The translations under genes were made by a program, and so were the position numbers. Under the pieces are notes generated by a model. It saw only the letters and a program-made list of their open reading frames with translations. It did no database searches and was not told the DNA's origin. Shown piece by piece: positions 1 through 64,000 of a stretch of DNA of 64,000 nt; positions within the stretch are counted from its first letter, which is position 1; every line of letters starts with the position of its first letter. Source of the DNA: an uncultured Actinomycetales bacterium (GTDB lineage Bacteria; Actinomycetota; Actinomycetes; S36-B12); contig CAJXYI010000001.1 in the NCBI GenBank assembly GCA_913063435.1, positions 77,246 through 141,245 of the forward strand, in the 5' to 3' direction.

Positions 1-427
1 GCCGGGCTAGTCGGGCGGTGTCCAGTACCCGGGGCTGAGGCCAGACATGGCCGGACTTCGCCGCGGCTGCCTTGAGGAATCCGATGTCGTAGGGCGCGTT
101 GTGTGCGACGACGACGGCATCGCCGATGAACTCCCACAGCGACGCGGTAGCCGCGGGCACCGATGGCGCGCCGATCAGCATGGCGTTTGTGATCCCGGTC
201 AAGGATGCGATGAACGCGGGAACGTCGTGCCCGGGATCGACCAGAGTGGCGAACTCGCCGAGCACCTCACCACCGTGGACCTTCACCGCCCCGATCTCGG
301 TGATCCCGGCATCGGCGGGTGACCCGCCGGTGGTTTCCAGGTCGAGAACCACGAAGGTGACCTCTGCCAGGGGGCGACCGAGGTCATCGATGCTCAACTG
401 GTCGCTCACGTGGCGCTGTTCGGACAT
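1..427 (-). CDS. DnaQ-like DEDD 3'-5' exonuclease domain protein (N-terminal part; gene continues beyond the left edge)
   Basis: Absent from the ORF track because it runs off the edge. Reverse translation from ATG at 427-425 gives [50 protein letters not shown]...[17 protein letters not shown]. This carries ExoI (DLETTG) and ExoII (HNAxxD) motifs. Confidence 0.75.
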
Positions 428-492
428 GTCAGTGACCCTAGGGCCGACCTCCGACACGGCGAGGTCACGAGTGATCCGATAGGTTCACCGGC

Positions 493-765
493 GTGTCGAT
501 CATCGTTCCCGATGCCGATCACCGCTGGCGCTGTGCGCACTGCGGCAATCTCACGCGCTTCGACGTGGTCCGACGGTCTCGGACCGAACAATTCTGGCAC
601 CTCGACCTCGCCGGTGAGCCGACCATCGAGGAGTCGCGGGCGCTGGAGGATGTCATCGAGTCGGTGACCTGCCGATGGTGCGGCAAGCCCGACGCCATCG
701 AGATCATCGCGCGTCCGGCCCCTGGCGATCCGTTGCCTGAGGAGAACCCCGGCGGCCAGCCCTGA
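493..765 (+). CDS. small zinc-ribbon-like hypothetical protein (90 aa)
   Basis: ORF track. Two CxxC pairs (CAHCGN ... CRWCGK). Divergent from the exonuclease gene. Confidence 0.45.
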   Translation: MSIIVPDADHRWRCAHCGNLTRFDVVRRSRTEQFWHLDLAGEPTIEESRALEDVIESVTCRWCGKPDAIEIIARPAPGDPLPEENPGGQP

Positions 766-827
766 TCACAGCCCGCGATGGGCTGCTGCGCCATCGGAAT
801 GTCAGACCCCCACCCCACCATGGGGGC

Positions 828-1037
828 ATGAGCGATGAACGAAGCAGCGACGAGATCGTGATCGATTGCAATTCCTGTGTTGTTCGAGGGGATGCCTGCT
901 CAGACTGCGTGGTCAGCGTGCTGCTCGGACCGCCGGCCTTCCTCGATGAAGTCGAGCGCACCGCGTTGGCGGTGCTCGCCGGATCGGGACTGGTTCCCCC
1001 GCTGCGGCTGCTCAGTTCGGACGAGGGAGCTGCCTGA
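828..1037 (+). CDS. small Cys-rich hypothetical protein (69 aa)
   Basis: ORF track. CNSC-x6-CSDC motif. The 3' end overlaps the convergent GT87-like gene by 26 nt. Confidence 0.4.
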   Translation: MSDERSSDEIVIDCNSCVVRGDACSDCVVSVLLGPPAFLDEVERTALAVLAGSGLVPPLRLLSSDEGAA

Positions 1038-2343
1038 TGGGGGAACCGGCGAGATCCCCGGACTGCTCGTCGATTGACTCGGTGGTGCCGGCTGCCGGTG
1101 TCGGCTCGGTGGCGCGTTCACGAAGCGAGGGTGCCCGCATCTGACGGATGAGAACAGCGATCGCCCAGACCGTTGCCGCAACGAGGCTGAGAATGCGCAC
1201 CGTCTGCAGCCCCAGTGCCCACCATTGACTGCTGAGCAGCGAGCCGTATCCGAACGGATAGATCACCTGCGTGACCGTGACTGAAATCGCCAGGAGCGCG
1301 ATGACCGGACGGAGTTGGGTTCGCCGATCCATCAGTGCCGCCGCAGCAACGCCGGCGACCCACACGTTGTATTGCGGGGAGAGCACACGCGAGGTGATCA
1401 TCGAGATAAGCAGCGCGGTCAGTACGACGTCGACCCCGGGGATGTCCTCGAGCATGCCCAGCAGGCGTGCGATGCCGAGGCCCAGGATGAGGAGCAATCC
1501 GATCCCGGTCACCACGGTTCCGATCCCGATGGTCACATCCAGATCGATCTCCATGGCTCCGAAGCGGAACTCGAAGGGAACCTCCGCACCGAAACCCTGC
1601 GCAACCAGGAAGGGCCAGGCGGCCACCGATTCGACCTGCAGGCCGCGCGACTGCTGCTCTCCGACGAACGACACTCCACCGGTCGCCCACAGCGACACGG
1701 CGATCAAGATGGCGATGGCGGTGACGACGAAACCTGTTGCTCCGCACACGAGACTGCGCCTAGGAAGTGCGAGTAACGCCAACCCCGGCCACACCTTGAG
1801 TAGGGCGCCCACGGCTGCAGCACCCCCGGAGAGCCGAGGACGCGAGATGAGCAGAAGTGCTGCGACCGCAGCGGCCGTGGGAAGCAAATCGAATCGAGCC
1901 AGGAAAACCGGGCCTATCAATAGCGCGGACACGACCCAGGCCCAGGCTGGCATGAGGTCAGGGAGCACGGTGTCCGTCGCTGCATCGGTCTGCGGGCGTC
2001 GGCGGCGGAATCCGGCGATGAGCAGCATCACCAGGATCGCCGCGTCGGCGGCGAGTGCGATGACGAAGAACCCGACCACGGGCGATGCTCCGATGAGCGC
2101 GGACAGAGCGAACACCGCACCGGCACCGGGCGGGTACTGCCACATGTCGTCACCGATCGGGAAACGCCCGGTGACGAGCAACTGCGACCACTCCGAGTAC
2201 AGCAGGACGTCATTGATCACGAGGGGGCCATCGGGATAGGGCACCAGGCCGATGATGACCCCCATGAGAGCCGCGCGACTGCCGATCCAGGCCAGGATGA
2301 GCCATCCCAGTGCCCGGGGGAGTCGGCTCGCGCGCGAGGTCAC
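1012..2343 (-). CDS. polytopic membrane glycosyltransferase, GT87/DUF2029-like (Rv2181-type mannosyltransferase family)
   Basis: 443 aa with many TM helices. The N-terminal loop NDVLLYSEWSQLLVTGRFPIGDDMWQYPPGA resembles the GT87 signature. Family assigned by recall only. Confidence 0.55.
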   Translation of the reverse strand: MTSRASRLPRALGWLILAWIGSRAALMGVIIGLVPYPDGPLVINDVLLYSEWSQLLVTGRFPIGDDMWQYPPGAGAVFALSALIGASPVVGFFVIALAADAAILVMLLIAGFRRRRPQTDAATDTVLPDLMPAWAWVVSALLIGPVFLARFDLLPTAAAVAALLLISRPRLSGGAAAVGALLKVWPGLALLALPRRSLVCGATGFVVTAIAILIAVSLWATGGVSFVGEQQSRGLQVESVAAWPFLVAQGFGAEVPFEFRFGAMEIDLDVTIGIGTVVTGIGLLLILGLGIARLLGMLEDIPGVDVVLTALLISMITSRVLSPQYNVWVAGVAAAALMDRRTQLRPVIALLAISVTVTQVIYPFGYGSLLSSQWWALGLQTVRILSLVAATVWAIAVLIRQMRAPSLRERATEPTPAAGTTESIDEQSGDLAGSPIRQLPRPN

Positions 2344-2390
2344 GAAGGCAGACTAACCGCAGCCCATGGGCGCTTGCGTGAGCGGCGAGG

Positions 2391-3044
2391 TCAGGGTTCG
2401 ATGCCCGGTGGGCTGATCAATCCTGCTCGAAGAGCAGCCATGAGCGCCTGCGCGCGATTCGCGGCTCCGAGCTTGTCGTACAACCGGGATATGTGCGTCT
2501 TCGTCGTGGATTCGGAGATGTAGAGCGTGGTCGAGATCGCCGAGACCCCCAACCCATCGGCGAGCAGATCGAGAACCTGGCGTTCCCGAGGGGACAGATG
2601 CGGGCCCTCGTCATTCATCCGCCGCTGCATCGCCGATGCCAGATCCGGGGAGCTGAACGTCCGGGGTGTCGCCGCCGCATGGCGGGCTGCGGCCACGATC
2701 TCGTCTGCGGGTGCGCTCTTGGGGATGAAGGCACTGGCGCCTGCCTCGAGTGCGTCGAACAGATGTTGATCGCCGGCGTACATCGTCAGCACCACGATGC
2801 CGAGTTGCGGATGACGTTTACGGGATTCGCGCACCAGGGTGATTCCGTCACCGTCGGGCAGACGCAGATCGATCACCGCGACATCAGGCGACTGAGACTC
2901 GATGATGGCAAGACCGCTTTGCACGGTGGCCGCCTCGGCGACGACCTGGACATCCGGTTCGCGTTCGAATGCTCGACGCAGACCTTCTCGAATCAATTCG
3001 TGATCATCGATGAGCGCAACGCGGATCTCATGGGGTACGGGCAT
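2391..3044 (-). CDS. NarL/LuxR-family response regulator
   Basis: 217 aa. Receiver domain (IRVALIDDHELIREGL ... DVAVIDLRLPDGDG) plus C-terminal LuxR HTH (LSPRERQVLDLLADGL..STKTHISRLYDKLG). Its start shares 1 nt with the kinase stop. Confidence 0.9.
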   Translation of the reverse strand: MPVPHEIRVALIDDHELIREGLRRAFEREPDVQVVAEAATVQSGLAIIESQSPDVAVIDLRLPDGDGITLVRESRKRHPQLGIVVLTMYAGDQHLFDALEAGASAFIPKSAPADEIVAAARHAAATPRTFSSPDLASAMQRRMNDEGPHLSPRERQVLDLLADGLGVSAISTTLYISESTTKTHISRLYDKLGAANRAQALMAALRAGLISPPGIEP

Positions 3045-4792
3045 CAGCGATCGCCTTCCCGTGCGCCCGCGAGTGCGAGAGCCGAAGCAGCGATGACGAG
3101 TTCCACCACGGTCCCGCCACCTTCGCGAGCACGGATGATGAGGTCACCGCCGAGTGCCTCGGCCCTTTCCCGCATGATCGTGAGTCCGAAACTGTCCTGG
3201 CGTGCCGATCGGGAGTCGATACCACGGCCATCGTCTGCGATACGCAGCATCACCCCGTCGTCATCGACCCGGTACGTCACCCACAGGGTCCGCGCCTGCG
3301 CATGCCTGCGCGCGTTGGTGATCGCCTCCTGAGCGATGCGCAGCACCTGCGGCGACATCCCGGCCGGGATGCGCGTGCCGTCCTCATCGAGCACCGTGTG
3401 AACGGTCATCTGGCTCTCGTTGCCCACGCTCGCCAGGTAGTTGGCCAGTGCATCGGCGATCCCTGCTCCCGATTCGAGCCGCAGGTCGTAGATGGACAGG
3501 CGAAGTTCGGTGATGATGCGGGTGAGTTCCTCACGAAGCCGAACCAAGCGGTCGTGGACATCGGCATCGAGGTTCTCGCGCGCCAGGTCATCGACGAGCA
3601 GGCCCACGCCTGCAAGTTCCTGCGCGATTCCGTCGTGGATTTCCCGAGACATCCGATGGCGCTCATTCGTCGTGGCAAGATCTCGGATCTCATCGAACAG
3701 TCGGGCAGCATCGAGACGCAGGGCTGCCGCATCGACCTCGCGCTGGGCGAGGGCGAGGTCTTCGATCGGCCACAGCGAACCAGTGCGCTGCAGGGCCACC
3801 ACACCTATCGGTGTGCCTTCGAGCCTCAGGGGGATGATCGCACTGGCGATGGGCTCAGTGGCGGACAGGGGCCATTCGGCGGCGATCGTGACACCGTCCA
3901 ACGGTCCCTGCCGTTGGACTGCAGTCTGCGCCTGCGCTGCTTGCGCCCACAGTCCACGATCCCACCGTGGGATCCATGGCACCGGATGCTGCGATCCCGT
4001 TGCGGCCACCGTGGTGCCCGATCGGGTGTTCAGATACACCACCGCGTTGTCATGGGGCAGGATCTGCGCGACCGTATCCAGTGTGACGCGGGCGAGGACG
4101 GGTTCTTCGAGCCCCTCGGGCAGTCGTCTGGTCACGTCGCGCAAGGCAGTGAGCAACATGCGGGCTGCAGCGTAGGAATCCTGGGTGGGTGCCACCCGTT
4201 CACGGATATGCCGTGCCAGTGCGGTGCCCAGACCGATAGCGATGGCGATGGCTAGCCAGATCACGACATCGGCGATCGGTTCGGGTAGCGACGATCCCTG
4301 CTGCCACACCACACCGATGACCAGAACGAGCGCCGACACCAGGCCGGCCGCGAGGGCACCCACGGTTCCGGCCATCAAAGCCGCCACGATCGGCGGCACG
4401 ATGAGGTAGACCGCAGAGGGACGCAGGCCAGCCGGTGCTGACAGCACGATCACCGCTACGACCGCGGCCTCGAGCAGGACGGCGACGTAGCGCAGCCAAG
4501 CCGGGCGGCGAGCGATGCTCGCTGTCAACGCGACGATGCCGATGAGAACGACCTGGTGATACGCGGTTCCCAGGGCGCCGGTGCTCAGGGCGAGAAGGAA
4601 CGTCGCCAGGACACCGATGACCCGAACGATCGGCTCCCAAGCCCACCGGGGGAGCCGACCGCGTTCGACGGGGAGGGCACGACCACCTCCGGAACCGGGT
4701 AGATCAGCGACCGCATCGCCGATCGACTCTGGATCAGTCCCGCCCTCGACGTCATCACCGACCCCATCACCGGCGCCGGATGCTGCGGTCAT
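3044..4792 (-). CDS. membrane sensor histidine kinase (TM region + GAF-like + HisKA_3 + HATPase)
   Basis: 582 aa. H-box REIHDGIAQELAG is typical of NarX/DesK-type kinases. C-terminal ATPase region (ITNARRHA ... DDGRGI ... GLTIMRERA). Confidence 0.85.
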   Translation of the reverse strand: MTAASGAGDGVGDDVEGGTDPESIGDAVADLPGSGGGRALPVERGRLPRWAWEPIVRVIGVLATFLLALSTGALGTAYHQVVLIGIVALTASIARRPAWLRYVAVLLEAAVVAVIVLSAPAGLRPSAVYLIVPPIVAALMAGTVGALAAGLVSALVLVIGVVWQQGSSLPEPIADVVIWLAIAIAIGLGTALARHIRERVAPTQDSYAAARMLLTALRDVTRRLPEGLEEPVLARVTLDTVAQILPHDNAVVYLNTRSGTTVAATGSQHPVPWIPRWDRGLWAQAAQAQTAVQRQGPLDGVTIAAEWPLSATEPIASAIIPLRLEGTPIGVVALQRTGSLWPIEDLALAQREVDAAALRLDAARLFDEIRDLATTNERHRMSREIHDGIAQELAGVGLLVDDLARENLDADVHDRLVRLREELTRIITELRLSIYDLRLESGAGIADALANYLASVGNESQMTVHTVLDEDGTRIPAGMSPQVLRIAQEAITNARRHAQARTLWVTYRVDDDGVMLRIADDGRGIDSRSARQDSFGLTIMRERAEALGGDLIIRAREGGGTVVELVIAASALALAGAREGDR

Positions 4793-4833
4793 CGCCGTTG
4801 CGACCGGCGGATAGCGGGTGTGGTCACGTCACA

Positions 4834-6630
4834 TCACGCGTAGAGCGCGTCGACGTCTGCGGCGAACTCCTTCATGACCACGTTGCGCTTGAGCTTCATC
4901 GAGGGTGTGAGTTGCCCACCCTCTTCAGTCCAGTCAACGTCGAGGATGGCGAATTTGCGAATGGATTCTGCCTTCGACACAGCCTTGTTGGCCTCATCGA
5001 CCGCACCCTGGATCGTGGCGATGAGATCCGGGTCTTTCACCGCCTCGGCGATCGTCATCGACTCGGGCTTGCCGGCGGTCTTCAACCATGCCGGGAGGGA
5101 CTCCGGGTCGATCGTGACCAGGGCCGCGATGAAGGGCTGGCCGTCGCCGACCACCATGCACTGGCTGACGAGGTAGTTGGCGCGCAGGCGATCCTCGAGC
5201 ACCGCGGGGGCGACATTCTTGCCACCGGCAGTGACGAGGAGTTCCTTCTTGCGACCGGTGATCTTCACGAAGCCTTCATCGTCGATCTCGCCGATGTCAC
5301 CGGAATGGAACCAGCCGTCCGGTTCGATCGCCTCGGCCGTAGCCGTCGGATTCTTCCAGTATCCATCGAAGATCTGAGCGCCGGACAGCAGCAGCTCGCC
5401 GTCGGCAGCGACCTTGACCGACGCACCCGGGAAGGGTTGACCGACGGTGCCGATCTTCAACGCCGTCGGCCGATTGACCGTCGTCGCCGCACTGGTTTCG
5501 GTCAGGCCGTACCCCTCGAGGATGGTGACCCCGATACCGCGGAAGAAGTGCCCGAGGCGCTCTCCCAGTGGGGCACCACCGGAGACCGCCCAGGCCACCT
5601 CACCGCCCATGGCGGCACGGAGCTTGGAGTAGACGAGTTTGTTGAACAGGGCGTGCTTGACCTTCAGGGTCAGGCCGGGCCCTCCGTGATCGAGGGAGCG
5701 GCTGTATTCGATCGCTACTCCTGCGGCGGTGTTGAAGATATTGCCCTTGCCCTCGGCGGTGGCCTTCTGCTGAGCGGAGTTGAAGACCTTCTCGAACACG
5801 CGGGGAACCGCGAGGAGGAACGTGGGCTGGAAGGACTGCAGGTCGGGCAGCAGGTTCGTCACATCGGGAGCGTGCCCCATGCGAACGCGAGCCCGGATCG
5901 AACCGAGCTGGATGATGCGGCCGAAGACGTGCGCCAAAGGCAGGAATAGCAGGGTCGATGCCCCCGAACGCAAGAAGACCTCGGGCATTCCCTGCACCAC
6001 GTTGTCGACTTCGAACATGAAGCTCTTGTGGGTGAGCATGCAGCCCTTGGGGCGCCCGGTGGTGCCGGAGGTGTAGATGATGGTGGCGAGGTCCTCGGGT
6101 TTGACGCTGGCCCGTGCCGCTTCGAGGGCTTCGTCGGTGACATCCTCGCCGGCCGCAGTGAGCGCTTCGAGGGCGCCATCATCGAAGATCCAGGTGCGGG
6201 TGCACTCCGGAAGCCGATCGGCTACCTCGTCGAAAACCGCCTTGTTCTTCGCGCTTTCGACGAACAACGCGACCGCATCGGAATCACTGACGATCCATTC
6301 GACCTGCTCCGGTGAGGACGTCTCGTAGATCGGAACGGTGACGCCCCCGGCGTACCAGATCGCGTAATCGGCGACGGTCCACTCGTAGCGGGTGCGCGAC
6401 ATGATGCCGACGCGCTGGCCTGGCTGCACGCCAGAGGCGATGAGTCCCTTGGCCACGGCCTTCACCTGATCGAGGAACGCACGAGCGGTGACACCGACCC
6501 ACTTTCCCGAGTCGTTGCGCGAGAGCACCACGCGATCGGGTGCCTGTGCGGCGTTCTCGACGATGTGATCGGTGAGACTGCCAGCATTGGGTGGCGCGAC
6601 GATGGCCGGCACGGCGAATTCGGTCTTCAT
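4834..6630 (-). CDS. long-chain fatty-acid--CoA ligase (AMP-dependent synthetase, FadD15-like)
   Basis: 598 aa. AMP-binding motif IIYTSGTTGRPKGCMLTH and GYGLTETS. Confidence 0.85.
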   Translation of the reverse strand: MKTEFAVPAIVAPPNAGSLTDHIVENAAQAPDRVVLSRNDSGKWVGVTARAFLDQVKAVAKGLIASGVQPGQRVGIMSRTRYEWTVADYAIWYAGGVTVPIYETSSPEQVEWIVSDSDAVALFVESAKNKAVFDEVADRLPECTRTWIFDDGALEALTAAGEDVTDEALEAARASVKPEDLATIIYTSGTTGRPKGCMLTHKSFMFEVDNVVQGMPEVFLRSGASTLLFLPLAHVFGRIIQLGSIRARVRMGHAPDVTNLLPDLQSFQPTFLLAVPRVFEKVFNSAQQKATAEGKGNIFNTAAGVAIEYSRSLDHGGPGLTLKVKHALFNKLVYSKLRAAMGGEVAWAVSGGAPLGERLGHFFRGIGVTILEGYGLTETSAATTVNRPTALKIGTVGQPFPGASVKVAADGELLLSGAQIFDGYWKNPTATAEAIEPDGWFHSGDIGEIDDEGFVKITGRKKELLVTAGGKNVAPAVLEDRLRANYLVSQCMVVGDGQPFIAALVTIDPESLPAWLKTAGKPESMTIAEAVKDPDLIATIQGAVDEANKAVSKAESIRKFAILDVDWTEEGGQLTPSMKLKRNVVMKEFAADVDALYA

Positions 6631-6804
6631 GGCCTGAGGTCTCCTTCACGGGGCTATCGGTGCCAGTCGCCCGGCGTATGTCGGGCCCGGAGAGCGCATG
6701 AGTTCTCCGAGATGACTGGTGACGTTACGCGATCGACGGGCTCTTGGCACGCCATTCAGCTCAGTCGGCATCTGCAACTCCGAGATCGCGCGTATCCTGC
6801 AGCC

Positions 6805-7236
6805 ATGGCCACCGTGGATCTGGTCGACGAGACGTTCATCGTGGTCGCCCCGGCCCGGATCGCCGAGATCGTGGCTGATTCCGGTCGTTGGGCGTCCTGG
6901 TGGCCTGGGCTGAACCTGGTGATCTTCATGGATCGCGGTCTCGAAGGCATCCGATGGACGATCACCGGCGAACTCGTGGGATCGGCCGAAATCTGGCTGG
7001 AGTCCTATCGAGACGGCGTCATCGTGCACCACTATCTGCGTGCCGAACCGACCGAACCGGGTTCGACCACGCGCCCTCGACGCGTTAACGATTCCGCGCG
7101 TGGCCGTCGCGAAGCGGACCGGCTGCGCCGACGCCACGCACTGGCTTGGAAGAGGACGGTGTGGGCCTTGAAGGACGAACTCGAACAGGGACGTAGACCG
7201 GGGGAGCCGGTGGGTTTCGCATCCACTGAGCGCTAA
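6805..7236 (+). CDS. SRPBCC-fold-like conserved hypothetical protein
   Basis: ORF-track 6565..7236 trimmed to the in-frame ATG at 6805, because the longer form overlaps the fadD start region. Family call is weak. Confidence 0.45.
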   Translation: MATVDLVDETFIVVAPARIAEIVADSGRWASWWPGLNLVIFMDRGLEGIRWTITGELVGSAEIWLESYRDGVIVHHYLRAEPTEPGSTTRPRRVNDSARGRREADRLRRRHALAWKRTVWALKDELEQGRRPGEPVGFASTER

Positions 7237-7247
7237 CGTGGTGAATC

Positions 7248-7706
7248 GTGGCTGAGCAGACCGAGTCCAGCATTCTCATCGATGCTTCCGCGCGACGGGT
7301 GATGGATGTGATCGCCGATCTTGCGTCGTATCCCCAGTGGAGCGACGGGATCACCGAGGTGACCGTGCTGAGTGAATCCGATGGTCGCCCGGCTACGGCG
7401 CGCTTCGAACTAGCCTCCGGTCCCATCAAGGACACCTACGAGCTCGCCTATGACTGGCGGGGCGACGATCATGTGGCGTGGCACCTCACCCGCGGAGACA
7501 TGCTGCGTGCCATGGACGGGAGCTACGACCTATCCGAGCAGCCTTCGGGGCAGACCGAGGTCCGCTATCGCCTCGTTGTCGACGTCAAGGTCCCCATGAT
7601 CGGGATGATCAAGCGCAAAGCCGAGAAAGTGATCGTCGACACGGCGCTGCGGGGATTGAAAGCACGGGTGGAATCCACGGAATCCACCGATCCCACGGGT
7701 GGCTGA
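7248..7706 (+). CDS. SRPBCC family protein (polyketide cyclase/dehydrase-like)
   Basis: 152 aa. The N-terminus SSILIDASARRVMDVIADLASYPQWSDGI is typical of the cyclase/dehydrase fold. Confidence 0.65.
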   Translation: MAEQTESSILIDASARRVMDVIADLASYPQWSDGITEVTVLSESDGRPATARFELASGPIKDTYELAYDWRGDDHVAWHLTRGDMLRAMDGSYDLSEQPSGQTEVRYRLVVDVKVPMIGMIKRKAEKVIVDTALRGLKARVESTESTDPTGG

Positions 7707-7712
7707 TCTTCG

Positions 7713-8705
7713 ATGGTGAGCGACGCATCGCTGAACGACACTGGGGCTGCGGCGCTGACGCCGGTCAGCATCGGGGTGGACGTCGGCGGCACCAAGATCC
7801 TCGCAGCGACCGTGGACTCCCACGGCCGCATCCTCAGCCGCCAGCGGATCCCCACCCCAGCACGCGACGTGCAAGCCACGATCGATGCGATCGTGACGGC
7901 CATCGAGACCCTCGTCGATAGTCACCCCGGCCCGGTCGACTCGGTGGGAATCGGGGTCGCCGCGCTCGTGGATGGTGATCGATCCCGCGTCGTGTTCGCT
8001 CCCAACCTCGGCTGGGCGGAAGTGCCGTTGGCGGAGGCGGTCGAGCAGCAGATCCATCGCCGCGTCGTGGTCGAAAACGATGCCAACGCTGCCGCATGGG
8101 GCGAGTTCCGGCATGGAGCGGGCCGTCGGTTCGACGATGCTGTCGTCATCACCGTCGGCACGGGAATCGGCGGCGGGTTGATCCTCGAGGGCAGGCTCCG
8201 CCGCGGTGCCCATGGAATGGCAGCGGAGATCGGCCATGTCACCCTCGTTTCCGATGGCCGTGTCTGCGGTTGTGGCCGGCGGGGATGCTGGGAGCAGTAC
8301 GCGAGCGGCTCGGCTCTAGTCCGTATCGCACGTGATTTCGCCGGTGACCGTCGCGGGGAAGCCCATGTGCTGCTGAGTCTCGGAGATGGCAGCCCCGAGG
8401 GAATCCGGGGCAGGCATGTGACCGAGGCGGCCCGCCATGGGGACCCGGTGGCGCTGGCCGCATTCGCCGAGGTCGGCCTGTGGCTCGGCCGAGGCATGGC
8501 CGATCTGACGGCCGTATTGGACCCGCAGGCCTACATCATCGGCGGTGGCGTCAGCGATGCCGGTGAGATGCTGGTGGAGCCGGCCCGGCGCGAACACGCG
8601 CACCTGGTCGCGCAGTACGGTGGTCGTGAGGTTCCATTGGTTGTCGCTGCGAGTCTGGGCAATGATGCCGGCGTGGTGGGAGCGGCGGATCTCGCGCGAG
8701 GCTAG
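7713..8705 (+). CDS. ROK-family glucokinase
   Basis: 330 aa. IGVDVGGTKI ATP motif and ROK zinc motif CGCGRRGCWEQYASG. Confidence 0.85.
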   Translation: MVSDASLNDTGAAALTPVSIGVDVGGTKILAATVDSHGRILSRQRIPTPARDVQATIDAIVTAIETLVDSHPGPVDSVGIGVAALVDGDRSRVVFAPNLGWAEVPLAEAVEQQIHRRVVVENDANAAAWGEFRHGAGRRFDDAVVITVGTGIGGGLILEGRLRRGAHGMAAEIGHVTLVSDGRVCGCGRRGCWEQYASGSALVRIARDFAGDRRGEAHVLLSLGDGSPEGIRGRHVTEAARHGDPVALAAFAEVGLWLGRGMADLTAVLDPQAYIIGGGVSDAGEMLVEPARREHAHLVAQYGGREVPLVVAASLGNDAGVVGAADLARG

Positions 8706-8762
8706 TAGCAAGATCACCAACGGCCGGCCCGGCGGCTCGAGGAAAACCTGTGCAGGTGGAAC

Positions 8763-9569
8763 CTAGACGACCGCTCCTGGGTCATCGTGGTCGCGTTCGG
8801 TGCGCATGCGGGCGACCAGCAGCACGAACCCACCCATGAACGCTGCGACGCCGATGCCGCTGATCCAACTGCCCCAGGCGAGCACCTGGTTGGCTACGAG
8901 CACCGTGGGGCCACCGATCGCTGCCGACCAGCCGACGATGTCGAGGGTGTGGCGTGGTCGGGGTAGGGGCGGGGGTTCTGGGGGAATGAAGCCCTCGGCA
9001 TCGTCGGCATCGTCGAGTAGGTCGTGATCGAGGGCGTAATCGCGTGGGCCGGTTGAGGAACCGGCGCTGGGCTCCGGCCCGTCCGATGGATCCACCGGGT
9101 GCTCGGGGTTGATCGGATATTCCGGGTGCGGCGAGGTTGGACCCTGCCGGCGGATCAGGCGCCCCGACAGGCCTGATCCACCCCGGTCTCGGCCTTCGCC
9201 GGCACTACCCGAATCGGGCTCCCAGCCATGGACGAGTTTCGCCCATGCCTCGTCTACTTCCTCGCTGCTCAATGCAGGCACCGCCGTGTCTCGGGGAGAC
9301 AGGAAGCGCGATCCCGCCTGCGGGAGTCGTGATGTGATGATGGCGCGCGCCACGGGCACTCGCGATCGGTCGACGTGGATGCGAACCTCTGCGGCGACGG
9401 AGGGGAGCGTGTCACCGGAGGGTTCGACCAGGGGTTCCGCGTATGCCGCGATGCCCTCGCGCGCTAATTCCTCCAGCACTGCGCTCGCGACGCTGTCATC
9501 GACATCGATGATGGCGATGAACGATGGCTGAGGCGAATGGGCACCGCCGGGAGTCATCGAGTCCGTCAT
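8763..9569 (-). CDS. hypothetical protein with disordered acidic/Pro-rich middle and C-terminal TM helices
   Basis: 268 aa. ATGA overlap (9566-9569) with the upstream hydrolase gene. No recognisable catalytic motif. Confidence 0.5.
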   Translation of the reverse strand: MTDSMTPGGAHSPQPSFIAIIDVDDSVASAVLEELAREGIAAYAEPLVEPSGDTLPSVAAEVRIHVDRSRVPVARAIITSRLPQAGSRFLSPRDTAVPALSSEEVDEAWAKLVHGWEPDSGSAGEGRDRGGSGLSGRLIRRQGPTSPHPEYPINPEHPVDPSDGPEPSAGSSTGPRDYALDHDLLDDADDAEGFIPPEPPPLPRPRHTLDIVGWSAAIGGPTVLVANQVLAWGSWISGIGVAAFMGGFVLLVARMRTERDHDDPGAVV

Positions 9570-10318
9570 GTGTGCGGCGACCTCTCGCGAACGAACTGCA
9601 GGCTCTGCTCGAAGATCACGTCGGCGTCATTGTCGATTGTGGCGACATGAAAGGAATCCATGAGCACGAACTCGCGGACGTCCGAAGACGAGACGTGAGA
9701 CAGGATCCATGCCGCATTCGAGGCCTCGACGACGTGATCGACGGAACTGCGGAATAGCAACAGCGGTTGCGTGACCGCTTCGATATCGGTCTTGACGGCC
9801 GACCACAGGTGGGTGAGGCTGTGTGCGGCTTTGAGTGGGATCCGATCGTAGGCACCCTCGTCCTGTCCCGGCTTGTTGATGTCGTTGCTGATCCCGGGAA
9901 ACGATCCGACGAAGTGCTTGATGATGGGGAGTGCGAATCGATCGGGACGTTCGGAATGCACAGCGGGATTGACCAACACGATCCCGCTGATCGCGTCACC
10001 CTTCATCTCGGCTAGCCGCAGAGTCAACGAACCGCCCATCGACAGGCCCATCACGAAGACCGTGGCGCAGCGCGCTGAGAGTTCCCGGAATGATCGATCG
10101 GCTTCGGCGTACCAGTCCTGCCACGTGGTGATGTTCATGTCCTGCCATCGGGTTCCGTGACCGGGTAGGCGGGGCACCCGCACGGTGAGCCCCGCATCCG
10201 CCAGGAACTCCCCCCAGGGGCGCATGGACTTGGGCGAGCCGGTGAAGCCATGCAGGAGCAGGACTCCGACATCACCGCCATCGTGATCGAATGGTTCGGC
10301 ACCGGGCATGAGCGGCAT
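9566..10318 (-). CDS. alpha/beta hydrolase (carboxylesterase / lysophospholipase-like)
   Basis: ORF-track 330 aa trimmed to ATG at 10318 (MPLMPGAEPF...), because the extension overlaps the divergent plsC. HGFTGSP oxyanion region and nucleophile elbow GLSMGG. Confidence 0.8.
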   Translation of the reverse strand: MPLMPGAEPFDHDGGDVGVLLLHGFTGSPKSMRPWGEFLADAGLTVRVPRLPGHGTRWQDMNITTWQDWYAEADRSFRELSARCATVFVMGLSMGGSLTLRLAEMKGDAISGIVLVNPAVHSERPDRFALPIIKHFVGSFPGISNDINKPGQDEGAYDRIPLKAAHSLTHLWSAVKTDIEAVTQPLLLFRSSVDHVVEASNAAWILSHVSSSDVREFVLMDSFHVATIDNDADVIFEQSLQFVRERSPHT

Positions 10319-10402
10319 CGTGGCGACCTCCCTGCTGCTGGGCGACGCACGACCGTGTGCGTCTACTTCGACCGACGCGCCTTGCGGCACTGAAAGACGA
10401 TC

Positions 10403-11140
10403 GTGCCACAGCGTAGAGCGGCTAGGGTTGCCCGCGTGTTGTACTCCTTCTTCAAGCACGTCCTCATCGGTCCGTGGCTGCGCGTGCTGTTCCGCCCCTG
10501 GACCGAGGGCATGGAAGTGCTCCCGCAGAAGGGGGGCGCGATTCTGGCTAGCAATCACCTGTCGTTCTCAGATTCGTTCTTCCTGCCCCTGATGGCACGG
10601 CGACGAATCACATTTCTGGCCAAGGCCGAGTACTTCACCGGAAAGGGAATCAAGGGCCTGGTCAGCAAGGCGTTCTTCGCGGGAGTGGGCCAGGTGCCGA
10701 TCGACCGCTCCAGTGGTCGAGCATCCGAGGCGGCGATCAACACCGGGGTCCGGGTTCTCAACGGTGGTGGACTGCTCGGGATCTATCCCGAAGGGACGCG
10801 TACCGCTGACGGGAGGCTGTATCGCGGTCGCGTGGGTGTGGCCCGGATGGCTTTGGAAGCGGCAGCACCGGTGATTCCCGTCGCGATGATGGCGACGTAT
10901 GAAACCCAGCCTCCAGGACGGATCCGGCCACGTTTGCTGCGTGTGGGCGTCCGGTTCGGTCAGCCCCTCGATTTCCGCCGGTATGAGGGATTGGAAGGCG
11001 ATCGGTTCATCCTGCGCTCGATCACTGACGAGATCATGTATTCGCTCATGCGGTTATCGGGGCAGGAATACGTCGACATGTACGCGACTAAGGCGAAGGC
11101 GAAACGTGACCGGGCTGACGCGGAGGCGAACAGCGCCTAG
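10403..11140 (+). CDS. plsC: 1-acyl-sn-glycerol-3-phosphate acyltransferase (PlsC family)
   Basis: 245 aa. HX4D motif NHLSFSD and the IYPEGTR block. The exact start is uncertain. Confidence 0.8.
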   Translation: MPQRRAARVARVLYSFFKHVLIGPWLRVLFRPWTEGMEVLPQKGGAILASNHLSFSDSFFLPLMARRRITFLAKAEYFTGKGIKGLVSKAFFAGVGQVPIDRSSGRASEAAINTGVRVLNGGGLLGIYPEGTRTADGRLYRGRVGVARMALEAAAPVIPVAMMATYETQPPGRIRPRLLRVGVRFGQPLDFRRYEGLEGDRFILRSITDEIMYSLMRLSGQEYVDMYATKAKAKRDRADAEANSA

Positions 11141-12654
11141 CGTCCTGTCGTGCCGCCGGAGTCGTCGGCCGGTTCAGCCCAACCGCGACTGCGGTTCACA
11201 GCATCGCGCCATCGCTCCCGGGACAGTTGCGCGTCCAGGGATTGCGGCGTGAACCGATGGTCGACCTCACGTGACATGGCGATGTCCTGAGGGCTGGCCC
11301 ACACACCCGTGCCAAGGCCAGCCAGAAAGGCTGCACCGAGCCCGGTGCTTTGCAATTCGCGCGGACGCAGGACTTCGATATCGAGCAGGTCCGCCTGGAT
11401 CTGACACAGCAGATCATTGGCCGCTGCCCCGCCATCGACGTTGAGTTGACTCAGTGACACGTGCGCCTCACGCACCATGAGGTCGACGACGTCAGCTACC
11501 TCGAAGGCGATCCCCTCGAGGGTGGCCCGAGCGATGTGCCCAGCGGTCGTGCCGCGATTGATCCCGATGATCATGCCGCGGGCGTAGGGATCCCAGTCCG
11601 GCGCCCCCAGGCCTGTGAGGGCGGGAACGAAAACCACACCTGCGCTGTCGCCCACCGTGCGTGCGAGTTGTTCGACCTCGCTGGCCGAGGTGATGATCCC
11701 GAGTCCATCGCGCAGCCATTGAACGGCTGAACCGGTAACGAAGATCGCCCCTTCGAGGGCGAAGGTGCGACTGCCATCGGGTGCACCGAGTGCCACGGTG
11801 GTCAGCAGTCCTCCACCGGAACGCACGATCTTCGTCCCGGTGTTCACCAGCAGGAACGACCCGGTGCCGTAGGTGCATTTGGCGTCCCCACGATCGAAGC
11901 CCGCCTGACCGACCAATGCGGCCTGCTGATCCCCGGCTATTCCAGCGATGGGGATCTCCATGCCGAGGAAGGTCGCCGGATCAGTCATGGCGACGGGTCC
12001 GTAGGACGGCACGATCGAGGGGAGCGCATCGAGGGGAATGCCGAAGATGTCAGCGAGCTCGGGGCTGAACGAACCCGACTCCAAGTCGTACAGCAATGTC
12101 CGCGAGGCGTTCGTGGGATCGGTCACGTGGTGCAGGCCGCGGGTCATCCGGGCGATCAGGTAGGAGTCGACGGTGCCGATCGCCACCCGACCCGACTGCA
12201 CGTTCGACCAGGTGTCGCGATCGTGATCGCGCACCCAGGCGATCTTGGTTGCGCTGAAATAGGGATCCAGGCGCAGTCCGGTGCGGGCGCGAATGAGGGG
12301 CTCGTGCCCTGCATCGCGCAGTCGCTGGCAGTCGGCTGCGGTGCGGCGGTCCTGCCACACGATGGCGCGCCGTGGGGCTCCCAGGGTCTCCCGATCCCAG
12401 AAGCACACCGTCTCGCGCTGATTGGTGATGCCCACGGCACTGATGGACTCGGGGCTGGCCGCGAGTGCTGCCCCCGTTGCGGCCAGGGTCGCCGACCAGA
12501 TCTCGCCGGGATCATGCTCGACCCAACCGTCGGCGGGGAAGTGCTGAGGGAATTCCGCGTAGCCGCGAGCGAGCACTGCGGCGTCGGAACCGACGACCAG
12601 GGCGGTGACCCCCGTGGTGCCGGCATCGAGAGCGAGGATGGCCATGATCGACAC
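11137..12654 (-). CDS. glpK: glycerol kinase
   Basis: 505 aa FGGY kinase. LALDAGTTGV, ITNQRETVCFWD..AIVWQDRRTA. Confidence 0.9.
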   Translation of the reverse strand: MSIMAILALDAGTTGVTALVVGSDAAVLARGYAEFPQHFPADGWVEHDPGEIWSATLAATGAALAASPESISAVGITNQRETVCFWDRETLGAPRRAIVWQDRRTAADCQRLRDAGHEPLIRARTGLRLDPYFSATKIAWVRDHDRDTWSNVQSGRVAIGTVDSYLIARMTRGLHHVTDPTNASRTLLYDLESGSFSPELADIFGIPLDALPSIVPSYGPVAMTDPATFLGMEIPIAGIAGDQQAALVGQAGFDRGDAKCTYGTGSFLLVNTGTKIVRSGGGLLTTVALGAPDGSRTFALEGAIFVTGSAVQWLRDGLGIITSASEVEQLARTVGDSAGVVFVPALTGLGAPDWDPYARGMIIGINRGTTAGHIARATLEGIAFEVADVVDLMVREAHVSLSQLNVDGGAAANDLLCQIQADLLDIEVLRPRELQSTGLGAAFLAGLGTGVWASPQDIAMSREVDHRFTPQSLDAQLSRERWRDAVNRSRGWAEPADDSGGTTGR

Positions 12655-12781
12655 AGGGTAGACCTCTTCGACCGACTAGGGTGGTCGAGTAAGCGTGTAC
12701 ATGGCGCATGCGTGCACGGTTCGCACCCGTGTGCGGGCATGTGTCCGGAAGTGAATCGACGGACCTCGAAGGAGTCTCCCG

Positions 12782-13807
12782 ATGCGAGTAGGTGTGCTCA
12801 CCGGTGGGGGCGATTGCCCCGGCCTCAATGCGGTGATCCGTGCGGTGGTGCGCAAGGGGGTGGGTGAATACGGCTTCGAATTCGTGGGATTCAAGGACGG
12901 CTGGCGGGGTCCGCTGGAGGCCGACACCATGCCCTTGGACGTGGCCAGCGTGCGCGGGATCCTGCCCCGGGGAGGGACGATCCTCGGCTCCTCGCGAACC
13001 AACCCGTTCAAGGTCGAAGGGGGTGTTGAACGCATCGAGGCGAACTTCGCCAGTCTGGGAGTCGACGCGCTCATCGCGATCGGCGGGGAGGACACCCTCG
13101 GTGTCGCGACGAAACTGGCCGATCACGGACTTCCGGTCATCGGCGTGCCCAAGACCATCGACAATGATCTCAACGCGACCGACTACACCTTCGGCTTCGA
13201 CACGGCGGTCACCATCGCGACCGAGGCGATCGATCGGCTGCACACCACGGCGGAGTCGCACCATCGGGTTCTGGTCATCGAGGTGATGGGTCGCCATGCC
13301 GGTTGGATCGCGCTGCACTCGGGCATGGCGGGTGGGGCCAATGGGATCTTGATTCCCGAGGTTCCCTTCGACCTCGACGAGGTGTGCGGGTGGGTGGAAA
13401 GCAGGTTCCAGTCGTCCTACGCGCCGATCATCTGCGTTGCCGAGGGTGCCCTACCCACAGACGGTGACCTGATCACCAAGGACGCCAGTCGAGACGCCTT
13501 CGGCCACGTGAAACTGTCCGGCATCGGGGATTGGCTGGCCGCGGCCATCGAGGATCGCACAGGCAAGGAGTCCCGGGCTGCGGTCCTCGGCCACATCCAA
13601 CGCGGCGGATCACCGACAGCGTTCGATCGTGTGCTGGCGACGAGGTTCGGTCTGAGCGCGATCGACGCGATTCACGATGGTGACCACGGGAAGATGGTCG
13701 CCCTACGAGGAACCGACATCGTGCGCGTTCCGCTGGCCGATGCCACCGGTGAATTGAAGACCGTCCCGCTGGCTCGCTATGCCGAGGCCAGTGCGTTTTT
13801 CGGCTGA
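12782..13807 (+). CDS. pfkA: 6-phosphofructokinase (ATP- or PPi-dependent not resolved)
   Basis: 341 aa. MRVGVLTGGGDCPGLNAVIRAVV, IGGEDTL, PKTIDNDL. Confidence 0.9.
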   Translation: MRVGVLTGGGDCPGLNAVIRAVVRKGVGEYGFEFVGFKDGWRGPLEADTMPLDVASVRGILPRGGTILGSSRTNPFKVEGGVERIEANFASLGVDALIAIGGEDTLGVATKLADHGLPVIGVPKTIDNDLNATDYTFGFDTAVTIATEAIDRLHTTAESHHRVLVIEVMGRHAGWIALHSGMAGGANGILIPEVPFDLDEVCGWVESRFQSSYAPIICVAEGALPTDGDLITKDASRDAFGHVKLSGIGDWLAAAIEDRTGKESRAAVLGHIQRGGSPTAFDRVLATRFGLSAIDAIHDGDHGKMVALRGTDIVRVPLADATGELKTVPLARYAEASAFFG

Positions 13808-13823
13808 CCGGTACTCTGGGGTT

Positions 13824-15149
13824 GTGTCTGATGTGACCTGGCCGGATCTCCCGGCCGCGCAGCAACCGGTGTGGCCCGATGGGGATCACCTCGAGCGGGT
13901 GCTCACCGAGTTGCGTGCGATGCCGCCCCTGGTGTTCGCCGGGGAATGCGACACGCTGACCGAGCAGCTCGGCAATGCCGCTCTGGGGGAGGCGTTCGTG
14001 CTCACCGGAGGAGATTGCGCCGAGACCTTCGCGGCCAATACGGCGGATTCGATTCGGGCGCGGTTGAAGACGGTGCTGCAGATGTCGGTCGTATTGACCT
14101 ATGCGGCTTCGCTCCCAGTGGTCAAGCTCGGCCGCGTCGCCGGTCAGTACTTCAAGCCCCGAAGCAATCCGATCGAGGTCCGTGGCGGGGTGGAACTGCC
14201 CAGTTATCTCGGGGATGCCGTCAACGCGCTCGATTTCACACCCGAATCACGCAGGCCCGATCCGGAACGGTTGCTGAAGGCCTATCACGCCTCTGGTTCG
14301 GCGTTGAATCTGATCCGCGCGTTCACTCAGGGTGGCTACGCCGACCTGCGGCAGGTGCACGCATGGAATACCGACTTCGTCCGCGATTCCACCGCGGGCC
14401 AACGCTATGAGCGGGTCGCAGGAGAGATCGATCGAGCCTTGAGGTTCATGCACGCCTGCGGAGCCGATCCCGAGGAATTCCACCGAGTCGACTTCTATGC
14501 GGCGCACGAGGCTTTGAGCCTGGTGTACGAGCGGGCACTGACGCGCATCGATTCCCGCACCGGAGCGCCCTATGACGTGTCGGGTCACTTTCTGTGGATC
14601 GGCGAACGCACCCGAGCCGTCGACGGTGCTCACGTGCACTTCGCGTCGACGATTCGCAATCCGGTCGGTGTCAAGGTGGGTCCTACCGCGTCGCCGGATG
14701 AGATCCTCGAGGTGGTCGAGCGGCTCGACCCGAATAAGACCCCCGGTCGTTTGACGTTGATCACCCGGATGGGTGCGGGCAAGGTCCGCGAGGCGCTGCC
14801 GGCGATCGTGCAGAAGGTCGAGGCCAGTGGACACCCGGTGCTGTGGGTGTGCGATCCGATGCACGGCAATACCTTCGAGGCATCCTCGGGTCACAAGACT
14901 CGCTCATTCGACGATGTGCTCGACGAGGTTCACGGGTTCTTCGACGTGCACCGCGGCCTCGGGACGATCCCGGGCGGGATCCATGTCGAACTGACCGGTG
15001 ATGACGTCACTGAATGCGTAGGTGGCACGGCGGGTGTCGCCGAGGATGGTCTGGGCGAGCGTTACGAGACGGCCTGCGACCCGCGATTGAATCGCGAACA
15101 GTCGCTGGAGCTGTCGTTCCTGGTCGCAGACATGCTCCTCAAGCGCTGA
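13824..15149 (+). CDS. aroG: class II 3-deoxy-7-phosphoheptulonate (DAHP) synthase
   Basis: ORF-track start 13779 overlaps the pfkA end, so it was trimmed to GTG 13824. Length and sequence (AQQPVWPD..., CDPMHGNT) are typical of class II DAHP synthase. Confidence 0.85.
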   Translation: MSDVTWPDLPAAQQPVWPDGDHLERVLTELRAMPPLVFAGECDTLTEQLGNAALGEAFVLTGGDCAETFAANTADSIRARLKTVLQMSVVLTYAASLPVVKLGRVAGQYFKPRSNPIEVRGGVELPSYLGDAVNALDFTPESRRPDPERLLKAYHASGSALNLIRAFTQGGYADLRQVHAWNTDFVRDSTAGQRYERVAGEIDRALRFMHACGADPEEFHRVDFYAAHEALSLVYERALTRIDSRTGAPYDVSGHFLWIGERTRAVDGAHVHFASTIRNPVGVKVGPTASPDEILEVVERLDPNKTPGRLTLITRMGAGKVREALPAIVQKVEASGHPVLWVCDPMHGNTFEASSGHKTRSFDDVLDEVHGFFDVHRGLGTIPGGIHVELTGDDVTECVGGTAGVAEDGLGERYETACDPRLNREQSLELSFLVADMLLKR

Positions 15150-15222
15150 CGAGCCTGGGTCCGATAAGCGCCTTCGACACTGGCGGCTCGAGAGTGCGCA
15201 GAGGTTGTGTTCCAGCGAACGA

Positions 15223-17130
15223 CTAGATGATCGTGATCGTCACGGTCGACCCGACCGGGATGAACGAACCTGCGCGGGGATCCTGGTTGATCACCCGATT
15301 CAGCGGGGTGAACGGACCCTCCTGGACATTGGCCACGAGCCCGAGGCTTTCGATCAACGCGACGGCCTCTTCGCGGAACATGTCGATCAGGTAGGGGACC
15401 TCGACCGGTGGAGGTCCTTTGGACACCACCAGGGTGACGGTTCCACCGACATCGACCTTCTCACCGGACGAGGGCACGCTGGAGATCACCGTCCCGGTGG
15501 AGTAGGCGGTGGAGAACTCCTCGGTGGTGTCCACCTGCAATCCTTCGGCAACCAAGGCTGCGGTGGCTTCCTCGACCGGTGTCCCGGTGAGATCGGGAAG
15601 CTCGACGGGCTGGGGCCCCTTGGAGATGACCAGATCCACCGTGCTGTCGGCCTTGAGCTCCTCCCCGGCCCCGGGAGTCGAGGAGACGACCTCGCCGGAG
15701 GGGATCACCGCGTCCCACTCATTGGAGATATCCCCTGCTCGCAATCCCGCAGCAGTCAACGCCTCGACTGCCTCCGCCTCCGTCAACCCGGTCAGGACCG
15801 GAACCGCGAATCGCTCCGGGCCGAGGGAGACTGTCACCGCAATCTCCGTGCCGGGTGAGACGGCAGATCCGGGCTCGGGATCGGCAGCCAGAACGACTCC
15901 TGCGGCAACGGTTTCGCTGTAGGCCTCCCCGGTCACCGTCATACTCAGGTCGTTCTGCGAGGCCAATTCCGTCGCTGCGGCGACATCGAGCCCAAGGACA
16001 CCCGGGACAGCGATGGTCCGACCCGGCCCTGCAGCGAGATACCAGGCGCCGAAGGCAGCCCCGGCGACCGCGCCCAATAGCAGCAGGACGGCGATGGCCG
16101 GACCCCATCGCCGGCGTCGAGCGGTGGACATCTCCGCGGTGTCGCCGGAGCCCTCCGATCGTGGTGTTCGGGAGCCCGGTCCTGGGTCGATGTTCTCCGT
16201 CGGGCGGTCCACCACCAGCGTGGCCGTTGGAGCTACCGGTTCGGTGTAGGTATCGGCTAGGGGTCGAGGAGGTTGGAGGGTGCGTCGGACCGAGCGAACG
16301 CGCTCGGTGAATTCGGCGCAATCGGCATAGCGCTGTGCGGGATCACGTCGTGTGGCGATCTCGACCAGGTCATCGACGTCGGCATCGATATCGGGTACCA
16401 GTGACGATGGTCGCGGAACGTCGGCGTTGACGTGTTGGTAGGCGACGCTCAACGGAGAGTCGCCCGCGAAGGGTACGGAGCCGGTGAGCATCTCGAACAG
16501 GCAGATCCCAGCGCCGTAGACATCCGAACGCGCATCGGAGGAGCCTTGCTCGACATGCTCGGGCGAGAGATAGGCGACCGTGCCGATGAGTAGTCCCTGG
16601 GTGGCGGTTGCAGCGGTGACGGCCCGGGCGAGCCCGAAGTCGGTGACCTTCACCCGACCGTCGTCGGATATCAGGATGTTCTCGGGTTTGACATCCCGGT
16701 GGACGAAACCGGCGGTGTGGGCTGCGCCGAGGGCCTCGAGAACGGGTTCCAGAACTGCCAGCGCCTGCGGCGCGGACAGTCGTCCATGCTGGTTGAGCAC
16801 GTCGCGCAGGGTGCGTCCGGCGACGAACTCCATGACCAGATAGGGGAGACCATCCGTCGTGCCCTGGTCGTGCACCGCGACGACATGCGGGTGGGACAGG
16901 GAGGCGGCTGCTTTGGCTTCGCGCCGAAACCGGTCGACGAAGGCATCGTCTTCGGCGAGAGAGGGATGCATGACCTTCAAGGCGACGGTCCGGTCGAGGC
17001 GCGAATCGAGCGCCTCGTAGACGGTGGCCATGCCGCCGCGGGCGATCCGCGCCCGGATCAGATAGCGCCCGTCGAGCTCGCGACCGACGAGAGCGTCGGT
17101 CGCGGCCGGTGGCGGCATAGTCGTCCCCAT
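15223..17130 (-). CDS. Ser/Thr protein kinase with one TM helix and four extracellular PASTA domains
   Basis: 635 aa. Kinase motifs (GGMATVY, HRDVKPENIL, DFGLA). C-terminal repeated PASTA-like units (VP.L.G....A...L...GL). Confidence 0.9.
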   Translation of the reverse strand: MGTTMPPPAATDALVGRELDGRYLIRARIARGGMATVYEALDSRLDRTVALKVMHPSLAEDDAFVDRFRREAKAAASLSHPHVVAVHDQGTTDGLPYLVMEFVAGRTLRDVLNQHGRLSAPQALAVLEPVLEALGAAHTAGFVHRDVKPENILISDDGRVKVTDFGLARAVTAATATQGLLIGTVAYLSPEHVEQGSSDARSDVYGAGICLFEMLTGSVPFAGDSPLSVAYQHVNADVPRPSSLVPDIDADVDDLVEIATRRDPAQRYADCAEFTERVRSVRRTLQPPRPLADTYTEPVAPTATLVVDRPTENIDPGPGSRTPRSEGSGDTAEMSTARRRRWGPAIAVLLLLGAVAGAAFGAWYLAAGPGRTIAVPGVLGLDVAAATELASQNDLSMTVTGEAYSETVAAGVVLAADPEPGSAVSPGTEIAVTVSLGPERFAVPVLTGLTEAEAVEALTAAGLRAGDISNEWDAVIPSGEVVSSTPGAGEELKADSTVDLVISKGPQPVELPDLTGTPVEEATAALVAEGLQVDTTEEFSTAYSTGTVISSVPSSGEKVDVGGTVTLVVSKGPPPVEVPYLIDMFREEAVALIESLGLVANVQEGPFTPLNRVINQDPRAGSFIPVGSTVTITII

Positions 17131-17250
17131 GATCTGTCGAGTCTAGGTTGCGCATGGGGGAAATCGGTGGAGGACACCGGCGGGTTCACGGGGTGGCATC
17201 CGTAGTGGGGTCCGTGTGCGTTCGCGGGATCGGACGGGCAGGATGGAGGG

Positions 17251-17718
17251 GTGAATGCGCGGGTGAACACCAGCATGACCGAGGCTGAAGTGGCCGATTT
17301 CTTGGATCAGGCCCGCACCATGATCCTGTGCACGATAGGTCCAGACGGAGTTCCCGATCCTGTGGGCATGTGGTTCGTCATCGTCGACGGCGAAATCTGG
17401 ATGCGCACCTACGCTCGGTCCCAGAAGGCGATCAACATCGAACGTGACGCACGGGTGTCGGTTCTCGTCGAGACGGGAGATACGTACGCCCAGTTGCGTG
17501 GAGTCCAGCTCACCGGACGCGTCGAAATGTCGCGAGAAGAGGATCTGATCTGCTCGATCGCCGCCGGCCTTCTCGTCAAGTACGAAGGTTTGCAGCCCGA
17601 GCATGTCGAAGCCGCCAAAGAGGCATACCGGGCGAAGGCCGGCAAGCAGGTGGCTTTCCGTCTGATCCCCGAACGCACAGTCTCCTGGGATCACCGCAAA
17701 CTCATCAGCGGATCGTGA
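17251..17718 (+). CDS. pyridoxamine 5'-phosphate oxidase-family (PPOX / F420-dependent class) protein
   Basis: 155 aa. TEAEVADFLDQARTMILCTIGPDGVPDPVGMWFV is typical of the split-barrel flavin/deazaflavin-binding fold. Alternative start ATG 17275. Confidence 0.65.
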   Translation: MNARVNTSMTEAEVADFLDQARTMILCTIGPDGVPDPVGMWFVIVDGEIWMRTYARSQKAINIERDARVSVLVETGDTYAQLRGVQLTGRVEMSREEDLICSIAAGLLVKYEGLQPEHVEAAKEAYRAKAGKQVAFRLIPERTVSWDHRKLISGS

Positions 17719-17725
17719 GTGCGCC

Positions 17726-18076
17726 GTGAAGTTGGCCTACCTCGGTGTTCTCGCGTTCATCCTCCTCGCGACCGGCTGGCTCGAGATCGTCTTGCGCACG
17801 AGGGTGTACCGACGCTGGAAACGACTCCTGATCACCATTGCCGTGCCCGTGGTGGTCTTCGTCATCTGGGATCTGTATGCGATCTCCGCAGGCCACTGGG
17901 GATTCGATTCGGACACGACGACCGGGATCGTGCTCCCCGGAAATCTTCCGATCGAGGAACTGCTGTTCTTCATCGTCATCCCCATCGCTTCGGTGCTGAG
18001 TCTCGAAGCAGTGCGCTCGGTGAAGTCATGGCCCGTGGGCGATGAAACGACGCACGCTGCGGGGGAATCCCGATGA
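17726..18076 (+). CDS. crtYc: lycopene cyclase domain protein, heterodimeric cyclase subunit
   Basis: 116 aa, 3 TM helices, PIEELLFF motif. ATGA overlap with the next subunit gene. Confidence 0.8.
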   Translation: MKLAYLGVLAFILLATGWLEIVLRTRVYRRWKRLLITIAVPVVVFVIWDLYAISAGHWGFDSDTTTGIVLPGNLPIEELLFFIVIPIASVLSLEAVRSVKSWPVGDETTHAAGESR

Positions 18077-18504
18077 CGTACACGCAACTCGCGGTCATCG
18101 GTGTCGTCGTCGTGGTGCTCATCGACCTGTTCGTCGCGCGCACCCGTCTCGTGACACGTCGGGCATTCTGGGTGCCCTACGCCATTATCGTGTTTTTCCA
18201 GCTGGTTACCAACGGGGTTCTCACCGGGTTCGCGATCGTGACCTACAACGGTGACGTGATCATCGGTGAGTCCACACCGGTGGATGGCCCGCCGCCGTTC
18301 ATCGGCGAAGGACGCCTGGCATTCGCGCCGGTGGAGGACCTGCTGTTCGGATTCGCACTCGTGCTGCTGTCCCTGGTGACGTGGGTGTGGTTGGGGCGGC
18401 GAGGAATCCAACGGACACCGTTGGCAGGTCCGCCGATCTGGCGGCGAGACCCTGAACACGCCAAGCCGGAAACGGCTTCAGGCAGCCGAGTGCCGGGCGC
18501 GTAG
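18073..18504 (+). CDS. crtYd: lycopene cyclase domain protein, second heterodimeric cyclase subunit
   Basis: 143 aa membrane protein with APVEDLLFGF motif. Confidence 0.8.
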   Translation: MTYTQLAVIGVVVVVLIDLFVARTRLVTRRAFWVPYAIIVFFQLVTNGVLTGFAIVTYNGDVIIGESTPVDGPPPFIGEGRLAFAPVEDLLFGFALVLLSLVTWVWLGRRGIQRTPLAGPPIWRRDPEHAKPETASGSRVPGA

Positions 18505-19395
18505 CGCACGCACCCAGGCAGGGCCCGCTACGGCGAGTCTCCGGCGCATCGGCACACTTGCGCGCTTCGTGAAGACCTCGTAGTCGATGTTCTCCACCTC
18601 ATCGACGATCCCGCAGTAGAGAACGCGCGCCGCTTCGATACACGGTTGCGAATCGGGGTGAAGCATCGTGATACCCGGTCGAGATCGTTCTTCCAGCATG
18701 CGCACCCGTGCAATCTGTTCACGAAGTGCGGATTTCACTGCGGGCGTTGCGATGCGGCGTTCGAGCACTTCGCGGGTGACACCGTGCCGATCTAGTTCCT
18801 CCAGGGGAAGATAGACACGTCCGCGATCGAGATCCTCTCCAACATCGCGGATGAAGTTCGCCAATTGGAAGGCCACACCCAGATCCTGCGCCCGCGCATA
18901 GGCTTCGGGGGCGGAGGGTTCGAGAATCGGCACCATCTGCAGGCCGATCACGGCCGCCGAACCGTAGACGTATTCGAACAGATCGTCGTAGGTGTCATAG
19001 GAGTCGACAGTCAAGTCCATGCGCATCGAGTGCAAGAAGGCCTCGAAGTGTTCGAGCGGGATGTCCCAGGTCAACACGGTGTCGACCACGGCGTGGCACA
19101 CCGGATCGGATGATCGCCCACGGCGGACGTCGGTGAGGAAGGTATCCCCCCACGTGCCCAGCCAGTCTGCCTTCTCTCGTTCGGTCAGTGTCGACGAGAG
19201 GTCATCGACGATCTCATCGGCATAGCGAGCGAAGCCATAGAGCGCGTGAACGAACGGCCTTTTCGCAGGTGGCAGGAGCAGGGTGGCGAGGTAGTAGGTC
19301 TTGCCGTGCGCGGCGTTGAGTTCGCGGCACCGTTCATACGAGGCGCGCAACTTGGGGTCGATAATCCCGGCAGCGGTCAATTCCCGGGCGCTCAC
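18478..19395 (-). CDS. crtB: phytoene synthase
   Basis: ORF-track 414 aa trimmed to GTG 19395, which forms a GTGA overlap with the upstream stop. Sequence YERCRELNAAHGKTYYLATLLLP..YGFARYADEIVDD, DVGEDLDRGRVYLP. Confidence 0.9.
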   Translation of the reverse strand: MSARELTAAGIIDPKLRASYERCRELNAAHGKTYYLATLLLPPAKRPFVHALYGFARYADEIVDDLSSTLTEREKADWLGTWGDTFLTDVRRGRSSDPVCHAVVDTVLTWDIPLEHFEAFLHSMRMDLTVDSYDTYDDLFEYVYGSAAVIGLQMVPILEPSAPEAYARAQDLGVAFQLANFIRDVGEDLDRGRVYLPLEELDRHGVTREVLERRIATPAVKSALREQIARVRMLEERSRPGITMLHPDSQPCIEAARVLYCGIVDEVENIDYEVFTKRASVPMRRRLAVAGPAWVRALRARHSAA

Positions 19396-20960
19396 GACCC
19401 CGCATCCTGCCAGGGCGGTTGGCCGGTCCACTGGCGGGCCCTCGCTCGGGCTGGCGCATCGACGGGCGTCAACCCACCGGCGATGTCCTGGTCGAGGATG
19501 AGGTTCCGCTCTCGGGGGCTGATGAAGAGGATGCCCCCGACGATCACCACCGCGATGACGATGCCGAGACCGTCGCTGAACTCGAAGACCGTGTCCGAAG
19601 TTGCCAGGGACTCCGACATCGCATGGATGCAGAAGCCGGCGGTGGCGACGATGATCACGCGCAGGGATCGTGCGCTCACGCCGGTGACGGCGATCAGGGG
19701 CAGAATCCACAGCAGGTACCACGGCTGGACGACGGGGCCCAAGAGTACGACCGCGACGAATGCCCAGGCAGCGTTGCGCACGGGGCTACGACGCCATGGA
19801 CCGAGAATCAACCACGCCACGATCGTCACGGCTGCGATGGCGCCGAGAAGTCGGGCGACGTTGACGAAGGCATCATTCGTCTCCGCGATCCCGATCGCCT
19901 GCGCCCCGCCTCCGAGGAACATGCCGATGGCCGTGGGCGGTGACAGCCAGGTACGCACCTCACCCGGGGTACCGAGGGCGAGTATCCAGCCCAGACCGAC
20001 TCCCGCGATGATCGCGGTGAAACCGAATGCCACCGCGGCTGTCACGCCGGTCGCGAACCACGCACGGATGCGATCCCACCATCTCGCGTTCCTGCCAGCC
20101 CAGACGAGACCGACGAAGGGGAGGGCGAGGAGCGCGATGGGCTTGACGGAAGCGGCGAGGGCGATGGCGATGGCGCCCACCAGGGGACGTCGTTCGACGG
20201 CCATAGTCAGTCCCATCACGACGAAGCCGACCATGAGGGCGTCGTTGTGGGCACCCGCGACGAAATGCAAGATGACCAGCGGGTTGGCGACGGCGAGCCA
20301 CACTGCGCGGGTGGGATCGATTCCGTGGGCGAAGGCCAGACGCGGAACATAGATCAGCAGAAGGATGACGCCGAGCACCGCGAGCAGTCGAAACACGAGC
20401 GCTGCGAGCGCCGGCTGGTCGAAGGAGAAGTCAGCGACTCCGCGCGAGAGCAGCAGGAAGAGTGGACCGTAGGGGGCTGGGGACTCCGCCCACATGGGAT
20501 CGACGCCGTCTTGGAACCAGCCCGGTAGGACCGATACCCCGGTCGTGTAGGGGTCGTAACCCTCGATCATCAGGCGACCCTGGGTGTAATAGGAATACAC
20601 GTCCCGGCTGAACAACGGCGCCGCGAACAACAGCGGGAACGACCACATCGAGACGATCGCAACGAGATCGCGTGTTGTCACCCGGCGCGATTCGTCGGGT
20701 GCGAGGGCGCGTCCGAGCAGCAGCCAGGTTTGCAGGAGCACGGCGATTCCGGTGAACACCAGGATATGAGAGGTGATCAGGCCGGGTCCGGTTGCCCGCA
20801 GTGACTCCACGACGGGCCATTCGATGACGGTCGTACGTAGCGGAAGCCACCCGACACCCAGCGAACCCAGGCTCATCAACCCCGTCGCGAGGAGACCGGG
20901 CAGGCCGTAGCGCCACCACGCGTCGATATTGCGTGGAGCAGTGATGGCTCCCCGGCTCAT
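19392..20960 (-). CDS. polytopic GT-C glycosyltransferase, MptA/MptB-like (polyprenol-phosphomannose-dependent alpha-1,6-mannosyltransferase family)
   Basis: 522 aa with more than 10 TM helices. The first loop FSRDVYSYYTQGRLMIEGYDPYT is typical of the MptA/MptB family (recalled, not searched). Confidence 0.6.
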   Translation of the reverse strand: MSRGAITAPRNIDAWWRYGLPGLLATGLMSLGSLGVGWLPLRTTVIEWPVVESLRATGPGLITSHILVFTGIAVLLQTWLLLGRALAPDESRRVTTRDLVAIVSMWSFPLLFAAPLFSRDVYSYYTQGRLMIEGYDPYTTGVSVLPGWFQDGVDPMWAESPAPYGPLFLLLSRGVADFSFDQPALAALVFRLLAVLGVILLLIYVPRLAFAHGIDPTRAVWLAVANPLVILHFVAGAHNDALMVGFVVMGLTMAVERRPLVGAIAIALAASVKPIALLALPFVGLVWAGRNARWWDRIRAWFATGVTAAVAFGFTAIIAGVGLGWILALGTPGEVRTWLSPPTAIGMFLGGGAQAIGIAETNDAFVNVARLLGAIAAVTIVAWLILGPWRRSPVRNAAWAFVAVVLLGPVVQPWYLLWILPLIAVTGVSARSLRVIIVATAGFCIHAMSESLATSDTVFEFSDGLGIVIAVVIVGGILFISPRERNLILDQDIAGGLTPVDAPARARARQWTGQPPWQDAGS

Positions 20961-20981
20961 GCAGGCCAGGGTACGCCGGGA

Positions 20982-22526
20982 TCAGCGCAGTGCGCGGGAG
21001 CGATACAGCGGATCTGGGCCGGTGATCCGCTCGGCAGCGAGGCGTCCGGAGACCAGCACCATGGGGACGCCGACCCCGGGCTGGGTGCCCGACCCGGTGA
21101 ACACCACGTTCTCTCCCCACAGGTTTCCCGGACGGAAGGGTCCGGTCTGGGTGAAGGAGTGAGCAGCGGCGAATGGGGCACCGCGTTCCATGCCGCGCTC
21201 CTGCCATTCCAGGGGTGTGGTGATGTTCTCGACCTCGATTGCGTCGCCGAAGCCGACGTAACCCCGTTGCTCGAGGGTCGTGATGACCTCGTCGCGGTAG
21301 CGCGGGGTCTCCGTCCGCCAGTCGATGGGAGCATCCATGTTCGGCGTCGGAAACAGCACGTAGTAGATCTGCTTGCCGTCGGGAGCAAGCGACGGGTCGG
21401 AATGCGTGGGGTTGGTGACCAGCAGGCTGGGGTCGCTCATCAGTCGTTGCTGATCGATGAGTTCATCGAAGACGCCCTTCCATGAGTGACCGAAGTGGAT
21501 GTTGTGGTGGGCGATCTTCGAGTAGTCCGCACTCGATCCGGCGAGCAGGAGGAAGCAGGATGGCGAATAGTCCAACCGTCGCACCGACCACGGACTGCGG
21601 CCGAGCAGATCGCGATAGGCCACGGGAAGATCGGGATTCAACACGACCACGTCAGCGGGGATTCGCTCCCCATCAGCCGTGTGCACGGCGACCGCGCGAT
21701 CACCCAGGGTTTCGACCCGGGTCACCGTTGTGCCGTATCGGATGTCGACCCCATGCTTGGTCGCCGCATCGGCCATCGCCTCGGGGACGGCATGCATGCC
21801 GCCCTTGGGGAAGTACACGCCGGCAATCGAATCCATGTACGCGATGACCGCGTATATCGCGAGCGCGTCATATGGTGAAAGTCCGGCATACATCGCCTGG
21901 AAACTGAACACCCGCTCCGTGCGCGGATCCTTGAGGAACTCTCGGACCTTGGGTGCCAATTTGCGGAAACCACCGATGGCCACGAGTTTCGCGAGGTTCG
22001 GTGTGAGCAGATCCAGGGGGGAATCGATATTGCGGTCGATGAAGTCGGTCATCTCGTAGCGGTACAGCTCGGAGACGAAATCGACGTAGCGCAGGTAGCC
22101 GGCGGCCTCATCGGGGCCGATGACGGTGCGGATCTCCTCGGCCATCTGCTCGACGTTCGCGTGCACATCGAGCACGGAGCCGTCCGGATAAAAGGAGCGG
22201 TAGAGCGGTTCGACCGGGTTGAGGGTGAGCCAGTCGCTCATCTCCTCGCCGAGGCTGTCGAACGCATCCGCGATGAGATCGGGCATCGTGAGCACGGTCG
22301 GGCCGGTGTCGACCCGATAGGTGCCGTCCGAGGTGGTGGCCTCCCATCGTCCCGCGCGCCCGCCGGGACGGTCGTCGCGTTCCAGGATGGTCACCTGTCG
22401 CCCCGCTCCCGCGAGCCGCATCGCCGCAGACAGGCCAGCCAGGCCCGCCCCGACGATGACGACGTGATCGGTCGGCCCGGTCACTGTCCGAGGGGTGCGA
22501 TGGGGCAGCCAACGTCGCAGATTCAC
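20982..22526 (-). CDS. crtI: phytoene desaturase
   Basis: 514 aa. FAD fold VVIVGAGLAGLSAAMRLAGAGRQVTILERDDRPGGRAG and a CrtI-like C-terminus. Confidence 0.9.
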   Translation of the reverse strand: MNLRRWLPHRTPRTVTGPTDHVVIVGAGLAGLSAAMRLAGAGRQVTILERDDRPGGRAGRWEATTSDGTYRVDTGPTVLTMPDLIADAFDSLGEEMSDWLTLNPVEPLYRSFYPDGSVLDVHANVEQMAEEIRTVIGPDEAAGYLRYVDFVSELYRYEMTDFIDRNIDSPLDLLTPNLAKLVAIGGFRKLAPKVREFLKDPRTERVFSFQAMYAGLSPYDALAIYAVIAYMDSIAGVYFPKGGMHAVPEAMADAATKHGVDIRYGTTVTRVETLGDRAVAVHTADGERIPADVVVLNPDLPVAYRDLLGRSPWSVRRLDYSPSCFLLLAGSSADYSKIAHHNIHFGHSWKGVFDELIDQQRLMSDPSLLVTNPTHSDPSLAPDGKQIYYVLFPTPNMDAPIDWRTETPRYRDEVITTLEQRGYVGFGDAIEVENITTPLEWQERGMERGAPFAAAHSFTQTGPFRPGNLWGENVVFTGSGTQPGVGVPMVLVSGRLAAERITGPDPLYRSRALR

Positions 22527-22556
22527 ACCGATCTCCTGTTCACAGAGGTTCCCCGC

Positions 22557-23636
22557 TCACACCGTCCGCCGAGTGGCGGCGTAGGCGAGACCGGAGAGGA
22601 CCTCCGGTGCTGGGGAATGGAGCACAACCGTGTCCAGGCTGGCTACCGCCTGGTGGGTGAGGGTGTCGATGAGTTCCTCGACATGACGCAGTGCCCCCGT
22701 GTCGGTGATGATCTCGCGCAGCACCGATACGCCTTCGGTATCGAGCCCGGGGTCTCCGAGGTGGCGGCGCAGTTGCGATGCCTGACTCGGGTTGGCACGG
22801 TTCATCGCAGCGGCTACCAATACCGTCTGCTTGCCTTCGCGCAGGTCGTCCCCGGCAGGCTTTCCTGTTTCGGTCGGATCGCCGAAAACCCCGAGCACAT
22901 CGTCGCGGAGTTGGAATGCTTCGCCGAGGGGTAGCCCATAACCGGTGTATGCGGCCAGGATCTGCGGATCCGCTCCGGCGAGTGCCCCGCCTAGGTGGAG
23001 TGGGCGTTCGATGGTGTACTTCGCCGACTTGTAGCGCACGACGAGCATGGCCCGCTCCATATCGCCCCCACCGCGAGCCTGTTCGAGCAGATCGAGGTAC
23101 TGCCCGGCCATCAACTCGGTGCGCATCTCGTCGTATACGGCCTTGGCTCGTGCGAGGTCGCCAGAGTCGAGTCCGCTGGTCATCAGCATCTCGTCAGCCC
23201 ATGACAGGCATAGGTCGCCGAGGAGGATGGCGGCTCCGGTGCCGAAGATCTCCGGGGAGCCCAGCCACGACGCTTGACGGTGCACGGATGCGAAACGGCG
23301 ATGGGCGGCAGGCAGACCGCGCCGGGTGTCCGATCCATCCATCACGTCGTCATGGATGAGAGCGCACGCTTGAAGGAACTCGAGAGAGGCGACCGCGTGG
23401 AGTGCTTTCTCGCTATCGCCACCCCCGGCACCGCGCCAGCCCCACCACGCGAACGCAGGACGCAGTCTCTTGCCTCCGGCGCACAGGTCCGTCACCGCTT
23501 CCACGAGCGGATCGAGGTCGTCGCTGATGGCGTCCAGGATGGCCCGTTGACGACTGATGAAATCCCCGACCGCCTTGTGTACCCGCGAACGCAACTCCTC
23601 CGCGTCCAAGGGTGCGGAATGGGGAACAGCGGTCAC
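22557..23636 (-). CDS. crtE: polyprenyl (geranylgeranyl) diphosphate synthase
   Basis: 359 aa. First DDxxD (LIHDDVMDGSDTRRG) and second (FQLRDDVLG) aspartate-rich motifs. Confidence 0.85.
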   Translation of the reverse strand: MTAVPHSAPLDAEELRSRVHKAVGDFISRQRAILDAISDDLDPLVEAVTDLCAGGKRLRPAFAWWGWRGAGGGDSEKALHAVASLEFLQACALIHDDVMDGSDTRRGLPAAHRRFASVHRQASWLGSPEIFGTGAAILLGDLCLSWADEMLMTSGLDSGDLARAKAVYDEMRTELMAGQYLDLLEQARGGGDMERAMLVVRYKSAKYTIERPLHLGGALAGADPQILAAYTGYGLPLGEAFQLRDDVLGVFGDPTETGKPAGDDLREGKQTVLVAAAMNRANPSQASQLRRHLGDPGLDTEGVSVLREIITDTGALRHVEELIDTLTHQAVASLDTVVLHSPAPEVLSGLAYAATRRTV

Positions 23637-23713
23637 ACCGGAAGCCTAGGGCCACCTGCGGGCCTGCGCAGCCGGTACCCGATCGAGTCGTGGAGGTCGC
23701 GTACTCTCCGGTC

Positions 23714-24631
23714 ATGGGCGCTCACAGGGATACGCGTGATATCGGCGCGGTCCTGGCTGCAGGGCATCGGTCCTTCTCCTTCGAGTTCTTTCCGCCCAAG
23801 TCCGACGAGGGTGAGCGGAAGCTGTGGCAGACCCTGAGGGAATTGGAGTCGCTGCATCCGACCTTCGCCTCGGTCACCTACGGGGCGGGTGGCTCGACCC
23901 GGGATCGAACGGTCCGGCTCACCGAGCGCCTGGCCATGGAGACGACGCTGACGCCATTGGCGCATCTGACCTGCGTGGGTGCGGATACCGAGCAACTCAC
24001 CGGGGTTATCGCGGCCTATGCCGCGGCGGGTGTGACGAACGTGCTGGCGCTGAGGGGTGACCCGCCTGCAGGTCCTGGGTCGCCCTGGGAGCGAACCGCG
24101 GGAGGCTTGGATCACGCCGATGAACTCGTGGGTTTGGTGCGCAGCCTCGGTGCCTTCAGCGTCGGGGTTGCGGCTTTTCCCGAGGGTCACCCGGAGTCAC
24201 CGTCGAAGGACGCCGATGCGCTCACCCTCGCTCGCAAGGCTGAAGCCGGCGCGTCCTTCGCGATCACGCAGTTCTTCTTCGAGGTGACCGATTACCTCGA
24301 TCTGGTGGAGCGCGCGCGATCGATCGGATGCGATATCCCGATTCTGCCCGGGATCATGCCGGTGACGAATCTGAGTCAGATCCAACGCTTCGCGCAGTTG
24401 TCCGGCACCGCGGTCCCCGATGCCGTCGTCGAGCGGTTTTCCGGACTCGAAGGTGACCCCGATGCCGTCCGAGCCCTGGGTATCGAACTCGCCAGTGAAT
24501 TGTGTGCCCGGTTGCTCGAGGAGGGCGCACCCGGTTTGCATTTCTATACTCTGAACTCCTCCACCGCGACGCGGGAGATCTATACCAACCTGGGTGTGAA
24601 CGCGGTGGACTCCATCTCAGCAAGTCCCTAG
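23714..24631 (+). CDS. metF: methylenetetrahydrofolate reductase
   Basis: ORF-track start 23612 overlaps crtE, so it was trimmed to ATG 23714. FSFEFFPPKS..., SVTYGAGGSTR. Confidence 0.85.
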   Translation: MGAHRDTRDIGAVLAAGHRSFSFEFFPPKSDEGERKLWQTLRELESLHPTFASVTYGAGGSTRDRTVRLTERLAMETTLTPLAHLTCVGADTEQLTGVIAAYAAAGVTNVLALRGDPPAGPGSPWERTAGGLDHADELVGLVRSLGAFSVGVAAFPEGHPESPSKDADALTLARKAEAGASFAITQFFFEVTDYLDLVERARSIGCDIPILPGIMPVTNLSQIQRFAQLSGTAVPDAVVERFSGLEGDPDAVRALGIELASELCARLLEEGAPGLHFYTLNSSTATREIYTNLGVNAVDSISASP

Positions 24632-24640
24632 GGCGTATTA

Positions 24641-26131
24641 GTGACCCCCGATCAGTTCGGCCTCGTTGCCCTTCTTGGTGCAGCCGTGTTGATCGTGGCC
24701 GTGACCGGGGTCCGCCTCACCGGTCGGCTGGGCGTTCCCGGTCTGCTGCTGTATCTGGGAATCGGCCTACTACTCGGTGCGGTCCTTCCCGGGGACGTCA
24801 TCGTCGAGCCGAACATCGCCATCGTCGTGGGTTTCGGCGCGCTGGTGTTGATTCTCGCGCATGGTGGACTCACGACAAGTCTGGATGACTTCCGCCCGGT
24901 GATCATGCCGAGCCTGGTGCTGGCAACAGTCGGCGTTGCGGTGAGTTTGGCTATCGTCGCGTTGCCGCTCATTCTCCTGTTGGATGTGGATCCGCAGGTC
25001 GCGATCCTTCTCGCGGCTGCACTATCGGCCACCGACGCCGCCGCTGTCTTCGCTGTTCTTCGTCGCATCAACGTCTCGACTCGTCTGCGAACGCTGCTGG
25101 AGGGTGAGTCGGGTTTGAACGATGCGCCCGTCGTCGTCCTGGTGACCGTGGTGGCGAGCGGATCCTTGCAGGGCGCGCCCTGGTTGGTTCCGATCGTGGT
25201 CGTCGTGCAGTTGCTGATCGGCGGAGTCGTAGGCGTCGGAGTCGGTTTCGCGACGCGGTGGACACTCCAACGACTCGCCCTACCCGCCATCGGCCTGTAT
25301 CCGATCGCGGCCATAGCCATGCTGGTACTGGCCTTCGGGCTGGCGGACTTCGCACAATCCTCGGGGTTCATGGCCGTCTATGTGGCTGCGGTGATCCTAG
25401 GATCGGCGCAGGACCTCCCGCATCGACGTGCTGTCATCGGCTTCTCCGATGGATTGTCCTGGTTGGCCGAGATCGGTCTCTTCGTGATGCTGGGGCTTCT
25501 CGCACAGCCTGAGAGACTGCCCGCCTCCATCGGCATCGCCCTGGTCGCGACCGTTGTTCTCGTCGCAGTGGCACGGCCTGTGAGTGCACTCATCTCACTC
25601 GCGCCCTTCCGGTGGCCGATCCGCGAGGTCGGCTTCGTGTCATTCGCTGGCCTGCGTGGCGCTGTGCCCATCATCTTCGCGGCCATCCCACTGGGACTGG
25701 GAATGCCCGGAGCGGAAGTGATCTTCGATGCGACACTCATCGTCGTCCTGATCCTGACGCTGCTGCAATCGCCCGCACTGCCCTGGATTGCGCGAATCCT
25801 GCGCATCACCGTCCCGGCCGAACCTGCGGCGTTGTCGGTCGATGTCGCTCCTCTGGATGACCTGGATGCTGCGGTTCTCGGCATCGACATCGACGCCGAG
25901 TGTCGATTGATCGGTGTGTACGTGGGCGAGCTGCCGCTGCCTGAGGGAGCCGTCGCTTCGCTACTCATCCGAGGTGATCGGGCATTGCCTGTTGATTCCG
26001 AAACGCGGCTGAGGTCGGGGGACCGGCTGATCGTCGTGGCATCCGCCGGGGTGCGCTCGGTGACCGAGCGTCGGATGCGAGAACTCAGCCGCGGTGGCCG
26101 CCTCGGCGGCTGGAGGGAATCATCCGGCTAA
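24641..26131 (+). CDS. CPA1-family K+(Na+)/H+ antiporter with C-terminal RCK_C/TrkA-C domain (NhaP2-like)
   Basis: 496 aa. About 12 TM helices, then a soluble tail (LIRGDRALPVDSETRLRSGDRLIVVA). Confidence 0.75.
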   Translation: MTPDQFGLVALLGAAVLIVAVTGVRLTGRLGVPGLLLYLGIGLLLGAVLPGDVIVEPNIAIVVGFGALVLILAHGGLTTSLDDFRPVIMPSLVLATVGVAVSLAIVALPLILLLDVDPQVAILLAAALSATDAAAVFAVLRRINVSTRLRTLLEGESGLNDAPVVVLVTVVASGSLQGAPWLVPIVVVVQLLIGGVVGVGVGFATRWTLQRLALPAIGLYPIAAIAMLVLAFGLADFAQSSGFMAVYVAAVILGSAQDLPHRRAVIGFSDGLSWLAEIGLFVMLGLLAQPERLPASIGIALVATVVLVAVARPVSALISLAPFRWPIREVGFVSFAGLRGAVPIIFAAIPLGLGMPGAEVIFDATLIVVLILTLLQSPALPWIARILRITVPAEPAALSVDVAPLDDLDAAVLGIDIDAECRLIGVYVGELPLPEGAVASLLIRGDRALPVDSETRLRSGDRLIVVASAGVRSVTERRMRELSRGGRLGGWRESSG

Positions 26132-26151
26132 CCCGGATAGCCCGACTAGCT

Positions 26152-26236
26152 CGGCTAACTCGGGAACTCGGCCAACTCGGGAACCCGGCCAACTCGGGAA
26201 CCCGGCCAACTTGGGAACCCGGCCAACTTGGGAACC
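26152..26236. repeat. tandem repeat, 17-bp unit CGGCCAACTCGGGAACC x5 (4 near-perfect copies + 1 degenerate)
   Basis: Copies at 26152-68 (2 mismatches), 26169-85, 26186-202, 26203-19 and 26220-36. The last two carry C->T at unit position 10. The period is not a multiple of 3. It lies in the convergent intergenic spacer. Confidence 0.9.
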
Positions 26237-26310
26237 CCACCGCTAAGACGACCCTAACTTGCGCCTCACCCGTCCGGGTGGCGCAAGTTAGGGTCGTCTT
26301 AGCGGTGGGG
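26235..26310. repeat. 31-bp perfect inverted repeat (long hairpin; candidate bidirectional terminator or element end)
   Basis: Left arm 26235-26265 CCCCACCGCTAAGACGACCCTAACTTGCGCC equals the reverse complement of right arm 26280-26310. The 14-nt spacer itself contains ACCCG/CGGGT pairing. Confidence 0.85.
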
Positions 26311-26356
26311 TGCTGGGCAGTGGAATTGGGGGCGGTGGTGCCTCAGGTCGGGTATC

Positions 26357-27847
26357 TCAGGGTGCACCGATGGCCTCGGTGACGATCTGGGCGGACAGTC
26401 CCACGAGAGGTAATCCACCACCGGGATGGGATGAGCCGCCAACAAGGAACAACCCGGGAATCGGCGAGATATTCCCCGGGCGTAGGAACGCCGCCCGGGG
26501 ACCGTTGCTGCTCGATCCGTAGATCGAACCTCCCGGTGCCCGCGTGGCTCGTTGCAGATCGGCGGGAGTGCGGATTTCGCGCCAGATCATCCGCGGCCGA
26601 AGGTCGACCCCACGGCGGGCAAGCAGTTCGAGGATGTGATCGGCATACTGCTCGGCTCGGTCGGGACGAGTCCAGTCCACACAGCCGCGACCTGTGCCGT
26701 TGCGCGGGGCGTTGATCAAGATGAACCAGGACTCATGATCGGCATCGGGTCGCATGAGCGGGTCGTCGGGTACACAGGCGTAGATGGTGGGATCGGCAAC
26801 CGGCCGCGGGTTTCGGCCGAAGATGTCGTCGAATTCGCCGTCGTAGTTCCTGGGGAACCAGACATTGTGGTGTTGGACACCTTCCGTGCGTCCGCGGGCG
26901 GCGACCAGGATGACGAATCCTGACAGGGATGGAGTGGCACGCTGCAAACGATGACGTGGCGATCGAGCGCGTCGATCGGATACGAGATCGTCGTAGAGGT
27001 GCGAGGCGTCGGCATTGGCCACCACGATGTCCGCGGGGATCGTCTCGCCGTCAGCGGTGTGGACCCCTGTGACCCCGTGTTGCTCCGTCGTGATTCGCGT
27101 GACGTCGACCCCGGTGCGGATATCGACGTCGAGTTCTCGACACCGGCGTGCCAGTGCATCGGCGAGCGTGGTGACGCCACCGCCCAGATGCCAGGCCCCG
27201 AAGGCCTGCTCGACATAGGGAACGGTCGCGAGTGCGGCAGGAGCGCGGCGCGGATCGGATCCGGTATAGGTCGCATATCGGTCCAGCAGTGTGACGAGGC
27301 GTGGATCACGCAGATAGTCGCGTCCAAGTCGGCGCAGTGATTTCCAGGGCGCGACGGTGCGGATGTCCCGAGGATCGCGGGCGAGACCCAGCAAGGTCGT
27401 GGCGCCATCGAGCGGGGATTCGAGGAAGGGTCGTCGAGTGATCTGCCAGATCTTCCCAGCGCGCTCGATGAGGTTTCGCCAATCCGACTCCGCGCTTCCC
27501 CCCAGGGACGCTCCCAGGGCTGCTGCGATGCGTCCGGGATCGACCCCTGGCAGATCCGCCCGCGAACCATCGGCCCAGTGATAGGCGAACGCGATTTCCA
27601 GGGCGTGCAGGTCGACGGAGTCTTCGAGCGGCGATCCGGTCTGGTTGAACGCTTCGCGGTACACCGCAGGCAGGGTGAACAGGCTCGGGCCGGTGTCGAA
27701 GACGAAACCATCACGTTCGAACCGAGACAGTTTGCCCCCGAGGTGGTCCGCGGCCTCCAGAAGCGTCACCCGATGGCCGAGCGCGGCCAGTCGCATGGCC
27801 GCCGTCATGCCACCGGCGCCACCTCCGGCCACCACGATCGCCGCCAT
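26357..27847 (-). CDS. phytoene-desaturase-family FAD oxidoreductase (CrtD-like carotenoid desaturase candidate)
   Basis: 496 aa. IVVAGGGAGGMTAAMRLAALGHRVTLLEAADHLGGK FAD fold, FDTGPSLFTLP, C-terminal GGSSHPGGGLP. Confidence 0.65.
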   Translation of the reverse strand: MAAIVVAGGGAGGMTAAMRLAALGHRVTLLEAADHLGGKLSRFERDGFVFDTGPSLFTLPAVYREAFNQTGSPLEDSVDLHALEIAFAYHWADGSRADLPGVDPGRIAAALGASLGGSAESDWRNLIERAGKIWQITRRPFLESPLDGATTLLGLARDPRDIRTVAPWKSLRRLGRDYLRDPRLVTLLDRYATYTGSDPRRAPAALATVPYVEQAFGAWHLGGGVTTLADALARRCRELDVDIRTGVDVTRITTEQHGVTGVHTADGETIPADIVVANADASHLYDDLVSDRRARSPRHRLQRATPSLSGFVILVAARGRTEGVQHHNVWFPRNYDGEFDDIFGRNPRPVADPTIYACVPDDPLMRPDADHESWFILINAPRNGTGRGCVDWTRPDRAEQYADHILELLARRGVDLRPRMIWREIRTPADLQRATRAPGGSIYGSSSNGPRAAFLRPGNISPIPGLFLVGGSSHPGGGLPLVGLSAQIVTEAIGAP

Positions 27848-27874
27848 GGGCGACAGCCTAGGAGAGTGGGCGGT

Positions 27875-29035
27875 TCAGGAGATCGTGCGTCCGCGCCAGC
27901 GCAAAGCCCCTGCGCGTCGGCGCCGGAAGGATTCGATCGTCAAAGCAGCGAACGCTGCAACGGATAGCGGCTGAAGGGCGACATCGGGCCAGCGACGCTC
28001 AGCCGTTCTCGTTGCGACAGTCAAGCGCCCGGTGATTCCGGCGACATAGCCGATCGCACCCCAGAGGCGTTGGGTCCGATCACGTCCGATCAGGGCGAAG
28101 ATCGGCGGTGCAACGTAGCCCACGACCATCACCCCGACGACTGTTGCTGCACCGGTTGCCGATCCGAAGGCCGACCACAGGGATTTCGTGTATCCCTCGA
28201 TGATCTCTTCAGTGCCGTCGTACATCCGGCAATCGGCGATCGCCGCCCCATTCGCGGGTGCCCCGGCGAACCCATGGCGCTTCAGAGCGCGCAAAACCTC
28301 GACGTCCTCGACGACCTGACCTGCAACAGCGGTGTGTCCTCCGCTGATCCGATACGCCCTCGCGTCGACGCAGAGGAACTGGCCGTTGGCCGCAGCAAGG
28401 GAGGGGTAGTGGGTCGTTTCGGTCAGGCGCAGGGGCAGAGTCGCCATCCAGGACCACACGAGCAGGGGTTGGATGATCCGCTCGGCCCATGTGATGGCGA
28501 TCTGGCGGGGATAGGGGGAGATCAGGTCCAGGTCTGCGGTTCGCATGTGGTGAACGGTCGCTGCAAGGGCTATCGGGTGGGCGACGACGTCGGCATCGAT
28601 GAACACCAGGACGCTCCCGGTGGCGTGTTCGGAAAGTCGGTGGCACGCCCAGGGTTTGCCCAGCCAACCGTCGGGCAGCGGGGCGCTTCCGCCATCGATC
28701 AAGCGGACTCGCGAATCGTCACCGACCACGGCTTCCACGACAGTGCCGGTGTCGTCGGTCGACCCGTCGTCGAGGATGAGGATCTCGAGATCGTCGATTC
28801 CTTCCTGGGCGAGCAGCGCCTGCAGGGTCGGGGTCACGCGCCCGGCTTCGTTGCGCAGCGGCAGGAGGACGGACACGCGTTCTGCGACGCTGACGGCCCT
28901 CGGTTCGATAGTTCGCAGATGTCGCACATTGGCGATGGTGTGTGCCGTCACCGCAGAGCTGATGAGCGCACCGGCGCATGCGATAGCGCGCAGCATGGCA
29001 TTGCGTCGGTTGGTTCGTGCCGTGAGTCGTCTCAC
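27875..29035 (-). CDS. family 2 glycosyltransferase with C-terminal TM helices (carotenoid glycosyltransferase candidate)
   Basis: ORF-track 440 aa trimmed to GTG 29035 (GTGA overlap with the upstream stop); alternative ATG 28996. VSVLLPLRNEA ... ILILDDGSTDDT ... FIDADV motifs of GT-A/GT2. Confidence 0.75.
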   Translation of the reverse strand: MRRLTARTNRRNAMLRAIACAGALISSAVTAHTIANVRHLRTIEPRAVSVAERVSVLLPLRNEAGRVTPTLQALLAQEGIDDLEILILDDGSTDDTGTVVEAVVGDDSRVRLIDGGSAPLPDGWLGKPWACHRLSEHATGSVLVFIDADVVAHPIALAATVHHMRTADLDLISPYPRQIAITWAERIIQPLLVWSWMATLPLRLTETTHYPSLAAANGQFLCVDARAYRISGGHTAVAGQVVEDVEVLRALKRHGFAGAPANGAAIADCRMYDGTEEIIEGYTKSLWSAFGSATGAATVVGVMVVGYVAPPIFALIGRDRTQRLWGAIGYVAGITGRLTVATRTAERRWPDVALQPLSVAAFAALTIESFRRRRAGALRWRGRTIS

Positions 29036-29865
29036 GGACGCGCCCGGGTGCCGATGGGTTCTCGCACGTTGCGTTCCCGCCATTCGGTCCAGGCCCAGGG
29101 CACCACGACGATCCCCATCAGCACACCTCCCCAGAGGGCGACAGCCGGCCGAGAGAAGAACGCCGCATTGGCCAGGATGTTCGACAGGTACACCCACGCG
29201 AGCATCACGGTGGGGACACCGTCGCGGTCATGGTTCCGGCGGGGAAGGAGGCTGAGCAGGCCGATCATCACCAGTGCGGTGAGCAGCCAACCCAGGTAAT
29301 TGCCCATGGGAATCCCCGGCACCCCCCACAGCGCGGGGGTGGGATCGGCCCACACCCAGTGCCCCTCGGCGACCATCTGGGAGTCGAGGAACACATCCCA
29401 GGTCGCCAACAGCCAGGCGCCGATGACGGTCACACCGATACGGGACCGGGTCAGGCGCTGGGCGGCCAAGAGGGCGGGGTAGGCCATCATCGCCCAGGCC
29501 AGCGGAATCACCAGGGGAACACCGAGGAGCTTCACCCCGAGACTGTCGGTGTAGTCGTAGACACCGAAGGGGAATCCGGTCGATCGACCGACTGCTTCGA
29601 CGACGAGCCCAAGGCCCACGGCGATCACCAGATAGGCGACCGTCCATGCTGCTCCGCGGGTGATCCAGGCGTGTGAGGCACTCGCGAGGAAGAACGTGAT
29701 CACCGTTCCGATGGTGATCGCGTCCCGGGCGGATCCGGCCAGCACCCAGACGATGTGGCCGAGGATCGTCACAGTCGCAAAAATCCAGGGAATGATGAGC
29801 AGCCTTCGGTGGACACCGGAGGTTCGGACTGCTTGGTCGGACACGACATCCGAGCCTAGCCTCAA
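29032..29865 (-). CDS. carotenoid biosynthesis membrane protein (DUF422/CruF-like, candidate carotenoid 1,2-hydratase)
   Basis: 277 aa polytopic. GRSTGFPFGVYDYTDSLG matches the FPFG.Y.Y block I recall for this family. Confidence 0.65.
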   Translation of the reverse strand: MRLGSDVVSDQAVRTSGVHRRLLIIPWIFATVTILGHIVWVLAGSARDAITIGTVITFFLASASHAWITRGAAWTVAYLVIAVGLGLVVEAVGRSTGFPFGVYDYTDSLGVKLLGVPLVIPLAWAMMAYPALLAAQRLTRSRIGVTVIGAWLLATWDVFLDSQMVAEGHWVWADPTPALWGVPGIPMGNYLGWLLTALVMIGLLSLLPRRNHDRDGVPTVMLAWVYLSNILANAAFFSRPAVALWGGVLMGIVVVPWAWTEWRERNVREPIGTRARP

Positions 29866-29976
29866 TCGTGGGATGGCGGACTAGGCTGCCGGTGGCAGAC
29901 CGCGACGATCGCCCCTGTGACTGAGCTACGGGGTGGCTCGTTCGTCGAGTTCGTTGCGGCGATTGGGAGGTGGACG

Positions 29977-31128
29977 ATGGCGCGCAAGTCCAAGGCTGAC
30001 AAGGCAGCGGTTCGACCACCCGACCCGCAGCCGTATGCGACTCCGGACCTGGTGTCGCCGCAGATGCGGCGGATCGGCGGATATGCCTGGCGTCTATCGG
30101 CGATCGGCGTCGTCGGGTTCGGCCTGCTCCTGCTTCTGGGTCCCGTCCAGGCCCTGGCGTTGGCGATCTTCTTCGCACTCCTCGTCGCCGCATGGCTGAT
30201 GCCCCTGACCAATTGGATGGCCCGGGTCATGCCCAGGGGGCTCGCCGCCACGATCGCCATCTTGTTGTTCATCGTCGCCGTCGGTCTGGTGGTGTTCTTC
30301 ATCGGGCTGTCCACGGCGAGTCAGTGGGAGGGCATCGCCGCGGCGTTCCGACAGGGCGTGACCGACCTCGAGGTCTGGCTGCGTGAGGGGCCGTTCCAGG
30401 TCACCGACGCCCAGGTCACCGAGGCGTACGAAGCCGTCGTGAACTTCATCCGCGAATCGGGCGGAGACATCGCCCTGGGCGTACTGTCCGGGCTGGGTAG
30501 CGTCCTCGGACTGGGCACCGCACTCGCCGGTGGCCTGTTCGTACTCGTCTTCGCGCTCTCCCAGCCCGAGCGCATGCTCACGTGGTTCATCGGCTGGATG
30601 CCGCGGCGCAACCGTCAGGTGATCGAGGACTCGGTGCGCATCGCGTGGGAGGGCTTCTCGCAGTACTCCCAGGGAGTCGTGCTCGTCGCGATCACGAATG
30701 CGACCGTGGTGACGATCGTGCTGCTCATCATGGGGGTGCCGCTGGCGATTCCGCTGGGCATCATCGTGTTCTTCGGTGCGTTCATTCCCTATATCGGTGC
30801 ACCGATCGCGATGTTCCTCGCGGCATTCGTCGCTTTGGTGACCAACGGCCCGCTAGCCGGCGCTTTGGTCGTAGTGCTGATCTTCATCATCGGACAGCTC
30901 GAGGGCAATGTGCTCCAGCCGCTCATCATGGGCAAGACGGTCAACCTTCATCCGATGGCGATCGTGTTGGTGACGGCTGCGGGCGCGGCCTACTTCGGGT
31001 TGATCGGTGCCCTGATCGGCGTACCACTCGCTGCCGGCGTGTATGGGGTGATGAAGTACCTGCGTGGCGATCCGGTTCCCCTGGACGAACCGGAGCCATC
31101 CGCAGAGAACGACGGTAATCAGGACTAA
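29977..31128 (+). CDS. AI-2E family transporter (UPF0118/PerM-like)
   Basis: ORF-track start 29917. ATG 29977 is preferred because of the GGGAGG 7 nt upstream. About 8 TM helices with typical AI-2E length and layout. Confidence 0.6.
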   Translation: MARKSKADKAAVRPPDPQPYATPDLVSPQMRRIGGYAWRLSAIGVVGFGLLLLLGPVQALALAIFFALLVAAWLMPLTNWMARVMPRGLAATIAILLFIVAVGLVVFFIGLSTASQWEGIAAAFRQGVTDLEVWLREGPFQVTDAQVTEAYEAVVNFIRESGGDIALGVLSGLGSVLGLGTALAGGLFVLVFALSQPERMLTWFIGWMPRRNRQVIEDSVRIAWEGFSQYSQGVVLVAITNATVVTIVLLIMGVPLAIPLGIIVFFGAFIPYIGAPIAMFLAAFVALVTNGPLAGALVVVLIFIIGQLEGNVLQPLIMGKTVNLHPMAIVLVTAAGAAYFGLIGALIGVPLAAGVYGVMKYLRGDPVPLDEPEPSAENDGNQD

Positions 31129-31165
31129 CAGCAGCTCGTTAGTCCGCTTTAGCGTCGTTTTCGGC
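31122..31165 (+). terminator. candidate intrinsic terminator after the AI-2E gene
   Basis: GGACTAAC (31122-29) pairs with GTTAGTCC (31138-45), with an 8-nt loop, followed by T-rich GCTTTAGCGTCGTTTTCGG. The stem is short and only half GC. Confidence 0.3.
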
Positions 31166-31180
31166 CGTAGGACAGCCGTG

Positions 31181-31894
31181 TCATGGTGCCAGTGTGCCGA
31201 TGCGGAAGACCTCCAACCAGCCTTCGGCCTCGGCTTGGCCATCGTGTGCGCCGTTGAACGACCCGGAGGCATCGCGACCGCACATCCCGATGACCGCTCC
31301 GGCGCCAGCGGGATGCCGGGAAATGAATCCCGTGAGGTCGTAGACCGTGCCGTCGACGACCGACCAGCAGTCCTCCGATGAGGCGTGCTCGGCAACCTCC
31401 GCGAGCGTGATCGGTCCGGTGATGGATGCGGCGCTGGCCGGTGGTTGACGGGCGGCCTCCATCTGCTCCTTCCAGACCGCCTCGGCACCCGAGTGTCCCG
31501 CCAGGTAGGTCAACACCATGATTCCCGCACCGGCGCTCACCGCGGCGACATCGGCTGCCCGTTTCGCCCATGTCCACCCTTGAAGATGCCAGGTGAAGAT
31601 CCACAGTCCGGTGATCGCGGAGAACGCCATCGCAGCGATAGTGAGGTAGTTGCCCCAGTCGGCATGGTCCGCGGGGAGTCCGACGGCGGCGGAGAGGGAG
31701 TCGCCGGATACCTTCGCGAGGTAGGAACCGATCGCACCGAGGACGGTCCCGCCGAGGATGACCCATTGGAAACTGTTGCGCCAGCGGGTGACGAAACTGG
31801 TCACGATCATGCCGATGGCGGCCAGGGGGAGCAGGACGACGACACCATGCACGACCAGTGGGTGCAGGGGAAGGCCACCGAGTAGTTCAGGCAT
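31181..31894 (-). CDS. membrane protein (DUF2231-like, ~4 TM) fused to a C-terminal cytochrome b5-like heme-binding domain
   Basis: ORF-track 347 aa trimmed to ATG 31894 (MPELLGGLPLHPLVVHG...). The C-terminus ITLAEVAEHASSEDCWSVVDGTVYDLTGFISRHPAGAGAVIGMCGRDASGSFNGAH aligns with the cytochrome b5 signature (HPGG ... G.DAT..F...H). Confidence 0.7.
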   Translation of the reverse strand: MPELLGGLPLHPLVVHGVVVLLPLAAIGMIVTSFVTRWRNSFQWVILGGTVLGAIGSYLAKVSGDSLSAAVGLPADHADWGNYLTIAAMAFSAITGLWIFTWHLQGWTWAKRAADVAAVSAGAGIMVLTYLAGHSGAEAVWKEQMEAARQPPASAASITGPITLAEVAEHASSEDCWSVVDGTVYDLTGFISRHPAGAGAVIGMCGRDASGSFNGAHDGQAEAEGWLEVFRIGTLAP

Positions 31895-32095
31895 GGGCGA
31901 GCCCTTCCGTCCGGGTCGTCGTATCCTCCCCTGGCAGGTGGAGGAGCTCCCACAGCGTGAGGCGTGTTTCACGGTAGTCGACGTCCTTGAGGCTGTCCCG
32001 AGCCCGGGTGGTGTCCTCGAGGAGTACGGTGTGAACGTCAAGGGCGTGAACGTCGAATGAGTAGGCGATGAGGCGGCGATGCCCCGACGGCGGCG

Positions 32096-32180
32096 GGGGT
32101 GCCGCTGGTGATGCGCACGAGTGCGTCGTCGACGATCGTCCGGCTCGGAGATGGGTGGCCGACCGGTGCGGCGCCCCCTG
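32096..32180 (-). pseudogene. degenerate remnant of a ybaK-like gene 3' end
   Basis: The minus-strand frame reads ...AGGAAPVGHPSPSRTIVDDALVRITSGTPAAVGAS. The intact copy reads GGVAPIGHPSPIRTIVDFDL[~25 aa]ELVRITGGTPADVGA. Nucleotide blocks match at about 24/26 and 41/51, with a ~75-nt internal deletion. No start codon or upstream YbaK sequence is present. Confidence 0.7.
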
Positions 32181-32230
32181 CGGTTACCGCAACTCGTCTC
32201 GACGGACTTGTGACGGCGTACCATGGGGTC

Positions 32231-32395
32231 ATGACCCTGCCGGCTCGCTCCACGTGGGATTCCGCTCGCGACCTCGTGGGAGACCAGCCGCCCTCGGTTG
32301 ACGACGTGCCGACGACCTTGGCCGGTGAGCCCCTGGATACCGCAGACAAGGTTCGCGACTTCCTCGAACGCCTCGCCGCCTCACGAAGCTCTTGA
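32231..32395 (+). CDS. small hypothetical protein (54 aa), candidate partner of the downstream nucleotidyltransferase
   Basis: ATG 32231 lies inside ORF-track 32099..32395; the upstream part is antisense to the ybaK remnant. The stop is 6 nt before the next start. Codon third positions are mostly G/C. No known motif. Confidence 0.35.
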   Translation: MTLPARSTWDSARDLVGDQPPSVDDVPTTLAGEPLDTADKVRDFLERLAASRSS

Positions 32396-32401
32396 TGTTT
32401 C

Positions 32402-32938
32402 GTGAGCGATCAGGACTCGGCAGGCGCTTTCGATCCTGATCGCATCCTTGCCGTCCTCGACGCGCACGGAGTCGCGTACGTGCTCGTCGGCGGTGTCGCT
32501 GCCAGGGCTCACGGCGCGAGCCGAGCAACAGCTGATATCGATTGCGTGCCGTCCACCGATGCGGTGAACCTGGAACGCCTTGCAGAGGCGCTCCGTGAAA
32601 TCGGGGCGCGATTGCGGGTCGCTGGCATGTCGGACGCCGAGGCGAAGGCGCTTCCGTTGCGGCTTGATGGTGTGACGCTCGCGGGGTTCGGGAGCTCGAC
32701 ATGGATGACGGACGCCGGGCCGCTGGATCTGCTCGTGGAATTGCGGGACCCCTCCGGAGGTCGTCACCCCTACGAGGATCTCGTCAGTCGTGCGTCCGAT
32801 ATCGCTGTGGGCGGCGTGATCGTGAGTATCGCTTCGCTGGGCGACATCGTTGCTTCGAAGCAGTTTGCGGCACGACCCAAGGACATAGAGGCTCTCCCAG
32901 AGTTGCTCGAGCTGATAGAAAGCCTCGACGTCGACTAG
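32402..32938 (+). CDS. minimal nucleotidyltransferase-fold protein (178 aa)
   Basis: YVLVGGVAARAHGASRATADIDCV fits the pol-beta-superfamily G[GS]-x(9-13)-D-x-D pattern. The C-terminal KQFAARPKDIEAL resembles the K/R..KD motif I recall in AbiEii/DUF1814-type NTases. Confidence 0.6.
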   Translation: MSDQDSAGAFDPDRILAVLDAHGVAYVLVGGVAARAHGASRATADIDCVPSTDAVNLERLAEALREIGARLRVAGMSDAEAKALPLRLDGVTLAGFGSSTWMTDAGPLDLLVELRDPSGGRHPYEDLVSRASDIAVGGVIVSIASLGDIVASKQFAARPKDIEALPELLELIESLDVD

Positions 32939-33414
32939 GCACCAACGTCGGCTGGAGTGCCGCCGGTGATGCGCACGAGCTCATCGAACGTCGTCGGGAA
33001 GACGTAGTGCGGATGGCCGCCCGCTGCCCACACCTCGTCGTACTTGCCTAGGTCGAAGTCGACAATCGTGCGAATCGGAGAGGGATGGCCGATCGGCGCG
33101 ACGCCGCCGATGGCGAACCCGGTTGCCTGACGGACGTCATCGGCGTTCGCTTTCCCGATCTCCACACCGTCGAGCAATGCCGACAGCTTGGACGTATCGA
33201 CGCGGTGACCCCCCGAGGCCACGACCAGCACTGCCTGGCCATCAGCCATGAAGATCAACGACGACGCGATTTGCGCGGGAACGATGCCGAGCGCCTCGGC
33301 GGCCTCTTTCGCCGTGCGCGCGGAGTCATCGAGGCGACGAACCTGACCGGGGACACCCTCGGCGGCAAGTGCCTCGCGCACGCGGATGACCGACTCCTGC
33401 TCCTGATCTGCCAT
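32935..33414 (-). CDS. YbaK/EbsC-family aminoacyl-tRNA editing (trans-deacylase) domain protein
   Basis: ORF-track 178 aa trimmed to ATG 33414. SLIFMADGQAVLVVASGGHRVD..., FAIGGVAPIGHP and a YbaK-like C-terminus. Confidence 0.7.
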   Translation of the reverse strand: MADQEQESVIRVREALAAEGVPGQVRRLDDSARTAKEAAEALGIVPAQIASSLIFMADGQAVLVVASGGHRVDTSKLSALLDGVEIGKANADDVRQATGFAIGGVAPIGHPSPIRTIVDFDLGKYDEVWAAGGHPHYVFPTTFDELVRITGGTPADVGA

Positions 33415-33627
33415 GGCGGGCAGATTACCGACTCGATTCGAGCATGGATATGGCCTCACCGGCGATGCCAACCCGATGATCCCGGGCGGATTTTCACCCT
33501 GTGGATGACGAAGCGGCGCTGCAGCAGGCGCAGGGGAGTCAGGCTAGGCTGCAAATTCGATATTTGACGCCCGGATGTGGCGTGGAACGCGGTACGGATC
33601 GATAGGGAATCGAGGTGACAGGTCGAC

Positions 33628-36396
33628 GTGCTCGCTGCCTCTGTGGCGCTCATGGGAGCGGGGGCGTTGATCGCGCCGCTCCTCGTTCGATACCTGGGTC
33701 GATACACCGGATATCCGCTTGCCCTCATCTTCTTGATCTCCGGAGTCCTGCTCCTCATTGATGCCCCCGAGGTGATGAGTGGAGCCACGGTCACCGAGTC
33801 CTGGCAGTGGGTGGAAACCTTCGACGTCGAGTTCACCCTGCGCCTGAACGGCTTGTCATTGCTCTTCGCAGTGCTCGTCCTCGGCGTAGGAGTGCTCGTC
33901 CTCAGCTACGCGCCGCAGTATCTCGACCCGAGCTATGAAGTGGGTCGCCTCTATACGGTGTTGACGCTGTTCGCGGGCGCGATGCTCGGCCTGGTTCTCG
34001 CCGGTGATCTCATCCTGCTCGTCGTGTTCTGGGAGATCACGACGCTGAGCAGCTTCCTGCTCGTTGCCGGCAGTGGCACCACAGGAGTCTGGCCCGCCGT
34101 TCGTGCCCTCGTCATCACCGGTATCGGCGGTCTCGCCCTGGTCGGTGCCGTGGTGATGCTCGCGCTGCGAACCCAGACCACGAATATCGAGCAAGCGATC
34201 GCCCTCGCCCCCGAAGCACTGACCGCGACCGATATCGCCATCATCGGACCGCTGATCGTCATCGCGGCCTTCACCAAATCAGCCCAACTGCCCTTCCACT
34301 TCTGGCTACCCGGAGCGATGGTCGCGGTCACCCCCGTGAGCGCCTATCTGCATGCGGCCACCCTGGTGAAGGCCGGCATCTATCTGCTGTTGCTGTTCTC
34401 CCCACTGTTCACCGAGGTCGCCGCGTGGCACATCACCCTGATGGGTATCGGTCTGGCCACCGCGGTCTTCGGAGCATTCCAGGCGCTGCGCCAATGGGAC
34501 CTGAAATCCCTGCTCGCCTATTCGACGGTCAGCCAGTTGGGCACGATGGTCGCCCTGGTCGGTGTCGGGACATCCGCATCGCTGGCCGCCGCCGCCTTGC
34601 TCGTCGCCGCGCACGCGTTATTCAAAGCGACGCTGTTCATGCTGGTCGGCATCGTCGATCGCGAGGCGGGCAGCCGCAATCTCGCCGATCTGTCCGGGCT
34701 GTGGCGTGCGATGCCGATCACCGCCGGATTGACCGGACTGGCTGCCATGTCGATGGCCGGATTCCCGCCACTTGTGGGATTCGTCGCCAAGGAGGAATCC
34801 TTCTACGCATTCCTCGACACACCCTCGGCTTCCTGGACTGCTGATCAGGCATGGCTCGGTGTCGCGGCAGCGGCGATCGCGGTGATCGGGGCCGCACTCA
34901 CCCTGGCATACAGCGCTCGCATCTTCTTCGGTGCGTTCTTCGGTCCGTTGACCCAGCGCAATCTGTACGAGCCGTCCTGGTTGTTCCTCGCACCAGCGGT
35001 CGTCCCCGCCATCGCCGGGCTGGTCCTCGGCGTGGCCCCGTGGCTGCTCAATGGAATCATCGATCGCACCAGCCAGGATGTCGGATTCCCCCTGGTGCAA
35101 TCCGATCTCAGCCTCTGGCATGGCCTCAGCGTGGCCCTCGGATTATCGATCATCGCGATCACCCTCGGTTTGATCATCCACTTCCGTCGCGAATCGCTCC
35201 TTCGCTGGCTCGGTCAGGACACCCCGCGCTCCATCGCTCCGGAGATCTTCGACCGCATCTGGTATGCGACCTTGGATCTGGGAGCGCGCGTCGGTCGCAC
35301 AGCGCACTCGGCATCGGTGGGCGTGCAACTCAGTGGTGTCGCAATCCTGCTCCTGGCCCTGACCGTCGGTGGATTCGTTCTCATTCCCGGCTCGACAGAC
35401 GGGCTTGGTCCGGTTCTTCCCGACGTCATGCAACCGGTGGATGTTGCGATCCTCATCCTGCTGGTTCCGGCCGTCATCCTGCTGGCCCGTGCGCGAACCG
35501 CGATCGCGGCGCTCGTCCTCGCCGGTTTCGTCGGCCTGATCATCTCGCTGTGGCTGCTGTTGCTCGGAGCTCCCGATGTCGCGCTCACTCTGCTGCTCGT
35601 GGAGATTCTGACAGTGGTGGTCGCCGCCCCGGTGCTGTCTCGACTTCCTGCGCATCGAGGCCTCGGCAGCTCGACGCGAGCGGCGGTCAGTGCCGTCGTC
35701 GTGGGTGCGATCAGCGGATTGGCCGTATGGGTGTTCACCGGCCGACGAGAGGCTTCATCCCTTTCGGACTACTTCCTGGCCGAAGCCGAAGGACTCACCG
35801 GTGGGACGAACGTGGTCAATACGATCCTGGTGGATTTCCGAGGCTTGGACACCCTGGGTGAGATCACCGTGCTGTTCGCCGCAGCGCTCGGTCTGCTCGC
35901 CGCTGGGGTGATCACCGTGAAGGGTCGCGGTGAGGGTGTCCTCGGCCAGGGGGAGCAGGCGGTCCTCAGGGTCGGCTCCCGAGTCATCATCCCGCTGCTG
36001 CTCATCGCAGCCGCGGTCTTGTTCTGGCGGGGACACGACGAACCCGGCGGCGGTTTCATCGCGGGCCTCGTCGCAGGCTCCGCTCTCGCGGTCGCTGGGA
36101 TCTCCGGCGTCCACGTCCGCCTACCCAGGCCGAGGGTGATCCTGGCCCTGGGACTGGGTATCGCGTTGGCATCTGGAGTTCTGGGTCAGGTTCTCGGGGG
36201 AACCTTCCTCGAGCCGTTCAAGTTCGATGTCCCTGTCCTGGGATCCTTGACGACCTCGTTGATCTTCGATCTGGGAGTGTTCCTCGTCGTGGTGGGCCTG
36301 GTTCGCACAGCTCTGCAGCGCCTCGACGGACTCGATTCCGATACCGAGGAAGACGAGCATCACCATGACCCCGATCCGGTGCGGGTGCTGCCATGA
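33628..36396 (+). CDS. mrpA: Na+/H+ antiporter subunit A (fused MrpA/MrpB, group-2 Mrp)
   Basis: 922 aa polytopic NuoL-like protein. First gene of a six-gene overlapping operon. Confidence 0.85.
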   Translation: MLAASVALMGAGALIAPLLVRYLGRYTGYPLALIFLISGVLLLIDAPEVMSGATVTESWQWVETFDVEFTLRLNGLSLLFAVLVLGVGVLVLSYAPQYLDPSYEVGRLYTVLTLFAGAMLGLVLAGDLILLVVFWEITTLSSFLLVAGSGTTGVWPAVRALVITGIGGLALVGAVVMLALRTQTTNIEQAIALAPEALTATDIAIIGPLIVIAAFTKSAQLPFHFWLPGAMVAVTPVSAYLHAATLVKAGIYLLLLFSPLFTEVAAWHITLMGIGLATAVFGAFQALRQWDLKSLLAYSTVSQLGTMVALVGVGTSASLAAAALLVAAHALFKATLFMLVGIVDREAGSRNLADLSGLWRAMPITAGLTGLAAMSMAGFPPLVGFVAKEESFYAFLDTPSASWTADQAWLGVAAAAIAVIGAALTLAYSARIFFGAFFGPLTQRNLYEPSWLFLAPAVVPAIAGLVLGVAPWLLNGIIDRTSQDVGFPLVQSDLSLWHGLSVALGLSIIAITLGLIIHFRRESLLRWLGQDTPRSIAPEIFDRIWYATLDLGARVGRTAHSASVGVQLSGVAILLLALTVGGFVLIPGSTDGLGPVLPDVMQPVDVAILILLVPAVILLARARTAIAALVLAGFVGLIISLWLLLLGAPDVALTLLLVEILTVVVAAPVLSRLPAHRGLGSSTRAAVSAVVVGAISGLAVWVFTGRREASSLSDYFLAEAEGLTGGTNVVNTILVDFRGLDTLGEITVLFAAALGLLAAGVITVKGRGEGVLGQGEQAVLRVGSRVIIPLLLIAAAVLFWRGHDEPGGGFIAGLVAGSALAVAGISGVHVRLPRPRVILALGLGIALASGVLGQVLGGTFLEPFKFDVPVLGSLTTSLIFDLGVFLVVVGLVRTALQRLDGLDSDTEEDEHHHDPDPVRVLP

Positions 36397-36746
36397 GCCT
36401 CGCGATCGCCGTAGCGCTTCTCACCGGGGCGGGGACGTGGCTGCTCGTTCGCGGCGGAGCCGTGCGACTCATCCTGGGCTTCATCCTCCTCGGCCATGCT
36501 GCGAATCTGGTGATCATCGCTGCAGGTGGCACTGATCGCCGAGTCGCACCCATCGTTGATGGGAGCACACCACTCGACGCCGCCGCTGATCCGCTTCCTC
36601 AGGCGTTCGTGCTCACCGCCATCGTGATCACCTTCGGTGTCACGGTGTATCTGCTCGGTCTCGTCGCGCGAATCGCCAAGAAATCACCGAGCAGCGAGCT
36701 CGAAGAGGAATTCGATTCCGATGATGAGGGGGTGGGTAACCGATGA
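36393..36746 (+). CDS. mrpC: Na+/H+ antiporter subunit C
   Basis: 117 aa NuoK-like protein. ATGA overlap with mrpA. Confidence 0.8.
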   Translation: MSLAIAVALLTGAGTWLLVRGGAVRLILGFILLGHAANLVIIAAGGTDRRVAPIVDGSTPLDAAADPLPQAFVLTAIVITFGVTVYLLGLVARIAKKSPSSELEEEFDSDDEGVGNR

Positions 36747-38320
36747 TGCTCGATACCCAAGCCCTCTCCGTCTGGGTGATTCCCGGTGTTTTCGCTGTGC
36801 CACTCATCGCGGCGGTGGTGACGTTCCTTATTGGTGCGAACAAGACCAGTCGGGCGATCGGGTTGCTCGTGCCGGTTGCGGTCTTCGCAGCTTCAGTGCT
36901 CTTGGTCATCGCCACGATGGAGGGCGAGGTCATCGTCTCCCAGGTTGCCGGTTGGCAAGGGGGAGTGGCGATCGCCTTCATCGCAGACCTGCTCAGTGCC
37001 CTGATGCTCGGTGTCTCCGCCCTCCTGGTGTTCTCCAGCATGGTGTTCGCATATGCGGCGGGGCTTGGCATGGACCGATGGTTCGTGCCCTCGGTACTGA
37101 TCATGACCTCGGGCGTCTACGGCGCTTACCTCACCGGTGACCTGTTCAACCTCTTCGTCATGGTCGAGGTGGCGCTGCTTCCGTCCTACATCCTGATGTC
37201 ACGAAGTGGGACCCTGACCGCACTTCGATCCGCCCGCTTGTATCTCATCGTGAATCTCACTGCCTCGACCTTGTTCCTCGCGGGACTCGGAGTGGTCTAC
37301 GGCGTCACCGGCACGGTCAACATGGCCGCGCTCGCCGGGCTCGGTGCGCTCCCGGTCGTCGCCATCGCCACCGGGGTGGTCGTCGTCGCACTGATGCTCA
37401 AGGCGGCCCTGGTGCCCGCACACAGTTGGCTGCCGGCGACGTATCCGTACACCTCACCGGCCGTCACGGCACTGTTTTCAGGACTGCTGACCAAGATCGG
37501 CGTCTATGCGCTCGTGCGGATTATCTCGTTGATCTACGAACCTGGTCAGATCCTGACCACCGCGGTGATCGTGATTTGCGTGCTGAGCATGATCATCGGC
37601 GTGCTTGGTGCACTCGGTGAGGGCACGATCCGGGGCGTGCTGTCCTTCCACATGATCAGTCAGGTGGGCTACATCCTGGTCGGAGTGGTCCTGGCAGGAG
37701 CCGTGGGCTTCGCCGCTGTGGTGTTCTATCTCATCCACCACACGATCGTGAAGACCTCACTGTTCCTCACCGGAGGAACAGTCGAGCACGAAGAGGGCAC
37801 CGGTGTCATCAAGAGGCTCGGTGGATTGGCTCGTGCTCATCCGATCGCGGCCACGGCGTTCTTCTTTGCTGCCCTGTCCTTGACCGGTATCCCGCCGTTC
37901 TCCGGTTTCTGGGCGAAACTCGGTGTCCTCACCGCGGCAGCAGAGGCAGGCGCCGCGGTGGTCTTCGTCGTGGCACTGGTCGTGAGTGTCGGGACCCTGG
38001 GTTCGATGCTCAAACTCGGCACGGGTGTGTTCTGGGGCCAGCCCAAGACCATCGATGCAGAGGAGGAGACCCCCAGCGACGTCAGCGTCGAGCCTGTCGT
38101 CGCAGCAGGAACGGCACTGTCGGTGGCCTCGGCAGTCGAGGCGCCACCGGTCACCAAGTGGCGTCCTCTTCTCGTCATACCCGGTTTCGCGCTAGCCCTG
38201 GTCAGTTTGGGAATCGGGCTGTTCCCCGAATGGCTGTTGAGCCTCGCGCACACCTCCGGGGAGTCCCTGGCTGACCCGGTGGCCTATGTCGAAGCTGTGC
38301 TGGGTGGGAGGGCGCCATGA
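36743..38320 (+). CDS. mrpD: Na+/H+ antiporter subunit D
   Basis: 525 aa NuoM/N-like protein. ATGA overlap with mrpC. Confidence 0.85.
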   Translation: MMLDTQALSVWVIPGVFAVPLIAAVVTFLIGANKTSRAIGLLVPVAVFAASVLLVIATMEGEVIVSQVAGWQGGVAIAFIADLLSALMLGVSALLVFSSMVFAYAAGLGMDRWFVPSVLIMTSGVYGAYLTGDLFNLFVMVEVALLPSYILMSRSGTLTALRSARLYLIVNLTASTLFLAGLGVVYGVTGTVNMAALAGLGALPVVAIATGVVVVALMLKAALVPAHSWLPATYPYTSPAVTALFSGLLTKIGVYALVRIISLIYEPGQILTTAVIVICVLSMIIGVLGALGEGTIRGVLSFHMISQVGYILVGVVLAGAVGFAAVVFYLIHHTIVKTSLFLTGGTVEHEEGTGVIKRLGGLARAHPIAATAFFFAALSLTGIPPFSGFWAKLGVLTAAAEAGAAVVFVVALVVSVGTLGSMLKLGTGVFWGQPKTIDAEEETPSDVSVEPVVAAGTALSVASAVEAPPVTKWRPLLVIPGFALALVSLGIGLFPEWLLSLAHTSGESLADPVAYVEAVLGGRAP

Positions 38321-38676
38321 GCCCTGCGATCAAGCGACTGTGGGGACTGCCGTGGTTGGCCGTGTGGGCCACGGGAGCGATTGCCGCGGCTTCCGCTCAG
38401 GTTGCGCGCGACATCATTGCACCGTCATCGAAACTGGCACCGGGCATCGTGATCGTCGCATTGCGGATGCCCACGAACACGGAGGTCGCCGTGTGGATGA
38501 GCCTTGTCAACCTCACGCCGGGAACCCTGGTCGTGGAGATCTCCGACGCCCTCGACGAGGCCTGGGTGCACAGTCTGTACGCAGGTGATCCGCAAGCCCT
38601 CAAAGACGATCTGAATGCCCTGCAGGATCGGGTGATCCGCTCCTTCGGTGCCGAACCGGTTCGGGAGGCGCCGTGA
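38317..38676 (+). CDS. mrpE: Na+/H+ antiporter subunit E
   Basis: 119 aa. Assigned by position in the operon and ATGA overlap with mrpD. Shorter than many MrpE proteins. Confidence 0.65.
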   Translation: MSPAIKRLWGLPWLAVWATGAIAAASAQVARDIIAPSSKLAPGIVIVALRMPTNTEVAVWMSLVNLTPGTLVVEISDALDEAWVHSLYAGDPQALKDDLNALQDRVIRSFGAEPVREAP

Positions 38677-38972
38677 AAGACATTCCTACCTGGGTCATCG
38701 ACGCGAGTCTCATCTTCGTCGCACTGGGCGCGATCGCCGCCATCTATCGTGCGGCTTCAGGCCCCACCCGCGCCGATCGTGTGGTCGCTGCTGAACTCGG
38801 ATTCATCGCAGCGGTCGGTGGCTTGCTCCTCGTTGCTCTCCGGCTTGATGAGTCGATCCTGTTCGATTTCGCCCTGATCGCAGTCCTCATCGGGTTCCTC
38901 ACCACGATCGGGTTGGCACGCCTGGTGACGGCGCGAACCATGGGCAAAACCGACGGGGAACGGGAGTCGTGA
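38673..38972 (+). CDS. mrpF: Na+/H+ antiporter subunit F
   Basis: 99 aa, 3 TM helices, overlapping starts and stops. Confidence 0.75.
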   Translation: MKDIPTWVIDASLIFVALGAIAAIYRAASGPTRADRVVAAELGFIAAVGGLLLVALRLDESILFDFALIAVLIGFLTTIGLARLVTARTMGKTDGERES

Positions 38973-39307
38973 TGGTCGTCATCGTCTCGATTCTTGCCAT
39001 CTTCGGTTCAGCACTGGTTGCGTTGGCCGGACTGGGATTGTTCCGTCTTCCCGACCCGTTGACCCGCGCGAGTGCCGTGTCGAAAGCTGCTGCGCTGGGG
39101 CTGCTGCTCATCATCGTCGCTGCCATCATCGCGGACTGGTCGGTGCGCTCTGTGATCGTTCTGGTCCTCGTATTGATCGCCCACTTGGTGACAGTGCCCT
39201 TGTCGGGGCTGGCCCTTGCGCGTGCGTCCTATCAATCGGGAACCGCGCGGCCACCGGTCACAACCGTGGATGAACCTGCACAGAGAGAACGCCAACAGCG
39301 CGATTGA
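38969..39307 (+). CDS. mrpG: Na+/H+ antiporter subunit G
   Basis: 112 aa, 3 TM helices, last gene of the operon. Confidence 0.75.
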   Translation: MMVVIVSILAIFGSALVALAGLGLFRLPDPLTRASAVSKAAALGLLLIIVAAIIADWSVRSVIVLVLVLIAHLVTVPLSGLALARASYQSGTARPPVTTVDEPAQRERQQRD

Positions 39308-39313
39308 GTCGCG

Positions 39314-40462
39314 CTAGTCGTCGATGCGGTGGATGCTGCGCACGAAGAACACAATCAAACCGGTGGTGACGAGCAGCGCGGCCAGACCGAAGTAGGTCGG
39401 TTGCAGCCCGAAGCGTTCGACCGCGAGCCCGGTGAACAGCATCGCGACCGGTGGAGCGGCATAGAAGATGGACAACTGGACGCCGAACACCCGGCCCTGT
39501 GCATCCGGGGCCACTCGTCGCTGAACGATCGTGGTCAGCAGCGGATTCATCGGACCCCACGCGAGGCCGAGCACGAAGGCGGCGATGATCATGATCGGTA
39601 GCGGTGGCAGTAGTGACAGTGGAACGATCGAGACTATCGTCCCTGCCAGGACCAACCGCGCCAGCGTGAGGCGACGCATCCGGGCTGACAACCAGCCGTA
39701 GGCGAAGGACCCGACTACCGATCCACCCGCCAGAGCAGCGATGACGATTCCCAGGCCCCAGGGCATATCCAGGCCCTCGAAATATGCCGGCAGGATAACC
39801 GCCTCGGTCGGCAGATAGACCGCGGCGAGGACGAGGATGGCGATCGTCAGCGCGCGCAACGGCACGTCGTTCCAGATGACCCTCACGCCGAGGACTGCCT
39901 GGGACCAGAATCCCGACTGCTCCTCGCCCGCATCCAGTGCTGCCAGGCGTGCGGCTTGGCCGGAGTCTCTCACTCTCAGAACGCCGATGAGGAGAGCGGC
40001 CGTGGTGAAGAGAGCGAAGGGTACCCAGAATGCGTTGATCGCACCGATGCTCGCGATGAGCACCGCCGCGAACAGCGGTCCCAGAGTCCAGCCGATCGCG
40101 AAGATGCCCTCATGGATGCCGTTGAGGCGATCGGTGTCGAAGTTGGACTCACGTGCGACATCGGCGATGAGCGCCTTGCGGCCGGTGTAACCGGCCGGAT
40201 CGAATACCGCGCCGATCACCGCCAGCGTGATGATGGCGGGCAGTGACAGGCCGAACAGCCATGCGGTGATGGGAAACGCTGCGACGGAGATCGCCGAGGC
40301 GATATCCGAGGCGATGCTGACGAAGCGCCGTCCGAGTCGATCGACGCCCCAGCCGGCCAAGGGTGAGGCGAGCGCTCCGGGGACCGACGAGATCGCAGCC
40401 ACCAATCCCGCAGCCGCCACCGATCCTGTCGATTCGAGCACCAGCCATGGGATCGTGAGCAT
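39314..40462 (-). CDS. MFS transporter (5' end probably extends to about 40576; see findings)
   Basis: 382 aa from the first ATG. The in-frame upstream sequence still encodes an MFS-like TM1, so the true start is unresolved. Confidence 0.7.
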   Translation of the reverse strand: MLTIPWLVLESTGSVAAAGLVAAISSVPGALASPLAGWGVDRLGRRFVSIASDIASAISVAAFPITAWLFGLSLPAIITLAVIGAVFDPAGYTGRKALIADVARESNFDTDRLNGIHEGIFAIGWTLGPLFAAVLIASIGAINAFWVPFALFTTAALLIGVLRVRDSGQAARLAALDAGEEQSGFWSQAVLGVRVIWNDVPLRALTIAILVLAAVYLPTEAVILPAYFEGLDMPWGLGIVIAALAGGSVVGSFAYGWLSARMRRLTLARLVLAGTIVSIVPLSLLPPLPIMIIAAFVLGLAWGPMNPLLTTIVQRRVAPDAQGRVFGVQLSIFYAAPPVAMLFTGLAVERFGLQPTYFGLAALLVTTGLIVFFVRSIHRIDD

Positions 40463-40572
40463 GACAATGGCATTGCCGACACCGGAGAGACCGTTCGCCG
40501 TCTCCAGCAGCCAGATGCCACGCCAGCGAACCGGCTGCGCCGGATCGCGGGTGAATGTGGCGAGGGATTCGC

Positions 40573-41925
40573 TCAGAACGCACCTTCGAGCACGTCGAGT
40601 CCCTCGATGAGCAGGTGATCGGGGATCGTCAAAGGCGGCAGGAATCGCAGGACGTTGCCATAGGTGCCCGCGGTGAGCACGAGCACGCCCTGTGCGTGGC
40701 AGGCCTTGGCGATCCGCTGGGTGAGATCAGGGTCGGGGGTGGTCGTTCCCGGGTGGATGAGCTCGATGGCGATCATGGCACCGCGTCCTCGGATGTCGCC
40801 GATCTGCGGATGGGACTCGGCCATGGCGCGCAGCCGTGGGATCATGAGCGACTCGATGTGTTGAGCGCGTGCGCACATGTCCTCGGACTTCATCGCCTCG
40901 ATAGCGCCGAGGGCTGCTGCACATGCGATCGGATTGCCACCGTAGGTGCCACCGAGACCACCGACATGGACCGAGTCCATGATCTCGGCTCGACCGGTAA
41001 CGGCTGCGAGCGGCAACCCACCCGCGATGCCCTTGGCCGTGGTGATCAGGTCGGGTACGACGCCTTCGTGCTCGCAGGCGAACCACTGGCCGGTGCGCGC
41101 GAAGCCAGTCTGGATCTCGTCGGCGACGAACGCGATTCCGTGTTGCGTGGCATAGTCGCGAAGCGCAGTGAGATACCCGGGTGCGGGGACGATGAAGCCG
41201 CCTTCGCCCTGGATCGGTTCGATGACGATAGCCGCGATGTTCGATCCACCGAGTTCCTTGTCCATCTTCGAAATCGCCCAGGATGCGACCTCAGCACCGC
41301 CATGCGGGCCGTCGCGGAAGGGATAGGACATCGGCATCCGATACACCTCGGGCGCGAAAGGCCCGAATGACTGCTTATACGGCATGTTCTTGGCCGTGAG
41401 CGCCATCGTCAGGTTGGTACGTCCGTGATAGCCGTGCTCGAACACCACGACGGCAGCGCGGCCCGTGTGCGCACGGGCGATCTTCACGGCATTCTCCACC
41501 GCTTCGGCACCGGAGTTGAACAGTGCCGACTTCTTGTCATGGTCCCCGGGGGTCAACTCGTTGAGGTGCTCGCTGACCGCGATATACCCCTCATAGGGCG
41601 TCACCATGAAACACGTGTGAGTGAACTTGGCTACCTGCTCGGTGACATTGGCCACGACGCGCGGATGGGAGTTGCCCACGTTGGTCACGGCGATCCCCGA
41701 ACCGAGGTCGATCAGCGAGTTGCCGTCGACATCGACGATCACGCCACCACCGGCTCGCTCAGCGAACACCGGCAGGGTGCCCCCGACACCGGCCGATACC
41801 GCCGCCGTGCGTCGACCCATCAGTTCCTGGGAGCGAGGGCCGGGGATCGGCGTGACCAGGCGACGGACCTGGGGGATGTCGGTATCGGAACTCGCCGGTG
41901 CGGTCGAATCGAGGATGTCGGTCAT
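40573..41925 (-). CDS. gabT: 4-aminobutyrate aminotransferase (class III PLP aminotransferase)
   Basis: ORF-track start trimmed to ATG 41925. ADEIQTGFARTG and the TTAKG lysine motif. Confidence 0.85.
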   Translation of the reverse strand: MTDILDSTAPASSDTDIPQVRRLVTPIPGPRSQELMGRRTAAVSAGVGGTLPVFAERAGGGVIVDVDGNSLIDLGSGIAVTNVGNSHPRVVANVTEQVAKFTHTCFMVTPYEGYIAVSEHLNELTPGDHDKKSALFNSGAEAVENAVKIARAHTGRAAVVVFEHGYHGRTNLTMALTAKNMPYKQSFGPFAPEVYRMPMSYPFRDGPHGGAEVASWAISKMDKELGGSNIAAIVIEPIQGEGGFIVPAPGYLTALRDYATQHGIAFVADEIQTGFARTGQWFACEHEGVVPDLITTAKGIAGGLPLAAVTGRAEIMDSVHVGGLGGTYGGNPIACAAALGAIEAMKSEDMCARAQHIESLMIPRLRAMAESHPQIGDIRGRGAMIAIELIHPGTTTPDPDLTQRIAKACHAQGVLVLTAGTYGNVLRFLPPLTIPDHLLIEGLDVLEGAF

Positions 41926-41985
41926 GATCACAGCGTAGGCGCCGCCTTGCCCCTTGGCGAGAGCCCTGGGCGTACCGTGGCAGCC

Positions 41986-43242
41986 ATGCTCGAGCACGCT
42001 CTATCGGCATCGGGGCGACACGACCCTCGTCGCGTGGTCATCCTGGGCAGTACCGGTTCGATCGGAACCCAGGCGCTGGAGATCATCGCGGCGCAACCGG
42101 ATCGTTTCACCGTGACGGGATTGGCCGCGGGAGGACGCGACCCGCAACTCCTCGCGGAACAGGCGTGGGAGTTCGACGTCGACGTCGTCGCGGTCGAGGA
42201 TGGCGATCGTGCCCGGGACGTGGCGGCGGCAATGGCCGCACAGGCGAGTCGGCGTGGAAAGACGGTCGCCGATGGCCCGCGGCTCACGTCGGGCGCAAAC
42301 GCCGTCGTCGAGTTGGCCGGTCGGTCCTGCGATGTCGTCCTCAATGGCATCGCGGGGGCTGCAGGATTGCAACCGACACTGGCCGCACTCGATGCCGGAT
42401 CCATTCTCGCCCTGGCGAACAAGGAGTCATTGATCATCGGCGGCCCGGTCGTCACCGAGCGGGTCCGCCCCGGGCAGATCGTTCCGGTCGATTCCGAGCA
42501 TTCGGCTTTGGCGCAGGCGCTTCTGGCCGGAACTGCCAGCGAGGTGCGCCGGCTGATCCTCACGGCGAGCGGTGGCCCGTTTCGAGGCCGTACACGTGCG
42601 GAACTGGTCGATGTGACGGCCGAACAGGCGCTGGCTCATCCGACCTGGGACATGGGCCCCCTGGTCACCATCAACTCCGCCACCATGGTCAACAAGGGCC
42701 TGGAGGTCATCGAAGCGCACCTGCTGTTCGATGTTCCCCTGGACCGCATCGACGTGGTCGTACATCCGCAGTCCGTTGTGCACTCGATGGTCGAGTTCAT
42801 CGATGGCTCGACCATGGCGCAGGCCAGCCCGCCTGACATGCGCATCCCGATCTCCCTCGGCCTCGACTGGCCTCATCGAGTGCCCGACGCGGCCCCCGGC
42901 TGCGACTGGACCGCTGCCACGACCTGGGAGTTCTTCCCGCTCGATTCCCAGGCCTTTCCCGCTATCGACCTCGCCCGCCGGGCGGCGGCCGCCGGCGGGG
43001 GAGCTCCCGCGGTATTCAATGCCGCCGACGAGGTCGCCGTCGAGGCGTTCCTGTCGGGCGAACTGACGTTCACCGGAATCGTCGACACGGTCGCTGCCGT
43101 TCTGACGGATTACCTGTCCGGCACCACCGGCCCGCTGTCCGACACTGCGGTGGCTGATCAGGGGAACGCTTGGACCCTCGAGCGCGTCCTTGAGTCGGAC
43201 GCCTATGGTCGCAGCCGGGCGGCTGAGATGATCGGGGAGTGA
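41986..43242 (+). CDS. dxr: 1-deoxy-D-xylulose-5-phosphate reductoisomerase
   Basis: ORF-track 605 aa is mostly antisense to gabT, so it was trimmed to ATG 41986. VVILGSTGSIGTQAL, NKESLI, DSEHSA. Confidence 0.9.
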   Translation: MLEHALSASGRHDPRRVVILGSTGSIGTQALEIIAAQPDRFTVTGLAAGGRDPQLLAEQAWEFDVDVVAVEDGDRARDVAAAMAAQASRRGKTVADGPRLTSGANAVVELAGRSCDVVLNGIAGAAGLQPTLAALDAGSILALANKESLIIGGPVVTERVRPGQIVPVDSEHSALAQALLAGTASEVRRLILTASGGPFRGRTRAELVDVTAEQALAHPTWDMGPLVTINSATMVNKGLEVIEAHLLFDVPLDRIDVVVHPQSVVHSMVEFIDGSTMAQASPPDMRIPISLGLDWPHRVPDAAPGCDWTAATTWEFFPLDSQAFPAIDLARRAAAAGGGAPAVFNAADEVAVEAFLSGELTFTGIVDTVAAVLTDYLSGTTGPLSDTAVADQGNAWTLERVLESDAYGRSRAAEMIGE

Positions 43243-43255
43243 GGGAGGTGAGGCG

Positions 43256-44572
43256 GTGCTCGAGGTAATCGGCATCATCGCGTTCTTCCTCATCATCGTG
43301 GCCTCGATCGCCCTGCACGAGATCGGCCATCTCGTCCCGGCCAAGGCCTTCGGGGTCAAAGTCACCGAGTACATGGTCGGCTTCGGTCCGACCCTCTGGT
43401 CGCGCCGAAAGGGTGAGACGACCTACGGGTTGAAGGCGATCCCCGTCGGTGGCTACATCCGCATGGTCGGCATGCTGCCCCCACCCAAGGATGCACCCGA
43501 GGGGACCGCACGGTCGCTGACGACGGGTCGCGTGGGCACCTTCGTGCAACAGGCGCGCGAGCAGGCGCTGGAGGAGATCGAACCCGGTGATGAGAACCGG
43601 GTGTTCTATAAGCTGCCGGTGGCCAAGCGCGTCATCATCATGCTCGCTGGGCCGTTCATGAACCTCGTGATCGCCTTCGTTCTCTTTGCCGGAGTACTGG
43701 TCGGCATCGGCCTACCCGAACCGACCACCCAGGTGAATTCGGTCGTGGCGTGTGCGCCCAGCACCACCAACCCCGCCGGAACTGCGACCCCTGATGGCGC
43801 CTGTCCCGACGGCCCCACACCTGCTGCAGCAGCCGGACTCCAAGCCGGTGACGTCATCACGCGATTCGCTTCAGTTGCGGTTTCCGACTGGGAAGAACTG
43901 TCCGGCTTGATCCGTGCTGCACCGCCGGGACCGGTGGCAATCGCCATCGAACGGGGCGGAATCGAGCAGACCCTCACCGTGGACCTGATCGATATCACCC
44001 GTCCCGTCGTCGATGAAGCAGGCCGCGACACCGGCGAAACCGTCACGACCGCCTTCCTCGGTGTTCGACCGGACTTCATCTATGTCAGCCAGCCCCTGTC
44101 GAGTGTCCCGGCGGAGATGTGGAACCTCACCGAACGCTCAGCGGTGGCGCTGGTAGGCCTGCCGGTGCGGTTGTACGAGCTGGTGACCGACACGCTCATC
44201 GGCGGCGAGGAACGATCTATCGACTCCCCGGTCAGCGTGGTGGGAGCCAGTCGGCTCGGTGGTGACATCGTCGCCTCAGGGGAATCCGGGCCGGCGAAGA
44301 TCGCCATCTTCTTGAGCCTTGCGGCGTCGTTGAACCTGTTCCTGTTCCTGTTCAACCTGTTGCCGATCCTGCCGCTCGATGGCGGGCATGTCGCGGGTGC
44401 GTTGTACGAGGGTTTGCGCCGACGTGTTGCCCGGATACGCGGCAGGCCCGACCCTGGGCCGGTCGATGTGGCTCGCATGCTCCCCGTGGCGTATGTCATG
44501 GCGATGGTGCTCATCGTCGTCGGAGGGGTCGTGATCTTCGCCGATCTGGTGCGCCCCCTGAGCCTGTTCTGA
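43256..44572 (+). CDS. rseP: M50 site-2 (RIP) zinc metalloprotease, RseP/Rip1-like
   Basis: 438 aa. HEIGH zinc motif in TM1, a central PDZ-like region, NLLPILPLDGGH. Confidence 0.85.
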   Translation: MLEVIGIIAFFLIIVASIALHEIGHLVPAKAFGVKVTEYMVGFGPTLWSRRKGETTYGLKAIPVGGYIRMVGMLPPPKDAPEGTARSLTTGRVGTFVQQAREQALEEIEPGDENRVFYKLPVAKRVIIMLAGPFMNLVIAFVLFAGVLVGIGLPEPTTQVNSVVACAPSTTNPAGTATPDGACPDGPTPAAAAGLQAGDVITRFASVAVSDWEELSGLIRAAPPGPVAIAIERGGIEQTLTVDLIDITRPVVDEAGRDTGETVTTAFLGVRPDFIYVSQPLSSVPAEMWNLTERSAVALVGLPVRLYELVTDTLIGGEERSIDSPVSVVGASRLGGDIVASGESGPAKIAIFLSLAASLNLFLFLFNLLPILPLDGGHVAGALYEGLRRRVARIRGRPDPGPVDVARMLPVAYVMAMVLIVVGGVVIFADLVRPLSLF

Positions 44573-44626
44573 CCCCTTAGAGTGCCTCGACCTGAGGAAT
44601 CACCGCTTGTCAGGGATACTGGTCTC

Positions 44627-45805
44627 GTGAGTATCGACCTCGGGATCCCTGCCCCTCCGCCACCGGTGTTGCATCCGCGTCGGCCCACCCGACAGGTGCT
44701 GCTCCGGCATGACACGCATCCGGTCGCCGTCGGCGGAGATGCCCCGGTGAGCGTTCAGTCGATGACCACGACCTTGACGGCTGACATCAATGCGACCCTT
44801 CAGCAGATCGCCGAGCTCACCGCTTCGGGTTGCCAGATCGTGCGCGTTGCGGTGCCCAGCCAAGACGATGCCGATGCTCTCCCGGCGATCGCGAAGAAGT
44901 CTGGCATCCCCGTCGTCGCTGATATCCACTTCCAACCGAAATATGTCTTCGCCGCGCTCGAGGCTGGATGCGCGGGCGTGCGAGTGAATCCGGGAAATAT
45001 CAAGAAGTTCGACGACAAGGTGGCCGAGATCGCGCGGGCTGCGATAGACACCGGCACTCCCATTCGCATTGGGGTCAACGCGGGATCACTCGATCCCCGG
45101 CTGATGGCCAAGTACGGCAAGGCCACACCGGAGGCTCTGGTGGAGTCAGCGCTGTGGGAAGCATCGCTGTTCGAAGAGCATGGCTTCGGGGACATCGTCA
45201 TCTCGGTCAAGCATCACGACCCGGTGACCATGGTGCAGGCCTACACGCTGCTGTCCGAGCAGGCCGACTATCCGCTGCATCTGGGCGTCACCGAAGCGGG
45301 ACCTGCGTTCCAGGGCACCATCAAGTCGGCGGTGGCATTCGGTGCACTGCTGTCCCAGGGCATCGGCGACACCATCCGCGTGTCCCTGTCGGCACCTCCG
45401 GTGGAGGAGGTCAAGGTCGGTATCGGCATCCTCGAGTCGTTGAACCTGCGTCAGCGTGGACTCGAAATCGTGTCGTGCCCGTCGTGCGGTCGAGCGCAGG
45501 TCGATGTGTACACCCTGGCCGAGCAGGTCACCGCGGGCCTGGAGGGCCTCGAGGTGCCGCTGCGCGTCGCTGTCATGGGCTGTGTGGTCAACGGTCCCGG
45601 AGAGGCACGGGAGGCCGATCTAGGAGTGGCTTCGGGCAATGGCAAGGGGCAGATCTTCGTCAAGGGTGAGGTCATCAAGACCGTTCCCGAGGCACAGATC
45701 GTCGAGACGTTGATCGAGGAGGCCATGCGACTAGCCGAGCAGATGGGTGTCGACCCCGAAGCGGGCGAGAGCGCCGGCGGAGGCGCCGTCGTCACCGTCT
45801 CCTGA
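44627..45805 (+). CDS. ispG: 4-hydroxy-3-methylbut-2-en-1-yl diphosphate synthase
   Basis: Start set at GTG 44627 ([15 protein letters not shown]...). [10 protein letters not shown]-terminal SCPSCGR. Confidence 0.9.
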
Positions 45806-45832
45806 ACAACCGCCTGTCTCCATAATGGTCCG

Positions 45833-46672
45833 GTGATGGCCGCGCAGGTTCGCTCGCTGCGAGCAGCCGACGCGCCCGATGTGCGGCGCTTGATCGATCA
45901 GTCGCCGGCGGGGCACTGCTTCATTGCATCGCGGATGGATATCGCGGGGGATGATCTGTCTCGGCTGGGATTCGAAGCCTGGGGTTATGAGATCGACGGG
46001 GTCATCCGCAGTGCGCTGTTTCTCGGAGCAAATATCGTCCCGATCGGGACCGATGCGGCAGCACGTGCAGCCTTCGCTTCCCGACTGCGCTTGACCGGGC
46101 GCCGAGGATCCTCGCTGGTCGGGTTCGCTGATGAGGTTCTCGATCTGTGGCGCCTGATCGAACCGGGGTGGGGAACCCCGCGCGAGGTGCGTCCGAATCA
46201 GCCGCTGCTGACCATCGACCGCCCGGCTGACCTACCGGTCGATGCGAAGGTGCGACTGGTGCGTGCCGATGAATTGGACATCCTGCTGCCCGCTTGCATC
46301 GCGATGTTCACCGAAGAGGTCGGAGTCTCGCCGGTCGCCGGAGGAACTCACGGAACCTATCGTGCTCGGGTCGCCGAACTGATCCGCGAGGGCCGAGCGC
46401 TCGCACGCATCGAGAATGGCCAGGTGGTGTTCAAGGCTGAGATCGGAGCGGTAAGCACGGATGCCTGTCAGGTGCAGGGCGTCTGGGTCGAACCTGGTCG
46501 GCGTGGCCACGGGCTCGCCGAACCGGGCATGGCAGCCGTCGTGGCCTACGCACTGCGCAGTGTCGCCCCGATCGTGAGCCTCTACGTCAACGACTACAAC
46601 ACGCCAGCTCGACGGACCTATCGGGCAGTCGGTTTCGTCGATTCCGGCCGGTTCGCGACGGTCCTGCTGTAA
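45833..46672 (+). CDS. GNAT-family N-acetyltransferase (DUF4081+GNAT, Rv2867c-like position after ispG)
   Basis: 279 aa. C-terminal acetyl-CoA fold region ([13 protein letters not shown]). Confidence 0.65.
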
Positions 46673-46787
46673 GAAGCGTCGTGCGAATGGCCGGCATCCA
46701 CCCGGCGCGGTTGCCCGTCGGCTGCCGGTACATCGCTATCCTCGAGCGACCGCGAACTTTGGAGTGCCAAGCCATGTTGAGTCAGCC

Positions 46788-48587
46788 ATGTTGAGAATGT
46801 CGACCCTCTTCGTGCGAACCCTGCGCGATGACCCTGCCGACGCTGAGGTGCCCAGCCATCGGCTCCTCGTGCGGGCAGGCTACGTCCGACGCGTGGCGCC
46901 GGGGATCTTCAGCTGGCTGCCGCTGGGCTATGCGACATATCGCAACATCGAGCGCATCGTGCGTGACGAGATGGACTCAGCCGGGTTCCAGGAGGTTCAT
47001 TTCCCGGCCCTGCTGCCGCGCGAACCGTATGAGCGAACCAACAGGTGGGTGGAGTACGGCGACACGCTCTTTCGACTGGTAGACCGCAAGGGTGCTGACT
47101 ATCTGCTCGGCCCCACGCATGAGGAGATGTTCACTCTGCTCGTCAAGGGCGAATACTCCTCCTATAAGGATCTTCCGCTCATCATCTATCAAATCCAGAC
47201 CAAGTATCGCGATGAAGCCCGCCCGCGGGCAGGTATCCTGCGCGGCCGCGAATTCGTGATGAAGGACTCCTATTCCTTCGATATCGACGACGCCGGACTC
47301 GAGGCGTCCTATCAGCGGCATCGGGATGCCTACATCGCCACGTTCGATCGACTGGGTTTGAACTACGTGATCGTATCGGCGATGTCAGGCGCGATGGGCG
47401 GCTCGAAGAGCGAGGAGTTTCTGGCACCGACGGAATACGGCGAGGACACCTTCGTGCGCTGTGCAGCATGTGACTATGCCGCCAATGTCGAAGCGGTGGT
47501 CACACCGGCGCCGACCGCATCAGCAACTGACGGACTCCCACCTGCGGTCGTCCATGACACGCCGGATACCCCGACCATCGAGACACTCGTGGCGGTGTCC
47601 AATGCCCGGGATGAGACCGCGCGTGCAGACCGGCCCTGGCAGGCCGGCGACACGTTGAAGAACGTCGTGCTGATGGTGACCGAGTCCGATGGCAGTAAGG
47701 CGCCTTTGATCATCGGGGTGCCCGGCGATCGTGATATCGATGTCAAGCGCCTCGAGGCGGCCTTGCATCCGGCGCAGGCCCAACCCTTCGAGGATGCGGA
47801 CTTCGCGGCACATCCAGCACTGGTCAAGGGCTACATCGGTCCCCAGGTGCTGGGAGCCGATCGCGGGTTCCGCTATCTGGTCGATCCGCGGATCGTCGAG
47901 GGCACATCGTGGATCACCGGTGCGAACAGTCCGGGTCAGCATGTCTACGGGCTGGTCGCCGGTCGCGATTTCACCTGGGACGGAGTCATCGACGTCGCCG
48001 AGGTCCGCGCAGGTGATGCATGCCCGAACTGCTCAGCAACGTTGGTGATGGCCCGCGGTATCGAGATCGGCCACATCTTCCAACTCGGTCGCAAGTACGC
48101 CGAGGCACTCGACCTCACGGTCTTGGACGAGAACGGTAGGTCGACCATCGTCACGATGGGGTCGTATGGGCTGGGGGTCTCTCGAGCGGTAGCTGCCATT
48201 GCCGAGCAGCACCACGATGAGCGCGGCCTGTGCTGGCCACGGGCTGTCGCGCCCGCTGACGTGTACCTCATCGCGGCGGGCAAGGACGACACCGTGTTCG
48301 AAGCGGCTGAACGTCTCGCCGAATCCTTCGAGGAATCCGGCGTTCGGGTCCTGTTCGACGATCGCCGCGGTGTCTCGCCGGGGGTGAAGTTCAATGACTC
48401 GGAACTGATCGGCATCCCGACGATCGTGGTTGTCGGTAAGCGGCTCGCTGACGGCTTCGTCGAGGTCAAGGATCGTGCCAGCGGGGAACGCAGCGACGTC
48501 GCCATCGATGAGGTCGTCGAGATGATCGCGAATCTGTGTGGCCACGGACCGGCTGAGAGCCGCCTGGGCGTCAACCCATCGCCATGA
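46788..48587 (+). CDS. proS: proline--tRNA ligase (bacterial type with INS editing domain)
   Basis: [32 protein letters not shown]... Start ATG 46788; alternatives are 46797 or GTG 46764. Confidence 0.9.
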
Positions 48588-49306
48588 CGACTGTCTCTTC
48601 GACGATCAAGGCGGTCATCTTCGACTGGGGCGGGACCTTGACTCCCTGGCATGACATCGATCTGGTGGCCCAGTGGCGGGAATACGCCGATGTCTACGAC
48701 CCGCGTGACTCCTCACTCGCCCAGCGACTGGCAGATGCGGAGTTAGCGCAGTGGCGGGAGCAGCAGGCAACCCGAGGGGCCAATGGCACCGGAGCGCTGG
48801 AGCACATCTGGGGGGCGGCGGGCGTCGACATCGATTCGTCACGACACCACGCTGCGGTGCAGGCCTATCTGCGCGGCTGGGACCCGCACACCATCGCCGA
48901 TCCCGATGCCATCGACACCATGACCAGACTGTCCCGTGGTGGGATCGCGATCGGTGTCCTATCGAACACGATGTGGCCGCGCGAACATCATGAGGCGGTG
49001 TTCGCGCGCGACGGGCTGCTCGAGCTGATCGATGTCGCCGTGTATTCCAGCGAACTACCGGTGGCCAAGCCGCACCTCGACGCATTCCGCGCAGTACTCG
49101 ATGGCCTCGGAGTCACGCCGGCGGAGGCCGTATTCGTGGGTGACCGACCGTGGGATGACGTCCACGGGGCGCAACTGGTGGGCATGCGGGCGATCTTGAT
49201 TCCGCATTCGCGTCTGGGGGATCAGGCGGTGGATATCGATGTGCAGCCTGATGCGGTCGCTCATCGACTGTCGGATGTCGTCGACATCGTCGAATCCTGG
49301 CGGTAA
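48584..49306 (+). CDS. HAD-superfamily hydrolase
   Basis: 240 aa. Motif [10 protein letters not shown] and C-terminal [16 protein letters not shown] overlap with proS. Confidence 0.75.
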
Positions 49307-49312
49307 CCACTG

Positions 49313-50104
49313 ATGTTCACCGGGGACGCCACCATCGAATGGTGGGCGATCATCCTGCTGTGCCTGGTGGCTCTCGTCGCAGGATGGGTTGATGCGGTGA
49401 GCGGCGGTGGTGGGCTGATCCAGGTACCCGCGCTGCTGCTCGCGGTCCCGGCGAGTCAACCGGCCACCGCACTGGGAACGAATAAGGTGTCCTCGGTCTT
49501 CGGGACCTTCGCGGCAGCGATCACCTACGCCCGCCGTGAGCCACCGGACGTGCGCACCGCCCTGCCCATGGCATTCGCGGCCTTCGGTGGTTCGGCTGCC
49601 GGCGCCTTGGTTGCCCTGCGTCTGCCGGTCGAGGTCCTGCGCCCGATCGTGTTGATCGCCCTCGCGAGCGTCTGGGTGCTGATTGCGGTTCGACCGACAT
49701 GGGGGATCCGAGAGGGAGATGCGGTGTCGCGTCGCCGGCGGATGGGAACCGCGATCGTGGGCGGTGCAGGAATCGGGTTCTACGACGGGATGCTGGGTCC
49801 GGGCACCGGTGCCTTCCTGATCGTCTTGCTCGTCGCTGCCTTGGGATATTCGTATCTGCGGGCATCCGGCACCGCGAAGATCGTCAACGTGGGAACGAAC
49901 GTGGCGGCCATCATCATCTTTGGATTCGGCGGCTCGATCCTGTGGCTGGTTGGGGTGGCGATGGGTGCCGCCAACATCGTCGGTGGCGTCATCGGTGCCC
50001 GAACAGCTCTTGCTCGAGGTAGTGGGTTCGTGCGCATCGTGCTGCTCGTGGTGGTCGCGGTCCTACTGGTCACCCTGGCTTGGGATACCTGGCGCACCTG
50101 GTAG
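49313..50104 (+). CDS. TauE/SafE (TSUP) family membrane transporter
   Basis: 263 aa. DAVSGGGGLIQVPALL motif, about 8 TM helices. Confidence 0.75.
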   Translation: MFTGDATIEWWAIILLCLVALVAGWVDAVSGGGGLIQVPALLLAVPASQPATALGTNKVSSVFGTFAAAITYARREPPDVRTALPMAFAAFGGSAAGALVALRLPVEVLRPIVLIALASVWVLIAVRPTWGIREGDAVSRRRRMGTAIVGGAGIGFYDGMLGPGTGAFLIVLLVAALGYSYLRASGTAKIVNVGTNVAAIIIFGFGGSILWLVGVAMGAANIVGGVIGARTALARGSGFVRIVLLVVVAVLLVTLAWDTWRTW

Positions 50105-50141
50105 CGCGAACCTGCCGAGCGAACCTGCCGAGCGAACTCGA

Positions 50142-50543
50142 TCAGCGGCCCGGAAAAGCCTGCGGTTCGCCACCCCAGGCAACTGACCGCACGGCGCATT
50201 CGCGTGCGGAAAGCACAGCGTCACGGCGTTCCATGCCGGTGCTGGCGGCTGCGAGATCGGCATAGACCGCGGCCAGGCGAACCTCGACACCGGCCAGCAG
50301 GCTCGCCGCCTGGGTCGCGTCGGTAGGTGTGTCGACATCGAACCCACCGGCGGACGCCGGTTGGTCGGCGACGGGAATGCGTTGACGCAATGACACGATT
50401 CGCAGGCGGTGGGCAGCCAGGCCGCCGCGGGCGAGGTCGCCGAGGCTGCCGGACAATCGAGGAATCGCGAGGCCGTAGGAGTACACAGCGGCAGATTCAC
50501 CGTCGATCGCGGCTATCAGTGCATCCAAGGTCGCGTCACTCAT
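50142..50543 (-). CDS. ferritin-like domain protein (DUF4439-like)
   Basis: 133 aa. AIDGESAAVYSYGL pattern. Overlaps the upstream partner gene by 4 nt. Confidence 0.55.
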   Translation of the reverse strand: MSDATLDALIAAIDGESAAVYSYGLAIPRLSGSLGDLARGGLAAHRLRIVSLRQRIPVADQPASAGGFDVDTPTDATQAASLLAGVEVRLAAVYADLAAASTGMERRDAVLSARECAVRSVAWGGEPQAFPGR

Positions 50544-51064
50544 GAGGACGGACCTGTCGTGGAGAGTGCCTCGGAGTGGCTGGCTTCCGATGCGGCGATG
50601 AGGGCGAGGAGTCGAGCGAGATCCTCGGCTCCGGCTTGCTCGCAGTCCACGGTTCGCGCATCAGCGGCACGTCGCTCGGCAGTGATGATCTCGGCCACAG
50701 CCGTGCCGGGGTCAGCCGAGACGGTCGGCACATTCGGGGGATTCCCCGTAGCGGGTGCGATGCCCGCCTCCAGTGCAGCCCGGTGCTCCCGATGCTGCTC
50801 GGCGAGTGGTGCGAGGCTCGCCGCTAGCCCCGCATGCGCGGTGATCGTGGCCTCGTAGAGCGCGATGAGCTCGTTCTCCGCCGCGGCGGCGGCCGCACGC
50901 AATGCCGCATCGGCCGAGGCCGTCGAATCATCGGTGGGTCCGTCTGTCGTCGGGGCTGGGTCAGGCCCAGGGTCGGCATCCGGGGTGCATCCGATGCTCG
51001 CCGGAACCACCGCTGCGACGATGGCGAAACCCAGCAGGGTCCGCCGCCGCATCCGTGCCTGCAT
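50540..51064 (-). CDS. putative Tat/lipoprotein with ferritin-like (DUF4439-like) domain
   Basis: 174 aa. N-terminus MRRRTLLGFAIVAAVVPASIGC (twin-Arg-like motif plus lipobox Cys). Confidence 0.55.
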   Translation of the reverse strand: MQARMRRRTLLGFAIVAAVVPASIGCTPDADPGPDPAPTTDGPTDDSTASADAALRAAAAAAENELIALYEATITAHAGLAASLAPLAEQHREHRAALEAGIAPATGNPPNVPTVSADPGTAVAEIITAERRAADARTVDCEQAGAEDLARLLALIAASEASHSEALSTTGPSS

Positions 51065-51213
51065 CGTCAGGATCCGTCCTCTCGGGCATCACAGCACCAT
51101 CGGTGTCCGGTCATGCGATCCCGAGGTCGAGGGCAGGCGACGAGGACGACATGACCGGCTGCCCCAGGATGCCACGAGCCACCAGTACTCTTCGGCACAG
51201 GAGGTGAAACCCC

Positions 51214-51780
51214 ATGGCATCGCCGACGCACCAGGCCACGGCACGGGCACGCATGCGGGCGCTGGCACTCGCACTGACGGAGTCGCTGGCGGGCGTCGTC
51301 GCGCAGCAGGGGGCGGACCTCGAGGATGTCGAGGTCACGGCGGCGGGGCGACGCACTCGAATCCGCGTCGTCGTCGATGCCGATGAGGGAATCGACCTCG
51401 ATGCCATCGCGACGATCAGCCAGGCGATCTCATCGGTGCTCGATGATCCTGCGCAAGCTGGTGGAAGCCTCGATGCGATGCATCCAGGCCCATACACGCT
51501 TGAGGTGACATCTCCCGGTGTGGATCGCCCCTTGACCCTGCCGCGCCATTGGCGCCGCAACCTGTCGCGCCTCGTCGAGATCACGTTCCGCGACGATGAC
51601 GACGCGGCCTCCCACGAGCAGGCGGCACGTGGTGGATCCACCCTGGTGGGACGGATCAACGCGGTGACCGACACCGATGTGACTGTCGACGTCGAGGGGC
51701 AGCCACGAGACGTAGCCTTTGCAGATATCGCTCACGCGACGGTTCAGATCGAATTCCGTCGACCTGACGAAGGGAGGTAG
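51214..51780 (+). CDS. rimP: ribosome maturation factor RimP
   Basis: 188 aa. LEVTSPGVDRPL motif and position upstream of nusA. Confidence 0.85.
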   Translation: MASPTHQATARARMRALALALTESLAGVVAQQGADLEDVEVTAAGRRTRIRVVVDADEGIDLDAIATISQAISSVLDDPAQAGGSLDAMHPGPYTLEVTSPGVDRPLTLPRHWRRNLSRLVEITFRDDDDAASHEQAARGGSTLVGRINAVTDTDVTVDVEGQPRDVAFADIAHATVQIEFRRPDEGR

Positions 51781-51789
51781 GCCTCGAAC

Positions 51790-52830
51790 ATGGATATCGA
51801 TGTGAGCGCGCTCAGGGCTCTGGTGCGCGATAAGGAACTGTCCTGGGAACTCGTGCTGTCCTCCATCGAACAGGCCCTCCTATCCGCATATCAGCGGACA
51901 GAGGGGGCTGCTGCCTCAGCGCGAGTCGAGGTCGATCGAGCATCTGGTCACGTCACCGTCTGGGCGCGTGAACCGGAGTCCGATGATGGGCAACCCGGCC
52001 GGGAATACGACGACACGCCCGATGGGTTCGGACGCATCGCGGCTACGACGGCACGTCAGGTGTTCCTGCAGCGGCTGCGCGAGGTGGATGATGAGCGTAG
52101 GTTCGGCGAATTCAGCGGCACCGAGGGCGATCTGGTGTCCGGTGTCATCCAGCAGGGATCCGACCCGCGAGTCGTCCGCGTCGACCTGGGCAAGGTCGAG
52201 GCGGTCCTTCCCCCCTCGGAACAGGTTCCCGGCGAGTCGTATCCGCATGGAAATCGCATCAGATGCGTCGTCGTAGGCGTTCGCAAGGGTCCGCGTGGCC
52301 CCCAGGTGACCGTGTCGCGGTCACATCCTGCACTGGTGCGCGGACTGTTCGCCCTCGAAGTTCCCGAGATCAACGATGGCAGCGTCGCGATCGCAGCACT
52401 TGCACGGGAGGCGGGTCATCGCACCAAGATCGCGGTGCGGCCGACCGTGCCGGGTGTCAACGCGAAGGGCGCCTGCATCGGCCCGATGGGGCAGCGGGTG
52501 CGTCAGGTCATGAGCGAATTGGGTGGTGAGAAGATCGACATCGTCGACTTCTCGGACGACCCTGCAGCCTTCATCGCACACGCTCTATCTCCAGCTCGGG
52601 TCTCATCCGTTCGCGTCGTCGATCTCCCAACGCGGGCCGCGCAGGTGATCGTGCCTGACTACCAACTGTCCCTGGCGATCGGACGCGAGGGTCAGAACGC
52701 GCGCCTCGCTGCCCGCCTCACAGGCTGGCGCATCGATATCCGCTCCGACGCCGCTGCCGCGCCGGAAGCGACACCCCCCGGAGGTGGCAGTCCATCCGGG
52801 GCACCCGCGGCACCCGTGTCGCAAGACTGA
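51790..52830 (+). CDS. nusA: transcription termination/antitermination factor NusA
   Basis: 346 aa. S1 and KH regions ([24 protein letters not shown]). Confidence 0.92.
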
Positions 52831-52846
52831 GGGGAGGGAGACCGTC

Positions 52847-53113
52847 GTGGCTCCATCCGGGCTCAGGGATACCCGACGACCGATCCGGACCTGCATCGGC
52901 TGTCGGGTGCGTGCGGATCGTGCGGATCTGCTGCGGGTGGTCGCGGTCGACTCGCACGTCCACCCCGATCCCGAGGGGCGGATGCCGGGGCGAGGTGCGT
53001 GGCTGCATCCGAGCTGTTTGGCCGCGGCGGAAGGCCGTCGGGCTTTCGGTCGGGCACTGCGTGTCAGCGGCCCGCTGGACCTGCAGCCACTGCGCTCGTG
53101 GATCTCCCCCTAG
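52847..53113 (+). CDS. ylxR: YlxR-family (DUF448) RNA-binding protein
   Basis: Start GTG 52847, preceded by GGGGAGGGAG. RTCIGCR motif. Confidence 0.8.
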   Translation: MAPSGLRDTRRPIRTCIGCRVRADRADLLRVVAVDSHVHPDPEGRMPGRGAWLHPSCLAAAEGRRAFGRALRVSGPLDLQPLRSWISP

Positions 53114-53348
53114 GTTCGATGCGATGTCGGGGGGATGTAACCTCGGGGGTTGGTGAGGGGATGGTGCCCGCGGCTACGCCGAGGGAATGTCCCGCTGACC
53201 GTGACCGTTAACAGTTCCGTGGACCACTGGGGTCCGCTACGAAGATCGGGAGTCCCGAGGATGAGCCACCCATGAGTGCGAAGCCATGAGCAGGTTCACA
53301 GGCAACTGACGGTCCGGGACACCCCCCGGACCGTAAGACAGGAGAGAA

Positions 53349-56192
53349 GTGTCGAAGGTCCGGGTCTACGAGCTCGCAAAGGAGCTCGGAGTGGAAAGCA
53401 AGGTCGTGCTCAACAAACTGGCTGAGCTCGGCGAGTTCGTCCGGTCGGCATCGTCGACCGTCGAGGCGCCCGTTGCGCGTCGTCTGAAGGAAGCCATGCC
53501 GGCAGCACCTGCCCCGGCGAAGAAGGCCCCGGCGAAGAAGGCCCCTGCGAAGAAGGCCCCTGCGAAGAAGTCCGCGGCCAGGAAGTCGACTCCGGCGTCG
53601 ACTGAGCCGACAGATTCCGCGGTGGTCGAGACAGCGGCGGCGGATGCCGCGGCGGCTACAACCTCTGCACCTAGCGATTCAGAGTCAGGGGCACCAGCGG
53701 AGGTGGATGATCGCGCCTCCGGTGCCGTCGCACCCGCACCGGTCGCTGAGGAAGATCATCCAGCGACGTCGCCCGCTGCCCCCGCGGCCGATCACGCAAC
53801 GGCCGAGACCACCGATCGCCCGGATGCCGAGTCCCAGGAGCAGGCGCCGCGCCCGGGTCCCCGTCCCGGTGGCCCTCGCCCAGCAGGGCCTCGACCGGGG
53901 AACAACCCGTTCTCGGGCAATGTGGGACGCCCTGCAGCGCCGCGACCGGGGAACAACCCCTTCGGTACGAGCACCGGTATGGGTCGTCCGGGAGCAACTC
54001 CCGGAAGCATGCCCCGCGGAGGGGTACCCGGGGCACCACGCCCGAATCCCTCGAGCATGCCTGCGGCCCGCGGGCCCCGACCCGGCGGTGCCCGTCCGGG
54101 TGCGCCCCGACCAGGAGGTGCGGGTCGCCCACCGGCTCGCCAGGGCGGTGGCGGTACCGGTGGTTCAGGCCTGGCAGCACCAACCTCGCCCGGTAGTCCG
54201 CCCGGACGCGGTGGTCCGCCAGGACGAGGTGGCGGTCCCGGTCGCGGTGGGCCGGGGCGTGGCGGTACAGCCGGTGCCTTCGGTCGTCCAGGCGGCCGAC
54301 CTACCCGTGGCCGCAAGTCCAAGCGCGCCAAGCGTCAGGAATTCGACAACATGCAGGCCCCGACTATCGGTGGCGTGCGGTTGCCGCGCGGCGAAGGACA
54401 GGTCGTCAGGCTTCCGCGTGGGGCGAGTTTGACCGATTTTGCGGAGAAGATCGATGCCAGTCCCGCCGATCTTGTGACGGTGCTGTTCAAACTCGGAGAA
54501 ATGGTGACAGCCACACAGTCGGTCGACGATGACACGTTGAAACTGCTCGGTGGCGAATTGAACTTCGACGTCCAGGTTGTCTCACCCGAGGATGAGGATC
54601 GTGAGCTGCTCGAGAGCTTCAATCTCGATTTCGGCGAAGACTCAGGCGGTGCCGAGGAAATGCAGGCACGACCACCTGTCGTCACGGTCATGGGCCACGT
54701 GGATCACGGTAAGACGAAACTTCTCGATGCGGTGCGCAAGACGAATGTCGTTGCCGGTGAGGCGGGCGGCATCACCCAGCACATCGGGGCGTACCAGATC
54801 ATCGCGCATTCCGATAATGGCGATCGACCGATCACCTTCATCGATACCCCCGGTCACGAGGCCTTCACCGCGATGCGAGCGCGCGGTGCGCAGGTCACCG
54901 ACATCGCGATCCTGGTCGTGGCCGCCGACGACGGAGTCAAGCCGCAGACGATCGAGGCTCTCAATCACGCGCAGGCAGCCGAAGTCCCCATTGTGGTTGC
55001 GGTGAACAAGATCGATAAAGAGGGCGCCGATCCGGCCAAGGTGCGAGGCCAACTCACTGAATACGGTCTCATCGCCGAGGAATACGGCGGCGAGACGATG
55101 TTCGTCGACGTCTCGGCGATCTCGGGGACCGGCATCGATTCACTACTCGAGGCGGTGCTGCTGACTGCAGACGCCGCGCTCGATCTGCGGGCGAATCCCG
55201 ACCAGGACGCTCAAGGTGTCGCGATCGAAGCGCATCTCGACCGGGGTCGGGGTCCGGTAGCCACGGTTCTGGTTCAGCGTGGCACCTTGCGGGCGGGATC
55301 GTCGATCGTGGCCGGAGATGCCTACGGTCGCGTTCGGGCGATGCTCGATGAGGATGGCAATTCCGTCGAGATGGCAGGTCCGTCACGACCTGTCCAGGTG
55401 CTGGGATTGACCAGTGTTCCGGGCGCTGGCGACACGTTCCTCGTCGTGAATGAGGACCGGATCGCCCGGCAGATCGCAACGACTCGCCAGGCCCGTGAGC
55501 GAAATGCTCAACTGGCCCGCAGTCGTGGTCGACGCAGCCTCGAGGACTTCTTGAAGACTCTCGAGCACGGCGAACGCAGTGAACTGAATCTGGTCATCAA
55601 AGGCGACGTGTCCGGCTCGGTCGAGGCGTTGGAGGATGCCCTGCTGAAGATCGAGGTCGGCGATGAAGTGTCGCTTCGAGTGATCCACCGCGGTGTCGGC
55701 GCCATCACGAAGAGCGATGTCACGTTGGCCAGTGCATCCGATGCCGTCGTGATCGGATTCAACGTCCGGCCCGAAGGCAAGGTGGCGGAACTCGCATCGC
55801 AAGAAGGTGTGGATGTTCGGTACTACTCGGTGATCTATCAGGCCATCGAAGAGGTCGAGGCAGCCCTCAAGGGCATGCTGAAGCCCGAGTTCGAGGAAGT
55901 GCAGCTCGGCACCGCCGAGGTTCGCGACATCTTCAAGTCGTCGAAGTTCGGCACCATCGCCGGATGTCTGGTTCAAAGTGGCGAGATCCGCCGCAACTCC
56001 AAGGCCCGGCTTGTTCGAGACGGGGCCGTGGTCGCCGATAACCTCACCGTGGCCTCGCTTCGTCGGTTCAAGGACGATGCGACCGAGGTGCGCGAAGGCT
56101 TCGAGTGCGGCATCAACCTGGGCAACTACACCGATGTGAAGGTCGATGACGTCATCGAGACCTTCGAAATGCGGGAGAAGACACGCGCCTGA
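53349..56192 (+). CDS. infB: translation initiation factor IF-2
   Basis: 947 aa. [15 protein letters not shown]-terminus, low-complexity A/P/K and G/P/R region, GTPase [12 protein letters not shown]. Confidence 0.95.
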
Positions 56193-56244
56193 CACGTGGA
56201 AGTCAGGACCGGAAGGCGCTTGCGACACCGACACAGGAGGAGTC

Positions 56245-56706
56245 ATGGTTGCTCACGCGCGTGCGCGTCGACTAGCCGAGCGAGTGAAGGAGATCGTGGC
56301 GAGTTCGCTCGAGTTCGAGGTCAAGGATCCGCGATTAGGATTCGTCACCATCACCGATGTGCGGGTCACTCCCGACCTTCGGGAGGCCACGGTGTTCTAC
56401 ACCGTCCTCGGCGACGAATCCGAGCAGGCCGCGACAGCGGCGGCGTTGGAGTCGGCCAAGGGGGTTTTGCGAACCGAAGTCGGCAGGCAGACGGGGATCA
56501 AGCACACACCGTCCCTGGCATTCGTCCTCGACGCTCTGCCTGATACCGCCCGACATATCGATGATCTGCTTCGCCAGGCTGCCGAAGCAGATGCGCAGGT
56601 GCATGCCCGGGCCAACGGTGCCACCTATGCCGGCGACGCCGATCCGTATCGACACGACGATTCCGAGGATCAGCCGGAGTCGGTGGGAGGCGATGACAAC
56701 CGGTGA
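56245..56706 (+). CDS. rbfA: ribosome-binding factor A
   Basis: ORF-track start trimmed to ATG 56245 (AGGAGGAG upstream). RRLAERVKEIVASSLEFEVKDPRLGFVTITDVRVTPDL. Confidence 0.9.
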   Translation: MVAHARARRLAERVKEIVASSLEFEVKDPRLGFVTITDVRVTPDLREATVFYTVLGDESEQAATAAALESAKGVLRTEVGRQTGIKHTPSLAFVLDALPDTARHIDDLLRQAAEADAQVHARANGATYAGDADPYRHDDSEDQPESVGGDDNR

Positions 56707-57650
56707 AACCACCGGTTGACTGGCAGGACGAGAGATCGCCGGAGGGGATCTTGCTCGTCGACAAACCTGCCGGTGTGAGTTCCCACGCGGTCGTTGCTCG
56801 CGTACGCAAGGCGCTCTCGATCCGCAAGGTGGGACACGCAGGGACCCTGGATCCCGATGCGACCGGACTCTTGGTTGTCGGAGTGGGGAGGGCTACGCGC
56901 CTCCTGGGCCACCTGACGAAAACGATGAAGTCCTATACATCGACGATCAGACTCGGAGTCGGAACCGACACCGACGATGCGGCAGGGCAGGTGCTCGACA
57001 TGGTCGGCTGTCACGATGTCACCGACGACCAGGTCCGTTCCGCGTTCAGCAGTCAGGTCGGCACCATCGACCAGGTGCCGAGCGCGGTGAGTGCCGTCAA
57101 GGTCGACGGTAAACGGGCGTACTCGCGAGTGCGAGCTGGAGAGTCGGTTGACCTCGCTGCACGGCGTGTCACGATCCACGCACTCGACGTCCTGGGGATT
57201 CATCGGGATGCACTTCGATCCGACATCGACTCTGTCACCATGGTCGATGTCGATATCTTGGTGACCTGCTCTGCGGGGACCTACATCCGCGCGATCGCCC
57301 GTGATGTTGGAGCCTCTCTCGGGATTGGTGGGCACGTGGTGACTCTCCGGCGGACTCGAGCCGGGGATTTCCACATCGGGGAAGCCAGCAGTCTCCATGA
57401 GGTCACCGAGGCTGGATCGGTGTCGCGGCGTTGGCTGATGTCGATGCGTGATGCCGCAATGCGGTCCATGCCCCACTTCCTGATCGATGATGAGTCCGCA
57501 CGGGCAGTGCGACATGGTCGCAAGATCCCCTGGCCGGGCGAAGGGAACTCCCCAACGTCCGAGCCGACGGCGTTGATCGGCGCCGATTCACTGGTGGGTA
57601 TCGCCGAAAGGTCGGGGGCGCAAGCCCGTTATCTCGCAGTCTTCGACTGA
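56703..57650 (+). CDS. truB: tRNA pseudouridine(55) synthase
   Basis: 315 aa. GILLVDKPAGVSSH, HAGTLDPDATG catalytic Asp motif. GTGA overlap with rbfA. Confidence 0.9.
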   Translation: MKPPVDWQDERSPEGILLVDKPAGVSSHAVVARVRKALSIRKVGHAGTLDPDATGLLVVGVGRATRLLGHLTKTMKSYTSTIRLGVGTDTDDAAGQVLDMVGCHDVTDDQVRSAFSSQVGTIDQVPSAVSAVKVDGKRAYSRVRAGESVDLAARRVTIHALDVLGIHRDALRSDIDSVTMVDVDILVTCSAGTYIRAIARDVGASLGIGGHVVTLRRTRAGDFHIGEASSLHEVTEAGSVSRRWLMSMRDAAMRSMPHFLIDDESARAVRHGRKIPWPGEGNSPTSEPTALIGADSLVGIAERSGAQARYLAVFD

Positions 57651-59875
57651 TACAGCGGTCGAGATGCAGACCCTGGTTGCACATCTTCGACGAGCAGGGT
57701 GGCCCAGGCATCGCAGACATCGGTGAGTGGGAAGCTCGCTGTGACTTCGGCGTAGGCCTGCTCAGCCTGTTCCTGCCAGGAACCGCCATGCACCGTATCC
57801 AGGATGGAATCGGCCATGGACTCGACGTCGGAATGGATCCATCGTGGTGAGTAGATCGTGTCGGCTCCCGGCCACGGCAGGATCGCCGGAACAGCACGCG
57901 ATGCCATTCCTTCTGCAGGTGCGAGGTGGAAACTTTCATCCTCGGAGGTGGACAGCACCCAGCCGACTCGCCGCAACCATGCGGCGACGTCTCCACCGAA
58001 ACCATCGAAGGAGACCGCACCGTAGACGGTCGGGTCGTCACGGAGTCGATCCATGAGTTCCTCGGTGGCTAGGCGCTCCTCCGGCTTGCGCCAGATCCAC
58101 CAGTAATCCCACGGTAGTTTCGACTTGACCGCCATCCGGAACCGCTGGTCGTACCGTCGCAGCCTCGACAGGACCTCGACGCCGAGGTCCGGGCGTTTGC
58201 GATGGGGGGAGATGCCGATCATGCCGAGGGTGAAGGCGGCACCGGGGAGCTTGGGGCGATCGAATTGCTCGACATCGACCCAGTTGGGTACCACCACGAT
58301 CCGATCGACCGGCCACCCTGTCTGTTCAGCCGTCAACGTCGCGTAGTACGGGCTCACGCACACAACTTGGTCGACCGCGTCGATATCGATATCAGACAGC
58401 CACCCCGCTCCCAACTCGAAGCGATGCAGGCGAACGATCAGACGCTGATCCGGGCGCTTGTGTCGGGAATACCACACCGCGTTGGGCCCGGCCCATTCGC
58501 AGACGACGACATCGGCCCATTCGACGATGTCGAGGCTGGCCTGCTCATCATGTTCGGCGAGTGATTGCCAATCATCTCGGCGAACCTCGACATCGGGTAG
58601 ACCATCGAGATGCTCGAGTATGCGGGTGAAGAACTTCAAGTCGTGGCTGGCAACAGCGATCCGGAGGGGGCGCGCGGAGGTGCGCTGTGCGACGGCTCCG
58701 GGGGCTTCGGGTAGCGCACGTGCCAGCGCGCCGCGCATGCGCTCAATCGCGGCATCCATGGTGAACGGCTGCGTCGCCCGCTGGGTGTGCGCCCCAACCC
58801 GGTCGAGAAAATCGGCAAGGTCAGAAGAGTCAACCGACTGCACGATCTCATCGACCGATGAAACATAGAACGGGTAGTTCGAGCCGAGAATCCGCTCATG
58901 CATCGCAGTTCTGTTGAGTAGCACAGGGACGCCGAGACGCCCGAATTCCAGAACCTTGGTGGATAGTTCCAAACTCGAATCCATGCTGCGGTCGCGCCAC
59001 GACAGACCCAGGTCGGCTGTTGCCGACAGTTGCATGGCGTCTTTTCTCGGGAGGCCGCCGTGCCAGATGACACCGTCGGTGGTGCGCAGTGCCTCCCGCA
59101 TCTGATCCGCCCAACCGGGCCGATCGGGTTCGTCGTGCACTTTGTCACCGACCATGTGCACCTCGGCGGTGATGCCCGCCGACCGCAGGGCTTCGGGCAG
59201 GCGCGTCATCTCGAGGGTGTTCCAGGTCGCGGCGAATTTTCCGGTATACACGAGCCGCAAGGGTCGCTGCGGGCTTCCGGGTCGACCTGGCGTTCGGGGA
59301 TGTGGATCGAAGCCGGGGTCGGGGACGATGGGCGGCCACAGGATGCTGCGACCGGCCGCTGCGGGGCACAGCGCTTCGAGGTAGCAGCGCAATTCCTCGG
59401 TCTGGCACAGCATGTATCTACTCGCCCCGGCGATGTCATCGAGATTGGTCAAGGTCGCCTCGGTGACCTGGTCGACCGATTGCGGAATATCGGTCAGGTA
59501 ACTCCACAACCGACCGGCGAGCTGCGCGTTTCTGGCTGCAGCAGCCGTCAGACGCAATCCGCGCACGACGATCAGATCGGCGTGCTGGCGGGTGTCGAGT
59601 TCGGTCAGCAGTCGTACGGCCTCGGATGCGATGAGTGGCTCATCCGTGGTCGTAAGACCCTCGGCGAAGGGGTCGATCACGGTGACGTGCGACATCGACC
59701 GCAGCGGGGCCACGAGCCGGTCGGTTGTTACCGGGGCCTTCAACAGCACACGGACCGACGCACCCGCGCGCGACAGTGCCTCGCACATGGACTGAACCCA
59801 GATCGCAGATCCGTCGAGGATGTTGAGGTTGACATCTCCGTAGACGATCGCCTGCGGGCGGCTGCGGGTGTTCAT
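57629..59875 (-). CDS. 748-aa protein with two tandem GT-B (GT4/GT1-like) glycosyltransferase modules
   Basis: Module 1 covers roughly aa 8-345, with SLELSTKVLEFGRLGVPVLLN at aa 301-321. Module 2 covers roughly aa 403-700, with EDESFHLAPAEGMASRAVPAI at aa 645-665 (E-x7-E-type nucleotide-sugar motif). ATGA overlap with the upstream gene. Confidence 0.6.
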   Translation of the reverse strand: MNTRSRPQAIVYGDVNLNILDGSAIWVQSMCEALSRAGASVRVLLKAPVTTDRLVAPLRSMSHVTVIDPFAEGLTTTDEPLIASEAVRLLTELDTRQHADLIVVRGLRLTAAAARNAQLAGRLWSYLTDIPQSVDQVTEATLTNLDDIAGASRYMLCQTEELRCYLEALCPAAAGRSILWPPIVPDPGFDPHPRTPGRPGSPQRPLRLVYTGKFAATWNTLEMTRLPEALRSAGITAEVHMVGDKVHDEPDRPGWADQMREALRTTDGVIWHGGLPRKDAMQLSATADLGLSWRDRSMDSSLELSTKVLEFGRLGVPVLLNRTAMHERILGSNYPFYVSSVDEIVQSVDSSDLADFLDRVGAHTQRATQPFTMDAAIERMRGALARALPEAPGAVAQRTSARPLRIAVASHDLKFFTRILEHLDGLPDVEVRRDDWQSLAEHDEQASLDIVEWADVVVCEWAGPNAVWYSRHKRPDQRLIVRLHRFELGAGWLSDIDIDAVDQVVCVSPYYATLTAEQTGWPVDRIVVVPNWVDVEQFDRPKLPGAAFTLGMIGISPHRKRPDLGVEVLSRLRRYDQRFRMAVKSKLPWDYWWIWRKPEERLATEELMDRLRDDPTVYGAVSFDGFGGDVAAWLRRVGWVLSTSEDESFHLAPAEGMASRAVPAILPWPGADTIYSPRWIHSDVESMADSILDTVHGGSWQEQAEQAYAEVTASFPLTDVCDAWATLLVEDVQPGSASRPLYQSKTAR

Positions 59876-61788
59876 GTCCTCGCTCCGGGATGATCGACGA
59901 TGATCGTGGGGGAGGCCTCGCCGCTGAGAGCTCGCTGTCGATCAGTGATGCGAAGCGCCCACGCAGCGCCGGAATCGATGGTGCCCTGCTGGATCGCCCG
60001 CTTGATCTCGACCTGCCCGGGTGAATCGGCGATCTCGTAGGCGATCACGGCGTCCGTCAGGTCCTGCAGCGAGATGGTGGTGCCAGACACTCCGACATCG
60101 ACCGCGGCATCGATATCGCCGATGATCTCCAGCAGGAGGTGGCTGCTGCACGCCTGGGCCGCACGGGCTCGGAGCGTGATGGAATCGATATCGGTGGAGA
60201 TGCCGAAAACCGGGATCGACGTCGATCCGCGACCCGCGAGTACCGTTCGGAAGAGGTCGACCTGCGAGCGTTCGCAGACGATCTCGCGAATAGGGCTGCG
60301 ATCGGAGGTCGCCAGTTCGGCGATCACCTCGATGGTTCGGTGATCGGCAGGCTGCGCGGACATGATGATCGCGACATGGCGATGCGATAGCGGTTGGGCT
60401 CCCAGACCCAGTCGGGTCACGGCGTCGTCCCAGGCGACGCACGCGCTGGCGCGCTCGAAGATCGCGCGCCACACCGACCACCGCGCATGCAGATCGATTC
60501 GGGGCGCCTGGAGTGCCTCGTCGAGTGCGTGCAATGCGGAACTGGTATCGCCTGCGAGATACGGAAACCACCCGACCTGCCGGGTATCTGCCTGAGCGGA
60601 GAGTCCCAGGATCGACCGCAGATCGCGGTCCTCTGGCCCGACGAGTCGACGCCCGGATGCCAGGGCGAGAAGAGCCAGGAGCGGCCCGCCGACGATGTCA
60701 TGTGACTGGTCGGCGGCAAGTGCCACCACCGTGCTGGATCTGACGGCAGCCTCGATCGCCGTGATCGGCGGCGCGGTCATGTCGATGCGCCGAAGGGGGA
60801 TGCCGTCTTCGGCGAGTCGATGGGTCCATCCCCGAGCCGGTGAGGTGTCGTCCGAACCGGATTCGGTGTCATCTGCGATCGGTAGGAGAGGATCTCGCAC
60901 GTCGGCGATGAGAACACCGGTGTCATGTGAGGTATCGGATTCACCCGGTGTCAGGGTCCGGACGAGGGATGGCTCCACACGCATGATGCTGCCGAGAGCG
61001 AGTCCTGGTTGCCAGGCTTTCGTCGGACGGGAACCCGGCAGGTCGACGACGAGATCGCAGGATGCGGCTATGGCATCGAAGCCTGCGCCATCGTGGCGCG
61101 AGCGCAGCAGCATGATCGGGCGACCGAGACCTTTCGCCGACGTGATGAGTTCCCGGGCGGCCAGAGCGCGATCCGTGGCAGCAGGATCACCGAGATGCGA
61201 CCACGTCCCGAACGGTCCGGCCGCAGCCGTGTCGATGACGACCACATCCGGGTCCACATCCCGAATGAGTGCTCCTGCGTCGTGGGGGAGCACATGGGTG
61301 ATGGCGACCACGTCACCCCACTGCGTGGCCGTCAACGGATCGAGGGCACCGGCGACGGCAAGGGGTCTGCTCGGCTGCTCGGCGATTCTCGGGAGGAGCA
61401 ATCGGGCTGCTATCTCATCGGTGTAGTCGCTGCGTCGGGCGCGTCCCAGTCCCGTTTCGCCGGTGGCGGCTTCAGGCTGCGTGCGACGATGGCCCCTGAG
61501 TCGATAGAGCCTGATCAGATCCCGAGGCAGCAATAGCAGGCGTTTGGGGTGGCGCGCAGCCTTGACGAGCAGGTCCCCGACCTGGAACTTGGTCGAACTT
61601 CGTACTCGTGTCGCATCGGCCTCTGCGCGCTGAGCCCGGGTGAGCGTCTGTCGGATCTCGCTGCGTAGGCGCGCGTTCTCGCCGGCTAGTTTCGCCAGAC
61701 GCTCGGTGTCGGGAGGTTCAGCCGGACCGGTTTCGCCATAGTCGACCGGGGTGGGATCCGGTGTCGCTGGAGAGGACATCGTCGTCAT
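59872..61788 (-). CDS. 638-aa uncharacterized protein: N-terminal coiled-coil region plus a CgeB/DUF3880-like region; function unknown
   Basis: ORF-track 661 aa trimmed to ATG 61788 (ATGA overlap with the wecB stop). ENARLRSEIRQTLTRAQRAEADATRV is followed by KFQVGDLLVKAARHPKRLLLLPRDLIRLYRL. The middle region DPDVVVIDTAAAGPFGTW...GRPIMLL...CDLVVD loosely follows the CgeB-type N-domain pattern (recalled). Confidence 0.45.
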   Translation of the reverse strand: MTTMSSPATPDPTPVDYGETGPAEPPDTERLAKLAGENARLRSEIRQTLTRAQRAEADATRVRSSTKFQVGDLLVKAARHPKRLLLLPRDLIRLYRLRGHRRTQPEAATGETGLGRARRSDYTDEIAARLLLPRIAEQPSRPLAVAGALDPLTATQWGDVVAITHVLPHDAGALIRDVDPDVVVIDTAAAGPFGTWSHLGDPAATDRALAARELITSAKGLGRPIMLLRSRHDGAGFDAIAASCDLVVDLPGSRPTKAWQPGLALGSIMRVEPSLVRTLTPGESDTSHDTGVLIADVRDPLLPIADDTESGSDDTSPARGWTHRLAEDGIPLRRIDMTAPPITAIEAAVRSSTVVALAADQSHDIVGGPLLALLALASGRRLVGPEDRDLRSILGLSAQADTRQVGWFPYLAGDTSSALHALDEALQAPRIDLHARWSVWRAIFERASACVAWDDAVTRLGLGAQPLSHRHVAIIMSAQPADHRTIEVIAELATSDRSPIREIVCERSQVDLFRTVLAGRGSTSIPVFGISTDIDSITLRARAAQACSSHLLLEIIGDIDAAVDVGVSGTTISLQDLTDAVIAYEIADSPGQVEIKRAIQQGTIDSGAAWALRITDRQRALSGEASPTIIVDHPGART

Positions 61789-62891
61789 CGGGCCGAGCGG
61801 TCGTCGAGCCAATCCACGAGCACGGTGGCGATGCGCGCACCTGCCTGACCGTCCCACAGTGGCGGCACGACGGTAGGGGCCGCAGTGCGGTCCGAGCGTG
61901 CTCTGCGAGCCGCCACCTCCGCGGCGAGTTCGGCAACGATGGAACGCGTGGTGACCAGGCGGTTGGTGCCATGCGTGATCGTGACCGGTCGTTCAGTGTT
62001 CGGGCGCAGAGTCAGGCATGGAACCCCCAGCACGGTCGTCTCCTCCTGGACGCCACCTGAGTCGGTGATGACCGCGAGCGCACCGCTCACCAATGACATG
62101 AAGTCGAGGTACCCGAGCGGTTCGACGACATGAACCCTCGGGTGGTCACCGATCCCCAACGCTTCGAGGATCGCCCGACCCCGCGGATGGAGCGGGAGCA
62201 CGATGTCTGCCAAAGCAGCTGCGCCGTGCACCACGGCCACGAGTTCGGCTGCGGTCTCGGGATCGTCGACGTTGCCTGGGCGGTGCAAGGTCGCCACCAG
62301 GTAGTCCTCCGGCAGTGCCAATCGCGCACGGGCAGCGGCACTATCGAGTCGATCTCGGTGCGAGAGGAGGCTGTCGATCATCGGGTTGCCCACGAAGTGA
62401 ATGCGTTCGGAAGGGATTCCCTCGTCGGCGAGATGAGCGATCGCATCCGGGCTGGTGACGAAAAGCAGATCCGATAGTGCGTCGGTGACCTTTCGGTTGA
62501 CCTCCTCGGGCATCGACATGTCGAAACTGCGCAGGCCGGCTTCGACGTGAGCGACAGGCACACCCAGTTTCGCTGCGACGATCGCCGCTGCCATCGTGGA
62601 ATTCACGTCACCGTAGACGATGACGAGATCAGGGCGGGTAGCCAGAATCTCGGCCTCGAGGCCGATGAGAAGGGCCGCCGTCTGCTGCGCGTGACTGCCC
62701 GAACCCACTCCGAGGTTGACGTCGGGTCGGGGCAGGTTGAGTTCGCGGAAGAACACCTCTGACAGGCGATCGTCGTAATGCTGACCGGTGTGCACCAATC
62801 GCTGAGACACCCCGAGTTCGGCGAGGCGCGCGATCACGGGGGCCGCTTTCGGGAAGTTCGGCCGTGCACCGGTCACATGGAGGAGAGTCAT
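61785..62891 (-). CDS. wecB: UDP-N-acetylglucosamine 2-epimerase (non-hydrolysing)
   Basis: ORF-track 525 aa trimmed to ATG 62891 (MTLLHVTGARPNFPKAAPV...). HTGQHYD, VYGDVNST, HVEAGLRS, DSGGVQEE. Confidence 0.88.
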   Translation of the reverse strand: MTLLHVTGARPNFPKAAPVIARLAELGVSQRLVHTGQHYDDRLSEVFFRELNLPRPDVNLGVGSGSHAQQTAALLIGLEAEILATRPDLVIVYGDVNSTMAAAIVAAKLGVPVAHVEAGLRSFDMSMPEEVNRKVTDALSDLLFVTSPDAIAHLADEGIPSERIHFVGNPMIDSLLSHRDRLDSAAARARLALPEDYLVATLHRPGNVDDPETAAELVAVVHGAAALADIVLPLHPRGRAILEALGIGDHPRVHVVEPLGYLDFMSLVSGALAVITDSGGVQEETTVLGVPCLTLRPNTERPVTITHGTNRLVTTRSIVAELAAEVAARRARSDRTAAPTVVPPLWDGQAGARIATVLVDWLDDRSAR

Positions 62892-62996
62892 CGCGCTTAC
62901 TATCGCAGAAGTCATCATCGGTTCGGCACACTGCTGTGGGACACGGTGGGCCTGTCGGACACGGCGGGCCCACGGGATGCGGCGGAAGGAGCAGGC

Positions 62997-64000
62997 ATGG
63001 CCTTCGGTCGGTCCGACGACTCCGCAATCGCCCTCTCCGGGCTCGGCCGGATCGTGACCCGGATCCCGCTCATGATCAGCGGCGGTGTCCGTCGAATCGC
63101 TGAGGATCCGTGGCGTGGATGGGCGGCAGCAACCCGTGCCGCCCCGTGGCTGCTTCGTGGGCCTCGGTCCCGCGGCCGCCGGCCATCGAGCGATCTCACC
63201 GAAGTCCTTCGGGGGGTTGCCGAGGATCGACTCGATGACGCACGAGTTGCGGCGAGGCGGATCGACGATCCGTCCGACCGAAGAGTCGCACAGTTGGCCA
63301 TCGCTCGAAGCGAGGGCGACATCGTCGACGTCGCGGCGTCGCGTGCGCAGACTGGTCGACAAAGACGCCAGGTCCGCGCAGCGCGGCGCGAGTTGGCGCT
63401 GTGGTCGTCTGCCCTACCGACTTGGGCTGCCCGGCATCGGCCACCGGCCCCGGTCGAGACCCACGGGCGGATCGACCAGGTGACGGCCTCGGATTCGCAT
63501 CTTCGTGTGCTGCATGTCGTCACCAACTCCCTGCCGAGAGTCCAGGCGGGATCGACGATTCGTACCCATCGGATCGCGACGGCGCAGCAGGAACGCGGTT
63601 GGCGCGTCGCCGTGGCCACCCGACCAGGCTTTCCGGTGTTCCACGGTGATCTGCAGGCCCGACGTGATCGGCACTATGACGGCGTCGATTACCTATCCCT
63701 TCTGCCGAGGGTCATGCCTCCTGCCGAACGCATCTTCGCAACCTATGCCGAGCTCCTGGGCGAAGCGGTTGATCGCTGGCAGCCGCAGGTGTTGCATGCC
63801 GCGTCCGATCATGTCAACGCCCGGGCTGCGCTGGAGGTGGGGCGTCGGCGTGACCTACCGGTGGCCTACGAAGCCCGCACGCTGCCCGAGGAGAGTTGGT
63901 TGTCGCGCCACGGTGGCGAGTCGGCACGCGGGAGTTCCACCTTCGCGCTGATGCACCGTCGGCACGGGGAGGTTCTGCGTGCCGCCGATGTCGTCACCAC
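62997..64000 (+). CDS. GT4-family glycosyltransferase with a ~170-aa N-terminal extension (partial; continues beyond the right edge)
   Basis: Absent from the ORF track because there is no stop in the window. This frame is open from at least 62877 to 64000. ATG 62997 is preceded by GGAAGGAG 5 nt upstream. From 63507 it reads VLHVVTNSLPRVQAGSTIRTHRIATAQQERGW..., a typical GT4 N-terminal Rossmann start. Alternative starts are GTG 63480 and GTG 63507. Confidence 0.55.
   Translation, partial: MAFGRSDDSAIALSGLGRIVTRIPLMISGGVRRIAEDPWRGWAAATRAAPWLLRGPRSRGRRPSSDLTEVLRGVAEDRLDDARVAARRIDDPSDRRVAQLAIARSEGDIVDVAASRAQTGRQRRQVRAARRELALWSSALPTWAARHRPPAPVETHGRIDQVTASDSHLRVLHVVTNSLPRVQAGSTIRTHRIATAQQERGWRVAVATRPGFPVFHGDLQARRDRHYDGVDYLSLLPRVMPPAERIFATYAELLGEAVDRWQPQVLHAASDHVNARAALEVGRRRDLPVAYEARTLPEESWLSRHGGESARGSSTFALMHRRHGEVLRAADVVT

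What the first reader, a model, noticed from the sequence alone, without database searches (positions are those of the whole stretch)
32096..33113. Direct duplication of the ybaK 3' end brackets a ~0.75-kb insert
The last ~160 nt of the intact ybaK-like gene (about 32953-33113) reappear in the same orientation at 32096-32180, roughly 80% identical with a ~75-nt internal deletion. The protein-level match is GHPSPxRTIVD...LVRITxGTPAxVGA. Everything between the copies is the small-ORF + nucleotidyltransferase pair on the opposite strand. This is the footprint expected when an element integrates into the 3' end of a gene, brings a replacement 3' end and displaces the original. No integrase or transposase remains, so the cassette looks like an old, stranded insertion between ybaK and the cytochrome b5 gene.
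Basis: seen in the sequence. Interest (0 to 1): 0.6.

Follow-up and report, generated by a model that had tools for sequence, protein, structure and literature searches.

The report
Gene-cassette insertion footprint in ybaK's end
A 0.93-kb two-gene cassette with no integrase was spliced into the tail of the ybaK gene, supplying a new tail and leaving the old one as a decayed copy, and related freshwater actinobacteria stack up to four or more such cassettes at this same spot, somewhat like an integron.

Summary
The ybaK 3' end (32939-33108) recurs in direct orientation at 32081-32178. The two pieces are 85% and 80% identical, with a 72-nt in-frame deletion and a lost stop codon.

In relatives, ybaK is followed by arrays of up to 5 copies of its last ~170 nt. 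These copies are separated by cassettes of 0.2-2.9 kb (32 cassettes, median ~0.8 kb).

Every displaced copy starts at one core, GGCGGCGT (codons ~103-105). Each is preceded by a conserved non-coding ~20-nt motif (CGGGTTGCAGAAACCACAGG), and homology stops at the stop codon.

A filled/empty pair (L007/L008) and a three-way comparison (L134/L086/L087) place the crossover in or next to the GT of the core. They also show that the mobile unit is core, new 3' end, cargo, then motif.

The same cassettes sit in hosts whose ybaK 5' halves are only 66% identical. No recombinase was found in the window or in the roughly 170 related loci.

The window's cargo is a small ORF plus a DUF6036 nucleotidyltransferase, a toxin-antitoxin-like pair that also occurs away from ybaK. 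The window copy is old and decayed.

The closest known analogues are tandem accretion of integrase-less elements (CIMEs), tycheposon islands and integrons.

The parts
32935..33414 (-). Intact ybaK-like gene (159 aa; aminoacyl-tRNA trans-editing domain)
   Evidence: Pfam PF04073 tRNA_edit, E 2.1e-24, covering residues 31-148. TIGR00011 YbaK_EbsC scores below its cut-off. ORF list.
33089..33111 (-). Recombination core inside ybaK: ATCGGCGGCGTCGCGCCGATCGG. It contains GGCGGCGT (33101-33108). The inferred crossover dinucleotide GT is at 33101-33102.
   Evidence: All displaced copies in relatives begin here. The crossover is bracketed to GT by L007/L008 and to GGCGGCG|T by L134/L086/L087.
32935..33100 (-). 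Replacement 3' end of ybaK, from the core to the stop codon; inferred to have arrived with the cassette
   Evidence: Identity between the window and L001 (same cassette) rises along the gene. It is 79% in the ybaK 5' 300 nt, 76% just after the core, 87% in the middle and 91% near the stop. The cassette interior is 91.6%. In a recent event in relatives the whole segment travels with the downstream cassette.
32402..32938 (+). Cargo gene 2: nucleotidyltransferase (178 aa, DUF6036/DUF2204). Its stop overlaps the ybaK stop (CTAG).
   Evidence: Pfam PF19502, 27.8 bits (cut-off 23.6), and PF09970. Weak PADLOC AbiEii match, E 3.4e-4. 384 homologues were found, some carrying PF08843 AbiEii.
32231..32395 (+). 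Cargo gene 1: small ORF (54 aa), the conserved partner upstream of the NTase
   Evidence: It is co-conserved with the NTase in L001, L004, L010 and L135. The pair is also called together in non-ybaK loci L150, L151 and L154. It has no Pfam hit.
32177..32196 (-). Degenerate copy of the cassette-end motif ('P-arm'): CGAGTTGCGGTAACCGCAGG
   Evidence: It matches the consensus GTTGCAGAAACCACAGGCGGCGT with 5 mismatches. Such motifs occur almost only at array junctions and there always in ybaK orientation. Three 5-mismatch hits elsewhere look like chance. Sequence.
32077..32176 (-). Displaced original ybaK 3' end (pseudogene remnant). The core has decayed to GGGGGCGC, there is a 72-nt in-frame deletion, and the stop codon is now TCG.
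   Evidence: Relaxed codon-position pattern.
31181..31894 (-). Downstream flank: DUF2231-cytochrome b5 fusion gene
   Evidence: Pfam PF00173 and PF09990. The same remnant-to-b5 junction is present in the related metagenome contig L136 at ~90% identity and in L081.

Best explanation
A circular cassette of about 0.93 kb recombined with the chromosomal ybaK gene (window ~32172-33101). The cassette consists of a recombination core, a substitute ybaK 3' end of 167 nt, a small ORF plus a DUF6036 nucleotidyltransferase, and a ~20-nt cassette-end motif. The crossover lay at a short core (GGCGGCGT, codons ~103-105). This kept ybaK intact, now using the incoming 3' end, and pushed the resident 3' end downstream, where it has since decayed.

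The event is one instance of a lineage-wide system. In related uncultured freshwater Actinomycetota (Nanopelagicales-type MAGs), the ybaK 3' end is a hotspot where small cassettes lacking any integrase are added one in front of another. The result is an array of cassettes separated by ybaK 3' copies. A recombinase encoded elsewhere most likely does the cutting and joining. Afterwards, homologous recombination or gene conversion among the repeated ybaK segments scrambles them.

Shown: the repeat, the sharp boundaries, filled versus empty sites, horizontal spread of cassettes, and the position of the crossover in two recent events. Inferred: the circular intermediate, the recombinase acting in trans, and a toxin-antitoxin-like, array-stabilising role for the NTase pair.
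For: - **Repeat significance:**
- **Arrays:** ybaK 3' copies follow ybaK in 13 of 80 genome loci, 5 metagenome loci and further contigs, with up to 5 copies (L087).
- **Filled versus empty site:** L007 vs L008 switch exactly at the core.
- **Three-way test:** the L134 junction matches L087's cassette end up to GGCGGCG. It then matches L086's ybaK 3' end plus its downstream cassette at 167 of 168 positions.
- **Boundaries:** homology starts at the core and ends at the stop codon.
- **Cassette-end motif:** a conserved ~20-nt motif ends cassettes with unrelated cargo. It occurs almost only at junctions, there always in one orientation; three weak hits elsewhere look like chance.
- **Horizontal transfer:** the P450 cassette is 95% identical between hosts whose ybaK 5' parts are 66% identical. 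Lipo297 is 97% vs 90%, and the NTase cassette 91.6% vs 79%.
- **Window lineage:** relative L136 has the same small-ORF, motif, remnant and b5 junction, but a full-length remnant and another cassette.
- **NTase pair:** it is a mobile two-gene module also found away from ybaK, once in a defence-type island.
Against: No recombinase was found. None appeared in the window, in the roughly 170 related loci, or as a ybaK-fragment or motif carrier in IMG/VR. No free or circular form was seen.

For older cassette pairs the ybaK segment on the left does not co-travel as a whole. For example, Lipo297 cassettes are 97% identical but their left segments are 80% identical. Each third of a segment has a different nearest relative. 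A purely site-specific model therefore needs added gene conversion.

The crossover was mapped from only two recent events. Most loci are MAG or metagenome contigs. A chimeric join at L134 is unlikely, because the shared stretch at the switch is under 10 nt.
Confidence: 0.75

Rival explanations
1. There is no dedicated recombinase. Cassettes flanked by ybaK 3' copies loop out by RecA-dependent recombination between neighbouring copies. They are transferred as DNA and re-enter by single-crossover (Campbell-type) homologous recombination with any ybaK 3' copy. In this view the repeated gene end is simply portable homology.
For: No recombinase was found anywhere. The ybaK segments are strongly mosaic, with different nearest relatives for each third. 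In several cassette pairs identity rises gradually towards the cassette rather than stepping at the core. Displaced copies keep a coding-like substitution pattern, as expected if they are repeatedly re-used.
Against: In both recent events the switch lies at the very edge of the homologous stretch, within GGCGGCG|T. Homologous recombination there would have almost no homology on one side. A ~20-nt non-coding motif just outside the homology is conserved across cassettes with unrelated cargo. This model does not explain how the first duplication arose, or how new cargo comes to sit between a stop codon and that motif.
Confidence: 0.17
2. The repeat is a local tandem duplication or rearrangement of the ybaK 3' end, unrelated to mobile DNA. 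The NTase pair arrived separately.
For: The window alone shows no recombinase and no terminal inverted repeats.
Against: The same cassette, with the same post-stop sequence and the same end motif, sits between ybaK copies in unrelated hosts and in different array slots. Filled and empty sites exist. Many different cassettes share the same boundaries.
Confidence: 0.03
3. The downstream ybaK 3' copies are a functional store of alternative C-terminal ends. They would be swapped into ybaK to vary the enzyme, like silent cassettes or orphan toxin C-termini.
For: Most displaced copies are intact in frame, with a synonymous-biased divergence pattern.
Against: The copies encode nearly the same peptide: 18 invariant columns and ~72% mean column identity. 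There is therefore no variation to select. The spacers are unrelated cargo genes in both orientations. The window copy is a dead remnant.
Confidence: 0.03
4. The similarity is due to chance in GC-rich DNA.
For: None beyond the high GC content (64.9%).
Against: The alignment score lies about 13 sd above shuffles. Two collinear BLASTN hits have E 4.5e-8 each, and these are the only such hits in 64 kb. A profile of ybaK 3' ends finds the remnant at E 2.5e-8.
Confidence: 0.01

Closest known systems
Tandem accretion of integrative elements and cis-mobilizable elements (CIMEs), e.g. ICESt1/ICESt3-related islands at the 3' end of fda in Streptococcus thermophilus (reviewed in PMC5704250)
   Same: Integration occurs in the 3' end of a protein-coding gene and restores the reading frame. 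The flanking direct repeats contain the gene end. Newcomers integrate into the att site next to the gene, so older elements are pushed outward. There are elements without integration genes that keep attL and attR.
   Different: Here the units are tiny (0.2-2.9 kb, one to four genes). None of the 32 cassettes delimited, nor any other locus examined, carries an integrase, relaxase or remnant of one. No parent element with an integrase for this site was found. The target (ybaK) and the hosts (uncultured freshwater Actinomycetota) are different.
Tycheposon-built genomic islands of Prochlorococcus (bioRxiv 10.1101/2020.12.28.424599)
   Same: These are streamlined planktonic bacteria in which repeated integration at one site pushes older elements further into the island. 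This leaves scattered partial copies of the target and degenerated elements that carry niche-adaptive cargo.
   Different: Tycheposons target tRNA genes, and complete copies carry tyrosine recombinases and replication modules. Here the target is a protein-coding gene and no element with a recombinase was seen.
Integrons (gene cassettes with attC sites, captured by IntI at attI)
   Same: Both are arrays of small, mostly one- or two-gene cassettes without their own recombinase. The same cassettes appear in different orders in different genomes. New cassettes enter at the proximal end. Toxin-antitoxin-like cassettes are frequent.
   Different: There is no intI next to the array. The repeat is the coding 3' end of ybaK plus a 20-nt motif, not an imperfect palindrome. 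The junctions do not fold better than shuffled sequence, with z from -0.5 to +2.4. Cassette genes lie in both orientations, so they are not driven by one promoter.
AbiEii / DUF6036-type nucleotidyltransferase two-gene modules (type IV/VII toxin-antitoxin and abortive-infection systems)
   Same: The window cargo is a minimal nucleotidyltransferase preceded by a small, tightly linked partner gene. The pair is mobile and occurs in defence-type neighbourhoods.
   Different: The window protein matches DUF6036 above the cut-off but matches AbiEii only weakly. The partner is far shorter than AbiEi. No toxicity data exist.

Membership tests
Site-specific integrative element inserted in the 3' end of a gene (integrase-less, CIME-like) | Direct repeats at both ends that contain the 3' part of the target gene | tested here: met
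   32939-33108 vs 32081-32178 in the window. The same architecture is seen in about 20 related loci.
Site-specific integrative element inserted in the 3' end of a gene (integrase-less, CIME-like) | The target gene stays intact because the element supplies a substitute 3' end | tested here: met
   The full-length tRNA_edit domain is retained. L007's in-gene end differs from the empty allele L008 from the core onward yet is in frame.
Site-specific integrative element inserted in the 3' end of a gene (integrase-less, CIME-like) | An empty site exists in related genomes, and the crossover falls at one defined core | tested here: met
   L008 vs L007/L088. L134/L086/L087 switch within GGCGGCG|T. All displaced copies start at the same core.
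Site-specific integrative element inserted in the 3' end of a gene (integrase-less, CIME-like) | A cognate recombinase exists, in cis or on a related complete element that uses the same att site | tested here: not met
   No recombinase motif or Pfam integrase/resolvase/transposase was found in the window or in the roughly 170 loci. There were no hits in IMG/VR. Plasmid hits were ordinary ybaK genes. Whole genomes could not be searched.
Site-specific integrative element inserted in the 3' end of a gene (integrase-less, CIME-like) | Excision as a circle and re-integration | not testable with these tools
   This needs reads, PCR or experiments. The only indirect evidence is that the same cassettes occur in different slots and hosts.
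Integron | An intI tyrosine recombinase gene with attI and the Pc promoter adjacent to the array | tested here: not met
   The genes upstream of ybaK are MFS, P450, a Beta-CASP hydrolase, a P-type ATPase or the Mrp antiporter.
Integron | Cassettes bounded by attC sites, which are imperfect palindromes that fold as single strands | tested here: not met
   The repeat is a coding segment plus a 20-nt motif. Eight junction strands fold no better than shuffles.
Integron | An array of small cassettes lacking their own recombinase, reassorted between genomes | tested here: met
   32 cassettes, median ~0.8 kb, with families shared in different orders.
Tycheposon | Integration into tRNA genes; complete elements carry a tyrosine or large serine recombinase plus a replication module | tested here: not met
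   The target is a protein-coding gene, and no recombinase or replication genes occur in any cassette.
YbaK/ProX-type trans-editing protein (Pfam tRNA_edit) | A match to PF04073 above the gathering score over the whole domain | tested here: met
   86.4 bits against a cut-off of 25.5, profile positions 3-122 of 123. The equivalog model TIGR00011 is below its cut-off (52.6 vs 153), so the exact substrate class is not assigned.
AbiEii-type toxin nucleotidyltransferase | A match to the AbiEii model (PF08843 / PADLOC AbiEii) and a cognate AbiEi-like antitoxin | tested here: inconclusive
   Pfam gives DUF6036 and DUF2204 only. PADLOC AbiEii scores E 3.4e-4 over 57 residues. Some homologues carry PF08843. 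The partner is a 54-aa ORF with no family.

The most novel reading that the evidence does not exclude
The ybaK 3' end of these uncultured freshwater Actinomycetota may be the docking site of an integron-like gene-capture platform. Small cassettes without a recombinase would be inserted, excised and reshuffled by an unlinked and still unidentified recombinase. Each cassette consists of a substitute ybaK end, cargo and a 20-nt end motif. The coding end of a housekeeping gene would play the role of the recombination site, and toxin-antitoxin-like NTase cassettes would stabilise the array. The central GT, bracketed on both sides in one event, leaves open a serine-recombinase-type 2-bp crossover. 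That would be unusual for an integration that restores the target gene.
Probability: 0.35. Interest if true: 0.75.

Novelty: new variant of a known kind. Interest (0 to 1): 0.55.

Why it matters
If the array system is real, it gives a concrete and sequence-defined mechanism for how streamlined, uncultured freshwater actinobacteria exchange small adaptive gene sets. These bacteria carry few classical mobile elements. The cargo seen includes efflux pumps, P450s, redox and thiol-handling proteins, regulators, and toxin-antitoxin or defence-type pairs.

The core and the 20-nt end motif are simple search keys. They can be used to catalogue cassettes in metagenomes and to hunt for the responsible recombinase. 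For genome annotation, the result explains the orphan ybaK-like fragments and the frequent assembly breaks downstream of ybaK.

For this particular window the biological consequence is modest. It holds one old, decayed insertion carrying a probable toxin-antitoxin-like pair.

Tried and rejected
1. **Phage or satellite carriers of the att site.** IMG/VR was scanned with a profile of ybaK C-terminal fragments and with two versions of the end motif. Nothing was found.
2. **Plasmid carriers.** A TBLASTN of the 60-aa C-terminus against PLSDB gave one un-annotated 80% hit in Nonomuraea gerenzanensis. This turned out to be the ordinary full-length ybaK of a chromosome filed as a plasmid.
3. **Recombinase next to the arrays.** I ran six-frame regex scans for tyrosine and serine recombinase motifs over all loci. 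I ran Pfam on upstream genes and on window ORFs I could not recognise. I also read precomputed Pfam annotation for about 40 further places. None was found. The regex is crude.
4. **Test that the left ybaK segment co-travels with each cassette.** This was inconclusive for old cassette pairs because the segments are mosaic. It was clear only for the recent L134/L086 event.
5. **attC-like folding of the junction.** There was no signal.
6. **Whether the NTase is tied to ybaK.** It is not. The pair also occurs in unrelated neighbourhoods.
7. **Literature.** Searches for ybaK as an integration site, and for islands in Nanopelagicales, found no description of this system.
8. **The dyad symmetry ATCGG-N10-CCGAT centred on GT in the window core.** I do not rely on it. 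It follows largely from the repeated Ile-Gly codons and the self-palindrome CCGATCGG.
Full report
**1. The observation**

The ybaK-like gene lies on the minus strand at 33414-32935 (159 aa). It matches Pfam tRNA_edit at E 2.1e-24.

Its 3' part recurs once, in the same orientation, about 860 nt downstream. BLASTN gives two hits: 32939-32979 vs 32081-32121 (85%) and 33058-33108 vs 32128-32178 (80%). Each has E 4.5e-8, and nothing comparable occurs elsewhere in the 64 kb.

A local alignment scores 71.5, against 21.0 +/- 3.8 for shuffled sequence. A nucleotide profile built from 57 ybaK 3' ends also finds the remnant.

The remnant lacks 72 nt (24 codons) and its stop codon has become TCG. Its differences from intact copies are spread over all codon positions: 22%, 30% and 54%. 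It is therefore a decaying pseudogene piece.

Between the two copies, on the other strand, lie two genes. One is a 54-codon ORF (32231-32395). The other is a 178-aa nucleotidyltransferase (32402-32938; DUF6036 at 27.8 bits against a cut-off of 23.6, plus DUF2204). Its stop codon overlaps the ybaK stop.

Downstream lies a DUF2231-cytochrome b5 gene. Upstream lies the Mrp antiporter operon.

**2. Relatives show arrays, not a single accident**

A scan of one genome per species returned 80 ybaK loci. The closest are 79-88% identical at protein level and come from uncultured freshwater Actinomycetota, mostly labelled Candidatus Nanopelagicales.

In 13 of these loci the gene, or a contig end, is followed by further copies of only its last ~57-65 codons. 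The spacers are 0.2-2.9 kb. Metagenome contigs add more cases. L087 has the intact gene plus four displaced copies within 9 kb.

In total 32 spacers ('cassettes') were delimited, with a median of about 0.8 kb. Their cargo is heterogeneous:
- TetR regulators alone, with MMPL pumps, or with SRPBCC proteins;
- a cytochrome P450;
- CcdA/DsbD-type and thioredoxin-like proteins;
- alpha/beta hydrolases and DUF4345;
- lipoproteins and several proteins with no family;
- the NTase pair, repeatedly.

Genes lie in both orientations.

**3. Boundaries**

Every displaced copy begins at the same place, the sequence GGCGGCGT encoding Gly-Gly-Val (codons ~103-105).

Immediately upstream of each copy is a ~20-nt non-coding motif with consensus CGGGTTGCAGAAACCACAGG. 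It is conserved whatever cargo precedes it. Across all fetched DNA, the motif occurs at array junctions and there always in ybaK orientation. The only exceptions are three 5-mismatch hits that look like chance.

At the other end, similarity between copies stops at the stop codon. The bases after the stop are specific to the cassette family and are shared by members of that family. The NTase cassettes of the window, L001 and L135 are an example.

The window has a degenerate motif at 32177-32196 and a decayed core at 32171-32176.

**4. Direction and position of the crossover**

L007 and L008 share all neighbours on both sides. L008 lacks L007's 2.9-kb TetR+MMPL cassette.

L007's in-gene 3' end departs from L008 exactly after GCCATTGGCGGGGT. 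L007's displaced copy matches L008's resident end from the core onward. The first ~65 nt are identical, and identity then falls to 93% and 84%. Marker bases on either side bracket the exchange to the GT of the core.

A second, independent case is the metagenome contig L134. Its left part, including the end motif, equals the end of L087's fourth cassette (98%). From GGCGGCGT onward it equals L086's ybaK 3' end and the cassette behind it, at 167 of 168 positions.

The unit that moves is therefore core, substitute 3' end, stop codon, cargo, then end motif. The stretch shared at the switch is under 10 nt, which makes an assembly chimera unlikely.

**5. Cassettes move between hosts**

Cassette interiors are much more alike than their hosts:

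| Cassette | Cassette identity | Host ybaK 5' 300 nt identity |
|---|---|---|
| P450 | 95% | 66% |
| Lipoprotein (Lipo297) | 97% | 90% |
| Window-type NTase (window vs L001) | 91.6% | 79% |
| Hydrolase | 83% | 65% |

The same families appear in different slots and orders.

For the window, identity to L001 climbs along the gene. It is 79% in the 5' part, 76% just after the core, 87% in the middle, 91% near the stop and 91.6% in the cassette. This fits an incoming 3' end that has since been partly overwritten.

**6. The window lineage itself**

Contig L136 is 85-90% identical to the window across the small ORF, the end motif, the displaced copy and the start of the b5 region. There the displaced copy is full length. 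The NTase gene has been deleted, and a different cassette (a 130-aa ORF) sits upstream.

So the NTase insertion next to b5 is old and shared, and the content at this site still varies.

In one ENA assembly the contigs carrying the identical ybaK and b5 proteins end and begin at the remnant. This is what repeats or strain heterogeneity would produce.

**7. After insertion: mosaicism**

In older cassette pairs the flanking ybaK segments are only 70-88% identical on both sides. Each third of a segment has a different nearest relative.

Displaced copies are mostly intact in frame: 20 of 22 have no gap or stop. Their divergence by codon position (0.12/0.09/0.40) matches that of functional copies (0.14/0.09/0.47).

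I read this as frequent gene conversion or homologous recombination among the repeats, with displaced copies re-used when proximal cassettes are lost. This observation is the main support for the rival 'homologous recombination only' model. I rate that model lower for two reasons. Both datable events break at the very edge of the homology, and the adjacent non-coding motif is conserved.

**8. The missing recombinase**

No tyrosine or serine recombinase motif and no Pfam integrase, resolvase or transposase was found. The search covered the window, the cassettes, the genes upstream of ybaK, and about 40 further Pfam-annotated places.

IMG/VR holds neither ybaK-fragment carriers nor the motif. 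Plasmid hits are ordinary ybaK genes. The junctions do not fold like integron attC sites.

The enzyme is therefore inferred to act in trans, and its class is open. The GT bracketed on both sides in one event would suit a serine recombinase. Restoration of the target gene through a shared 3' segment is typical of tyrosine integrases.

**9. The cargo in the window**

The NTase family is common in environmental Actinomycetota, with 384 homologues. Some carry the AbiEii model. The window protein matches PADLOC AbiEii only weakly and has no solved relative by sequence.

The pair of small ORF plus NTase is conserved as a unit. It also occurs away from ybaK, once among a retron-type reverse transcriptase, a PRTase-CE protein and helicase genes. 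In a distant lineage (L149) it again abuts a divergent ybaK that has a degenerate downstream copy.

A toxin-antitoxin or abortive-infection-like role is the best guess, and such a pair could stabilise the array as TA cassettes do in large integrons. This is inference only.

**10. Comparison with known systems, and verdict**

The architecture matches tandem accretion of integrative elements and integrase-less CIMEs at the 3' end of a gene (PMC5704250). It also matches the island-building model described for tycheposons (10.1101/2020.12.28.424599). It resembles integrons in cassette size, reassortment and the absence of a recombinase in the cassettes. It fails the defining integron features: intI, attC and a common promoter.

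I found no description of ybaK as such a site.

For the window, the finding is a correct reading of an old, decayed cassette insertion. The wider system is a new variant of a known kind and is worth following up, chiefly to identify the recombinase.

Noticed in passing
window 33628-39307 (Mrp operon) and 39314-40462 (MFS): In most relatives an MFS transporter gene lies directly upstream of ybaK. In the window a six-gene Mrp Na+/H+ antiporter operon (5.7 kb) sits between the MFS homologue and ybaK. The upstream side of ybaK is therefore also rearranged in this lineage.
   Followed up: partly
L081 (start) and L082 (end), ENA sample ERZ27241910: Two contigs carry the identical b5 and ybaK/NTase proteins. 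One begins and the other ends at the displaced ybaK remnant. This assembly break fits repeat-induced or strain-level heterogeneity at the site.
   Followed up: no
L157-L166 (e.g. L157 10477-11122) and L086 6471-7144: One abundant species has ybaK abutting a SOUL haem-binding gene with no cassette, so it looks 'empty'. Yet a truncated ybaK fragment (profile positions 128-194) lies just beyond SOUL. The conserved downstream neighbour may therefore be an old, fixed cassette.
   Followed up: partly
L136 685-710: A secondary deletion removed an end motif, a ybaK copy and the whole NTase gene. It fused a 130-aa-ORF cassette to the small ORF of the NTase cassette, and there is a short tandem duplication (TGCTCGCTCATGAAAGATC x2) at the joint.
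   Followed up: partly
L080 4985-6194: Here the first ybaK copy lacks the 5' two-thirds of the gene, and a thioredoxin-domain gene on the other strand overlaps the position. Three further displaced copies and cassettes follow. The array can evidently persist after ybaK itself is inactivated.
   Followed up: no
L010 7432-7471, L087 9912-9945, L080 6177-6183: The ybaK copy in front of the recurrent 175-aa-ORF cassette ('C15', no Pfam family) has GCT in place of the stop codon. When this cassette sits next to the gene, as in L003, YbaK would end slightly later.
   Followed up: no
window 31102-31165: A 28-nt inverted repeat (79% complementary, 8-nt loop) lies in the 52-nt gap between the convergent AI-2E permease and b5 genes. 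It looks like a bidirectional terminator.
   Followed up: no
L150 3006-13304: One homologue of the NTase pair lies in a defence-island-like stretch. The stretch holds a reverse transcriptase (RVT_1), PRTase-CE, Hypoth_Ymh, a 1578-aa helicase and Toprim proteins.
   Followed up: no
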